Source: Escherichia coli (lineage in GTDB: Bacteria; Pseudomonadota; Gammaproteobacteria; Enterobacterales; Enterobacteriaceae). Taken from it: a DNA stretch of 1,552 bases. How positions within the stretch are numbered: the first letter of the stretch is position 1; the number at the start of each line of letters is the position of its first letter. Of this stretch, positions 1 to 1,552 are shown in pieces. The translations under genes were made by a program, and so were the position numbers. The DNA lies in assembly GCF_013315695.1 (NCBI RefSeq), contig NZ_CP054362.1, one strand, 5' to 3'. A model generated the notes under the pieces. It saw only the letters and a program-made list of their open reading frames with translations, made no database searches and was not told the origin of the DNA.

Positions 1-50
1 CCTGTCGCATCCAGGGTGACACAACGTTGTCGCATCCTGGATGCGACAAC
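1..50. repeat. Two tandem ~25-bp imperfect direct repeats (1-25, 26-50); the second unit is a perfect 25-bp palindrome (gttgtcgcatcc-t-ggatgcgacaac). Candidate Rep operator or iterons.
   Basis: Read directly: units 1-25 and 26-50 match at 19 of 25 positions. Arms 26-37 and 39-50 are exact reverse complements. Each unit has a CCWGG (Dcm) site at its centre (11-15 ccagg, 36-40 cctgg). Further GTTG/CAAC-type palindromic motifs lie at 21-30 (acaacgttgt) and 54-66 (caaca-agg-tgttg). The function is inferred from position upstream of the rep-like gene. Confidence 0.55.
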
Positions 51-63
51 ACGCAACAAGGTG

Positions 64-93
64 TTGCACAGATGTGTCATGATGGCTTAGATT
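64..93 (+). promoter_or_regulatory. Putative sigma70 promoter for the rep-like gene: -35 TTGCAC (64-69), 18-bp spacer, -10 TAGATT (88-93)
   Basis: Hexamers chosen by eye; 3/6 and 4/6 matches to consensus, with A2 and T6 of the -10 conserved. An alternative -35 is TTGAAC at 93-98, but it lacks a good -10. Not supported by any transcript data. Confidence 0.3.
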
Positions 94-121
94 TGAACCA
101 ACGTTAGTGCATGGGATTTTT

Positions 122-127
122 AGAGGG
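122..127 (+). promoter_or_regulatory. Shine-Dalgarno sequence (AGAGGG) 8 nt upstream of the ATG at 136
   Basis: Purine-rich GAGGG core with standard spacing to the start codon. Confidence 0.6.
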
Positions 128-135
128 AAAAAATC

Positions 136-612
136 ATGTTTATTGATTCAGAAAAACGACTGAAACAACTTTCAGATGAGGCAAAGAAAAACACCGAGGA
201 TCTCGAAGAAGCAAAGAAGAATTCAAGGTTTACACAGGTATCCCCAAAAGGTTGGGAACGCGTTCGAGAGCTGCTGAAGGATAGCCAAGGCATATCAGCA
301 CTGAAGCTGTACTCATTTTTAGCGGAGCATATCGATCCTACGTGTGGCGCTGTCGTTGCGGATCAGCAATTCCTAGCTGAAAAACTTGGAGTTAGCAGAA
401 GCACAATTATTCGTTGGCTCAATTACTTAGAATCAAAAAATGCATTAGTTAGAATCCCCGTTGCTGGTAAGGTTTGTGCGTATGCCCTCGATCCACATGA
501 AGTCTGGAAGGGATACAACACTACGAAAAACCATGCAGCATTTGTCACTAAAACACTGGTCAACAAAGACGGTGATATTCAGCGCCGAATCATGGCCATG
601 TTTTCAAATTGA
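136..612 (+). CDS. repA: Small winged-helix replication initiator protein (RepA/RepL-like), 158 aa, about 18 kDa
   Basis: Only ORF with a proper RBS and ATG start, ending in TGA at 610-612. Its GC content is clearly lower than the downstream DNA. A helix-turn-helix motif is visible at residues ~77-100 (QQFLAEKLGVSRSTIIRWLNYLES, nt 364-435), followed by a wing-like beta region (VRIPVAGKVCAYALDPHEVWKG). Iteron-like repeats sit directly upstream. The Rep call and the symbol are inferred from architecture and motif resemblance, not from a search. Confidence 0.8.
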   Translation: MFIDSEKRLKQLSDEAKKNTEDLEEAKKNSRFTQVSPKGWERVRELLKDSQGISALKLYSFLAEHIDPTCGAVVADQQFLAEKLGVSRSTIIRWLNYLESKNALVRIPVAGKVCAYALDPHEVWKGYNTTKNHAAFVTKTLVNKDGDIQRRIMAMFSN

Positions 613-948
613 GCCAGCGGCAGGCGGACAATCAGGGGCTACGTGTTAACGTTCTGACCATGATTGTCTATCCTGCATTGCTCTTTTGCCGCCTCAAAAT
701 CCCTTGCGTGTTTTTGCTCCCCGATCTCCAGAACGACCGAGCCGCCACGGTTCCGGCAGCGCCTTGAGCGCAACCGGAAACCGTCTGGGGAGAACCCCAG
801 ACCCCCATCGCTGTAACACCGACGGTCTACGACCACCTACCAACCGAGTGACTGCCTGTACCGTGCAAATGGGCTTTGCAGGGGGCTGGCGCGGTTCCTG
901 GCGACCTGAAAGCCCCTGGCTAGGGGTATCGGCGCGCCTGACCTCCTG

Positions 949-969
949 AAACGCTCTGTAAGCGTTTTT
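949..969 (+). terminator. Hairpin aaacgct-ctgta-agcgttt followed by tt; weak candidate intrinsic terminator or single-strand structural element
   Basis: 7-bp stem (949-955 pairs with 961-967), 5-nt loop, T-run 965-969. The stem is AT-rich and lies ~340 nt downstream of the rep stop, so a terminator role is uncertain. Confidence 0.2.
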
Positions 970-979
970 CGCGCCTTCC

Positions 980-995
980 ATGCCCTGACGGGCAT
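980..995. other. Hairpin atgccc-tgac-gggcat (6-bp stem, 4-nt loop)
   Basis: Exact inverted repeat read from sequence; function unknown. Possibly part of a single-strand initiation or priming signal. Confidence 0.3.
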
Positions 996-1106
996 TTAAA
1001 CCCCGCCTCGTGCGTCTGAGAGCTTCTGAGCGCGTTTGAAGGGCTATCTGACGACTCATCCCCGAAAGAACAACAGCGGAATCACCGACAACATGCGAGA
1101 GGTGGC

Positions 1107-1168
1107 ACCGCTCGCCGCAGCCCCAGCGACCGAACGTTAGTGAGCGAGTGGGCGAGGAAGCGGAAGAG
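1107..1168. other. ColE1/pMB1-like conserved non-coding segment, matching the block just downstream of the ColE1 replication origin; candidate lagging-strand priming (primosome assembly) region
   Basis: accgctcgccgcagcc...gtgagcgag...gcgaggaagcggaagag closely matches the pBR322/pUC backbone sequence as I remember it. No RNA I/RNA II-like sequence precedes it. The priming-site function is an inference. Confidence 0.45.
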
Positions 1169-1204
1169 AACCGGAAACCACATTGAGCACGTACGCACTG
1201 ATAC

Positions 1205-1229
1205 GGGGTGTCGGGGCGAAGCCCTGACC
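1205..1229. repeat. Left arm of a perfect 25-bp inverted repeat (ggggtgtcggggcgaagccctgacc)
   Basis: Exact reverse complement of 1434-1458, separated by 204 bp. Confidence 0.9.
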
Positions 1230-1397
1230 AGATGGCAAACGGAATATCGTCGCGGGTGACGGTATTACATTTGCACATCCTGTCCCGATTTCTGCGGGGG
1301 TTAACGGTGAACGGACGGCAAAAAACGTGCAGGAGCTGTTGAACGTGAAAACCACGAAATCTGGCAAAAATCACGGCTGGCGAGGCTTGCAGAGGAG

Positions 1398-1458
1398 TAA
1401 GCCAGTATACACTCCGCTATCGCTACGTGACTGGGTCAGGGCTTCGCCCCGACACCCC
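1398..1458 (-). other. ColE1/pMB1-type oriT (bom) nick region; predicted nick on the minus strand near 1400-1403 (CTGG/CTTA on that strand)
   Basis: The minus strand reads gggtgtcggggcgaagccctgacccagtcacgtagcgatagcggagtgtatactggctta, nearly identical to the pBR322 bom/nic region as I remember it. Nick position is by analogy with ColE1 relaxase (MbeA) cleavage. No relaxase gene is present in the window. Confidence 0.6.
1434..1458. repeat. Right arm of the perfect 25-bp inverted repeat; this arm belongs to the ColE1-type bom/oriT homology
   Basis: Exact reverse complement of 1205-1229. The sequence corresponds to the bom-proximal pBR322 segment gggtgtcggggcgcagccatgacc with a few substitutions. 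Confidence 0.9.
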
Positions 1459-1460
1459 CA

Positions 1461-1489
1461 AAGGGCGTTGCGTTGCGCGCAACACCCTT
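1461..1489. repeat. Imperfect inverted repeat containing a perfect 12-bp palindrome GTTGCGCGCAAC (1472-1483)
   Basis: The 12-mer is self-complementary. Flanking aaggg (1461-1465) and ccctt (1485-1489) extend the dyad, with a duplicated gttgcg on the left arm. Confidence 0.7.
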
Positions 1490-1490
1490 G

Positions 1491-1552
1491 CCTAGAATAG
1501 ATCTTTTACGCCGATTTGTAAGTTGTTGTTTTTTTAGTGTGTTTTTTGTTTA
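1491..1552. other. AT-rich tract with T-runs; possible DNA unwinding element of the origin if the element is circular and joins to the repeats at 1-66
   Basis: Composition read directly (T7 and T6 runs, gttgttg motif). The origin role is an inference from its position next to the repeats across the putative circular junction. Confidence 0.3.

Follow-up and report, generated by a model that had tools for sequence, protein, structure and literature searches.

The stretch of DNA analyzed here (the window; Escherichia coli GCF_013315695.1 NZ_CP054362.1, 1,552 nucleotides, one strand) is very probably a whole pKL1-family cryptic plasmid, made up of a RepA replicon module and a non-coding accessory cassette. 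An earlier note, made from the sequence itself, had read the window as an entire single-gene circular replicon, and this interpretation was supported. The window matched many complete circular 1552-bp records (E. coli VR50 pVR50I, JJ1886, and others) at 100% identity over its full length, with the junction from position 1552 to position 1 intact. The note had asked for circularity to be checked; a 120-mer spanning this junction was internal in pVR50I and pMUB-MIN9-9, whose records start elsewhere, and rotating the records left 0 mismatches. The plasmid-database search that it had also suggested returned 334 PLSDB records matching the window over at least 80% of the window length, the best 40 of which were complete circular plasmids of 1552 to 1580 bp. 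The window (1 to 1552) is, in short, a complete circular plasmid of PlasmidFinder type Col(MG828), and its ends are an arbitrary linearization point.

The plasmid was carried by 292 of 5426 complete E. coli genomes (ca. 5%), and the near-full-length matches listed in E. coli genomes were separate records of ca. 1.4 to 1.55 kb. Copies with 100% identity were found in E. coli, E. fergusonii, K. pneumoniae, K. oxytoca, and Enterobacter hormaechei (counted as five species and four genera), which would point to recent cross-genus spread. Some records of the family look artifactual, namely, one of 54.7 kb with 22 matching places, a rearranged 2967-bp derivative, and pCR1, with a 65-bp deletion. However, that the window is itself an assembly artifact or a piece of a larger replicon is exceedingly improbable, and this reading is effectively already refuted: hundreds of complete assemblies, made independently in different laboratories and from different hosts, give the same 1552-bp circle with varied start points, and pKL1 itself is an isolated and sequenced physical plasmid. 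Judged by its sequence, the element is already known, a very common pKL1-family plasmid of E. coli with a single gene. The identification is therefore of little import in itself, pKL1-type plasmids having been known since 1997 and being routinely typed by PlasmidFinder. Burian and colleagues (1997, 1999, 2003) reportedly studied pKL1 as a 1549-bp “selfish” E. coli plasmid.

The single gene expected by the earlier note is repA (136 to 612, + strand), the sole ORF kept in relatives. Characterized by protein comparison, Pfam, and AlphaFold2, its product (158 amino acids, 17.96 kDa, pI 9.2; WP_000469298.1) has 100% amino acid identity with the RepA of pKL1 (E. coli KL4, 1549 bp, NC_002145.1), in agreement with the Rep of ca. 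18 kDa and the cryptic plasmid of ca. 1.5 kb that the note had named for comparison. The two genes differ at 4 nucleotides, all of them synonymous. pKL1, described as carrying repA only (PMC3526173), has the same gene content and overall order and a similar size. Its Rep/origin module is ca. 98.6% identical to that of the window, rep being preceded in both by an IHF box and by repeats taken to bind Rep, and of the 89 nucleotide differences between the two plasmids, ca. 10 fall in the replicon module and ca. 79 in the accessory module. RepA matched the Pfam family HTH_36 (3.5e-8) and, weakly, RepL, and its AlphaFold2 model predicts a long N-terminal helix and a winged-helix DNA-binding domain. 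Nothing above cutoffs was found for RepA in NCBIfam, and sequence and fold searches of the PDB yielded generic wHTH regulators only, so that no specific initiator fold was recognized.

Regarding expression signals, a Shine-Dalgarno-like GAGGG (123 to 127, + strand) can be read 8 nt before the ATG. The promoter that the earlier note placed between the repeats and rep was borne out in part: the sigma-70 consensus scan found no promoter, but there is a weak candidate at 64 to 93 (+ strand; −35 TTGCAC/TGCACA at 64 to 70, a 17-nt spacer, and −10 TTAGAT/TAGATT at 87 to 93). This candidate has 8 of 12 consensus positions, under the scan threshold, and aligns positionally with a better promoter (TTTACG-17-TATATT) in the relative L014, so we infer that the repA promoter lies here. 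Its −35 element is overlapped by a palindrome (53 to 67) and by a DnaA-box-like sequence, TGTTGCACA (62 to 70, 1 mismatch); in the origin, matches to the DnaA box were found only with 1 mismatch, as in this instance. The terminator consensus scan gave matches at chance level.

The origin had been placed across the ends of the window, and this is where the Rep-specific DNA was found. It corresponds exactly to 1464 to 1552 plus 1 to 135, because pMG828-1 (1902 bp, NC_008486.1, the type reference of Col(MG828)) shares window positions 608 to 1463 at 90% identity despite its diverged Rep (ca. 42% identical). At the very start, where the earlier note had seen repeats, there are two tandem 25-bp dyad repeats (1 to 50, that is, 1 to 25 and 26 to 50; half-site TGTCGCATCC), which are presumed RepA binding sites, acting as iterons and/or operator. 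Read as direct copies (3 to 25 and 28 to 50), they are 83% identical and 25 bp apart; the second dyad is perfect (arms 26 to 37 and 39 to 50), and the right half of the first is degenerate. In the relatives L011, L014, L015, L016, and L017, equivalent tandem dyad repeats, whose half-sites are particular to each plasmid, are equally far from rep, while L018 has dyads at the matching position and a repeat pair that scores weakly in the scan (12/20).

At the other end of the window, an AGAATAG motif (1494 to 1500) precedes an AT-rich tract in which there is an IHF-like box, the whole (1494 to 1552) being a presumed unwinding and bending region. As the note had it, the AT-rich tract is at the very end: the most AT-rich 40-mer of the circle starts at 1513 to 1514 (77.5% AT), tied with one starting at 116 to 117, where the ribosome-binding site and the start codon region of rep lie. 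The IHF-like box (1519 to 1531, minus strand, AAACAACAACTTA) has 1 mismatch versus WATCAANNNNTTR. When diverged origins are aligned, no block is better conserved than this box, TAAGTTATTGATTT, and the IHF consensus is perfect there in L014, L016, and L018. At the boundary with the accessory module lies a GC-rich palindrome, AAGGGCGTTGCG-TTGCG-CGCAACACCCTT (1461 to 1489; 12-nt arms, 1 mismatch), and palindromes were found at the equivalent position in L014 and L017. GTTG/CAAC motifs are concentrated in the 202-nt arc formed by 1461 to 1552 and 1 to 110, which holds 11 of the 23 occurrences versus ca. 3 expected by length (binomial P of 5e-5; when the arc was shuffled 1000 times with doublets preserved, 2 shuffles reached the observed count). 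Two of the clusters reported earlier, 1461 to 1489 and 21 to 66, are as placed, while the third is at 1522 to 1528 and not at 1527 to 1541. The layout is conserved, since six diverged relatives with differing repeat sequences keep the palindrome, the AT/IHF box, and the two dyad repeats upstream of rep.

Tandem repeats (1 to 50) adjoining an AT-rich tract (1513 to 1552) upstream of rep are the sequence pattern of an iteron origin, and according to PMC3832669, the oriV of pKL1 likewise precedes rep and includes an IHF box and sites bound by Rep. Most likely, we are dealing with an iteron-type, Rep-dependent theta origin. RepA, as an 18-kDa winged-helix protein, would presumably bind as dimers to the two 25-bp dyad repeats at 1 to 50, IHF would bend the DNA at ca. 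1519 to 1531, and RepA, aided by this bend, would open the adjacent AT-rich tract, where host replication proteins could then be loaded. RepA bound to the repeats might also autoregulate repA, because they are located just upstream of its weak promoter.

We weighed this scheme against one in which, in the same plasmid, RepA is a nicking initiator and replication is rolling-circle or mixed rolling-circle/theta, the conserved accessory core with its ssiA-like signal (see below) serving as the single-strand (lagging-strand) origin. The weak RepL match, homologues of 42 to 44% identity annotated as RepL, and the proposal that the pSN2/RepL family is rolling-circle all lean in that direction, as do the nearly invariant tyrosines Y116 and Y127, the palindrome (1461 to 1489) at the origin edge, and the orientation of the core relative to rep, fixed in 7 of 7 carriers as for a strand-specific element. 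A precedent is provided by the pHW126-like plasmids (pIGMS31 and pIGRK), which by description have a wHTH Rep that is small and lacks HUH motifs, iteron-like sites for Rep binding, autoregulation, and an ssi-like element that is not essential, and in this resemble what is proposed for the window, and yet RepM of pIGMS31 nicks DNA, with both rolling-circle and theta intermediates; these plasmids differ from the window in carrying a MobV relaxase. Nevertheless, we consider this alternative unlikely, given that RepA has no HUH, Rep_1, Rep_2, or Rep_trans signature in Pfam, that the origin layout, in which tandem repeats are combined with an AT-rich tract and an IHF box, is typical of iteron theta origins, and that the core is missing entirely from the smallest RepA-family plasmids.

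The plasmid has a two-module architecture. The Rep/origin module (1464 to 1552 plus 1 to 610, ca. 700 bp) has a GC content of 43.5%, and the non-coding accessory module (611 to 1463, 853 bp) one of 58.7%, and the two meet at the rep stop codon and at 1461 to 1463. The latter module shows ca. 90% identity with tiny plasmids of diverged or unrelated Reps. pMG828-1, for instance, shares all of it (ca. 90%) in the same orientation to rep but has a Rep whose homologues are annotated RepL, a different origin region, and an extra 95-amino-acid ORF. The earlier note had left 611 to 1463 uninterpreted; this 55% of the plasmid is a predicted mobilization/priming module. Comparison with pKL1 and pMG828-1 revealed no conserved ORF in it. 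An ORF of 226 amino acids (694 to 1374, − strand) was rejected as a gene because it is conserved in neither, pKL1 having only 110 amino acids there and frameshifting indels.

Within the accessory module, a non-coding core of 450 nt (751 to 1200, + strand) is highly conserved, with 88 to 100% identity per 25-nt bin among 8 plasmids. Its conservation exceeds that of rep, the origin, and both transfer origins, although the Reps of its carriers range from 100% to ca. 20% identical, and the core has one fixed orientation relative to rep in all seven carriers. The smallest RepA-family plasmids (1240 to 1488 bp), which are complete replicons, have no core, and RepA replication can therefore do without it. 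This shared core, and not the rep gene, appears to be what the Col(MG828) label follows; hence, plasmids with quite different initiators are typed alike. The global single-stranded structure of the core was not significant on either strand, and the window had no match among all Rfam families at an E value of ≤1, that is, no RNAI or other known RNA.

These data also bear on whether the core could be the real origin, ColE1-like and RNA primed, with ssiA and bom following it and RepA as a mere regulator. The ssiA-like signal and bom do follow the order and orientation seen in ColE1, no other DNA is as well conserved as the core among plasmids that differ in their Reps, and the Col(MG828) label is common to plasmids that differ in rep but have this core. 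Even so, a ColE1-like origin is very unlikely: besides the lack of an Rfam match, similarity to ColE1 is confined to 1107 to 1168 and 1398 to 1457 and begins downstream of the place expected for a ColE1 origin, the RepA-family plasmids of 1240 to 1488 bp are complete without the core, and PMC3832669 puts the pKL1 oriV upstream of rep. Unlike ColE1/pMB1, the window has no RNAI/RNAII origin, rop, or mob genes.

The function proposed for the core is limited to its 3′ part, where a ColE1 ssiA (n′-pas)-like single-strand initiation signal (1107 to 1168, + strand; invariant flanks CCGCTCGCCGCA and GAGGAAGCGGAA) is a presumed loading site of the PriA primosome. It has 82% identity over 62 nt with DNA ca. 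100 to 160 nt downstream of a ColE1-type origin (record L005), in line with the position of ssiA in ColE1 (PMC3167613), and its order and orientation relative to bom are the same in both. The spacing between the two elements grows from ca. 95 nt in ColE1/pMB1 to 230 nt in the window by insertion of an IncI-type oriT. IncX4 and IncX1 plasmids also have related DNA in their origin regions. A third oriT at 948 to 1165 was disfavored because the IncX copies adjoin a pir-type initiator gene, not relaxase genes. Folded as single-stranded DNA, the ssiA-like stretch gave a z score of −0.46 (no significant predicted structure), and compensatory changes in 4 of 17 pairs are too weak to count as evidence; its interior stem is GCCC…GGGC in the window versus GTCGAT…ATCGAC in pKL1. 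With replication starting at the AT-rich tract, a fork would have to move ca. 1.1 kb rightward through rep before the + strand signal was exposed, which makes a vegetative role uncertain.

The remaining 5′ two-thirds of the core (751 to 1013) is without described function, and thus the best-conserved stretch of the plasmid is mostly without assigned function, all proposals being confined to the 3′ end of 751 to 1200. The core is possibly a composite signal for single-strand initiation and establishment, or a multimer suppressor resembling the ssi of pHW126-type plasmids. The XerC/XerD core of a cer-like multimer resolution site was not found (allowing ≤6 mismatches in the core and ≤2 in the XerD arm).

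Downstream of the core there are two borrowed transfer origins in opposite orientations. The first, of IncI/R64 type (1202 to 1291, + strand), has 92% identity over 90 nt with the intergenic DNA of pSL476_91 directly upstream of nikA-nikB; over 1228 to 1291, the closest conjugative-plasmid allele is ca. 89% identical. It comprises a hairpin with an 8-bp stem (1210 to 1228), 17-nt inverted-repeat arms (1235 to 1251 and 1258 to 1274, the latter being “repeat A”), and a nick region, CATCCTG|TCCCG (1276 to 1287), with the predicted nick after G1282 of the + strand, a position placed by analogy with R64, for which it is established. The IncI-gamma locus has an identical nick region, CACATCCTGTCCCG; repeat A, GACGGTATTACATTTGC, differs from that locus at 1 of 17 positions, and the distal (left) arm, GCAAACGGAATATCGTC, is degenerate, complementing repeat A at 14 of 17. 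In R64, the oriT core for transfer consists of the nick region and the adjacent NikA-binding repeat A, according to PMC4743918, which cites Furuya and Komano (1997). As single-stranded DNA, 1202 to 1291 folds with a z score of −3.5. This oriT behaves as an indel cassette: it is absent in the record L006, a 1822-bp RepL-annotated relative of pMG828-1 lacks its core (1212 to 1300), and pKL1 has the same nick region with another repeat allele (GTAATCGTAT… versus GCAAACGGAATATCGTC/GACGGTATTACATTTGC).

The second is a ColE1-type bom (1398 to 1457, − strand), with 100% identity over 60 nt with a colicin N ColE1-type plasmid, ca. 90 bp beyond rop; relatives as small as 1240 and 1488 bp still have it. 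Its predicted nic, CTGG|CTTA (+ strand TAAGCCAG at 1398 to 1405), is presumably positioned as established for ColE1/pBR322. The two transfer origins share a 25-nt perfect inverted repeat (left arm 1205 to 1229, right arm 1434 to 1458), each arm being the native hairpin of one oriT type, so that the same sequence is native to both. This common hairpin may be a joint for swaps of oriT cassettes between helpers and tiny plasmids. A search for inversion isomers between the arms found no simple isomer, the sole full-length match being the rearranged 2967-bp derivative. The joint reading, in which the core is a portable, orientation-fixed cis element and the hairpin is a recombination joint for oriT cassettes, is quite unlikely in our estimation.

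As repA is the only gene, there is no gene for a relaxase or coupling protein, which would make this a helper-dependent, relaxase-less pOriT. The accessory cassette would allow the plasmid to spread through the relaxosome and pilus borrowed from co-resident plasmids. Since the IncI-type nick is on the + strand, the + strand would be the one transferred, carrying the ssiA-like signal, which could prime complementary-strand synthesis in the recipient. More than half of the DNA in these one-gene plasmids thus consists of predicted cis-acting transfer and priming signals, and with oriT alleles differing between close relatives, they offer a compact natural system in which to follow how relaxase-less plasmids keep pace with their helpers. 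A framework for pOriTs is available (PMC10123127), and mobilization of such plasmids by means of a borrowed oriT has been described for pEC156 by R64 (PMC4743918) and for pBuzz with a B/O plasmid (PMC9282650 and PMC11389934). pEC156 and pBuzz were mobilized by co-resident I-complex or F plasmids, whereas for the window, mobilization is predicted from the sequence, the identical copies in five species being indirect evidence of transfer. In pEC156, oriTs of the F and R64 types sit on a ColE1-type replicon, compared to the RepA replicon with R64-type and ColE1 bom-type oriTs in the window. pBuzz (1982 bp; Moran and Hall 2019) is, like the window, tiny and relaxase-less, with two borrowed and inversely oriented oriTs, but it is described as rolling-circle, and the match to the window in a 1982-bp record is a single stretch of 32 nt.

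The search against plasmid records that the earlier note had suggested returned, from 72,556 records in PLSDB, 334 with at least 80% coverage of the window. The 40 records ranked highest, pVR50I and the small plasmid of JJ1886 among them, were complete, circular molecules of 1552-1580 bp with 99.9-100% identity, and the hosts among the top matches were E. coli, E. fergusonii, Klebsiella pneumoniae, K. oxytoca, and Enterobacter hormaechei. Matches to the window were split into two pieces because the records begin elsewhere on the circle. A 120-mer crossing 1552→1 was found uninterrupted within pVR50I and pMUB-MIN9-9, both of which, once rotated, showed 0 mismatches to the window. At least 80% of the window was also present in 292 of 5426 complete E. 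coli genomes; among the matches listed, those near full length were to separate records 1.4-1.55 kb long, and those on chromosomes were short and partial only. Together, the full-length circular records, the intact junction, and the separate E. coli records indicate that the window is the whole replicon and that its ends are an arbitrary cut; the same evidence makes an assembly artefact very unlikely. What the earlier note had observed was confirmed, and its interpretation as an entire circular single-gene replicon was supported.

The plasmid is already known, as it belongs to the pKL1 family. The resemblance to very small Rep plasmids of Enterobacteriaceae that the earlier note had proposed was correct: pKL1 (NC_002145.1; 1549 bp) encodes the same protein, WP_000469298.1, which is annotated on pVR50I too. 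The translation of the window gene was 100% identical to it, with four nucleotide differences in the gene, all synonymous. pKL1 has been cited as a natural plasmid of 1549 bp (PMC12839544) and called "selfish," with repA as its only gene (PMC3526173). Another record, NC_004833.1 ("Corynebacterium renale plasmid pCR1," 1488 bp), proved to be the window plasmid at 99.8-100% identity with 225-289 deleted within repA, a 65-bp loss expected to shift its reading frame. It seems doubtful that pCR1 came from an actinobacterium; contamination or a cloning artefact is likelier.

The sole convincing ORF of the window was located at 136-612 on the plus strand (158 amino acids), the GC-rich second half having none, and its product, RepA, has a mass of 17.96 kDa and a pI of 9.2. 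Pfam assigned HTH_36 to RepA at 3.5e-8, plus a weak RepL match, while no NCBIfam model reached its cutoff and a PDB sequence search returned no solved structure related in sequence. The AlphaFold2 model, for which the input alignment had 29 sequences, displayed a long N-terminal helix (residues 5-28), a winged-helix domain at ca. 37-118 (block-mean pLDDT of 73-93), and a low-confidence C terminus. Foldseek comparison of this model with the PDB gave nothing at E ≤ 0.001; its hits were all generic winged helices (MarR, ArsR, and CodY). The RepA family comprised 690 clusters at 90% identity, nearly all from contigs of 1-4 kb. RepA is presumably autoregulated, and DNA polymerase I is presumably not needed for replication. 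Some E. coli plasmids of 70-118 kb (H139-H141) carried a partial RepA homolog annotated as an HTH protein (amino acids 44-157; 74% identity), which may be a remnant of cointegration with a pKL1-family plasmid.

The iteron-like repeats and the AT-rich tract that the earlier note had placed at opposite ends of the window were both recovered: direct repeats lie at 3-25 and 28-50 with a spacing of 25 bp, the second being a perfect dyad, and the most AT-rich 40-mer of the circle begins at 1513. GTTG/CAAC words were enriched as described, with 11 of the 23 falling in the arc 1461-1552 plus 1-110 (versus ~3 expected; P = 5e-5), a count attained by 2 of 1000 doublet-preserving shuffles, although one of the three clusters had been misplaced by ~5 nt, its position being 1522-1528 instead of 1527-1541. 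Despite a Rep of just ~42% identity, pMG828-1 has window 608-1463 at 90% identity, and 611-1461 is also common to other tiny plasmids. Given this sharing of a module with diverged-Rep plasmids, the DNA accompanying this Rep is exactly 1464-1552 plus 1-135, in agreement with an origin-like module that spans the window ends. In six plasmids whose Reps share 57-81% identity with RepA, the origin layout was kept at matching distances from the ATG, although the repeat sequences were quite different. Its order was a GC palindrome (ca. -215), an AGAATAG-like motif, the AT-rich tract, and two tandem dyad repeats of 25-26 bp, the half-sites of which vary among plasmids. Within the AT-rich tract is the box TAAGTTATTGATTT; on the complementary strand it matches the IHF consensus perfectly in three of these six plasmids, and with one mismatch in the window, at 1519-1531. 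Such a conserved layout would be expected of Rep-specific binding sites beside a host-factor-assisted unwinding region. The weak point of this origin model is the promoter: a consensus scan revealed none, and the best candidate (64-70/87-93) has just positional homology to a better promoter in L014, a relative with a diverged Rep.

We favor a reading in which the origin would be of the iteron type, with RepA-dependent theta replication. The main rival, rolling-circle or mixed replication as for the wHTH Rep of pIGMS31, appears unlikely to us; it draws on the weak RepL affinity of RepA, the palindrome at the origin edge, and an ssi-like module with fixed orientation, while Pfam found no rolling-circle nuclease domain in RepA.

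Beyond this replicon module (GC content, 43.5%), the accessory module at 611-1463 (58.7%) has no conserved ORF and is built as a mosaic of cis-acting elements, which was absent from the reading in the earlier note. A predicted IncI-type oriT at 1202-1291 was 92% identical to the DNA immediately upstream of nikA-nikB in an IncI-gamma/K1 conjugative plasmid, the place where oriTs of this type are located. Its parts are a hairpin with an 8-bp stem, an inverted repeat of 17 nt, and a CATCCTG|TCCCG nick region, and its single-stranded folding was far better than that of shuffled sequence (z = -3.5). In the opposite orientation, a ColE1-type bom/oriT at 1398-1457 shared 100% identity with the bom site, just past rop, of a ColE1-type colicin plasmid, and an ssiA-like signal at 1107-1168 was 82% identical to the colicin plasmid ~100-160 nt downstream of the origin, with the order and relative orientation of both elements the same as there. 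The ssiA of ColE1, a PriA primosome assembly site, has been placed at the corresponding downstream position (PMC3167613). Judging by homology and synteny, these elements are predicted transfer and priming sites. The window also has a perfect 25-nt inverted repeat (1205-1229 and 1434-1458) because both oriT types natively hold the same hairpin element of 24-25 nt, GGGTGTCGGGGCGAAGCCCTGACC; native copies lie at 3004-3028 in L004 and at 2537-2560 in L005, a colicin N plasmid, and at least one derivative has a rearrangement junction at this hairpin. In a 54,741-bp E. coli plasmid record, NZ_CP019265.1, the ssiA/hairpin/bom query gave 22 separate matches; this record may consist of concatenated small plasmids or have arisen by misassembly.

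When eight tiny plasmids with Reps of 100% to about 20% identity were compared, the best-conserved DNA was a GC-rich, noncoding core of 450 nt (ca. 751-1200; 88-100% identity per 25-nt bin), better conserved than rep or either oriT and constant in orientation relative to rep. Roughly 800 records bear the core. Segments of it recur in IncX4, IncX1, and IncX-like plasmids, where they lie in noncoding origin DNA a few hundred base pairs upstream of a pir-type initiator gene. A Xer site was rejected, as none was found in the core, and so was a known RNA, in the absence of any Rfam match; no global single-stranded DNA structure was found. Plasmids of 1240 and 1488 bp, the smallest of the RepA family, lack the core and keep bom, and therefore the core is not needed for RepA replication. 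Both the missing Rfam match and these coreless plasmids render a ColE1-like RNA-primed origin inside the core very unlikely. Read most economically, the core would be an accessory cassette for single-strand initiation, a role for which homology support is limited to the 3' third, with the ssiA-like stretch. A parallel is found in pHW126-like plasmids, where an ssi-like element is nonessential and its loss leads to multimers (bioRxiv 10.1101/2022.12.05.519187). We regard the conserved core as a modest lead. Sizes in the RepA family go down to the 1240 bp of L016 (NZ_CP109928.1), which has kept rep, the origin layout, and a ColE1-type bom only. The short, hairpin-containing CGCCTTCCATGCCCTGACGGGCAT (972-995) recurs in either orientation at several places in the IncX4 plasmid L008 (102-130 and 1979-2008) and as a perfect 24-mer at 837-860 in L017 (CP058003.1), an otherwise unrelated RepA-family plasmid of 1306 bp.

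Records matching the window were typed as Col(MG828) and "mobilizable." The Col(MG828) label (PlasmidFinder/MOB-suite) was also carried by plasmids (L006, L009, L013, L014, and L023) with quite different Reps and a common noncoding core; the type seems to follow the accessory DNA, not the replication gene. No relaxase gene was found on the plasmid, which places it in the "pOriT" class (PMC10123127). Direct precedents for mobilization of such plasmids are pEC156, mobilized by R64 via an R64-type oriT just 83.9% identical to R64's own (PMC4743918), and pBuzz (1982 bp), which has two oriT copies and is mobilized by a B/O plasmid (PMC9282650; PMC11389934).

Of the 89 positions at which the window and pKL1 differed, ~79 fell in the accessory module, clustering at 1101-1300, against ~10 in the replicon module. 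Over 1202-1300, they share the nick region and differ in the alleles of the preceding inverted repeat (accessory-protein binding), while L006, a 1822-bp relative, lacks 1212-1300 entirely; the oriT therefore behaves as an exchangeable cassette, another modest lead. Conjugative plasmids in PLSDB had no oriT allele closer than ~89% to that of the window. A further relative, p22MO52E (L023; NZ_CP138471.1; 2967 bp), consists of an L014-type plasmid of 1565 bp plus ~1.4 kb of extra DNA, which includes an additional inverted ssiA-like stretch and hairpin joined to bom.

Follow-up and report, generated by a model that had tools for sequence, protein, structure and literature searches.

Tandem dyad repeats upstream of repA in a 1552-bp Escherichia coli plasmid as probable RepA sites of a pKL1-type replicon

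Directly upstream of repA in the stretch of Escherichia coli DNA analyzed here (the window, 1552 nucleotides) stand two tandem 25-bp units, one of them a palindrome, and the question they raise is which protein reads them and for what purpose. The first-pass annotation had proposed a Rep operator for autoregulation and/or iterons for origin firing. The Rep-site part of that proposal is supported by the identity of the encoded protein with pKL1 RepA, by PMC3832669, and by co-variation between repeat arms and Rep recognition helices, while the term iteron fits only loosely, the array consisting of two dyads and the initiator being without a Rep_3 domain. Units 1 and 2 are, with a probability of roughly 85%, RepA sites that act in both origin function and autoregulation. 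The repeats are most probably the RepA sites of a common plasmid type studied before; the observation is correct, ordinary, and already known. It carries little weight as a discovery: work on the replicon, including its sequence, dates from 1997 to 2003, and the repeats most probably represent its initiator sites.

The plasmid and its replicon family

The window is a complete circular plasmid of 1552 bp with 100% identity to pJJ1886_1 of E. coli JJ1886, and a database search returned more than 30 deposited 1552-bp plasmids that match it at 100% over the full length, from hosts that include E. coli, E. fergusonii, Klebsiella, and Enterobacter. MOB-suite assigns the type Col(MG828) to both pJJ1886_1, which equals the window, and pKL1 (NC_002145, 1549 bp), which is 94% identical to it. 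The product of the 158-aa open reading frame, WP_000469298.1, is at once the sole annotated protein of pKL1 (RepA) and the pJJ1886_1 protein. With a pKL1-family RepA as its only gene, and with an IHF-like box and putative inverted-repeat Rep sites upstream of repA that are near-identical to those of pKL1, the window belongs, judging by its sequence, to the replicon family of pKL1, which PlasmidFinder and MOB-suite call Col(MG828). Of 5426 complete E. coli genomes, 294 carry the origin/operator region, nearly always on a plasmid, and none of the 30 records among the matches listed annotates it.

Divergence between the window and pKL1 is uneven: positions 1-612 hold 7 differences (1.1%), four of them inside repA and all four synonymous, and positions 613-1552 hold 82 (8.7%). 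This pattern suggests either that the plasmid is a mosaic by descent or that its replication module is far more strongly constrained. The two plasmids share an identical RepA, an identical unit 2, and the same order of elements from a GC-rich inverted repeat through to repA, and they differ in the right arm of unit 1 at position 16 (G in the window, A in pKL1) and position 20 (C in the window, A in pKL1).

The RepA/oriV replicon of pKL1, from E. coli KL4, is reportedly the subject of studies by Burian et al. (1997; 1999, J Mol Biol 294:49; 2003, Biochemistry 42:10282), in which repA is said to be autoregulated, replication to be independent of DNA polymerase I, and RepA to form hexamers in a concentration-dependent manner, the proposed basis of copy-number control.

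PMC3832669, citing Burian et al., places the pKL1 oriV upstream of rep and describes it as holding an IHF box and Rep binding sites; the same paper notes a perfect 16-bp inverted repeat in this oriV. In pKL1, the 356 bp that precede rep contain no inverted repeats of at least 12 nt other than those formed by units 1 and 2, and TGTCGCATCCAGGATG of unit 1 pairs there with unit 2 over 16 nt without a mismatch, so the published 16-bp repeat corresponds to units 1 and 2. In the window, because unit 1 differs at positions 16 and 20, the same perfect repeat is shortened to 13 bp.

The repeat units and their relatives

Unit 2 equals its own reverse complement at 24 of 25 positions (by script), the exception being the central W; since this base is unable to self-pair, the unit counts as a perfect 12+1+12 palindrome, as the first-pass annotation had called it. 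The other sequence claims of that annotation also held. Unit 1 is a copy of unit 2 at 19 of 25 positions (by script), both units center exactly on CCWGG (CCAGG/CCTGG at 11-15 and 36-40), and direct reading places the smaller GTTG/CAAC dyads at 21-30 and 53-67, the first of these (ACAAC|GTTGT) being the junction of units 1 and 2. Unit 1 matches the reverse complement of unit 2 slightly better (20/25) and is by itself a weak palindrome (14/25). The boundary of the feature, given as 1-66, needs revision: its elements are all present, and its start at position 1 is an artifact of linearization. Because the plasmid is circular and position 1 follows 1552, the element extends upstream into 1461-1552; contiguous analysis was done on a rotated copy (L001), in which window position x corresponds to x+348. 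The features are collected in Table 1.

Table 1. Features of the origin, operator, and repA region in window coordinates; a dyad or region without direction has an empty strand cell.
Feature	Position	Strand	Remarks
Unit 1, degenerate dyad copy	1..25		Left arm CCTGTCGCATCC (10/12) and right arm GGGTGACACAAC (9/12) to consensus half-site
Unit 2, perfect 12+1+12 palindrome GTTGTCGCATCCTGGATGCGACAAC	26..50		GTTGTCGCATCC-T-GGATGCGACAAC
Small dyad GCAACA-AGG-TGTTGC	53..67		Overlaps putative -35; degenerate junction-like arms (TGTTGCA vs TGTCGCA)
Putative repA -35, TTGCAC	64..69	+	3/6 to consensus; placed from the conserved -10 block
Candidate weak half-site, TGTGTCA	73..79	-	Exact reverse complement of TGACACA (17-23) in the unit 1 right arm; in promoter spacer
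Putative repA -10, TAGATT	88..93	+	18 bp after -35; in block ATGATGGCTTAnATTTGA
Candidate weak dyad site, TGAACCAACGTTAGTGCAT	94..112		74% copy of the unit 1/unit 2 junction (17-35); near likely transcription start
repA, 158 aa	136..612	+	N-terminal helix, one winged helix-turn-helix domain, C-terminal tail
GC-rich inverted repeat AAGGGCGTTGCG / CGCAACACCCTT	1461..1489		Bounds the origin region
AT-rich stretch, candidate DNA-unwinding region	1495..1552		72% AT, 55% T on + strand; adjoins unit 1 across the junction
IHF-like box AAACAACAACTTA	1519..1531	-	One mismatch to WATCAANNNNTTR; 21 bp upstream of unit 1

A chance origin of the repeats is excluded. About 1.9e-4 palindromes like unit 2 are expected by chance in 1552 nt, a 12-nt palindrome arm was reached in 1 of 1000 Markov shuffles, and the 25-mer, with at most three mismatches allowed, appeared in none of 200 shuffles. 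When the half-site GTTGTCGCATCC was sought at 9/12 or better, the whole plasmid held four sites, which are the four arms of the two units.

Unit 2 is presumably the high-affinity site for a RepA dimer. Across 11 pKL1-lineage sequences the arms of unit 2 are invariant and only its central W changes, although this invariance is weak evidence in a variant set so small and closely related; the same 11 show substitutions at positions 16, 19, and 20 in the right arm of unit 1 and a single one in its left arm. Both units are perfect palindromes in L003, whose Rep is 92% identical to that of the window, and the window's unit 1 is therefore a decayed copy. One further variant, L019 (NZ_CP075714.1), has its central bases swapped relative to the window (positions 13 and 38), so that unit 1 has CCTGG and unit 2 CCAGG, with CCWGG intact in each, as if each palindrome had been turned around or conversion had taken place between the units.

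The protein that would read these units is, by its sequence and predicted structure, a winged-helix DNA binder. RepA matches HTH_36 over residues 54-101 (E 3.5e-8), and its AlphaFold2 model (pLDDT 69.5 on average and about 90 for residues 81-100) has a long N-terminal helix, a recognition helix at 88-100, and a two-strand wing. The nearest folds in Foldseek are the dimeric ArsR/SmtB, MarR, and CodY DNA-binding domains, all at weak E values (2e-3 or higher), with no replication initiator among the matches; searches of PDB sequences with RepA alone or with a profile gave marginal helix-turn-helix matches, none of them significant. Pfam searches of RepA and 12 family members found no Rep_3 and no HUH, Rep_1, Rep_2, or Rep_trans domain, only a single HTH_36 domain. 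The RepL profile (PF05732) matches RepA at E 4.3e-3 and relatives at E≤1e-3 in 4 of 12 and E≤0.1 in 7 of 12, and NCBI names the proteins of two relatives at 42-45% identity (L013 and L014) "replication/maintenance protein RepL".

Searching the plasmid collection with RepA by tblastn gave 586 records, from identical down to about 25% identity. From these relatives, 12 complete small plasmids (L003-L014) with Rep proteins 92-42% identical to RepA were compared over the 330 nt upstream of rep. Their layout is kept: a T-rich stretch, two tandem dyad units 23-26 bp apart, and a promoter with weaker half-sites, together with an IHF-like box in eight plasmids (pKL1 included). An automatic search set the unit period at 25-26 bp in 9 of 14 loci, and reading by eye placed the remainder at 23-25 bp.

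Within this constant layout the arm sequences change. The window, pKL1, and L003 share the arm GTTGTCGCATCC; L004 and L005 have the core GAGCTA, and L006 has the site GGACAC-AGCTG-GTGTCC. The arm or core is TGACACCCTAGGATGTCA in L007, GTTGAGACAT in L008, TTGTAAAC in L011, and GCAAACATGTTTGC in L013 and L014, and L009, L010, and L012 carry the core GGAAAC or GGAAGC. Each lineage hexamer is confined to this region of its plasmid (GAGCTA 7/7, GGACAC 5/5, ATGTCA 5/5, TGTAAA 6/6, GCGACA 3/3).

Pairwise comparisons indicate that the arm class tracks the recognition helix of Rep rather than overall Rep identity. The Rep proteins of L004 and L005 are 77% identical and have a common helix (SRSTIKRWLNYLE) and a common core (GAGCTA), whereas those of the window and L004, at 78% identity, differ in both helix (window SRSTIIRWLNYLE) and site, the sole helix difference being I93, which is K in L004. 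L008 and L010 likewise differ in helix and site at 84% Rep identity, and L009 and L012, at 61%, have RT[IV]RNW and GGAAAC in common. Because arm sequence co-varies with the recognition helix across the 12 relatives, Rep probably binds the repeats directly and through this helix, and we regard the co-variation as good comparative evidence for direct binding.

The same comparison yields at least eight helix/half-site pairings, with specificity switched between Rep proteins that are 78-84% identical. These pairings could represent naturally occurring incompatibility specificities, and they could help to predict the incompatibility groups of very small plasmids or serve in the construction of orthogonal mini-replicons. 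One member of the set, L003 (NZ_CP122694.1, 2810 bp), is a pKL1-type replicon with cargo, namely genes for a lipid II-degrading bacteriocin and a YebF-family protein.

Origin, promoter, and competing readings

From 5' to 3' the region runs through the GC-rich repeat, the IHF-like box within the T-rich stretch, units 1 and 2, the 53-67 dyad, the promoter, a Shine-Dalgarno sequence (GAGGG, 123-127), and the repA start codon (ATG, 136). The IHF-like box is the sole match in the plasmid and by itself not significant. Its consensus is perfect 19-24 bp before unit 1 in L004, L006, L007, and L008, and it occurs with one mismatch in pKL1, L003, L005, and L012, the distances ranging overall over 17-24 bp. 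The position of the AT-rich stretch next to unit 1 is also kept in the relatives. The GC-rich inverted repeat occupies the same position in L003 and L004 and is absent in L012-L014; since it is present in L004, whose Rep specificity differs, it is probably no Rep-specific site. One DnaA-like box (62-70, one mismatch) is the only one nearby, lies at chance level, and is not kept in L003.

The repA promoter was assigned from conservation and would be weak by consensus; a sigma-70 consensus scan upstream of repA called no promoter. The block ATGATGGCTTAnATTTGA is common to the window and L004, in which the hexamer reads TATATT, and the natural variants change the -10 hexamer at position 3 only (G/A/C). 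Relatives have -35-like hexamers at an equal distance, and the hexamers of L004 are better than those of the window.

Several weaker copies of the half-site lie in or near this promoter. The pKL1 lineage keeps the 53-67 dyad, L003 keeps part of it, and RepA may bind it; TGAACCAACGTTAGTGCAT is invariant in the pKL1 lineage; and the relatives have clear lineage-specific half-sites in their promoter spacers at the same spot as the window's candidate at 73-79. The sites at 53-112 reach at most 7-8/12 to the half-site, at a level where the plasmid as a whole holds 15 sites of at least 8/12 against 10.4 expected, and by the 12-nt consensus the extra half-sites outside 1-50 are indistinguishable from chance. 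Any repression probably needs the sites at 53-112, because the strong sites stop at position 50 and leave 13 bp before the putative -35. A scheme of three regularly spaced dyads (units 1 and 2 and the 53-67 dyad) for one hexamer was dropped, as the third dyad of L004 lies about 15 bp from the center of unit 2.

Alternatively, units 1 and 2 could serve solely to autoregulate repA, with the origin elsewhere on the plasmid. Dyad symmetry and an ArsR/MarR-like fold are typical of operators and repressors, and copies of the half-site reach into the promoter. We nonetheless consider this reading improbable: the strongest sites lie upstream of the promoter rather than over it, and the units adjoin an IHF-like box and a T-rich stretch whose positions are conserved, an origin-like arrangement. 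The rest of the plasmid, moreover, is without other strong RepA half-sites, and relatives of 1240-1306 bp leave little other noncoding DNA in which an origin could lie. PMC3832669 also puts the pKL1 oriV, with its Rep sites, upstream of rep.

The CCWGG motifs raise a separate question, since the first-pass annotation had suggested that Dcm methylation at the center of each site could modulate binding. In its full form, for the pKL1 lineage only, methylation at the dyad centers would alter RepA affinity and hence copy number, and copy number or host range would be tied to the Dcm status of the host; if true, this would be a Dcm counterpart of Dam-controlled initiator binding. The motif sits exactly at both dyad centers and is retained in 22 of 22 units of the 11 pKL1-lineage sequences, L019 included, and 5-methylcytosine projects into the major groove and could be detected there by a recognition helix. 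Contact between RepA and the bases of CCWGG would, however, explain this retention equally well. The motif is confined to the units of the window, pKL1, and L003, and is absent from those of 10 relatives with the same layout, whose centers are CATG, CAGCTG, or CCTAGG; methylation-controlled initiator sites would be expected to keep their motif across the family, and CCWGG is not kept in this way. Nor is CCWGG enriched in the plasmid (4 sites vs 3.0 expected), and a search of the literature turned up no experimental data on such an effect. We therefore think it very unlikely that Dcm tunes RepA affinity: for the pKL1 lineage Dcm control is possible as speculation without support, and it is no property of the replicon type.

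Least credible of all is a hairpin or cruciform origin (rolling-circle or single-strand) or a cer/dif-like recombination site in place of RepA-bound duplex, for although the region folds strongly as single-stranded DNA (-23.1 kcal/mol, z -5.25), any palindrome does so, RepA has a winged helix only and no HUH, Rep_1, Rep_2, or Rep_trans domain, the co-variation of arm and recognition helix points to sequence-specific recognition of duplex DNA, and Rfam matches nothing in the window. A rolling-circle origin was rejected specifically because neither RepA nor its 12 relatives contain a recognizable HUH/Rep_trans nuclease domain. Xer recombination sites have the geometry 11+6-8+11, and a Xer/cer-like site was rejected because the 12+1+12 arrangement is unlike it.

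If units 1 and 2 are RepA sites serving both origin and promoter, each 25-bp dyad would be read by a RepA dimer through the recognition helix of its single winged-helix domain. Dimers bound to unit 2, and more weakly to unit 1, beside an IHF-bent T-rich region would lead to origin opening and replisome loading. As RepA accumulates and oligomerizes, occupancy would spread from the strong sites over 53-112 and shut off the repA promoter, and such spreading could couple initiation to copy-number control. We infer the dimer-per-unit stoichiometry, the spreading onto the promoter, and the site of unwinding from the arrangement of these elements. The conserved spacing of 25-26 bp, about 2.4-2.5 helical turns, would place neighboring dimers on nearly opposite faces of the DNA, an arrangement which suggests that oligomer geometry may set the spacing.

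The element would thus function like an iteron/operator array, but it is not a classical iteron origin. As in the origins served by pSC101 RepA, F RepE, R6K pi, and pPS10 RepA, the putative initiator sites adjoin an AT-rich region with an IHF-like box and precede a rep gene that is reportedly autoregulated, and site sequence would set replicon specificity. In contrast to those origins, which have at least three asymmetric repeats of 17-22 bp at a period of about 22 bp, the window has two dyads at a 25-bp period; its initiator is a 158-aa protein with one winged helix and no Rep_3 domain, rather than two winged helices, and nothing in the window indicates a division of labor between monomers and dimers. 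The RepL family (PF05732) resembles RepA in comprising small single-domain plasmid initiators and in the weak profile match over the winged-helix core, but the match of the window's RepA lies below a confident threshold, and the sites lie upstream of the gene, whereas the RepL origin of phage P1 is described as lying inside the repL gene. ArsR/SmtB, MarR, and C-terminal CodY repressors share with RepA the fold of the DNA-binding core, a dyad target, and, as reported for repA, autoregulation of the gene; unlike them, RepA is a replication initiator with reported hexamers, and there is no relationship at the sequence level.

The remainder of the plasmid

Between repA and the far end of the plasmid, 613-1204 is a GC-rich stretch of about 600 bp with no annotated gene in any record, and at least 80% of it is covered in about 480 plasmids. 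A 226-aa open reading frame on the minus strand (694-1374) has never been annotated.

Two segments further along resemble transfer origins. Positions 1202-1291 match, over about 90 bp at 88-94% identity, an unannotated stretch of many large conjugative plasmids, and in pHV114 (IncI-gamma/K1) this match lies directly beside nikA/nikB, the position of the IncI1-type oriT; the window thus seems to carry an IncI1-type oriT there. Positions 1398-1460 match small mobilizable ColE1-like plasmids over about 60 bp at 92-100% identity, with the NZ_CP070002 match placed between rop and mobC, where a ColE1-type oriT/bom is located. This segment is a second oriT-like sequence and probably explains the typing of the plasmid as mobilizable. 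A perfect 25-nt inverted repeat, GGGGTGTCGGGGCGAAGCCCTGACC, is found at 1205-1229 and 1434-1458 with 204 nt between its arms; because each arm starts one oriT-like segment, the two putative transfer origins would face each other.

Frames resembling parts of RepA occur in large plasmids: residues 44-157 at 74% identity in E. coli plasmids of 70-97 kb, residues 97-157 at 80% in Proteus and Vibrio plasmids of 170-330 kb, and residues 113-157 at 80% in an Arsenophonus plasmid of 104 kb. These frames are probably remnants of small replicons that became integrated. Finally, positions 1200-1465 of the window are 100% identical to NC_004833.1, a 1488-bp plasmid deposited as being from Corynebacterium renale, which may be an enterobacterial plasmid recorded under the wrong host or may point to a surprisingly wide host range.

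Follow-up and report, generated by a model that had tools for sequence, protein, structure and literature searches.

The closest described counterpart of the plasmid analyzed here is pKL1, which PMC3526173 presents as a "selfish" plasmid with repA as its only gene. According to PMC3832669, the pKL1 oriV is situated upstream of rep and combines several Rep-binding sites with an IHF box and a perfect inverted repeat; the same paper cites Burian et al. 2003 for the hexamerization of pKL1 RepA, and secondary citations hold this protein to be required for replication, acting in trans. The pHW126-like replicons (pHW126, pIGRK, and pIGMS31) are small gammaproteobacterial plasmids with a winged-helix-turn-helix (wHTH) Rep that has a variable N-terminus, lacks HUH, is auto-regulatory, and is distantly related to RepL, and their origins combine iteron-like repeats with a conserved region and an ssi-like element that is dispensable. 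Nicking as well as both theta and rolling-circle intermediates have been reported for pIGMS31, whose RepM protein also nicked pUC18 non-specifically. RepL of the pSN2 family (pNE131) is an initiator that resembles RepA in mass (about 18 kDa), in the central position of its HTH, and in being encoded by a very small plasmid; plasmids of the pSN2 type are regarded as rolling-circle replicons with an ssoA, which is needed for lagging-strand synthesis, whereas no such element was recognized in our sequence. [quoted passage not shown]

Our analysis indicated that the window (the whole stretch of DNA analyzed, 1,552 nt) is a complete circular plasmid of 1552 bp and that the product of 136-612 is, with high confidence, RepA, the plasmid's own replication initiator and the product of its only gene. 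Full-length 100% identity to the window was found by megablast in dozens of 1552-bp records, including E. coli pVR50I (NZ_CP011143.1) and a plasmid of JJ1886, as well as records from Klebsiella, Enterobacter, and E. fergusonii. The rep/ori part was present in 331 of the 5426 complete E. coli genomes (~6%), nearly always plasmid-borne. At the DNA level, the window shares 94% identity with pKL1 (NC_002145.1, 1549 bp), which has the same gene order, the same upstream origin (98% identity over window 1-770), and an identical RepA, with no functional difference in Rep. The protein accession WP_000469298.1 is common to pVR50I and pKL1, and the exact sequence is that of UniProt O07102. Burian's work of 1997, 1999, and 2003 on pKL1 is reported, going by titles and secondary citations, to cover RepA essentiality, autorepression, and hexamers. 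The initial annotation, made from the letters alone, had guessed that this winged-helix protein is a Rep and had described the assignment as resting on context; the guess was right, but its footing is firmer, because RepA is identical to a studied protein and the assignment does not come from context alone. The Rep protein of the plasmid is therefore already known as the published pKL1 RepA, and nothing new comes from the protein itself. The PGAP name for the product, only 'helix-turn-helix domain-containing protein', understates the gene, which is why its correct reading matters.

ORF length alone is no evidence for a gene in this plasmid, because a minus-strand ORF of 226 aa (694-1374) exceeds the repA ORF in length. 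This ORF was rejected as a gene, since frameshifts interrupt it in both pKL1 and a pBuzz-like plasmid and it has no family matches, and two further ORFs in the GC-rich half were likewise frameshifted in relatives and without family matches. The repA gene differs from that of pKL1 by four synonymous and no non-synonymous changes, as against a divergence of about 9% of positions in the non-coding module; 79 of the 89 differences between the window and pKL1, several indels among them, fall within the non-coding 613-1464. This pattern points to purifying selection on repA. The lack of non-synonymous changes, together with 692 homologues, indicates that repA is a genuine gene and that the plasmid has no other conserved gene, in keeping with the earlier claim of a 158-aa protein encoded by a sole gene, and no second conserved ORF was found beside repA in the window. 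The repA frame opens just four codons 5' of the ATG at 136, which makes this ATG the sole possible start. The coordinates of the gene and of the surrounding features are collected in Table 1.

Table 1. Features of the 1552-bp circular plasmid, in window coordinates
Feature	Position	Strand	Remarks
Pair of direct repeats, 25-bp spacing	3-25 and 28-50		Core TGTCGCATCC; proposed RepA-binding sites
Perfect 12+1+12 palindrome, GTTGTCGCATCC-T-GGATGCGACAAC	26-50		Proposed RepA-binding site
repA leader/promoter region with further half-site-like sequences	51-135	+	E.g., 62-70 TGTTGCACA, 94-112; proposed autoregulation operator
GAGGG, likely ribosome-binding site	122-126	+	9 nt before ATG 136; putative, read from the sequence
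repA	136-612	+	158 aa, ATG start, stop included; equals pKL1 RepA
GC-rich non-coding DNA	613-1106		Hairpin-rich at 700-810 and 880-990; common to pBuzz-like plasmids, partly to IncX1-type and other plasmids
ColE1 pas-like block, contains GAGCGAGGAAGCGGAAG	1107-1168	+	82% identical to ColE1 1308-1367 (between ori and bom)
IncI1/B/O (R64-type) oriT mimic	1202-1291	+	Inverted-repeat arm GGGGTGTCGGGGCGAAGCCCTGACC, nick region ...GCACATCCTGTCCCG
ColE1 bom-type oriT	1398-1464	-	Opposite orientation to the IncI-type oriT
AT-rich, T-skewed tract at the circular junction	1500-1552		Proposed origin-opening region, from composition
Box TAAGTTGTTGTTTTTTT	1519-1535		Family-conserved, within the AT-rich tract

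In RepA (~18 kDa), a single winged helix is preceded by an N-terminal helix that is long and charged. AlphaFold2, run with 67 diverse homologues, gave a confident model (pLDDT 90.9, pTM 0.78) that placed the N-terminal helix at residues 3-27 and the winged helix at residues 37-118, with helices at 37-47, 50-64, 77-84, and 88-100, a beta-hairpin wing at 104-118, and short C-terminal helices thereafter. The HTH that had been called clear from the letters, QQFLAEKLGVSRSTIIRWLNYLES, corresponds to residues 77-100 and coincides with the helices 77-84 and 88-100 of the model. Both copies of the EAKKN motif described as a duplication in the charged N-terminus are present (residues 15-19 and 25-29), and the underlying DNA repeat (175-191 and 205-221) is 82% identical; within the family, it is the second KKN alone that is conserved (N29 in 85%), the first copy being lineage-specific and lying within the N-terminal helix. 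The WKG motif, placed by the initial annotation in a wing-like C-terminal segment, was found at residues 124-126, with W124 invariant among the 67 homologues, but it stands just after the wing rather than in it.

A search of 5.8 billion proteins returned 692 RepA homologues, almost all on contigs of 1-4 kb, and tblastn located the protein in 575 plasmid records, mostly single-gene plasmids of 1.1-3 kb, from genera including Escherichia, Klebsiella, Salmonella, Yersinia, Serratia, Pseudomonas, and Vibrio. In Pfam, RepA matched HTH_36 (3.5e-8), and its own match to RepL (PF05732), the initiator type of which its C-terminal part had been thought reminiscent, was weak (E 0.0043, 17 bits); at the family level the link is solid, with 34 of 67 members matching RepL at E<=0.001 (best 4.5e-10). 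Alignment of the family profile to pNE131 RepL by hhalign covered 101 columns with 92.8% probability (E 3.8e-7), spanning residues 27-136 and including N-x2-F-x3-Y-like and LNP-E motifs. A Foldseek search of AFDB50 returned the protein's own family and then directly RepL-annotated proteins of Bacillus and Staphylococcus, at about E 1e-7 to 1e-14. pBuzz-like plasmids encode a Rep, named RepL by PGAP, that is also homologous to RepA (45% identity) but has 179 aa, and a second ORF of 95 aa lies after it. Taken together, the comparisons support RepA as a member of the RepL (pSN2-type) superfamily, within its proteobacterial branch, at a distance of about 18% identity from pNE131 RepL, whose hosts are Firmicutes.

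Matches restricted to transcription regulators unrelated to replication, the outcome that would have spoken against a Rep, were not what these searches gave. Matches to the regulator families MarR, GntR, and DeoR were weak (E 1e-3 to 0.1) and confined to about 30 HTH residues, an NCBIfam scan of RepA yielded sub-threshold HTH matches only, and a PDB sequence search with the family profile gave HTH-level matches only (best E 0.0037). No full-length match to one-component wHTH regulators (MarR, GntR, DeoR, ArsR) was found, all scores being far below curated cut-offs. These HTH-level similarities, the PGAP name, the label Col(MG828) given to the plasmid, and the two ColE1-derived blocks in its non-coding part could be read as signs that the protein is a mere transcription regulator or copy-number repressor and that a ColE1-like RNA-primed origin is hidden in the 940-bp non-coding part. 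Such a reading is effectively excluded: neither RNAI, RNAII, nor any other Rfam family was detected on either strand at E<=1, the ColE1-like blocks are bom and a segment downstream of the ColE1 ori rather than RNAII/ori, and close relatives of the gene reside on plasmids of 1.2-1.4 kb without the non-coding module. The identity of the protein to the published pKL1 Rep and a RepL homology that extends over the whole core, beyond the HTH, likewise speak for RepA as the initiator.

When the family plasmids (n=8) were rotated to the rep start codon, a common upstream layout became apparent. An AT-rich box, TAAGTTRTTGWTTTTT, is conserved in seven plasmids from six genera, and in these seven relatives it is followed by a pair of repeats that are spaced by about 25 bp and contain inverted half-sites, and then by the promoter. 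A site with one mismatch to the IHF consensus (1519-1531, minus strand) overlaps the conserved box and is the only such site; taken alone, the IHF pattern at this position is not above chance. The region of the repeats and palindrome (3-50) folded as single-stranded DNA with a z of -5.4. The upstream repeats differ in sequence from plasmid to plasmid though the architecture is the same, as would be expected for cognate initiator sites, and those of the pBuzz-like plasmids also differ from the window's: TTTGCATGTGT. The cognate origin is thus predicted to lie just upstream of repA, across the circular junction, in a layout that agrees with the pKL1 oriV as published. A promoter scan found no sigma-70 consensus promoter upstream of repA. 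A 15-nt repeat (95-109 and 1128-1142; 13 of 15 matches) was discarded, about one such pair being expected by chance in 1552 bp. The rep/ori part has a GC content of 36-52%, as against 55-65% in 613-1464. The replicon accounts for about 700 bp of the plasmid and the hitch-hiking cargo for about 850 bp.

An origin of this kind invites comparison with iteron plasmids. The pHW126-like origins have four 20-bp iterons, as opposed to the two 25-bp-spaced repeats in the window, and the two are likened here by description. If RepA were a classical iteron-type theta initiator (Rep_3/RepE/pi), its monomers would bind iterons, its dimers would repress, and DnaA would assist. We regard this as very improbable, given that the model contains one winged-helix domain and not a WH1-WH2 pair, that no Pfam Rep_3 or RepA_N match was obtained, that there are two direct repeats only, and that matches to the DnaA box in the window equal chance expectation.

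In the account that has the best support, RepA acts as initiator as well as autoregulator. The mechanism would begin with the binding of RepA to the repeated and palindromic sites at 3-50, and probably to half-sites further down to the promoter, where it may oligomerize, hexamers having been published for pKL1 RepA. IHF would bend the conserved AT-rich box, and RepA with IHF would open or otherwise activate the adjacent AT-rich tract, after which host enzymes would replicate the plasmid. Binding of RepA at its own promoter would repress repA and so set the copy number; such autoregulation is suggested by analogy with the pHW126-like Reps and by what the pKL1 papers announce in their titles. 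We infer the order of these events, the autorepression, and the first chemical step. For that first step, we lean slightly toward a melting-type (theta-like) reaction, at a little under even odds, because no nickase-like feature is present in the sequence and the origin is iteron-like; nicking of the rolling-circle type is a strong contender, and a mixed mode is an outside chance.

The possibility that RepA is a rolling-circle initiator, introducing a nick into one strand at the conserved box or the repeats or close to either, concerns the replication mode only and leaves RepA as the Rep. We hold it to be quite plausible, though somewhat short of an even chance, and the same degree of belief applies to its second half, namely that the + strand is displaced during leading-strand synthesis and then made duplex from an ssi in the non-coding module, for instance the pas-like block. 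In its favor are homology to RepL of the pSN2 family, a family assigned to the rolling-circle type, the relaxase activity of the distantly related pHW126 Rep with the loss of one origin from a two-origin construct, the nicking by pIGMS31 RepM within its own origin with rolling-circle intermediates, and the publication of pBuzz, with a Rep type 45% identical to RepA, as a rolling-circle plasmid. Against it, RepM nicked pUC18 without specificity and pIGMS31 also gave theta intermediates, and neither HUH, Rep_trans, nor any other recognizable nuclease motif was found in the RepA family, Pfam Rep_1, Rep_2, and Rep_trans having no matches in RepA or the 67 family members. The family alignment contains no conserved His column (maximum 46%), hence no conserved His pair, and no acidic cluster. 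Y116 is the sole well-conserved Tyr (94%), and since it aligns to Leu in pNE131 RepL, no catalytic Tyr is common to the superfamily. The palindrome has a 1-nt loop, unlike nick-site hairpins, and the AT-rich tract, the IHF-like box, and the direct repeats together give the origin an iteron-like appearance. As for the ssi, the pas-like block is on the + strand and oriented as in ColE1, but its single-stranded fold is no better than that of shuffled sequences (z +0.7, +1.5), and family members without the block exist. The scientific question here is the working of RepL-superfamily initiators, which carry none of the known nickase motifs although relatives replicate by rolling-circle or mixed modes, and a plasmid of 1.5 kb with a single gene lends itself very well to answering it.

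A variable segment was noticed at the boundary between the origin and the gene. Residues 1-31 of RepA (window 136-228) share 26-39% identity with five relatives, as against 73-89% for residues 32-158, and nucleotide similarity to three relatives begins abruptly at nt 228/229. In the same plasmids, the upstream repeats (window 1-135) differ and the recognition helix of the HTH is almost unchanged. The Rep of pEc45_4, 78% identical to RepA as a whole and almost identical in the winged helix, has one substitution in the recognition helix (I92K), and the repeats of that plasmid are different. Because this helix is near-identical where the repeats differ, a reading of the repeats by the recognition helix is not established. 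The origin repeats and the first 31 codons may behave as one variable module, either a specificity/incompatibility cassette or a less constrained region. It is conceivable, if rather unlikely, that RepL-type initiators use an undescribed chemistry, in which a hexamer-forming protein with a single winged helix would nick DNA by means of a new active site or would open the origin as a ring-shaped oligomer, with residues 1-31 and the repeats as an exchangeable specificity module.

The remainder of the plasmid changes the picture of a near-minimal replicon drawn by the initial annotation: about 55% of it (613-1464) is non-coding, GC-rich (55-65%), transfer-related cargo, and relatives without it exist. 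This part is wholly or mostly missing from pKPHS6 and from Yersinia, Salmonella, Serratia, and Pseudomonas relatives, so it is not needed for replication by the RepA family. Conversely, pBuzz-like plasmids (1.8-2.0 kb, e.g., CP090274.1), with a different Rep, share 608-1463 at 95% identity, including the two inversely oriented oriTs, and pEc45_4 carries the module at 89-90%. The oriT arrangement that we read from sequence alone equals that published for pBuzz. The hairpin-rich stretches 700-810 and 880-990 gave single-stranded DNA folds with z of about -2.4 to -3.3.

In an IncI1/B/O plasmid, the sequence located 12 bp upstream of nikA shares 92% identity with the IncI-type oriT of the window. 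The window's IncI-type oriT folds as single-stranded DNA with z = -3.25; we take its nick position to lie in the GCACATCCTGTCCCG region. In the bom-type oriT, 59 of 60 positions (1398-1457) are identical to ColE1 bom/oriT (NC_001371.1 1462-1521), with the nick presumably at CTGG/CTTA on the minus strand. The arms of the two oriTs (1205-1229 and 1434-1458) form a perfect inverted repeat of 25 nt with 100% complementarity. No relaxase gene was found in the window. Because it has two oriTs but no encoded relaxase, the plasmid would have to be of the orphan-oriT type, hitch-hiking on helper plasmids with a relaxase acting in trans; in this it differs from the pHW126-like plasmids, which encode their own Mob relaxase. 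Over half of a "cryptic" plasmid would accordingly be equipment for riding IncI/B/O conjugative and ColE1-type mobilization systems. The ColE1 segment that matches the pas-like block presumably holds a PriA (n') primosome-assembly site, as assumed from the n' sites of ColE1/pBR322, and the block may be a primosome-assembly or single-strand initiation site. Relative to bom, it is oriented as it is in ColE1. A 41-aa 'replication protein' annotated over the equivalent of 1107-1168 in p13C1079T-3 was taken as spurious.

Parts of the module also recur elsewhere. The segments 806-995 and 948-1100 show 74-81% identity to non-coding DNA of other plasmids: in IncX1-type/MPF_T plasmids (30-46 kb), one match to 806-1100 is situated some 700 bp upstream from the replication-initiation gene, and in a 28.6-kb plasmid a match to this region lies between RepA and CcgAII. 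These matches could be ssi signals or further oriT mimics. In pTMSA992 (NZ_KR905387.1, 3001-4215), an IncK2/Z conjugative plasmid, a pBuzz-like RepL plasmid is integrated beside oriT/mobA, which is consistent with oriT-oriT recombination. The 7475-bp record NZ_CP019270.1 is an approximately four-fold tandem repeat of a 1.9-kb pBuzz-like unit and could be a multimer or an assembly artefact.

The composite structure bears on plasmid typing as well. PlasmidFinder/MOB-suite assign this plasmid type to Col(MG828), and pVR50I is listed in PLSDB as Col(MG828), "mobilizable", with one annotated CDS; the Col(MG828) marker, carried by such plasmids, has been reported in 530 of 880 ST131 genomes. The same Col(MG828) type is given to the pBuzz-like plasmids and to pEc45_4, whose Reps share 45% and 78% identity, respectively, with RepA and which have the non-coding module 608-1463 in common with the window. 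Because plasmids with differing Reps and the same module receive the same label, the typing marker is probably located in the transferable cargo module and not in the replicon, in which case the Col label would mislead.

Several database records call for comment. NZ_CP104674.1 (1123 bp), considered as a natural deletion derivative, was rejected, being a linear record of an incomplete contig that equals 1091-1552 joined to 1-661. Under the label Corynebacterium renale, NC_004833.1 (1488 bp) matches window 613-1105 and RepA residues 53-158 at 100% identity; since the plasmid is otherwise confined to Enterobacterales, this suggests contamination or mislabelling. Protein-search matches labelled Bacteroides, Gardnerella, and Acinetobacter look like similar cases of mislabelling or contamination.

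Follow-up and report, generated by a model that had tools for sequence, protein, structure and literature searches.

The GC step of a 1.5-kb Col(MG828)-type plasmid of Escherichia coli marks the junction between its replicon and a GC-rich block of predicted cis-acting sites

Main finding

The window analysed here, 1,552 nucleotides from Escherichia coli (GCF_013315695.1, NZ_CP054362.1), is a complete circular plasmid, and the jump in GC content that follows its replication gene is the place where the replication half of the molecule meets a protein-free half, an ordinary layout for a mosaic plasmid. We consider it probable that the step is a junction between a replicon and a cassette of cis-acting sites, which would allow a mini-plasmid devoid of relaxase to hitch-hike on helper plasmids. 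According to this explanation, the first module (from 1465 through the circle to 610, 43% GC) would be the replicon, formed by an AT-rich origin/operator region and repA, and the second one (611-1464, 59% GC) would be a portable, protein-free cassette of cis-acting DNA sites. The compositional finding is ordinary, and the plasmid is already present hundreds of times in databases; the added value is modest and lies in having dissected the GC-rich half and in interpreting 613-700, the interval flagged in the initial annotation, as a predicted IncX-type oriT.

Identity and replicon of the plasmid

The window is 100% identical over its full length to pVR50I (E. coli VR50, NZ_CP011143.1, 1552 bp, circular), and many equally identical 1552-bp records come from Escherichia, Klebsiella and Enterobacter. 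Plasmids of 1549-1570 bp share 93-96% identity with the window (94-95% for the 1549-bp relatives). At least 80% of the window was found in 292 of 5426 complete E. coli genomes (~5%), and more than 800 records of cassette-bearing plasmids are present in PLSDB. In PLSDB/MOB-suite, NZ_CP011143.1 is typed as replicon Col(MG828) and as "mobilizable" despite having no relaxase, and its annotation consists of a single gene for an HTH-domain protein. The Col(MG828) typing, the circle of ~1.5 kb and the presence of one small HTH rep gene preceded by repeats (3-50) identify the window, as far as sequence can tell, as a pKL1-like/Col(MG828)-type 1.5-kb cryptic plasmid. It has the same size, replicon type and single HTH rep gene as pVR50I, NC_022661.1 and the 1549-bp NC_018660.1 of E. 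coli O104:H4, and does not differ from them, being itself one such plasmid; those records annotate the rep gene only and not the anatomy of the cassette. Our literature searches on pKL1 and Col(MG828) found no paper describing the GC-rich cassette.

The sole credible gene of the plasmid is repA (136-612, + strand), which encodes a winged-HTH replication protein of 158 aa and ends at TGA 610-612, as the initial annotation had assumed. The product matches Pfam HTH_36 (E = 1.5e-8) and, weakly, RepL, and the GC3 of the gene is 39.6%. Upstream of repA, the replication-control region (1-135, GC 47.4%) belongs to the AT-richer replicon module. Its TGTCGCATCC repeats, which occupy 3-25 and 26-48, and its palindrome with arms at 26-37 and 39-50 belong to repeat families D2, I2 and I8 and are, judging from their position, probable RepA operator or iteron sites. 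This region is common only to pKL1-like relatives and is missing from the four plasmids with other Rep proteins that are described below. On the other side, the replicon module begins at 1465-1552 with a hairpin (1461-1489), GC-rich, specific to pKL1-type plasmids and with a fold z of -2.9, followed by an AT-rich tract that runs across the circle into 1-135 and whose location makes it the probable origin region.

Base composition and domain boundaries

The GC content of repA is 43.0%, with 60-nt windows spanning 31.7-55.0%, and the values for the following intervals are 52.3% (613-700), 66.7% (721-780), 59.6% (701-1470) and 32.9% (1480-1552). The hand estimates made earlier (roughly 33-52% in the rep gene and 65% in 721-780) agree with these computed values. 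A circular two-change-point likelihood scan delimited a GC-rich domain at 613-1492 (59.1%). The log-likelihood gain for two domains was 21.3, whereas 40 shuffles averaged 4.3 and did not exceed 8.1, so that the step change proposed near 613-700 is real and far beyond chance. When the modules were split at the homology boundaries, they had 43.4% GC over 698 nt and 58.8% over 854 nt (chi-square 35.7, p = 2e-9).

The initial annotation had also called the switch sharp and placed it within a few tens of bases of the stop codon. This description holds for the first rise, which does occur at the stop codon, but not for the whole transition: the likelihood of the left edge is flat between ~580 and 730, with 611-613 and 716 equal in score, and the main step lies at ~726. 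In 30-nt windows the GC content is 57% at 606-650 and 43-53% at 636-725, and it reaches 63-77% only from ~726. The rise is then a two-stepped one, with the main step ~115 nt after that at the stop codon and an average of ~50-57% over 611-725. This intermediate plateau is due to the oriT-like unit at 611-686, which has 53% GC, compared with 41% in its IncX4 homologue. A second boundary at ~1465-1492 closes the GC-rich domain and, the molecule being circular, the two boundaries define two compositional halves. The second boundary was absent from the initial annotation.

Steps in GC content are common at the module junctions of mosaic plasmids. Here the GC content marks the module boundary and by itself is no proof of origin, because GC richness is partly a property of the hairpin-rich sites themselves. 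A k-mer check did not separate the two modules, since the dinucleotide distance between them was 104, compared with 120-186 within them, in segments too short for this measure to be informative. The earlier proposal that the modules have different origins finds its support in comparative evidence, namely the presence of the block on differing Rep modules, and not in composition.

The GC-rich block in other small plasmids

Other small plasmids carry the block 611-1464 in versions of 750-900 bp. These differ by indels and a single diverged stretch, and for the greater part of the block nucleotide identity is ~90-96%. The whole cassette is present in pEA13_8 (1589 bp), whose Rep is 59.6% identical to RepA, in pU12A_H (1506 bp), whose Rep is ~30% identical over 54 aa of the HTH only, and, without the IncI1-type oriT, in CP077349.1 (1822 bp), which has a Rep of 42.3% identity and an extra ORF. 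In addition, pJD053-2K (2313 bp), which carries an unrelated RepL, contains only the core, 736-1196. The three whole-cassette relatives were aligned from a common anchor. In all of them, the left end of the shared DNA is GAGCCAGCGGCAGG, at window position 611, overlapping the rep stop codon (the block starts with GAGCCAGCGG in several relatives), and the right end is GCCCCGACACCCC, at ~1461-1464; beyond both ends the sequences are unrelated. Each relative shows 55-59% GC in the cassette and 35-43% in the remainder. Given that the cassette is ~90-96% identical while the Reps are far more diverged or non-homologous, recombination between lineages is required. These alignments support separate histories for the two halves and indicate that the cassette has recombined onto several different mini-replicons.

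The same comparison bears on the simplest alternative, in which both halves would have co-evolved in one lineage and the GC gap would come from differing constraints on an AT-rich origin and gene and on hairpin-rich non-coding DNA. The sites of the cassette are indeed GC-rich elsewhere too, with 62% in the primosome assembly site of an IncX4 plasmid of 41% GC and 55% in the IncI1 oriT, and the dinucleotide signature does not separate the two halves. Nevertheless, the same cassette sits on at least four replication modules at the same end points, which requires inter-lineage recombination, and a congruent tree of Rep and cassette is impossible for the unrelated RepL. We therefore regard a single lineage as very unlikely.

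A predicted IncX4-type oriT next to the stop codon

The cassette opens with a predicted oriT of the IncX4 type (TaxC, MOBP) at 611-686 (+ strand), recognised by its homology to IncX4 plasmids, a nick consensus and a palindrome. It consists of the leader GAGCCAGCGGCAGGC, the imperfect palindrome GGACAATCAGGGGCTACGTGTTAACGTTCTGACCATGATTGTC (627-668, centred on GTTAAC) and then TATCCTGCATTG. The nick motif TATCCTGC is located at 669-676, directly at the end of the palindrome, and the nick is predicted between 675 and 676 on the + strand, 7 nt past the right palindrome arm. The MOBP nick consensus is 5'-(C/T)ATCCTG(C/T)-3', and RP4-type oriTs have it after an inverted repeat (PMC3772185). In the window, YATCCTGY occurs twice, where 0.18 occurrences are expected, both times on the + strand and downstream of an inverted repeat. 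The single-stranded fold of 611-686 has a z of -3.5 with respect to shuffles.

This sequence is 84-85% identical to a 95-nt inverted repeat that has two copies in the IncX4 plasmid NZ_CP044406.1. The copy at 15589-15643 precedes the ddp1(taxA)-taxC relaxase operon by ~50 bp, and its counterpart is found immediately past the replication gene pir. The 611-686 sequence was also found in 96 conjugative plasmids of ~33-38 kb, most of them with two places each. The site has, then, the features of a MOBP-type oriT: a nick consensus, an adjoining 5' inverted repeat and a homologue beside the cognate relaxase operon. We found no publication that maps the oriT of IncX4 plasmids, and for this reason the adjacency to taxA-taxC is the only argument for taking the IncX4 site as an oriT. 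R6K, the IncX prototype, has two functional oriTs according to the title of Avila et al. 1996, cited in PMC3316555. With such IncX plasmids carrying a duplicated oriT (R6K and the IncX4 plasmid NZ_CP044406.1), the window shares the leader, the palindrome, the TATCCTGC motif and the boundary of the unit. In comparison with NZ_CP044406.1, it has one copy only, at 84-85% identity, with a leader 21 nt shorter, a GC content of 53% instead of 41%, and no taxA/taxC in cis. On the left, the cassette and the 95-nt IncX4 repeat unit share their boundary, so that the whole oriT unit seems to have been captured.

A different palindrome precedes the same nick motif in CP077349.1. Between this site and the main GC step there is a variable spacer (687-725, GC 53.8%), in which, according to the alignment of four cassettes, the relatives carry insertions or replacements of 60-90 nt; its GC content is intermediate before the main step.

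A putative primosome assembly site and predicted converging oriTs

A putative primosome assembly site (pas) of the ColE1 ssiA type (n'-type, PriA-dependent) is located at 1099-1168, with the + strand as the sense strand, on the basis of homology and of GAAGCGG at 1157-1163. The AAGCGG hexamer is a hallmark of the ColE1 ssiA site; AAGCGG-like motifs are not enriched in the window, and the single exact site is inside the pas. Its identity is 98% in a 62-nt match with ColE1-like plasmids and 81% in a 70-nt match with pUC19; an IncX4 plasmid has a 75% identical counterpart, situated on its nicked strand in the interval from the oriT to the iterons. Its fold (MFE -13.8 kcal/mol, z = -0.55) is no better than those of shuffles. 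Both ssiA and ssiB of ColE1 have been described (PMC3167613). In a ColE1-like plasmid (L007), the homologue is at 3348-3406, roughly 110-170 nt downstream of ori (an estimate made from the Rfam RNAI match at 2688-2789), and 95 bp further on there is a bom match; order and orientation are those seen in the window.

Downstream of the pas, the segment 1202-1298 (+ strand) is a predicted oriT of the IncI1 type (R64, NikA/NikB), with a hairpin at 1205-1229, a second inverted repeat at ~1243-1266 and CATCCTGT at 1276-1283; the nick is predicted between 1282 and 1283 on the + strand. The segment shares 92.2% identity with IncI plasmids over 90 nt and keeps the nick motif CATCCTGT and both inverted repeats of the IncI1 oriT. 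The match in pSL476_91 lies 12 bp from the start of nikA-nikB, and more than 1000 conjugative plasmids match the segment. Its single-stranded fold gave a z of -4.4. Its absence from CP077349.1 indicates a separable unit.

After a moderately conserved spacer between the converging oriTs (1299-1395, GC 52.6%, of which one relative has lost 13 nt), a predicted ColE1-type oriT, or bom (1396-1464, - strand), closes the shared cassette on the right. It shows a hairpin at 1458-1434, followed by GTATACTGG and CTTAC; the nick would presumably be at ~1400/1401 on the - strand, between these two sequences, as predicted from the ColE1 nic position. This region is 95-100% identical over ~60 nt to many ColE1-like plasmids of 4-9 kb, and shares 95% identity with the pBR322 bom over 62 nt. 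The match in L007 is separated from the rop stop by ~90 bp, which is the location of bom. The bom hairpin and 1205-1229 form a perfect inverted repeat (25/25), which means that the IncI1-type and ColE1-type oriTs face each other.

From pas to bom, the window has the same order, orientation and sequence family as the ori-rop segment of ColE1/pMB1 (ssiA and then bom/oriT). Unlike in that segment, there is no RNAII/RNAI origin upstream, an IncI1-type oriT is placed between pas and bom, and no opposite-strand pas (ssiB) was recognised. It could be argued from this likeness that the cassette is a decaying relic of the ori-rop segment of a ColE1-like mobilizable backbone, fused to a pKL1-type replicon and with no present function, since the spacing also matches ColE1-like plasmids and no mob genes, rop or RNAI are left. 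We consider this quite unlikely. Neutral relics should decay, yet the block is ~90-96% conserved over most of its length across Reps that are 42-60% identical or unrelated, and the cassette is carried in ~5% of the complete E. coli genomes; furthermore, the IncX- and IncI1-type oriTs are foreign to a ColE1 backbone. Pieces of the block have homologues at functional positions in IncX4, IncI1 and ColE1-type plasmids. The block looks like a mosaic of cis-acting sites, in which, by comparison of the relatives, the IncI1 and IncX pieces would be add-ons that are gained, lost or swapped.

The conserved core

The non-coding core of the cassette (726-1098, 61% GC) represents 43% of its length and is the most widely shared piece. 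It contains several short hairpins and an element of ~190 nt (807-995), and its single-stranded fold gave z values of -2.9 (+) and -2.3 (-). The core is shared with the RepL plasmid pJD053-2K (736-1196 at 88.8%) and with plasmids of 3-5 kb. Two direct copies of the 807-995 element flank ccdAB in CP088859.1, one copy is upstream of small genes in a MOBC/MPF_T Klebsiella plasmid, and short matches were found in a perfect repeat of 300 nt that immediately precedes two genes located just past the IncX4 oriT. As a candidate function, we propose as a hypothesis that the core is a signal for single-strand initiation or one resembling a single-stranded DNA promoter. By its orientation it could act on the - strand, the one that the ColE1-type nick would send to the recipient.

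Homology of the core to Frpo/ssi sequences was examined and rejected, given that the best BLAST hit against ColIb-P9 Frpo1, Frpo2 and F Frpo2 (sequences from the supplement of PMC11541004) had E = 0.06 over 24 nt. No net covariation was detected among 11 copies of 807-995, in an alignment that places compensatory hairpin changes poorly. Judged by eye, two local hairpins of this element change by paired substitutions. The ORFs that fall within the core are not preserved among the relatives. The stretch 926-990 matches an IncF plasmid, outside its leading region.

The wide distribution of the core speaks for a different view of the GC-rich half, in which it would be mainly a replication accessory, through lagging-strand priming via the pas, perhaps as part of the origin, or through multimer control as in the ssi of pHW126-like plasmids, and the oriT-like sites would be passengers rarely or never used. 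The core plus the pas (736-1196) is the most widely shared part even where the flanking oriTs differ, as in pJD053-2K. The pas adjoins ColE1-type origins and lies upstream of the IncX4 iterons, and 1066-1098 aligns with the A-rich sequence that immediately precedes the pas of a ColE1-like plasmid. In addition, the removal of ssi from pIGMS31-type plasmids led to a change in copy number and to multimers (bioRxiv 10.1101/2022.12.05.519187), which we count in favour of this view. The cassette may then matter mainly for replication and not for transfer. Against it, three oriT-like units with intact nick motifs and hairpins, at >90% identity in hundreds of records, are hard to explain without selection for transfer. 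Moreover, roles in replication and in transfer are not mutually exclusive. On balance we judge a mainly replicative role unlikely, and we retain the explanation of a cassette for hitch-hiking transfer.

Search for genes and RNAs in the GC-rich half

An ORF of 226 aa is present on the - strand (694-1374), and several records annotate a 'hypothetical protein' there, which would make the compositional step an ordinary gene boundary. That the GC-rich half encodes this protein is, in our opinion, hardly credible. No Pfam/NCBIfam match was found for the 226-aa ORF or for nine other ORFs (all of at least 44 aa). The stop-free stretch of 240 codons in the window falls to 112 in pEA13_8 and to 88-92 in CP077349.1, the frame being broken by indels of 1, 13 and ~90 nt. 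Long open frames are expected by chance in DNA of 59% GC, and the region is made of known non-coding sites. There is no conserved coding potential, and the GC-rich half thus appears to encode no protein.

The Rfam scan of the window at E <= 1 gave zero matches. A hidden ColE1-type RNAII/RNAI replicon in the cassette was discarded, as there is no RNAI in the window and the same Rfam search detects RNAI in the ColE1-like plasmid L007. The scan for sigma-70 promoters and terminators showed nothing above shuffles.

Proposed mode of transfer

Under the explanation that we favour, the cassette would offer three oriT-like sites: the IncX4/TaxC-type and IncI1/NikAB-type sites, nicked on the + strand, and the ColE1/MbeA-type site, nicked on the - strand and facing the other two. 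An IncX, IncI1 or ColE1-type plasmid in the same cell would supply the relaxosome, which would cut at the corresponding oriT so that a single strand is exported. After the + strand, sent by the IncX- or IncI1-type nicks, had entered the recipient, the pas on this strand would prime synthesis of the complementary one. The pas would also prime lagging-strand synthesis during vegetative replication, and the core possibly shares these priming roles. Cleavage of the sites, priming and the nick positions are all predicted from homology and position. It should be noted that relaxase accessory proteins can be highly specific, and diverged sites may fail.

A bolder version can be formulated only tentatively, and we hold it to be improbable. 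The GC-rich block would be a selfish, non-coding "universal hitch-hiking cassette", with three head-to-head oriTs for three relaxase families, a pas for the + strand and the core for the - strand, moving between unrelated mini-replicons. Since both ends of the cassette are oriT units, the exchange might be driven by relaxases, through oriT-oriT recombination, or by abortive co-transfer, and not by ordinary homologous recombination.

Relation to oriT-only plasmids and significance

Plasmids that carry an oriT and no relaxase (pOriT) are common in E. coli (Ares-Arroyo, Coluzzi and Rocha, PMC10123127). The window has the corresponding traits, with homologues of oriTs at 92% identity to IncI1 sequences near nikA and at 95-100% to ColE1-type bom near rop, and no relaxase, coupling protein or mating-pair genes among its ORFs, of which repA is the sole gene (no family matches for the others). 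Like the pOriT plasmids of that survey, it has no relaxase or mating-pair genes, and its oriTs fall in the R64-like and ColE1-like families; the IncX4-type site may belong with the R6K-like family (PMC10123127). About 88% of the oriT-bearing E. coli plasmids have one oriT, and those with several tend to carry several relaxases (PMC10123127). Compared with them, three oriT-like sites on 1.5 kb with no relaxase represent an unusual end of the class.

The closest precedent is pEC156, a ColE1-type E. coli plasmid without mob genes, whose F-type and R64-type oriTs are functional and which is mobilised in trans by F and R64 (PMC4743918). pEC156 and the window are both small, lack a relaxase and carry two or more oriTs, predicted ones in the window, that derive from conjugative plasmids; an R64-type oriT is among them, with ~93 bp in pEC156 (PMC4743918). 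pEC156 itself has a ColE1 RNAII/RNAI replicon, 4.3 kb and cargo (EcoVIII R-M and cer), whereas the window has a Rep-dependent replicon and no cargo; no F-type oriT was found in it, and the predicted partners of its IncI1-type site are of the IncX and ColE1 types.

The 1.5-kb plasmids of this type are among the commonest replicons of E. coli (~5% of the complete genomes here) and are usually dismissed as cryptic. If the proposed explanation is true, their persistence and spread over Escherichia, Klebsiella, Enterobacter and Shigella would be explained by the parasitising of several conjugation systems without any transfer gene of their own. They would also provide a practical lead for mobilizable mini-vectors and for the tracing of circulating helper plasmids, and would constitute a compact natural example of the oriT-only lifestyle.

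Boundaries of the shared cassette

The likelihood scan, a circular two-change-point scan of GC content, placed the right GC boundary at 1487-1492 and not at 1464, because a GC-rich hairpin (AAGGGCGTTGCG...CGCAACACCCTT; window 1461-1489, z = -2.9 for its ssDNA fold energy against shuffles) lies immediately outside the shared cassette. This hairpin is confined to the pKL1-type replicon. At the opposite end, the final ~30 nt of repA (window 580-612, encoding ...RRIMAMFSN) are nearly identical to positions 1120-1155 of pEA13_8, despite the 60% identity overall between the two Rep proteins. In CP077349.1, another small relative carrying the cassette, ATGGCCAT is retained immediately before GAGCC (940-956). 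These observations indicate that some recombination junctions are located slightly within the 3' end of rep and not exactly at 611.

Organization of the oriT-like sites

The IncI1-type and ColE1-type oriTs are headed by one and the same hairpin element, with GGGGTGTCGGGGCGAAGCCCTGACC in one copy and the complementary sequence in the other. The copies (window 1205-1229 and 1434-1458) form an inverted repeat that is perfect over 25 nt, with a spacing of 204 nt; both oriTs are therefore convergent. Such a repeat could drive inversion or deletion between them. Comparison with the window showed that the IncI1 unit is missing from CP077349.1, and that the breakpoint is within the 25-nt element. In the IncX-type oriT of this same plasmid (954-1020), the leader and the TATCCTGC nick motif are as in the window, whereas the palindrome differs, its centre being TGCATGCA instead of GTTAAC; this difference may reflect an altered specificity for accessory proteins.

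Upstream of repA, direct repeats containing TGTCGCATCC occupy window 3-25 and 26-48, and a perfect palindrome of 12 nt was observed at 26-37/39-50; this region (3-50) probably comprises RepA operator or iteron sites. The ATCCTG found within one of the repeat copies is coincidental. A 24-nt inverted repeat, 79% complementary (109-132/684-707), encloses repA and the IncX-type oriT and may be a chance occurrence.

Related elements in other plasmids

Among the database records, NC_004833.1 (1488 bp) presented 100% identity to window 600-1100. Its label, Corynebacterium renale, is unexpected for an enterobacterial plasmid, and the record may be a contaminant or mislabelled. The 3.4-kb plasmid NZ_CP090531.1, with rop and mob genes, carries an A-rich tract resembling that of ColE1, with a primosome assembly site (pas) after it; no RNAI match was obtained for it in the Rfam search, even at E <= 1, and its RNAI/RNAII may be divergent.

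The IncX4 plasmid NZ_CP044406.1 contains, just past its oriT, a perfect 300-nt direct repeat (17541-17840 and 19621-19920), short stretches of which also occur in the window (870-883 and 968-1000). A gene lies directly downstream of each copy, one of them encoding a J-domain protein, and in IncX plasmids the repeat could represent an element of the ssDNA-promoter or ssi type. In CP088859.1, two direct copies (2501-2678 and 3359-3536) with 80-82% identity to window 807-984 have the ccdA-ccdB toxin-antitoxin pair between them, which suggests that the 807-984 element is able to bracket a mobile or recombining unit.

Follow-up and report, generated by a model that had tools for sequence, protein, structure and literature searches.

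A probable primase-dependent G site of the R1/R100 type in the non-coding DNA of a pKL1-type Escherichia coli plasmid

Results

The plasmid and its hairpin cluster

The stretch of DNA analysed here, which we call the window, is a complete small plasmid of pKL1 type, 1552 bp long, from E. coli. Its exact sequence (100% identity) recurs in dozens of 1552-bp plasmids of E. coli, E. fergusonii, Klebsiella and Enterobacter, and pKL1 itself (NC_002145.1) shares 94.3% identity with the window. The RepA protein encoded by repA (Table 1), which is of the helix-turn-helix type, is identical to pKL1 RepA at 159 of the 159 translated positions (158 codons and the stop). In pKL1, oriV has been located upstream of rep (PMC3832669). 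Roughly 940 bases of the plasmid are non-coding. Two oriT modules are found beyond repA, one of IncI1/R64 type with its nick region TTGCACATCCTGTCCCG on the plus strand, and one of ColE1 type with its nick-region sequence TATACTGGCTTA on the minus strand. The same plasmid has a pBR322-like segment at 1062-1165, which we take to correspond to the pas region.

The GC-rich part of this non-coding DNA, 300-380 nt past the repA stop, holds a cluster of hairpins. A preliminary description had placed three of them there, and all three are present, with their arms at 913-917/922-926 (hairpin 1, cccct/agggg on the plus strand), 949-955/961-967 (hairpin 2, aaacgct/agcgttt) and 980-985/990-995 (hairpin 3, atgccc/gggcat). 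We folded the region against dinucleotide shuffles, 200 for each fold. The plus strand from 900 to 1010, folded as RNA, reached -42.5 kcal/mol (z -2.7), with 3 of the 200 shuffles as good; folded as DNA it gave a z of -2.9, and the minus strand from 868 to 1000, also as DNA, a z of -3.1, with 0 of 200 shuffles as good in both cases. Taken singly and as DNA, hairpin 2 is the most stable (z -4.2), followed by hairpin 3 (-6.4 kcal/mol, z -2.9), and hairpin 1 has a z of only -1.6, with 19 of 200 shuffles as good. Every fold contained an additional stem that had not been listed, formed by 931-936 with 970-975 (GGCGCG/CGCGCC). This stem encloses hairpin 2, which thus becomes the tip of a 45-nt stem-loop, and it is the best-supported pairing overall.

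Which strand is to be read? Folding alone cannot choose it because the hairpins are palindromic. However, the CTG block and the asymmetric linkers make sense only when taken from the minus strand, which is the informative one and had been overlooked. The orientation of the element in filamentous phages, described below, points to this strand as well. Read in this way, the hairpins form the 5′ two-thirds of a conserved element of about 125-135 nt, which covers window 872-995, with profile matches to about 1004. Its parts follow each other in the order hairpin ATGCCC/GGGCAT, GGAA, the 45-nt stem-loop GGCGCG/CGCGCC, GATA, a small hairpin, a spacer and CCCCCTGCAAAGCC. The previously delimited extent of 913-995 captured the three hairpins but omitted the start block, the spacer and the stem that closes around hairpin 2. 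There are three stem-loops within about 130 nt of the template strand, two of the three being backed by the family comparison given below. The predicted priming site is found 260 nt downstream of repA, and the predicted extension of the primer goes in the same direction as repA transcription.

Table 1. Positions of the features of the window; the parts of the conserved element are given in their minus-strand order
Feature	Position	Strand	Remarks
repA	136..612	+	from the list of open reading frames; sole convincing gene in the window
Stem-loop III (hairpin 3), ATGCCC-gtca-GGGCAT	980..995	-	most conserved hairpin of the family
GGAA linker, unpaired	976..979	-	with the next bases forms the conserved block CATGGAAGGCG
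Stem-loop II, 45 nt, GGCGCG (975-970)/CGCGCC (936-931)	931..975	-	interior variable
Inner hairpin (hairpin 2), inside the variable interior of stem-loop II	949..967	-	lineage-specific
GATA linker, unpaired; family consensus GA[T/A][A/G]	927..930	-	invariant among pKL1-type variants
Small hairpin I′ (hairpin 1), CCCCT-agcc-AGGGG	913..926	-	counterpart hairpins in many relatives
Spacer with semi-conserved TTTCAGG (family TCATAG) and GGAACCGCGCC (family GGAAC[A/C]GCGC)	887..912	-	from alignments
Predicted priming-start block CCCCCTGCAAAGCC, CTG at 881-879	872..886	-	predicted first primer base opposite T880
Predicted primer RNA pppAGGGGGCUGGCGCGGUUCCUGGCGACCU	880..907	+	from the G4 annotation and the CTG position
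IncI1/R64-type oriT	1202..1291	+	90-92% identity with IncI1 plasmid DNA immediately upstream of nikA
ColE1/pBR322-type oriT	1398..1465	-	alignment; matches to small mobilizable ColE1-type plasmids

The element belongs to a family that includes the probable R100 G-site region

A sensitive search with window 860-1050 returned 757 plasmid records, most of them pKL1-like, and the region is retained in 592 plasmid records at a coverage of at least 80%. In some cases the match is in the non-coding part of an unrelated replicon. In an IncN/FII-like plasmid (L002) and in pEc631_3 (L237) the element is found about 450 bp downstream of a RepA-family gene; in Arsenophonus plasmids the matches are upstream of rep genes, and others occur in Sodalis pSG1 and in an IncF plasmid. 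The core common to the relatives is TATCGGCGCGCC ... TTTTCGCGCCTTCCATGCCCTGACGGGCAT.

In R100, the non-coding interval that separates repA from the gene after it contains the sequence GCCTTCCATGCCGCTGATGCGGCAT, in an element about 360-500 bp beyond the DnaA-box/AT-rich oriR region that lies downstream of repA. The R100 version is present in at least 5000 plasmid records, R64 among them, which has a 94% identical copy near its replicon. We take the R100 stretch about 400 bp past oriR to be the mapped primase-dependent G site of R1/R100, an identification based on its position and on the literature: Masai and Arai (1989), Nomura et al. (1991) and Tanaka et al. (1994) reportedly mapped the R1/R100 G site there.

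When viral contigs and one genome per species were scanned with patterns, most matches were due to chance, and the true relatives were sorted from them by an nhmmer profile. After removal of duplicates the family set comprised 51 distinct sequences, which share one plan when read on the strand that corresponds to the minus strand of the window: ATGCC(C/GC/T)-loop-GGCAT, GGAA, a GC-closed stem-loop of 42-45 nt and GA(T/A)(A/G), then a short variable hairpin in many members, a spacer of about 35 nt with TCATAG-like and GGAAC(A/C)GCGC motifs, and (C)CCTGC-N-A-R-R-CC. A profile built without the pKL1-type sequences matched window 872-1002 on the minus strand (E 3.9e-13), and one built without the R100-type sequences matched R100 at 40449-40521 (E 1.8e-9). 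Furthermore, a profile from the filamentous phages alone found both the window and the R100 elements (E 5e-8 and 4.5e-13, respectively). The relationship is therefore not circular. The matches in IncX4 plasmids, which we had considered as an origin-linked element, are truncated remnants without the 3′ arm of stem-loop II and the start block, and as such were not counted as functional evidence.

Two stems and the linkers are conserved, the interior of stem-loop II is not

Stem-loop III is present in 49 of the 51 distinct family sequences, as ATGCCC/GGGCAT (25), ATGCCGC/GCGGCAT (14), ATGCC/GGCAT (9) or ATGCCT/AGGCAT (1). The five outer pairs are kept and the inner ones vary with compensation. 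Among the pKL1-type variants this stem is invariant, and only position 988, in the loop, varies.

The closing stem of stem-loop II covaries strongly. With the 51 sequences anchored, 249 of its 255 cells are paired, versus 61-150 of 255 when each arm is given a shifted partner, and pair 4 occurs as GC, CG or TA and pair 5 as GC, CG or AT. In alignment A2 the stem is 91% paired, versus 26-62% when slid, and 13 cells have changed on both sides, versus 4.2 in shuffles (0 of 500). Because the family sequences are related, all these counts overstate the number of independent events. Several distinct pair types are found in different sequence backgrounds, and the stem takes the forms GGCGG/CCGCC, GGCGCG/CGCGCC, GGCCG/CGGCC, GGCCA/TGGCC, GGCTG/CAGCC, GGCTA/TAGCC, GGCGA/TCGCC, GGCGAC/GTCGCC, GGCGAAA/TTTCGCC, GGCGCAA/TTGCGCC and GGCGGTT/AACCGCC. 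The total length of the stem-loop stays at 42-45 nt in 50 of the 51 sequences, with an interior that varies freely and is wholly different in the R100 and filamentous-phage copies.

The unpaired segments are also maintained. The GGAA linker is near-invariant in alignment A2 and in the anchored parse and invariant among the pKL1-type variants, and CCGA, in the region of the GATA linker, is invariant in A2. Across the family the conserved blocks are CATGGAAGGCG, CGCCGA[T/A][A/G] and CCTGC-N-A-R-R-CC, and the interior of stem-loop II is unrelated between subfamilies. The 11 distinct pKL1-type variants repeat this pattern on a smaller scale: no variation is seen in stems III and II, in the two linkers (GGAA and GATA) or in CTGCAAAGCC, but the loops and the interior do vary. 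Conserved outer parts around a middle that is free in sequence and held in length fit the signal attributed to Tanaka (1994), in which two essential G-site domains are reportedly separated by a dispensable internal domain.

The remaining two hairpins behave differently from stem-loop III. In hairpin 2, positions 950, 952 and 953 vary without compensation among the 11 pKL1-type variants, and the stem is broken in pKL1 itself (AAACGCTTACAGAGGCTCT). That it is not maintained even there argues against a conserved terminator at 949-969. In hairpin I′, the pKL1-type plasmids show changes in the loop (918, 920) and occasional mismatches in the stem (916). Other hairpins occupy its position in relatives: CCGGC-gtaa-GCCGG in R100, CCGC-gaa-GCGG in L270, CCCGC-gaa-GCGGG in L249 and CTCCCG-tatt-TCGGGAG in L338; in some relatives the loop is GAA or AAA. 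In the family alignment the main filamentous-phage type has no hairpin at this position. We had also considered hairpin 1 as an insertion specific to pKL1, which is ruled out by the larger set, where R100-type and other members have a hairpin there. Conservation in relatives, which the preliminary description had proposed as a check, is hence family-wide for hairpin 3, positional with a variable sequence for hairpin 1, and lacking for the lineage-specific hairpin 2.

The predicted start block is shared with phage G4

The minus strand reads CCCCTGCAAAGCC from 885 to 872. Within it, CTGCAAAGCC (872-881) occurs once in the window, versus 0.01 expected, and phage G4 also has a single copy, at 3996-4005, in a region annotated with a primer (3970-3997) and the complementary-strand origin (3998). 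In the family, a CTGC-N-R-R-R-C block follows stem-loop II at a distance of 42-63 nt in 42 of the 51 sequences and is absent from the searched range in the other nine. E. coli DnaG initiates at 3′-GTC-5′, as stated in the passage of PMC5934617 that cites mutational work on G4. Given the CTG block identical to that of G4, this specificity of DnaG and the family-wide occurrence of the CTGC-N-R-R-R-C block, we predict a primer that would start opposite T880 and run as pppAGGGGGCUGG toward higher coordinates; the length entered in Table 1 is assumed from the 28-nt primer of G4. The start site is less certain, as (C)TACTG directly follows the hairpin in G4 and R100, whereas after the corresponding hairpin of the window this place is taken by CTTTCAGG, with the only CTG about 30 nt further.

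The resemblance to the G4 oric and its relatives in St-1, alpha3 and phiK extends to the general layout. Indeed, these origins too have three stem-loops within about 130 nt of the template strand, a GATAC precedes the hairpin nearest to the start (stem-loop I in G4), and the primer starts opposite the T of the CTG in the identical CTGCAAAGCC block. However, overall sequence similarity is nil, and G4 has no more in common with the window than the 10-nt start block and a GATAC. The spacing differs as well: in G4 the CTG lies 3 nt after stem-loop I, so that the primer copies the hairpin, whereas in the window the CTG comes about 30 nt after the small hairpin. The family profile had no match in the G4 genome, even with filters off and at E≤100, and blastn of a phage collection gave no microvirus match, only mislabelled pKL1-like records and noise. 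Tanaka et al. are said to have found no similarity between the G4 and plasmid sites either, apart from the start block and a GATAC. As there is no direct similarity to G4-type origins, we do not class the element with the oric sequences of G4-type phages.

The element lies on the gene strand of filamentous phages

We located the element in 13 filamentous-phage or prophage loci, with Zot-family and secretin genes identified by tblastn. Its template orientation is on the gene strand in all 13, and in 10 of them it follows the secretin gene at a distance of no more than about 200 nt. The usual order is seen in L362, an annotated E. coli prophage, with genes for a replication protein, a single-strand binding protein, the major coat protein, Zot and the secretin, and the element after them; every annotated phage gene in this series, which begins with the replication gene and ends with that of the secretin, is on the template strand of the element. 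Ff-type phages package their gene strand, and their complementary-strand origin comes after gene IV. An element on the packaged strand after the secretin gene therefore has the position expected of a complementary-strand origin, and it likely serves as such in uncultivated filamentous prophages of enterobacteria (E. coli, Xenorhabdus). No named filamentous phage with the element was found, and the loci had no match among deposited phage genomes.

Discussion

A plasmid-type G site

The comparisons made here suggest that window 872-995, read on the minus strand, is probably a single-strand initiation (ssi) signal dependent on the primase DnaG, namely a plasmid-type G site homologous to that of R1/R100. 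The preliminary description had offered an ssi site, a transcription terminator and a small RNA without choosing among them; this interpretation is partly supported, in that the first of the three is favoured over the other two by the homology with R100, the CTG block and the location on the packaged strand. DnaG-recruiting sites on plasmids are an accepted class (PMC4595007).

The R100 element that we take to be the R1/R100 G site is homologous to that of the window by the leave-out profiles. Both have, in the same order, the ATGCC..GGCAT hairpin, GGAAGGCG, a GC-closed stem-loop of 43-45 nt, CGCCGA, the small hairpin and CCCTGC..A.CC. The orientation with respect to the rep gene is also the same, with the primer extended away from rep. 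However, no TACTG comes directly after the small hairpin in the window, as it does in R100, and neither the spacer nor the interior of stem-loop II is related. The replicons differ too. R1/R100 is an IncFII replicon and the window a 1.5-kb plasmid with a helix-turn-helix RepA; the order in R1 is repA, oriR and G site, whereas in the window the origin is upstream of rep and the site downstream of it.

How would such a site work? The minus strand would become single-stranded when a helicase unwinds the duplex from the RepA origin, which lies upstream of repA, or, alternatively, on its arrival in a recipient cell, after transfer from the ColE1-type oriT, which would be nicked on the same strand. 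SSB would then coat the strand, while stem-loop III, stem-loop II and hairpin I′ would stay folded and thereby display the conserved unpaired blocks CATGGAAGGCG, CGCCGATA and CCCTGCAAAGCC. DnaG would bind without a primosome and start an RNA primer (pppAG...) opposite T880 of the CTG, which DNA polymerase III would extend toward higher window coordinates. An analogous idea is described for G4 (PMC13037366), with recognition by the primase of a hairpin I that SSB leaves uncovered.

The process that the site would serve in the plasmid may be vegetative replication, conjugation or both. In the first case, with a geometry like that of R1 and a primer extended away from the origin and rep region, the primer could start the leading strand after unwinding from the origin; it could equally prime the lagging strand for a fork that arrives from the other side. 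In the second, the site would follow the leading end into the recipient at a distance of about 400-530 nt at most, and could prime synthesis of the complementary strand there. The two roles may both hold in the window plasmid. The minus strand, template of the priming site, bears the nick-region sequence of the ColE1-type oriT, and would be the strand transferred from it, judging by the mob genes of p52, in which the matching oriT lies upstream of mobC and the mbe genes.

Other functions considered

The first alternative is a single-stranded promoter or origin for the host RNA polymerase, comparable to the minus-strand origin of M13/f1 or to Frpo of the F plasmid, in which hairpins mimic a promoter. 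We think this unlikely. It has in its favor the location of the element after the secretin gene in filamentous phages, which in Ff phages holds the RNA-polymerase-dependent minus-strand origin, and strand specificity and hairpins would fit it equally well. Indeed, the Ff origin (M13/f1/fd) is an intergenic site on the packaged strand with the same task of turning a single strand into duplex. But it has no sequence relation to the element, which carries a start block of the DnaG type, with a CTG start identical to that of the G4 primase site, and is homologous to the R100 element, at the position where a primase-only G site was reportedly mapped. Moreover, no sigma-70-like hexamers were found anywhere in the window, by a scan that assumes duplex promoters.

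A primosome assembly site of the phiX174 type, which would be recognised by PriA (n′) for the subsequent loading of DnaB and DnaG, seems very improbable for the element. Such sites, as in ColE1, are likewise hairpin-containing ssi signals in non-coding plasmid DNA (PMC4595007). The element, however, groups with the R100, IncI and IncF sites and carries the CTG start block. Primosome assembly sites of the ColE1/pBR322 type, which need PriA and the assembly of a primosome, have to our knowledge no such conserved blocks. A pas-like sequence does exist in the window, in the pBR322-like segment, but this is a different region, and if the plasmid has a primosome assembly site at all, that segment is more likely to be it than the hairpin element.

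Could the element be what is left of a decayed G site that recombination has carried along and that has lost its function in this plasmid? The clearly truncated remnants in IncX4 plasmids illustrate such decay, and the arrangement of a hairpin followed by TACTG, present in R100 and G4, is absent from the window. On the other hand, all the conserved blocks and stems are intact and are invariant in the 11 pKL1-type variants while their neighbours vary, and the region has been kept in the 592 plasmid records mentioned above. We give this explanation very little weight.

Even less probable is an intrinsic terminator for repA transcription made of hairpin 2 and its T run (949-969, plus strand). A 7-bp stem followed by TTTTT on the repA strand, and the most stable single hairpin of the cluster, would be its basis. 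However, the terminator scan did not call hairpin 2 and placed its two terminator-like sites elsewhere, the hairpin is about 337-340 nt past the repA stop, its stem is unmaintained among the pKL1-type plasmids and broken in pKL1, and the homologous interior is unrelated in other family members. Least probable of all is a small structured RNA, such as an antisense regulator of copy number: the stem-loops are clustered and conserved and one stem covaries, but neither strand of the whole window has a match in Rfam 15 at E≤1, the promoter scan gave no promoter-like site anywhere in the window, and the element stands next to unrelated replicons as well as in filamentous phages, where it is always on the packaged strand, which fits a DNA-level signal and not a regulator tied to one replicon.

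A mobile priming module

The G-site assignment gives a testable function to about 130 nt of a very small and very common E. coli plasmid. Primase-dependent G sites have been known since the 1980s, so no concept is changed by it, and the authors of the pKL1 study may already have noted the element. The family definition, made of the conserved blocks and the two covarying stems, could become a model for annotating priming sites in thousands of plasmids and in filamentous prophages, which at present carry no such annotation. Together with the two oriT modules, the element suggests that the plasmid consists almost entirely of borrowed cis signals around one small rep gene. With some hesitation, as a reading that could well prove wrong, we suggest that the R100-type G site is one widely mobile, unannotated cis-acting module rather than a peculiarity of some classic plasmids. 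In a pKL1-type plasmid, where it lies on the strand that the ColE1-type oriT would transfer, its main role would then perhaps be establishment in the recipient after mobilisation and not vegetative replication. Pointing to such a module are the likely use of the element as a complementary-strand origin in filamentous prophages, its place next to IncF, IncI and other replicons, which is seen in thousands of plasmids, and its presence in cryptic plasmids of about 1.5 to 5 kb, where we read it as captured.

The probable G-site family outside the plasmid

Members of the G-site family, a predicted primase (DnaG) priming signal, also occur in a set of filamentous phages and prophages from the E. coli chromosome, Xenorhabdus and uncultivated viral contigs, where they lie on the gene strand. 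Within the 13 loci of this group (L095, L081, L116-L119, L216, L080, L094, L188, L051, L120 and L302), the element is located no more than about 200 nt past the secretin gene in 10 cases, and it is present three times in L302, from Xenorhabdus griffiniae. Comparison of the element with deposited phage genomes gave zero matches. Presumably, it constitutes the complementary-strand origin of these filamentous phages and prophages.

IncX4 plasmids carry the pKL1-type element in a truncated form; with its flank, this copy corresponds to window 948-1048, and it lies upstream of the rep gene at a distance of about 800 bp. These copies have a mutated stem-loop III and lack both the start block and the 3′ arm of stem-loop II. 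The truncated copy resembles a scar left by recombination more than a functional site.

Other features of the plasmid

The window plasmid harbors two oriT-like modules in opposed orientations. A perfect 25-nt inverted repeat, GGGGTGTCGGGGCGAAGCCCTGACC, has its arms at 1205-1229 and 1434-1458 and corresponds to the portion common to the IncI1/R64 and ColE1/pBR322 oriT types. As the modules are oppositely oriented, transfer would be possible for either strand, and the strand actually transferred could be set by which helper plasmid is involved.

Features located in the window plasmid and in related loci
Feature	Location	Strand	Remarks
Perfect 12-nt palindrome	26-50		among the nested repeats of 3-50
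7-bp hairpin tctgggg-agaa-ccccaga	783-800		
IncI1/R64-type oriT-like module	1202-1291	+	90-92% identity to DNA directly upstream of nikA
IncI1/R64-type nick region TTGCACATCCTGTCCCG	within 1202-1291	+	
ColE1/pBR322-type oriT-like module	1398-1465	-	carries TATACTGGCTTA on the minus strand
Truncated pKL1-type element, IncX4 plasmids	L001 3383-3438; L239 2497-2556		
G-site family, E. coli prophage	L362 7001-7284	gene strand	

Upstream of repA, nested inverted repeats (TGTCGCATCCAGGGTGACACAAC / GTTGTCGCATCCTGGATGCGACA) occupy positions 3-50; they presumably correspond to the RepA operator/origin repeats known from pKL1. Within them, GCATCCTGG is similar to the IncP/IncI nick-region core ATCCTG, a likeness that may be coincidental.

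Adjoining the start block on its 3′ side (minus strand), the stretch GCACGG(T/A)AC...GGTAGGTGGTCGTAGACCGTCGGTGTTACAGCGATG (800-868) is kept in the window and in two plasmids with the element downstream of a RepA-family gene (L002 and L237); it falls outside the G-site family profile, past its end.

The segment 1062-1165 is similar to the pBR322/ColE1 stretch directly downstream of ori (CGCTCGCCGCAGCC...GAGCGAGGAAGCGGAAGAG), which holds the primosome assembly (n′) sites, and it matches further plasmids, both small ones and 36-kb ones. It may represent another single-strand initiation signal, differing in type from the G site.

Finally, pKL1-like contigs of about 0.5-1.6 kb occur in assemblies under various taxon labels (NC_004833.1; L265, L276, L277, L298, L316 and L317). 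One, in an assembly labelled Corynebacterium renale, shows 100% identity across the query; other labels are Streptococcus parasanguinis, Streptomyces capoamus, Flagellimonas pelagia, Rhizobium wenxiniae, Pseudomonas akapageensis and Parendozoicomonas. Further pKL1-like sequences, 1.4-1.9 kb long, are deposited under the name 'Escherichia phage'. Contamination or mislabelling most likely accounts for all these entries.

Follow-up and report, generated by a model that had tools for sequence, protein, structure and literature searches.

Why does a mini-plasmid with a replication protein of its own carry a block of sequence that in ColE1-type plasmids lies just downstream of the origin? The block in question occupies positions 1107–1168 of the window, by which we mean the whole 1552-nt stretch of Escherichia coli DNA analysed here. 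A preliminary description had taken it for a piece of ColE1 backbone that was retained after the ColE1 origin itself had been replaced, perhaps because it serves as a primosome assembly site. The question is therefore in two parts: where the block comes from, and what, if anything, it does.

The window is a complete pKL1-family plasmid

The positions of the features discussed below are collected in Table 1. A megablast search of PLSDB gave dozens of 1552-bp records, pVR50I and pJJ1886_1 among them, that were 100% identical to the window over its full length, with hosts in Escherichia, Klebsiella and Enterobacter. PLSDB types the replicon as Col(MG828) and labels it ‘mobilizable’. Of 5,426 complete E. 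coli genomes, 292 (∼5%) contain a relative, counted as such when it covers 80% or more of the window. The plasmid pKL1 (NC_002145, 1549 bp) is collinear with the window over the entire circle, at 98.2% identity for 1–770 and 90.7% for 773–1552.

The sole annotated gene is repA, which encodes a 158-aa helix-turn-helix protein. The same protein record, WP_000469298.1, is annotated on both pVR50I (an identical record) and pKL1 NC_002145, so that RepA is identical to the RepA of pKL1. As judged from this identity, replication that depends on the Rep protein is supported. Previous work has described pKL1 as ‘selfish’, with repA as its sole cargo (PMC3526173), and has located its oriV on the upstream side of rep, where there are also Rep-binding sites and an IHF box (PMC3832669). 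In another study pJJ1886-1 is given as one of the cryptic plasmids that lack MOB genes, and its Rep is assigned to the HTH_36 superfamily (PMC4270462). Window 613–1110 and 1197–1295 are matched at 100% identity by a record from outside the enteric hosts, NC_004833.1, a 1488-bp sequence under the name Corynebacterium renale. It is a family plasmid filed under a Gram-positive host, which suggests that either the host range is truly broad or the record has been mixed up.

Table 1. Features of the 1552-nt window
Feature	Position	Strand	Description
Whole plasmid	1–1552		1552 bp, complete, circular; pKL1 / Col(MG828) family mini-plasmid
Rep-type-specific control/origin region, second part	1–135	+	Inverted and direct repeats of TGTCGCATCC (3–48), palindrome 12+1+12 (26–50), rep leader
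repA	136–612	+	158-aa winged-HTH replication protein; Pfam HTH_36, E=1.5e-8
GC-rich conserved non-coding segment	613–1106	+	Upstream of the block
ssiA-type primosome assembly site (n′-pas) homolog	1108–1165	+	58-nt imperfect hairpin; ColE1 homology and covariation
Sequence travelling with the block	1169–1201	+	Kept in ColE1-like and RepL plasmids
IncI1 (R64)-type oriT	1202–1291	+	Between block and bom; 92.2% over 90 bp to the sequence directly upstream of nikA in IncI plasmids
ColE1-type bom/oriT	1398–1460	−	Homology to ColE1 (see text); shared 25-nt element at 1434–1458
Rep-type-specific control/origin region, first part	1461–1552	+	GTTGCG/CGCAAC repeats, AT-rich 1495–1552; runs on across the circle junction into 1–135

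The block and bom are homologous to ColE1, and no ColE1 origin accompanies them

When the window was compared with ColE1 600–1900 by blastn, the block gave a match at exactly the positions that had been flagged: window 1107–1168 aligns with ColE1 1308–1367 at 82.3% identity over 62 columns (E=4e-11). The bom region follows, window 1398–1457 aligning with ColE1 1462–1521 at 98.3% over 60 bp (E=9e-26), and a third match of 24 nt runs in the inverted sense, from window 1206–1229 to ColE1 1521–1498. Both main similarities are thus significant, and the order, block and then bom, is the same in the two plasmids, as is the strand. To this extent the preliminary description was right: the downstream block of ColE1 is present, and the bom homology comes after it in the ColE1 arrangement.

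The ColE1 sequence also provides an orientation for the block. RNA I of ColE1 is found by Rfam at 645–749 on the minus strand, hence RNA II and the displaced strand are plus. We take the ColE1 origin to be near 1197, from the ColE1 sequence and the RNA–DNA switch of pBR322, and with that placement the ColE1 block lies ∼110–170 nt downstream of the origin.

The window has no counterpart of that origin. RNA I (RF00106) was absent from the window in the Rfam search even at E≤10, where the ColE1 positive control scored 73.8 bits, and blastn at word size 7 gave no window HSP to ColE1 600–1300, which covers the RNA II/origin homology. Together with the lack of a promoter-like site, these searches rule out an RNA I/RNA II origin in 613–1106, and they bear out the earlier statement that ∼640–1100 has no such sequence. 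The same description had, however, put a protein-dependent rep module at ∼640–1100, and this was mistaken: repA is at 136–612, and 613–1106 is non-coding.

The block is a hairpin whose stems covary

The hairpin formed by the block is closed by a base stem in which CCGCT (1108–1112) pairs with AGCGG (1159–1163); two more stems lie inside it, a middle one that varies and a small one at the apex. The sequences that flank the hairpin, CCGCTCGCCGCA and GAGGAAGCGGAA, are conserved around it across a widespread element family. With 1100–1180 as the query, the block was found in at least 5000 PLSDB records, and among the matches listed the closest copies (98%) were in 3.4-kb Rop/Mbe plasmids rather than in ColE1 itself.

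The folding energy of a single sequence is uninformative here, the 86-nt block folding no better than its shuffles (z = −0.25 for the plus strand and +1.2 for the minus strand), so that covariation across homologs is needed. One genome per species was scanned with the pattern CCGCTCGCCGCA N28–48 GAGGAAGCGGAA, which returned 119 loci comprising 41 distinct variants of 54–72 nt. Stem arms are swapped between variants in ways that keep their complementarity: GCCCCA/TGGGC in the window, GTCGAT/ATCGAC in pKL1, and in other variants CCTGT/ACAGG, CTCAT/ATGAG, GAACGGA/TCCGTTC and GTTTTGAC/GTCAAAAC. An alignment of 26 variants on a 16-pair structure contained six pairs that had changed on both sides, amounting to 34 covarying cells. 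None of 500 shuffles reached the observed cell count or covariation score, a comparison that overstates independence, since the 26 sequences are related; as a control, sliding the partner by 1–3 columns left at most 5 such cells. The clearest covarying pairs are 28–49 (CG in 15 sequences, UA in 11) and 35–42 (GC in 18, AU in 8; n = 26). The outer stem, CCGCT/AGCGG, is held invariant by the scan pattern, and the covariation figures concern the inner stems.

The stem cells that are not standard pairs are mostly tandem G·A/A·G when read on the plus strand (31 cells), equivalent to C·T on the other strand, and there are 6 G·T against 2 A·C. DNA helices can accommodate tandem G·A pairs, and the mismatches are in this respect indirect evidence that it is the plus strand that folds, as expected from ColE1.

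A closer view of how the fold varies comes from L008, a 1549-bp plasmid which has the pKL1 RepA and, in the IncI-type oriT segment, the pKL1 sequence. It differs from the window at 88 positions, and the differences are clustered, with 15 in 1101–1150 (the hairpin) and 24 in 1201–1300 (the IncI-type oriT repeats). The two arms change together between the window and L008 not only in the hairpin but also in the inverted repeat of the IncI-type oriT, which points to selection for the folds combined with an exchange of alleles.

Several observations concern the family as a whole. The scan matches (loci L013–L131) are often on short contigs of Streptomyces, Clostridium, Flagellimonas and assorted MAGs, and several of these non-enteric contigs carry the commonest variants; 23 loci, for example, have the variant of the Shigella Rop plasmid L002. 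Non-enteric loci with the commonest variants are most likely contamination by cloning vectors or enteric plasmids. The replicon signatures found in 20 other block-bearing loci were RNA I (in six) and the repBA pseudoknot (in two), and the Rep-type mini-plasmids had neither. Long variants of 60–72 nt, at L059 6004–6063 and L030 453–524, are on contigs with a repBA pseudoknot (RF01089); in L059 the block lies ∼1.1 kb downstream of the pseudoknot and on the same strand, close to the position expected for the origin in such replicons. The 3373-bp plasmid L007 (NZ_CP093409; locus 1640–2062) combines Rop, MobC and MbeB/D with a 98% copy of the block. RNA I was not found by Rfam in the 2943 bases of L007 searched, and an A-run, GCAAAAAAAAAAACGG, is present ∼30 nt ahead of the block; this plasmid may have a divergent RNA II-type origin, or some other replicon on a ColE1 mob backbone.

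The block travels in a non-coding cassette and beside many replicons

The extent of the unit to which the block belongs can be read from plasmids that share only part of the window. The two mini-plasmids L009 and L010 (1506 and 1509 bp) have another Rep, of 146 aa and with ∼30% identity to the window RepA over the HTH, and different repeats upstream of rep. Window 611–1461 is nevertheless present in L009 at ∼90%, and 611–692 and 745–1461 are present in L010 at ∼96–98%; the intervening segment, 693–744, is missing from L010 and differs in L009. The homology to both plasmids stops at 1461, a junction right after bom, and the region 1–135 is not present in either.

Other plasmids have smaller parts of the window. 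The RepL-type plasmids L011 (20–482) and L012 (2234–2311 plus 1–381) have only 736–1201 in common with it, at 89% in L011, and L007 matches 1106–1196 at 88%. An IncX4 plasmid has 948–1165 in common. In an IncX1 plasmid the match spans 945–1285 apart from the block's core, which is deleted, and there are also three short patches in collinear order within 676–909 (the IncX loci are L005 3001–3205 and L004 2603–3211). In both IncX plasmids the common segment is intergenic, downstream of a RelE/ParE toxin–antitoxin pair, and in IncX4 it is ∼650 bp upstream of the replication-initiator gene. The block is kept, then, in plasmids with three Rep types as well as in IncX4. It lies 250–660 bp upstream of rep on the rep-sense strand at the RepL and IncX4 loci, and ∼500 bp upstream of rep in the circular mini-plasmids.

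On the evidence of these sequence comparisons, the plasmid is a Rep cassette (1461–1552 and 1–612) fused to a non-coding priming-and-transfer cassette of ∼850 bp (613–1460), the roles of the latter being predicted. The block itself is best read as one member of a mobile element class that occurs beside many replicon types. The notion that it is specifically a retained segment of ColE1 backbone does not hold: elements of the same family are found beside RNA I, IncX, RepL and PK-repBA replicons, and a ColE1-specific leftover is thereby ruled out. The proposal of a Rep cassette joined to a ColE1-type transfer and priming cassette survives in part, in that the plasmid does look like a modular fusion with Rep-dependent replication, but the transfer portion also holds an IncI1-type oriT and so is not purely of ColE1 type.

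The GC-rich segment upstream of the block is harder to characterise. It gave no match in Rfam for 613–1106. The unit 736–1201 could be the ‘conserved region’ element of pHW126-like REP modules, or else a component of the origin. Hairpins in 940–1000 (AAACGCT/AGCGTTT and ATGCCC/GGGCAT) were considered, and we make no claim for them, the first having one arm changed without compensation in relatives. Two stretches in 684–717 are complementary to the rep operator/leader region at 43–56 and 109–132, one at 79% across 24 nt and the other at 86% across 14 nt. Both sit within or just before 693–744, the segment noted above as variable between mini-plasmids, and might be an extra Rep site or the target of an antisense interaction. 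A 2495-bp Enterobacter contig, L027, was examined as a link to pIGMS31 and dropped, no complete rep ORF being listed for it.

Two predicted transfer origins face each other

Between the block and bom lies a second, IncI1-type, transfer origin, on which the preliminary description was silent. Its parts are a 25-nt GC-rich hairpin element (1205–1229), the arms of a 17-nt inverted repeat (1235–1251 and 1258–1274) and the nick region ACATCCTGTCCCG (1275–1287); compared with L006, the right arm agrees at 16 of 17 positions and the nick region at 13 of 13. By analogy with R64, the nick is predicted on the plus strand at 1282/1283. In bom, TAAGCCAG at 1398–1405 is the complement of CTGGCTTA, the bom nick sequence, and the predicted nick 5′-CTGG/CTTA-3′ is presumably, as in ColE1, on the minus strand between 1402 and 1401. 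The IncI1-type and ColE1-type oriTs are thus head to head, with their predicted nicks 119 bp apart.

The two origins are tied together by a perfect 25-nt inverted repeat, GGGGTGTCGGGGCGAAGCCCTGACC, with one copy in each oriT, 1205–1229 pairing with 1434–1458. The repeat contains GCGAAGC, which forms a very stable DNA mini-hairpin. The bom copy agrees with the IncI version of the element and not with that of ColE1, from which it has one mismatch. This suggests that the two 25-nt copies have been homogenised with each other.

Among repA and the 226-aa minus-strand ORF, which were scanned for domains, only repA had a match, and no cognate mobilisation gene was found in cis. Any transfer would need a relaxase in trans. 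There is a precedent for this in pEC156, which lacks a relaxase and has two functional oriTs, its R64-like oriT being mobilised by R64drd11 in trans (PMC4743918), and plasmids equipped for transfer with oriTs alone form an established class, pOriT (PMC10123127). The oriT sequence of the pKL1 type best matches another IncI-complex plasmid (92%, beside a mobA/nikA-like gene, L133), and small plasmids seem, from such matches, to carry oriT alleles of different helper plasmids.

A probable role in priming the plus strand

What the block does must be judged from its relatives and its fold. In ColE1, ssiA (n′-pas) is the lagging-strand signal; it becomes single-stranded once Pol I extends the primer, and it recruits PriA (PMC3167613, PMC3640518). 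The idea, already put forward in the preliminary description, that the block may be kept as a primosome assembly site agrees with this literature and with the covariation of the hairpin, and we consider that the block probably functions, for the plus strand, as a primosome assembly site of the PriA type. Its dependence on PriA, the strand used and the timing of use are inferred.

The sequence of events would be as follows. The plus strand becomes single-stranded, the 58-nt sequence then folds as an imperfect hairpin, and the hairpin would be recognised by PriA. Assembly of PriB, DnaT, DnaC–DnaB and primase would follow, and a primer would be made for synthesis of the complementary strand. The plus strand could be exposed in two ways. 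A fork that moves from the Rep-controlled origin in the direction of rep would displace the plus (rep-sense) strand, with the block exposed last. Alternatively, an IncI1 relaxosome would nick the plus strand at 1282/1283 and transfer it, leaving the block near the 3′ end. By either route the block would lie towards the end of the exposed DNA, much as a single-strand origin does. Forks moving only leftward from the origin would leave a plus-strand site unexposed in vegetative replication, and this consideration counts against the proposal. The pHW126-like plasmids, whose Reps are also of the winged-HTH kind, can replicate without their ssi, but copy number then rises and multimers form (bioRxiv 10.1101/2022.12.05.519187); by analogy, we would expect loss of the block to have a similar phenotype.

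The IncX1 relative in which the core of the block is deleted also counts against a function, the block being dispensable at least there. It can be taken, with other observations, to mean that the block is a passive passenger, recombined in along with the neighbouring oriTs from a ColE1-like or IncX plasmid and without a role. The plasmid has its own Rep, with an origin reported upstream of rep; the ssi of pHW126-like plasmids is, as just noted, not essential; and the flanking sequence moves with the block as a unit. However, 58 useless bases should be lost from a 1.5-kb plasmid, and the block is intact in all of the aligned family members, including those with another Rep. Moreover, the changes between the window and pKL1 compensate and keep the stem, as expected if the fold is under selection. 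A passenger without function is, on balance, unlikely.

It is also conceivable, though we regard it as distinctly improbable, that 736–1172 is where the leading strand starts, with a geometry like that of ColE1 in which the primosome site is ∼100 nt downstream and on the displaced strand, and that each Rep acts on it across a few hundred bases, from sites of its own, as at R6K ori alpha. The segment 736–1201 is common to three Rep types and partly to IncX; in every case it precedes rep, and the primosome site forms its right-hand end. From the polarity of DnaB, a plus-strand primosome site would serve only a fork that moves rightward and opens the DNA lying left of the site. Against this, the unit has no RNA I/RNA II or other known origin signature and no promoter-like site was found, the oriV of pKL1 has been placed in the Rep-specific region upstream of rep (PMC3832669), and a unit that is not specific to its Rep would be an unusual origin. 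The stronger form of the idea, with 736–1172 as a portable, Rep-independent initiation unit which pKL1 RepA, the 146-aa Rep, RepL and the IncX initiator would each activate at a distance, has in our estimate little chance of being correct. If it were true, the ‘selfish’ mini-plasmids at ∼5% prevalence would amount to the unit 736–1172 with interchangeable Rep and oriT cassettes.

That the similarity stems not from a signal in single-stranded DNA but from a minus-strand gene (ORF 694–1374, 226 aa) or a structured RNA is hardly credible: the ORF does cover the region, a hypothetical protein is annotated there in some records and the RNA fold of 613–1106 has a z-score of −2.5 (plus strand; −1.4 on the minus strand), but the ORF, which we rejected as a gene, has no Pfam or NCBIfam match, is only 110 aa in pKL1 and overlaps two oriT homologies and the hairpin, no Rfam family matches, and the block varies by paired stem swaps and in length from 54 to 72 nt, which is not codon-like.

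Significance and comparison with known systems

The reading we prefer, of a probable primosome assembly site within a priming-and-transfer cassette, has little bearing on replication biology as such, given that primosome sites of the ssiA type and mosaic small plasmids are already known, as is pKL1, from which the plasmid descends; the plasmid itself has hundreds of database entries. The gain is in annotation. None of the hairpin, the IncI1-type oriT and bom is annotated in the public records examined, and over half of a plasmid annotated with repA only is, by our reading, not junk, being made up of a predicted priming hairpin and two predicted helper-specific transfer origins. Such a cassette may help to explain how plasmids of this kind come to be present at ∼5% among complete E. 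coli genomes. Two by-products are of most use: the signature of flank, hairpin and flank (CCGCTCGCCGCA–hairpin–GAGGAAGCGGAA), which is backed by covariation and could serve to annotate this element class in at least 5000 plasmids, and the unannotated IncI1-type oriT head to head with bom.

The nearest relative of the plasmid as a whole is pKL1, with which it shares an identical RepA and a collinear circle, and from which it differs in having alternative alleles of the hairpin (GCCCCA/TGGGC in place of GTCGAT/ATCGAC) and of the IncI-type oriT repeats. The block resembles the ssiA of ColE1/pMB1 (n′-pas, rriA), a PriA-dependent site of the phiX174 type, in being homologous to it (82% to ColE1, 98% to some Rop/Mbe plasmids), with the same flanks, the same strand relative to bom and a covarying hairpin. 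Unlike ColE1 ssiA, it is not preceded by an RNA II primer or an RNase H/Pol I origin, and its middle stem is a different allele; its left flank, too, bears no relation to the ColE1 origin and has its counterparts in RepL and IncX plasmids.

In its mobility, which is predicted from sequence, the plasmid is like the pOriT class and pEC156, having no mobilisation genes but oriTs for helper plasmids; the R64-like oriT of pEC156 is 84% identical. The pairing of an IncI1-type with a ColE1-type oriT, head to head and with a perfect 25-nt inverted repeat, sets it apart from pEC156.

Two further likenesses are by description. The plasmids pHW126, pIGMS31 and pIGRK are likewise small enterobacterial plasmids with a winged-HTH Rep and a REP module containing a palindromic ssi, although in the present plasmid two oriTs lie between the ssi and the Rep-specific repeats. 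In the Gram-positive pAMbeta1 family, theta replication is Rep-dependent and primed by Pol I, and ssiA is a PriA site downstream of the origin. The present plasmid is similar in that its replication appears to be Rep-dependent and yet a predicted primosome site of the PriA type would be on the displaced strand, whereas pAMbeta1 belongs to Gram-positive hosts and the position of the origin relative to rep may differ.

Follow-up and report, generated by a model that had tools for sequence, protein, structure and literature searches.

A perfect 25-bp inverted repeat on a 1552-bp plasmid of Escherichia coli: probable signature of two different orphan oriTs placed head to head

Introduction

The whole stretch of DNA analysed here (the window; 1,552 nucleotides) is a complete circular plasmid of 1552 bp. 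The same sequence is deposited as pJJ1886_1 (NC_022661) and under many further 1552-bp entries from E. coli, E. fergusonii, Klebsiella and Enterobacter. On this plasmid, a 25-bp sequence is present twice in inverted orientation with a 204-bp segment in between. An earlier note on the same DNA had pointed out this dyad and listed several possibilities for it, including a long hairpin in transferred single-stranded DNA, a cruciform, inversion of the nick region, and a relic of template switching. Why, then, does so small a plasmid carry so long an inverted repeat? Our answer is that the repeat is very probably the signature of two different orphan oriTs, one of the I-complex type and the other of the ColE1 type, set head to head on a 1.5-kb plasmid that lacks a relaxase.

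Results

Plasmid carrying the inverted repeat

At least 80% of the window was covered in 334 PLSDB records. Plasmid typing identified a Col(MG828) replicon, the plasmid being of the Col(MG828)/pKL1 type, and the MOB-suite call was 'mobilizable'. The sole credible gene is repA (136-612, + strand), which encodes RepA of 158 aa, annotated as a helix-turn-helix protein. As judged from both ORFs and annotation, neither a relaxase nor an accessory gene is present in the 1552-bp plasmid, and no recombinase was found among its ORFs. Only short ORFs, all without support, were detected within the 204-bp segment, and no RNA family of Rfam was recognised anywhere in the 1552 bp at E ≤ 1. Upstream of repA, tandem and inverted TGTCGCATCC-like units are located at 3-50, and these are probably RepA binding sites or origin iterons. 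Large parts of the 1488-bp record NC_004833.1 are 100% identical to the window plasmid; its recorded host is Corynebacterium renale, an assignment that looks doubtful. Several metagenome contigs (L009, L013, L034 and others) carry 1.5-kb plasmids of this family in two or three copies, arranged in tandem or mixed. Such contigs could have arisen as concatemers during assembly, or else represent genuine multimers or cointegrates formed by related variants.

The inverted repeat was confirmed by both a repeat search and a direct check. The arms at 1205-1229 (GGGGTGTCGGGGCGAAGCCCTGACC) and 1434-1458 are reverse complements at 25 of 25 positions and are separated by 204 nt, as had been described. No longer inverted repeat is present in the window. 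When the sequence was shuffled 300 times with its composition preserved, the maximum length of an exact inverted repeat ranged from 8 to 14 nt; the 25-bp repeat is well beyond chance.

Right arm within a ColE1-type oriT

The right arm (1434-1458, − strand) is the same hairpin element as the left arm, and forms part of a ColE1-type orphan oriT (bom) located at 1398-1458 on the − strand. Here the hairpin element is followed by GTATACTGG/CTTA (the slash marks the nick), with a predicted nick at 1402/1401. The sequence between 1398 and 1457 is 98.3% identical to ColE1 1462-1521, in agreement with the earlier assignment of this arm to a ColE1-type bom, and 100% identical to that of the ColE1-like Rop plasmid pRHB12-C04_4. 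The ColE1 nick motif was found on the − strand at 1409-1398. The MbeA nick in ColE1 has reportedly been mapped, and we take it to be CTGG/CTTA at 1469-1462, which is consistent with the coordinates of the ColE1 record. On the 3′ side of the nick, the homology to ColE1 is lost after 4 nt, immediately after CTTA, so that the ColE1-type oriT of this plasmid could be a remnant.

A second ColE1-like block is located at 1107-1168 (82% identity to ColE1 1308-1367), and together with the ColE1-type oriT it frames inserted DNA. The corresponding region of ColE1 presumably holds a primosome-assembly or single-strand-initiation site; the block is also similar to non-coding DNA on the origin side of IncX4. 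The two ColE1-like blocks (1107-1168 and 1398-1457) are separated by 229 nt in the window vs 94 nt in ColE1. The difference of about 135 nt, measured here against ColE1, is close to the estimate of about 120 nt relative to pBR322 in the earlier note. The DNA between the blocks was found to consist of an I-type oriT and a 104-nt spacer. Alignment to the ColE1 family thus bears out the extra DNA, but the left arm belongs to the I-type oriT.

Left arm within an I-complex oriT

The left arm (1205-1229, + strand), forming an exact inverted repeat with the right arm, is the distal hairpin element of an I-complex-type oriT. Its stem of 8 bp, including one G-T pair, is formed between 1210-1217 and 1221-1228 with a GAA loop at 1218-1220. 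We assign the surrounding 92 nt (1202-1293, + strand) to an orphan oriT of the I-complex (R64-type, NikA/NikB) on the basis of 92% identity over 90 nt to the site upstream of nikA, with a predicted nick at 1282/1283. The sequence 1202-1291/1292 is 92.2-92.3% identical to 3001-3090/3091 of two reference loci (L002 and L003), and 1202-1291 was matched at about 90-92% identity in thousands of large plasmids. In pSCU-484-1 (IncI1/B/O) and pSAN1-1727 (IncI-gamma/K), the match is located 12 nt upstream of nikA, which is followed by the relaxase gene nikB; this is the position of the I-complex oriT. The left arm sequence is identical in the IncI1/B/O and IncI-gamma/K plasmids beside nikA. By alignment, TACGGGGTGTCGGGGCGAAGCCCTGACCAGATGGCAA, GACGGTATTAC and the nick region GCACATCCTGTCCCG are common to the window and the I-complex sites.

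Two sets of inverted repeats are located on the 5′ side of the predicted nick. The distal hairpin is intact, and the nick-proximal inverted repeat (1235-1246 / 1263-1274, + strand) keeps 10 of 12 pairs, compared with a perfect repeat (12/12) in IncI1/B/O; this imperfection could lower the termination efficiency. The presumed NikA site, repeat A (GGTATTAC; 1261-1268, + strand), is overlapped by the right arm of the proximal repeat. The roles of the oriT core and of repeat A in R64 are taken here as described in the pEC156 paper (PMC4743918). In the window, repeat A precedes CATCCTG/TCCCG, and GACGGTATTACATTTGCACATCCTGTCCCG differs by one base from the IncI1/B/O sequence. The nick within this region, CACATCCTG/TCCCG on the + strand, was predicted by homology to the MOBP consensus and to R64. 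A predicted nick therefore lies within the bracketed segment, as had been claimed, but there are two predicted sites on opposite strands, not one. When each oriT was folded alone, its arm formed a local hairpin with the 8-bp stem and the GAA loop.

This assignment bears on the origin of the left arm, which had been regarded as an inverted extra copy of the right arm. In ColE1 the element is present in one copy only, and the second arm is indeed missing there. A relic of template switching, or of local inverted duplication of the ColE1 bom arm, would explain the identity of the two arms, and a co-varying pair of arm substitutions in one lineage (L008/L054; see below) could reflect correction by template switching or gene conversion. 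However, the homology to I-complex oriTs begins 3 nt outside the left arm and extends 64 nt beyond it; the arm is the native end of this 92-nt block, and the same arm is native to I-complex plasmids without a ColE1 oriT. Since the homology runs past both ends of the arm, a template-switch copy was taken to be ruled out, and the relic as a whole is extremely improbable.

Hairpin element shared between the two oriT families

The element GGGTGTCGGGGCG(A/C)AGCCCTGACC, about 24 nt in length with an 8-bp stem and a GAA or GCA loop, is native to both the I-complex and the ColE1 oriTs. The exact arm was found alone in I-complex plasmids without a ColE1 oriT, and likewise alone in ColE1-like plasmids without an I-type match at blastn sensitivity. 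Because both oriT families natively carry this element, any convergent pairing of the two gives the inverted repeat, and no duplication is needed. Selection for arm-to-arm pairing would not be required either.

A related element, GGGTGGTCGGGCGTGAGCCTGAC, is carried by CloDF13 (L063, around 9752). This homology allows a different view, in which the arms themselves are nick sites for a CloDF13-type relaxase and constitute two further origins on opposite strands. According to a citing paper, the CloDF13 nick was mapped within GGGTG/GTCGGG (after Nunez and de la Cruz 2001), and the arms read GGGTGTCGGGG. However, the arms are one G short of the sequence nicked in CloDF13, and by BLAST the remainder of that oriT has no counterpart in the window. 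Nicking at the arms is thus regarded as very unlikely, and the arms are better understood as the hairpin ends of two different oriTs.

Lack of conservation of arm-to-arm pairing

Versions of the dual-oriT module were collected by using a pattern anchored on the two nick cores, which gave 48 metagenome contigs; together with the plasmid loci, 32 distinct versions were obtained. The arms showed no mismatch in 10 versions, one mismatch in 11, two in 4, three in 6, and four in 1. The commonest mismatch was T in the left arm vs C in the right arm. The spacing between the arms was constant (201-204 nt) across the module versions. In two 1549-bp relatives (L008 and L054), the same C-to-T change was observed in both arms, at the equivalents of window positions 1217 and 1446, and the repeat stays perfect; a single conversion or template switch, occurring between inverted repeats that lie close together, could account for this double change.

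These data were used for evaluation of the possibility that, in the strand being transferred, the arms anneal to form a long hairpin or panhandle, and that this pairing is under selection. Such a structure could hold the ends of the T-strand together so that it recircularises, or keep one origin inactive during use of the other. When the sequence 1195-1470 was folded as single-stranded DNA, the arms paired on either strand (MFE, −71.6 and −62.2 kcal/mol; z, −8.0 and −6.25), but such a strong fold is automatic for any 25-nt complement. The constant arm spacing and the maintenance of a perfect repeat in the L008/L054 lineage also agree with selected pairing. In contrast, one to four arm mismatches were detected in 22 of the 32 module versions, without general covariation. 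Furthermore, after either nick the arms would be placed at opposite ends of a 1.5-kb linear strand, each folding locally, and each arm is fully accounted for by its own oriT. With one co-varying case against 22 mismatched versions among the 32 tabulated, selected arm pairing was rejected as a candidate, and we consider it unlikely that the panhandle has a role. The same mismatches speak against the long hairpin and the cruciform of the earlier note, in which the dyad acts as a unit.

Orientation of the bracketed segment

The 204-bp segment might also be an invertible element, which flips by way of the arms and thereby changes the strand or direction of transfer. Perfect inverted repeats of 25 bp can allow rare homologous recombination, although this length is near the lower limit for RecA-dependent exchange. 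As the arms are identical, a flip would leave both origins intact. With a synthetic inverted query, however, no PLSDB record was found at 80% or higher coverage, in contrast to 345 records for the native orientation. In addition, the pas-side flank (CGCACTGAT) adjoins the I-type arm in 51 of 51 metagenome copies, and the backbone-specific flank adjoins the ColE1-type arm in all 51. The plasmid has no recombinase. The invertible segment was rejected, as neither a second orientation (none in 345 records and 51 copies) nor a recombinase ORF was found, and we give it hardly any credence. Related plasmids share the arrangement without any sign of inversion, an outcome that the earlier note itself had named as telling against its proposal.

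Covariation in the I-type oriT variants

A total of 13 distinct variants of the I-type oriT from these small plasmids were compared. The nick-proximal repeat keeps its pairing while its sequence changes, as seen in GCAATTGTAATA, GTAATCGTAT, GCATTTGTC, GGGAATGTC and GTCATCGGAT, for example. Compensatory changes were observed in 8 of its 12 pairs across the 13 variants. The fraction of paired cells was 93.8%, vs about 33-44% when the partner was slid, and the covariation score was reached by none of 500 shuffles. In the distal hairpin, on the other hand, five of the eight stem pairs are invariant, one varies on one side only, and two depart only by unpaired cells; no compensatory change was found in this hairpin across the 13 variants. 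The covariation of the proximal repeat argues for working I-type origins with diverged helper specificity, and thus points to I-type oriTs of these plasmids that would be functional and tuned to different helpers. The variation pattern is the one expected if a constant distal hairpin were combined with a specificity-determining proximal repeat.

Distribution of the module and its spacer

The dual-oriT module was detected in 329 of 5,426 complete E. coli genomes, and also in records of Klebsiella, Enterobacter and E. fergusonii. The sequence corresponding to window 608-1463 recurs with other replicons, for instance in a 1901-bp RepL plasmid. On the right, the module stops precisely where the right arm reaches its outer limit, and beyond this point at least 8 different right-hand flanks were found.

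The spacer between the two nick regions (1294-1397; 104 nt) was as conserved as the origins in a conservation profile across 34 module versions. A search with 1292-1398 gave 510 records; among the matches listed, only small plasmids of the module family (1.4-2.8 kb) were found, with no large-plasmid source or donor context for the spacer. The single-strand structure of the spacer is unremarkable, with z of about 0 on both strands. In both directions of transfer, the spacer would lead the strand into the recipient. If the inverted repeat is a by-product of the two oriTs, recent common ancestry is the sole account of both the conserved spacer and the fixed arm spacing.

A different layout of the same elements was observed in pRHB12-C04_4 (L006; 3256 bp). 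Here a ColE1-type and an I-like oriT, at 750-809 and 1100-1186, are arranged back to back, the arms facing each other across rop and the nicks pointing outward. These two types of origin have therefore come together on more than one occasion.

IncX4-type element and other matches

The sequence at 626-686 (+ strand) is very likely a third orphan oriT, of the IncX4 type, with 85% identity to IncX4 plasmids and a predicted nick at 675/676. It includes an 11-bp inverted repeat (627-637 / 658-668) followed directly by TATCCTG/C (669-676), and its single-strand fold gave z = −4.7. In pSH696_34 (IncX4; L062), the site is present twice in inverted orientation, at 17071-17017 and 8658-8718, and one of the two copies is located 51 bp upstream of the relaxase operon ddp1-taxC.

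Other matches to non-coding DNA were found within 806-1165. With about 80% identity, 806-995 matches a non-coding region that immediately follows repA in IncN-type plasmids (L058 and L059). The sequences 948-1100 and 986-1165 are similar to the non-coding interval that separates the pir-like rep gene from the gene after it in IncX/IncX4 plasmids (L057 and L062). The stretches within 806-1100 are GC-rich and hairpin-forming. A nick-like motif was not found in either 806-995 or 948-1100, and these were rejected as further oriTs; the stretches within 806-1100 are probably replication or priming elements, and possibly single-strand-initiation sites.

Discussion

The 25-bp inverted repeat is thus best explained by the meeting of two oriTs that natively carry the same terminal hairpin. 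From the homology and the comparative patterns, we infer that both origins function, and the following route is proposed. In the presence of an I-complex conjugative plasmid, NikA/NikB would nick the + strand in trans at 1282/1283 and transfer that strand. If a ColE1-family Mob+ plasmid is present together with a conjugative helper, MbeA/MbeC would nick the − strand at 1402/1401, and the other strand would be transferred in the opposite direction. In each route the arm would be transferred last and fold as a local hairpin, and the relaxase may then use the arm hairpin and the nick region to end the round of transfer. The plasmid can probably ride, therefore, on two kinds of helper plasmid and, when the IncX4-type element is included, it seems to carry origins for three helper families. 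The wide spread of this gene-poor 1.5-kb plasmid may be due to the two, probably three, orphan oriTs that it carries. Relaxases could be borrowed from I-complex, ColE1-family and IncX4 plasmids, which are themselves carriers of much clinical resistance. In this sense, the plasmid offers a small natural model for studying helper range and mobilisation by relaxases supplied in trans. Its dyad is neither a switch nor a cruciform.

One hairpin element of about 24 nt seems to be common to the origins of the I-complex, ColE1 and CloDF13, with the nick in different places. This sharing is relevant to how oriT specificity is apportioned to a hairpin that stays constant and a nick-proximal repeat that varies. 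A more extended reading would combine all these observations: the plasmid could be a near-minimal multi-helper hitchhiker, which apart from the replicon would largely consist of orphan oriTs for unrelated helper systems, of the IncX4 type (626-686), the I-complex type (1202-1293) and the ColE1 type (1398-1458), with arms possibly usable by CloDF13-type relaxases as well; the convergent pair of I-type and ColE1-type oriTs, including the conserved spacer of 104 nt and the constant arm spacing, might be a selected cassette and no accident, the hairpin a joint at which oriT cores are exchanged by recombination, and the spacer a common leading region for transfer in both directions. We offer this only as a tentative and rather doubtful extension.

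In comparison with known systems, the I-type block resembles the R64 or I-complex oriT (MOBP) in the distal 8-bp hairpin, the repeat A site and the nick region CATCCTG/TCCCG. It is unlike R64 in being an orphan, without nikA/nikB nearby, and in the divergence of the left half of the proximal repeat. The other block is like the ColE1/pMB1 bom, with 98% identity from the nick motif to the hairpin, and mob genes are absent in cis as in pBR322. The ColE1/pMB1 bom is used by MbeA-MbeC in trans, as in the case of pBR322. Differences from ColE1 are the divergence beyond CTTA on the 3′ side of the nick, A instead of C in the loop, and a replicon that is not of the ColE1 type. Two inverted copies of oriT on a single plasmid are also reportedly present in R6K and other IncX plasmids. 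There, however, the copies are identical and kilobases apart, and the plasmid is self-transmissible with its own relaxase.

Closer parallels are found among small plasmids. As described in the report on pEC156, this plasmid carries two functional orphan oriTs, one F-type and one R64-like of 93 bp (PMC4743918); the I-type block of the window, at 92 nt, matches the functional R64-like oriT of about 93 bp in length. Both plasmids are small and relaxase-less, with more than one orphan oriT for different helpers. In pEC156, unlike the window plasmid, the second type is F-like, the oriTs are not head to head, and no arm is shared.

The closest design is that of pBuzz. According to citing papers, pBuzz (Moran and Hall 2019, Plasmid 101:10) is 1982 bp in length and has two oriTs in inverse orientation; a B/O plasmid mobilises it, supplying the relaxase in trans. 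Among the papers covered, which describe pBuzz by citation, a literature search for Col(MG828) or pJJ1886_1 in combination with oriT gave no analysis of the present module. One of the loci compared here, a 1983-bp rolling-circle-type plasmid (L061), carries two convergent I-type oriTs with the same arms and an inverted repeat of about 80 bp, and fits the published description of pBuzz as relayed by those papers. The window plasmid and L061 have the same layout, with convergent orphan oriTs on opposite strands of a tiny relaxase-less plasmid, the GGGGTGTCGGGGCGAAGCCCTGACC hairpins outermost and the nicks pointing inward. Following the I-type nick, the window has the same flank (ATTTCTGCGGG) as one of the two oriTs of L061. 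The distance between the nicks is 119 nt in the window vs about 266 nt in L061. Both oriTs of L061 are of the I-complex type, whereas one partner here is of the ColE1 type, so that only 25 bp are shared. The replicons also differ, with a rolling-circle Rep in the pBuzz-like plasmid and a theta-type RepA of the Col(MG828)/pKL1-like group in the window. Since the two partners are of different types, the I-complex and ColE1, the arrangement is a variant of the pBuzz design and not a plain member of it; as far as pBuzz is described in the citing papers, it is a heterotypic variant of the pBuzz-type paired inverse oriTs.

Follow-up and report, generated by a model that had tools for sequence, protein, structure and literature searches.

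The window analysed here, a stretch of 1,552 nucleotides taken whole, is a complete circular plasmid of the pKL1/Col(MG828) family that has already been catalogued, and its orphan ColE1-type oriT is probably genuine and one half of a two-oriT module, which would give the plasmid two transfer routes. An R64-type and a ColE1-type oriT lie ~120 bp apart on opposite strands and converge within a ~260-bp module (1202–1458; Table 1). Judged by their sequences, the two halves belong to different relaxase systems, those of NikB and MbeA.

Table 1 Features of the 1,552-bp window plasmid and NikA-repeat alleles of its relatives (a slash marks the presumed nic)
Feature	Position	Strand	Remarks
Palindromes, iteron- or operator-like, TGTCGCATCC...GGATGCGACA	within 1–110 (3–50)		upstream of repA
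repA	136–612	+	158 aa, winged HTH replication initiator; Pfam HTH_36, 3.5e-8
ColE1-like segment CCGCTCGCCGCAG...GAGCGAG..GGCGAGGAAGCGGAAGAG	1093–1170	+	aligns to ColE1 ~1310–1370, collinear with bom
Orphan I-complex (R64/IncI1-type) oriT	1202–1291	+	copy of IncI1 oriT; strand opposite to ColE1-type core
Perfect 25-bp long-range inverted repeat, left arm	1205–1229	+	right arm 1434–1458; 25/25, 204 nt apart
8-bp inverted repeat hairpin	1210–1217 / 1221–1228	+	element described for R64 oriT
17-bp repeat B	1235–1251	+	R64-type inverted repeat
17-bp repeat A (NikA site)	1258–1274	+	R64-type inverted repeat
Nick region ACATCCTG/TCCCG	1275–1287	+	identical in IncI1 and IncK2/Z plasmids
Spacer between convergent nick sites	1292–1397		in neither ColE1 nor IncI1; 86.6% conserved
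Orphan ColE1-type (MbeA/MOB-HEN) oriT core	1398–1458	−	59/60 identical to ColE1
NikA-repeat allele of window, L007, L011, L013	window 1235–1274	+	pU15A_A-type IncI1 allele
NikA-repeat allele of L008			standard IncI1 allele
NikA-repeat allele of pKL1	L004 455–497		close to IncK2/Z pDETEC33; repeat A identical
NikA-repeat allele of pJD8/L012			that of IncK2/Z pE-T84-1-NDM-5

A one-gene plasmid of the pKL1 family

Over positions 1–1552 the window was identical (100%) to dozens of circular 1,552-bp plasmid records, for example pVR50I (NZ_CP011143.1) and pJJ1886_1 of strain JJ1886 (NC_022661.1), the hosts of these records being E. coli, E. fergusonii, Klebsiella and Enterobacter; the suggestion of a first-pass annotation that this could be a complete minimal element of ~1.55 kb therefore holds. 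A pKL1-type RepA and a full-length collinear alignment place the plasmid in the pKL1 family, and MOB-suite gave it and pKL1 alike the replicon type Col(MG828) and the call ‘mobilizable’. RepA (WP_000469298.1) is the same protein in pKL1, pJD8 and the window plasmid, and pKL1 itself (NC_002145, 1,549 bp, from E. coli) has the same size and layout, with ~90% identity in the non-coding part.

The sole gene conserved among relatives was repA, which does not encode a relaxase. When all open reading frames of at least 25 aa were listed and compared with Pfam and NCBIfam, no relaxase or accessory mob gene was found in the 1,552-bp circle, in agreement with the earlier view that there is no mob gene and no room for one. 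A 226-aa frame on the minus strand (694–1374) was considered as a hidden relaxase and rejected, as neither it nor two other frames had a Pfam or NCBIfam match; it is broken in pKL1 and in the relatives L007, L008, L010 and L012.

Rfam searches of both strands at E ≤ 1 returned zero matches, hence neither RNAI/RNAII nor another known RNA, so that the replicon is not of the RNA-controlled ColE1 type, and replication is presumably RepA-dependent. The presumed replication origin and repA control region (1–110) holds the palindromes listed in Table 1 and adjoins the ColE1-type hairpin on the closed circle; a scan for promoters and terminators found nothing exceeding shuffled expectation. Directly after that hairpin, at 1461–1492, lies a palindrome with 12-bp arms (AAGGGCGTTGCG...CGCAACACCCTT), followed by a T-rich tract.

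The G+C content is ~37–50% in the rep part and 53–63% in the non-coding part (~680–1500), a contrast that marks the plasmid as a mosaic. A GC-rich non-coding block (~644–1196) was 90–98% identical across plasmids with unrelated rep genes: it is carried by the relatives L008, L011 and L021 (pU15A_F), all with WP_000031238.1, and also by L014, a 4.2-kb RepL plasmid without the oriT module. The block behaves like a portable cis-acting module.

Two convergent origins of transfer

Read on the minus strand, the ColE1-type segment runs GGGGTGTCGGGGCGAAGCCCTGACC and then CAGTCACGTAGCGATAGCGGAGTGTATACTGGCTTA, with hairpin stems at 1453–1446 and 1442–1435. A gapless alignment of 1398–1458 with ColE1 (NC_001371, ~1462–1522) contained one mismatch in 60 positions, T for G in the hairpin loop, and ColE1's own copy of the hairpin element thus differs by this one loop base. 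An exact 18-mer, CCAGTATACACTCCGCTA, is common to the window, ColE1 and pSNE1, and a GC-rich inverted repeat, GTCGGGGC-GAA-GCCCTGAC, lies upstream of the nick core on the minus strand and is predicted to form a single-stranded DNA hairpin. A 111-nt query around the segment matched 4,777 PLSDB plasmids with E-values from 1e-15 to 1e-49, 4,391 of them typed mobilizable, and the ColE1-type bom named by the first-pass annotation was in this way confirmed by both nucleotide search and alignment. Most of the 4,777 alignments spanned exactly query 27/29–88 (window 1396/1398–1457), which means that the block of homology in the window is the very block conserved among ColE1-type oriTs. Bona fide ColE1-type plasmids have the same block near MobC/MbeA/MbeB/MbeD genes; that of the window is not beside an mbe/mob operon and is an orphan, a ColE1-type oriT sequence but not a ColE1-type mobilisation region.

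From the ColE1 literature we take the nic to be CTGG/CTTA, between 1402 and 1401 on the minus strand; homology to ColE1 ends ~4 nt past this presumed nic and ~57 nt before it. The core is presumably ~58/60 identical to the pBR322/pMB1 bom, the comparison having been computed against ColE1 only. ColE1 homology is wider than 1398–1458 alone, with ~1108–1170 aligning to ColE1 ~1310–1370 within a segment that we take to resemble the primosome-assembly (n'/rri) site of ColE1/pBR322. From this segment to bom the distance is ~100 bp in ColE1, and the window has ~200 extra bases. The 1093–1170 segment, which forms the 3' part of the GC-rich block at ~644–1196, has counterparts in 3.3-kb plasmids and some large ones.

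R64-type oriTs are described as having 8-bp inverted repeats, 17-bp inverted repeats and a nick region (PMC3817090). The plus strand of the window has the same 8-bp hairpin, 17-bp inverted repeats and nick region as the R64/IncI1 oriT, but this is an orphan copy, with no nikA or nikB beside it and with flanks that are unrelated to IncI1 beyond ~1202 and ~1287. Its nick region, ACATCCTGTCCCG, begins right after repeat A, and we take the NikB nic, 8 bp from repeat A, to lie between 1282 and 1283 (after Furuya and Komano).

The segment 1202–1291 was ~92% identical to the sequence directly upstream of nikA in ~1,380 conjugative plasmids; in such helper plasmids ~12 bp separate the oriT from the start codon of nikA, which with nikB makes up the IncI1 relaxosome genes. 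A chimeric 170-nt query, composed of IncI1 flanks and the window's version of the repeats, was matched identically over all 170 nt by at least eight IncI1 plasmids, and ~15 records ranked above the standard allele. Among the at least eight exact matches was pU15A_A, which is identical to the window over the 54-nt repeat-plus-nick block and has beside it the standard IncI1 NikA protein (WP_001283947.1). Such an exact match in the native nikA context identifies the window sequence as the copy of a real oriT allele and not a degenerate look-alike. The T-strand of the R64-type oriT folded at −22.6 kcal/mol (z = −4.3).

The earlier expectation that the plasmid is transferred only with the help of a ColE1-family MbeA survives in part: the orphan ColE1-type core is real, but the word ‘only’ has to go, since an exact copy of an IncI1 oriT at 1202–1291 implies that one I-complex plasmid should be enough, even where a ColE1-type partner is missing.

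Ahead of each presumed nick, on the strand to be nicked, lies one and the same GC-rich hairpin, and it is because the R64-type and ColE1-type oriTs share this element that the window contains a perfect 25-bp inverted repeat. On the nicked strand of both oriTs the stem has a G-T pair instead of a C-A mismatch and folds better than its complement (−11.5 versus −8.6 kcal/mol for the ColE1-type core). The 25-bp arms differ at 1–4 positions in five of eight relatives (pKL1, L009, L010, L011 and L012), and the perfect match in the window is probably lineage-specific and incidental. A functional long-range stem and transposon-like ends were both rejected as explanations of the repeat, given the common oriT hairpin and the arm differences in these five relatives.

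A 6,863-bp Rop-encoding (ColE1-type) plasmid of E. coli (NZ_CP147073.1, 1307–1758) matched the R64-type and ColE1-type parts within ~450 bp, so that the two oriT types may also be paired outside the pKL1 family.

Conservation, NikA-repeat alleles and helper co-occurrence

Identity was compared across eight hand-picked relatives, of which three have a rep gene that is diverged or unrelated. Within the whole plasmid, conservation was highest at the two nick cores, with 99.3% for the ColE1 type and 98.5% for the R64 type, and the hairpins stood at ~96–97.5% (97.5% on the ColE1 side). Lower values were found for the spacer, for the remaining non-coding DNA (89–93%) and for repA (76%), and the NikA-repeat region, at 81%, was the lowest within the module. 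The high conservation could also be explained by repeated recombination with co-resident helpers, rather than by selection for transfer.

These values bear on whether the IncI-type oriT alone works, with bom and the pas-like segment a recombination relic from a ColE1-type plasmid and no substrate for MbeA. The collinearity of pas and bom with ColE1, as if one captured block had later been interrupted by ~200 bp, and the end of homology so soon (~4 nt) beyond the presumed nic are what such a relic might look like; the pKL1 database entry is of R64 type, and the orphan ColE-type oriT of pSe-Kan gave no transfer with IncP tra genes alone, in an assay without Mob proteins. A relic would be expected to decay, yet bom, at 99.3%, is the best conserved segment, against 87% for the spacer beside it. 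Plasmids that have another rep gene retain bom as well, and it begins and ends where the core common to functional ColE1-type oriTs does, so that we consider this explanation unlikely.

The NikA-repeat region was found as four discrete alleles (Table 1), with both arms changing together and no drift. Each has an identical or almost identical counterpart in the oriT beside nikA of a distinct helper, two of these being IncI1 and two IncK2/Z. The NikA proteins of the helpers share 88, 65 and 59% overall identity, with divergence that is mainly N-terminal and a C-terminal half that is nearly invariant. Such a parallel between allele and NikA would be expected of mini-plasmids that follow the DNA-binding specificities of different helpers.

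The window's allele is common in mini-plasmids and rare in IncI1 plasmids (the ~15 records mentioned above). Strain U15A holds both the IncI1 plasmid pU15A_A (3674–3727) and a 1,506-bp relative of the window, pU15A_F (1137–1190), with an identical 54-nt repeat-plus-nick allele. The patch in pU15A_A ends between the window equivalents of 1271 and 1287, an interval that contains the nick site. This points tentatively to an exchange of oriT in the direction from hitcher to helper. A more speculative proposal, which we regard as possible but doubtful, is that the pKL1 family is a dedicated dual-route hitcher, in which the ColE1-type oriT stays constant and the NikA cassette is repeatedly swapped according to the I-complex helper; exchange may also run backwards, with relaxase-mediated oriT–oriT recombination seeding alleles into conjugative plasmids.

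Natural variants of one oriT with the other intact were seen in two relatives: L007 has TAAGCTAG in the ColE1-type core (~1265; window 1403), and L012 has CATCCAG in the R64-type nick region (~1140; window 1281). Both are possible natural single-route variants.

We surveyed 5,426 complete E. coli genomes, taking unions from concatenated queries with at most one record lost to E-value scaling. A pKL1-like repA was present in 401 genomes and the full dual-oriT module in 331 (353 records, including plasmids with an unrelated rep gene), while nikB-like and mbeA-like genes were present in 1,424 and 949 genomes, respectively. Counted over strains that are phylogenetically non-independent, repA occurred with nikB in 146 genomes against 105 expected (odds ratio 1.68, p = 4e-6) and with mbeA in 167 against 70 expected (odds ratio 3.87, p = 2e-32), the latter association being confounded by small-plasmid recovery because small plasmids tend to be retained together in an assembly or strain. 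The enrichment of mbeA is compatible with mobilisation by MbeA in trans. Between 58 and 64% of carrier genomes were without an mbeA-like or without a nikB-like gene, as expected of a hitcher that persists after transfer, and this is also compatible with zero dependence on either helper.

Could the ColE1-type bom be the only transfer origin, needing ColE1-family MbeA and accessory proteins together with a conjugative pore? The mbeA co-occurrence is the stronger of the two relaxase types, the core is intact and 99% conserved, and pBR322 and the three-element system of pST1030-3 provide precedents; yet an exact native copy of an IncI1 oriT lies ~120 bp away, the R64-type nick region is itself 98.5% conserved, the NikA repeats track different helpers and a published oriT collection places the pKL1 oriT in the R64 family, all of which makes bom as the sole origin very improbable.

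We see hardly any likelihood that neither oriT serves transfer, be it that they act in cis in maintenance (as single-strand initiation hairpins or in relaxase-mediated multimer resolution) or that they are inert passengers homogenised by recombination. Such a role would sit well with the neighbouring non-coding block that is common to unrelated replicons, and with the lack of one or other helper in most carriers, but not with a full oriT architecture that is correctly oriented and lies on the strand whose hairpin contains the G-T pair, with alleles matched to helpers, with the enrichment of carriers for both helper types or with the experimental mobilisation of comparable orphan oriTs.

Two PLSDB relatives, L011 (NZ_CP148506.1) and L013 (NZ_CP148516.1), have the MOB-suite type non-mobilizable. 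NZ_CP148506.1 holds both oriT cores exactly, and NZ_CP148516.1 holds the ColE1 core, with an R64-type oriT that spans the start of the record.

Predicted routes and related plasmids

Within the two-route reading that we prefer, the sequence evidence makes it likely that the IncI route is functional, and for the ColE1 route we lean slightly towards function; nicking and actual transfer we infer for either route. By the first, NikA from a co-resident I-complex conjugative plasmid would bind repeat A and NikB would nick after ACATCCTG, and the plus strand would be exported by the helper's own type IV secretion system. By the second, the route put forward in the first-pass annotation, an MbeA-type relaxase and accessory proteins from a co-resident ColE1-like mobilizable plasmid would nick the minus-strand oriT at 1398–1458, and the minus strand would exit through a conjugative system (F, P or I types) to which the relaxosome couples. 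Judging from collinearity, the ColE1-like pas segment would then be among the first parts of the transferred strand to reach the recipient, as in ColE1.

The closest comparison, pKL1, has both oriTs in the same convergent arrangement as the window plasmid; it differs in a NikA-repeat allele that matches IncK2/Z, not IncI1, and in its ColE1-side hairpin, where 1 nt is deleted and another substituted. The ColE1/pMB1 bom has the same 60-bp nick-plus-hairpin core, followed by the pas-like segment in the same order. In pBR322 the bom is an orphan that relies on Mob proteins in trans. The window differs from ColE1/pBR322 in that its replicon is not of ColE1 type and ~200 bp, including the second oriT, lie between pas and bom; it is also a natural plasmid, unlike the engineered pBR322.

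Both oriTs of pBuzz are reportedly of I-complex type, whereas those of the window belong to two relaxase families (NikB and MbeA) and sit on a wHTH-Rep replicon rather than a rolling-circle one. pBuzz (1,982 bp, rolling-circle; Moran and Hall 2019) is reported to have its two oriTs inverted and to be mobilised by a B/O plasmid. Plasmids of the pCERC7 type reportedly combine an R64-related oriT with their own NikA. The pSe-Kan and pKPN2 plasmids carry an orphan ColE-type oriT and an F-type oriT, and pSe-Kan is mobilised through the F-type one; pST1030-3 has an orphan ColE-type oriT and is transferred in a three-element system whose other members are a Mob plasmid and an IncI1 plasmid. Like the window, these three are without a relaxase and have an orphan ColE-type oriT; unlike it, they have ColE1-type replicons, are 5–7 kb in size and carry resistance genes, and the second oriT is F-type as against IncI-type. 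In the pWBG749 family of Staphylococcus aureus, non-conjugative plasmids carry oriT copies in subtypes that match the subtypes of conjugative helpers (PMC8136818); these mimics differ in host phylum, relaxase family and sequence, and the likeness to the window is functional only.

Orphan oriTs on relaxase-less plasmids (‘pOriT’) have been documented at scale (Ares-Arroyo et al., PMC10123127), and that paper lists oriT_pKL1 in a collection described as experimentally validated, in the R64 family, and as found in conjugative and mobilizable plasmids. Orphan oriTs, the R64-family oriT of pKL1 and dual-oriT mini-plasmids such as pBuzz and pSe-Kan are thus already described, and the window plasmid is a known kind of element. 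In the literature on orphan oriTs outside the primary pKL1 and pBuzz papers, we found no statement of the pairing of NikB-type and MbeA-type oriTs in the pKL1 family, and no description of the four helper-matched NikA-repeat alleles or of the few IncI1 plasmids that carry the allele of the mini-plasmids; we claim novelty for none of the three.

What the analysis contributes is detail to a known picture, not a new kind of element. Relaxase-less plasmids with only an oriT are now believed to account for a large fraction of bacterial plasmids, and members of the pKL1 family rank with the most frequent small plasmids in E. coli (replicon in 401 and module in 331 of 5,426 genomes). Two origins for unrelated relaxase systems change which co-resident plasmids are predicted to act as mobilisers, which bears on models of plasmid networks and on tools of the MOB-suite type. 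A one-gene plasmid of this make-up offers a compact natural test bed for oriT specificity, strand choice and the tracking of helpers.

Follow-up and report, generated by a model that had tools for sequence, protein, structure and literature searches.

To which module of a small plasmid does a GC-rich inverted repeat belong when it sits between an origin of transfer and an origin of replication, and what might it do there? The question is raised by a dyad at positions 1461-1489 of a 1,552-bp DNA sequence from Escherichia coli (the window, meaning the whole stretch that was analyzed), which is a complete circular plasmid of the Col(MG828)/pKL1 family. A sequence-only reading had singled out a 12-bp palindrome in the dyad and proposed that it could serve replication, transfer, or both. 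This 1.5-kb E. coli plasmid is very common and occurs in hundreds of complete genomes. Full-length matches with 100% identity comprised many 1,552-bp plasmids of E. coli, Klebsiella, and E. fergusonii, among them pJJ1886_1 and the VR50 plasmid, and PLSDB types the matching 1,552-bp plasmids as Col(MG828). The sole gene, repA (136-612, plus strand), encodes a 158-aa initiator of the winged-helix HTH_36 type that matches RepL weakly and does not differ from the Rep of 1,549-bp pKL1-size plasmids; much of the non-coding region at 613-1200 is ColE1-like. Burian et al. (1997, 1999, 2003) reportedly described pKL1 / Col(MG828) as 1.5-kb cryptic plasmids of E. coli. No function for the dyad was found in the accessible literature, a set from which the primary pKL1 papers were absent.

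Relatives of this plasmid were found both in larger replicons and as fragments. The pKL1-type replicon occurs together with an oriT, MbeB/MbeD mobilization genes, and an AAA ATPase in a 6.6-kb plasmid (L001, CP100069.1), and inside a mosaic with ColE1-like segments in a 5.6-kb plasmid (L025/L023). The modules thus recombine freely, and the 1.5-kb plasmid is one of their arrangements. Near-identical copies were also recovered as 0.4-2.3-kb contigs (L068, L073, L074, L077, L078, L080, L081, L085, L087, L091, L092, and L096) labelled as Streptococcus, Clostridium, Flagellimonas, Bradyrhizobium, Rhizobium, Corynebacterium, Micromonospora, Acinetobacter, and other hosts, and the "Corynebacterium renale" plasmid record NC_004833.1 is near-identical to the window as well. 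These off-taxon copies most likely reflect laboratory or sequencing contamination or a mislabelled host. A 1123-bp record, a candidate natural mini-derivative, was linear, incomplete, and uninformative.

The palindrome (GTTGCGCGCAAC, 1472-1483) does lie within a longer imperfect dyad, as the sequence-only reading had noted. Folding programs pair the 12-nt left arm of the dyad (AAGGGCGTTGCG, 1461-1472) with its 12-nt right arm (CGCAACACCCTT, 1478-1489) around a 5-nt loop (1473-1477), which is TTGCG in the window. The only mismatch, C1466·A1484, is a G·T pair when read on the minus strand. The two symmetries have different centers, 1475 for the dyad and 1477/1478 for the 12-mer. Perfect 12-bp palindromes arose at a rate of 0.38 per dinucleotide-shuffled sequence, with at least one in 33% of shuffles; the palindrome is thus a chance-level by-product of the loop allele TTGCG, offset from the dyad center and restricted to the 1552/1551-bp sublineage. 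Dyad-like arms (12 nt, at most one mismatch, loop of 0-8 nt) appeared in ~2.7% of shuffles, and the 29-base dyad is a real, above-chance, but ordinary hairpin-forming repeat. Folded as single-stranded DNA, it reached -11.0 (plus strand; z -2.6) and -13.1 kcal/mol (minus strand; z -3.6), and the RNA folds gave -18.2 (plus strand) and about -19 to -21 kcal/mol (minus strand).

Variation among relatives separates the stem from its center. We gathered the region from complete plasmids and 48 metagenome contigs, with the conserved flank TAGAATAGATCTTTTACG, not the dyad, as the anchor. The idea that the palindrome is conserved in close relatives did not hold: GTTGCACGCAAC (G1477A), the form of the 1,549-bp pKL1 type, stands in roughly one half of the 333 plasmid records that hold the region, and further loop alleles exist (TTGCG, TTGCA, TCGCG, TTTCA, CTCAA, CGCAA, CTGAG, and TTGAG overall). 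A palindrome that varies among otherwise conserved relatives is, by the standard set in the sequence-only reading, not the functional unit. Within the window's own lineage, all five loop positions were polymorphic vs three of the 24 stem positions. The arms were preserved across relatives. In an alignment of 11 distinct haplotypes, standard pairs occupied 94.7% of pair positions (just 33-49% when the pairing was shifted by 1-3 columns), and both sides had changed in three stem pairs, a number that just 2 of 500 shuffles reached. The C1466·A1484 mismatch is replaced by T-A in L013, L014, and L042 and by C-G in L026, and in the pEc45_4 lineage (L005) the outer stem has gone from GG/CC to AA/TT with compensation. 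Exact loop flips on identical perfect arms were observed twice, TTGCG (L042) vs CGCAA (L014) and TTGAG (L021) vs CTCAA (L013). The stem therefore persists while the sequence and orientation of the loop are free, and stem changes are compensatory or repair the mismatch. Stem positions were no more conserved than the flanks.

Quasipalindrome hot spots of template switching in E. coli and flip inversions of hairpin loops are both known. The natural variants of the dyad show both features, perfecting the imperfect repeat in either direction and inverting the loop exactly. Template switching mediated by a hairpin would be expected to leave such a pattern, which indicates that the hairpin forms in vivo.

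Does the dyad belong to an origin of transfer? The window holds two convergent oriTs that share an identical 25-nt arm (GGGGTGTCGGGGCGAAGCCCTGACC), one of the IncI1 (R64/nikA-nikB) type at 1205-1290 on the plus strand (...TTGCACATCCTGTCCCG) and one of the ColE1/bom type at 1398-1458 on the minus strand. The core of the latter, from nick region to outer arm, is conserved, and its outer arm (1434-1458, minus strand) is the neighboring module of the dyad. The dyad begins 2 nt past this arm. The predicted ColE1-type nick, presumably at about 1402|1401 as judged from pBR322 nic, has the dyad on its 5' side on the minus strand, and this placement on the nicked strand was read correctly from the sequence. 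The suggestion attached to that placement, that relaxosome accessory proteins bind there, was not supported. When compared with ColE1-family oriTs, as the sequence-only reading had advised, the dyad fell outside the homology, which in more than 4,700 plasmid records extends from 1398 to 1457-1462 and ends at the arm. The second copy of the arm (1205-1229, plus strand) starts the IncI1-type oriT, and window positions 1202-1291 are 90-92% identical to the sequence directly upstream of nikA-nikB in IncI1/B/O plasmids. Since nikA of the IncI1 plasmid pJIE174 begins ~11 nt past the arm, no element of that oriT lies further out than the arm; the IncI1 homology, too, stops there. The identical arm is followed by unrelated sequence in L011 and L012 (RepL-type), L019, L028, L037, and ColE1-like plasmids. 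The dyad is therefore not part of that oriT module: it lies outside the conserved oriT of the ColE1 superfamily and does not co-occur with oriT on other replicons.

Several further observations concern this part of the plasmid. The two perfectly complementary arms, near opposite ends of the nicked transferred strand, could pair into a panhandle. In the metagenome contig L035 (1-124, compared with window 1205-1328 plus 1434-1458), the segment between the arms is inverted, and the IncI1-type nick region abuts the dyad-proximal arm. One context of the ~60 examined had this arrangement, which is either an assembly artefact or an inversion isomer that arose naturally when the 25-bp inverted repeats recombined. 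Beside the inverse arm, window 1080-1200 (minus strand; CTCTTCCGCTTCCTCGCCCACTCGCTCAC...GGCTGCGGCGAGCGG) is widespread in many small plasmids and presumably resembles the pBR322 bom-ori segment carrying primosome-assembly sites. A likeness between GGGTGTTG in the dyad and the repeat GGGTGTTGG next to pBR322 bom was dismissed as coincidental, other ColE1-like plasmids differing there. The window plasmid resembles pBuzz in its two opposed oriTs: pBuzz, as cited in PMC9282650, measures 1,982 bp, carries two oriTs in inverse orientation, and is mobilized by a B/O plasmid.

On its other side, the dyad is linked to the replication origin. The AT-rich part of the pKL1-type oriV (1490-1552, plus strand), with TAGAATAGATCTTTT (GATC at 1500-1503) and an IHF-like site at 1519-1531, accompanied the dyad in 333 of 333 plasmid records; AGATCT lies 10 nt and the IHF-like site 30 nt from the dyad. 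According to one report, the pKL1 oriV lies upstream of rep and holds an IHF box together with several sites bound by Rep (PMC3832669). The 5.6-kb plasmid L025/L023, recovered from two independent metagenomes, is 98.4% homologous to the window from position 1454 onward, through dyad and AT-rich region to the iterons and rep; a ColE1-type oriT-like sequence comes no nearer than ~510 nt. The replication-module option of the sequence-only reading is borne out in this physical sense, with the dyad traveling with oriV and rep where no oriT arm adjoins it. When the genomes of 100,044 species were scanned for the dyad with a free loop, the matches were either pKL1-type plasmids, many of them in assemblies of unlikely taxa, or unrelated GC hairpins with A/T runs on their flanks, for instance in Streptomyces and cyanobacteria. 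The simplest view of these hairpins is that they are terminators or arose by chance, and the scan added no new context. Because the dyad always occurs with the AT-rich flank and moves with oriV and rep, it is the left edge of the oriV module: the 29-bp inverted repeat is the outer edge of the pKL1/Col(MG828) origin, abutting the outer arm of the ColE1-type oriT. Within the adjoining AT-rich part, TAGAATAGATCT with its Dam site (GATC, 1500-1503) is conserved even in RepL-like relatives, and the IHF-like site has one mismatch in the window and is a perfect consensus in L005, L007, and L008.

Physical membership in the origin leaves the question of whether Rep recognizes the dyad. The iterons (TGTCGCATCC) lie within 1-66 on the plus strand, at 3-12 and 28-37 and, inverted, at 39-48. 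The same stretch contains a small dyad, GCAACA-AGG-TGTTGC (52-66, plus strand), which overlaps a DnaA-box-like sequence (TGTTGCACA, 62-70, one mismatch) and a possible -35 element, TTGCAC. The GTTGCG/CGCAAC motif that the palindrome was said to share with the repeats at 1-66 is present there in part: CGCAAC occurs once (52-57), GTTGCG is absent, with just GTGTTGC found (60-66), and the iterons lack the motif. The only sequence common to the 29-nt dyad and the 52-66 dyad is the 7-mer CGCAACA/GTGTTGC, in which the iterons have no share, and direct comparison confirmed that the 29-nt dyad is unlike TGTCGCATCC. In pEc45_4, Rep is 78% identical, the iterons (GTTAGCTCACGCATGTGTG) are unrelated, and the promoter-proximal palindrome is different, and its lineage retains the inner half-sites GTGTTxCG/CGCAACAC, the outer pairs having changed with compensation. 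The dyad thus does not change along with Rep and iteron specificity, and a link to Rep binding through the shared motif is not supported. Judged from sequence, the dyad is not a Rep iteron.

More distant Rep relatives differ in what occupies this position. The RepL-like L011 and L012 (Rep 42% identical) keep the flanks AAAAAAGTG|CTTT, followed by GATAGATCTTT, without a hairpin; replication of related origins therefore does not need it. Their sequence (L011:1730-1760 and the L012 equivalent) equals the pEc45_4 dyad (L005:181-215) minus its central 17 nt, which suggests that the center of the palindrome was deleted or, conversely, inserted. In L004, L006, L007, and L008 (Rep 66-80% identical), non-homologous GC hairpins stand upstream of a conserved IHF-consensus site (TAAGTTATTGATT). 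In L006 the hairpin reads CCCGCC-TTTC-GGCGGG and runs into CATTTTT on the minus strand; no other site in that plasmid is terminator-like.

Scans for known signals returned little at the dyad. Rfam gave no match anywhere in the window on either strand at E up to 1, and a terminator scan of the window left the dyad unflagged. As a putative Rho-independent terminator it has the stable GC-rich stem-loop and lacks the U-rich tract 3' of the stem: the minus-strand stem is followed by UUU and then GGGGG in the window, by U4 in the 1551-bp type, and by U6 in pEc45_4, and the plus-strand stem by UU. Hairpins with an identical stem in unrelated genomes have A/T-run flanks like those of classical terminators. 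A relaxed scan for a promoter feeding the dyad from either side found no site above shuffle level; the -10-like TAGAAT (1493-1498) was set aside, since pairing it with the -35 TTGCGT would need a 19-nt spacer. The dyad contains no DnaA box, the nearest DnaA-like box being that at 62-70. A XerCD site (psi/cer/dif-like) was also rejected: GTTGCGCGCAA resembles a XerC arm (three mismatches to dif), with no XerD arm within range and no conservation in relatives.

We tentatively favor, at less than even confidence, a structural explanation, in which the dyad is a stem-loop that bounds the AT-rich region of the origin, as a GC clamp and/or a weak minus-strand terminator. It would then act as a boundary or insulator between oriV and oriT. 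A GC-rich clamp or extrudable hairpin could limit the spread of origin unwinding, and the minus-strand hairpin with U3 (U4 or U6 in relatives) might, as a weak factor-independent terminator, stop leftward transcription from the rep/ori control region before it enters the relaxosome site. This reading draws on the above-chance anatomy of the dyad and on the GC-rich segments beside the AT-rich region in the RK2, RSF1010, and pPS10 origins; on the pairing that is kept through double changes at three pairs, the repaired mismatch, and the hypervariable, flipping loop; on linkage to oriV that is independent of Rep specificity, as in pEc45_4 with its compensated dyad and minus-strand T6; and on the positional analogues, GC hairpins upstream of the IHF/AT-rich region in Rep relatives. 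It is weakened by the 3-nt minus-strand U-tract, the missing terminator flag, and the want of a convincing promoter into the dyad. A GC clamp, moreover, needs no dyad symmetry, and L011/L012 do without the hairpin. The dyad is probably not essential. The stem is no more conserved than its flanks, and template-switch correction could keep the pairing without selection. Nearly as likely is that the dyad is a neutral quasipalindrome at a module junction, with no cis function, in which intramolecular template switching keeps or perfects the pairing and flips the loop. Correction of the mismatch in both directions, two exact loop inversions, a loop that is a mutational hot spot, stem conservation not above that of the flanks, the hairpin-free L011/L012 with their intact flanks, and the silence of the promoter, terminator, and Rfam scans all agree with this possibility. 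Against it, the dyad is retained in all ~330 family records, the diverged pEc45_4 lineage keeps it with two compensatory pairs, and the non-homologous hairpins at the same position in distant Rep relatives suggest a recurrent need.

The remaining explanations assign the dyad to transfer, to a protein, or to single-stranded DNA. That it extends the oriT, as an accessory-protein site of the MbeC/NikA ribbon-helix-helix type or as a second T-strand hairpin aiding transfer termination, seems unlikely. In favor of such a role are its distance of just 2 nt from the outer arm, its place on the 5' side of the nick in the nicked strand, the better folding of the minus (transferred) strand, the union of the window replicon, oriT, and Mbe genes in L001, and the recurrence, on direct reading, of the arm motif GGGTGTYG in the dyad. 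Yet thousands of ColE1-type oriTs, and the IncI1 oriT too, are homologous exactly as far as the arm, nikA of pJIE174 leaves nothing further out, the arm is joined to unrelated sequence in L011, L012, L019, L028, L037, and ColE1-like plasmids, and the dyad stands apart from oriT in L025/L023. Improbable to a like degree is a palindromic double-stranded site for a dimeric protein (RepA at an auxiliary origin or operator, or a host factor), with half-sites GGGYGTTGCG and a free 5-bp spacer. Conserved half-sites around a variable center fit this picture, CAAGG(G)TGTTGC occurs in the dyad (minus strand) and at 56-66 beside the rep promoter, and PMC3832669 reports several Rep binding sites in the pKL1 oriV. 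The dyad is unlike the iterons, however; pEc45_4 keeps the inner half-site GTGTTxCG/CGCAACAC despite its different iterons, Rep, and promoter-proximal palindrome, and RepL-like relatives lack the dyad. We doubt still more that it is a single-strand signal, a hairpin that, after transfer or at a fork, recruits priming or loading beside oriV from the transferred strand or the lagging-strand template. The location at the oriT-oriV junction, the stability of the hairpin as single-stranded DNA, and the mutational signature of hairpin formation in vivo would accord with that. At 29 nt, however, the dyad is far below the size of the known sso, ssi, and Frpo elements, its varying and inverting loop implies that no strand-specific signal is present, and a ColE1-like pas-type region already exists at about 1080-1170. 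The most speculative proposal, to which we give very little credence, couples transfer to replication: on the incoming minus strand, the dyad would fold by the oriT arm and nucleate complementary-strand priming or the loading of RepA or a host factor at oriV. If this were true, it would help a gene-poor plasmid to establish itself in recipients, and the loop flips would be a by-product of single-stranded life.

The plasmid family, both oriT types, and hairpins at origin edges as a general idea are all known already, and the significance for biology at large is small. What the analysis clarifies is the modular map, in which oriT ends at the 25-nt arm and oriV starts with the hairpin dyad. Beyond that, the natural variants of the dyad show cleanly how a quasipalindrome is corrected and its loop inverted in a high-copy plasmid. 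If the hairpin insulates oriV from oriT, it would be useful for minimal-vector design; otherwise, it is an ordinary structural repeat.

Set beside known systems, the window plasmid is a member of the pKL1 / Col(MG828) family, whose 333 records all carry the dyad; it differs from the 1549-bp pKL1 type in having the perfect palindrome where the latter has GTTGCACGCAAC. Like the oriTs of ColE1 (bom) and IncI1 (R64-type), it presents the common 25-nt arm, which the dyad adjoins 5' of the nick on the nicked strand; the dyad itself, however, is outside the conserved part of both and does not accompany them in other replicons. With Rho-independent terminators it shares a GC-rich stem of 10-12 bp, a short loop, an upstream A-run, and a downstream T-run (minus strand), and it differs from classical ones in a U-tract of only UUU in the window and in being unflagged by the scan. 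The template-switch hot spots of E. coli quasipalindromes are matched in three respects, the imperfect short inverted repeat, perfecting in two directions, and exact loop inversion; such switching describes a mutational behavior, not a function, and a function of the dyad is compatible with it. GC-rich segments flank the AT-rich region in the origins of RK2, RSF1010, and pPS10, where, as here, a GC-rich element lies beside the AT-rich/IHF region and away from the iterons. Those elements have a poorly understood role and are not defined as dyads, whereas in the pKL1-type origin the dyad symmetry is maintained.
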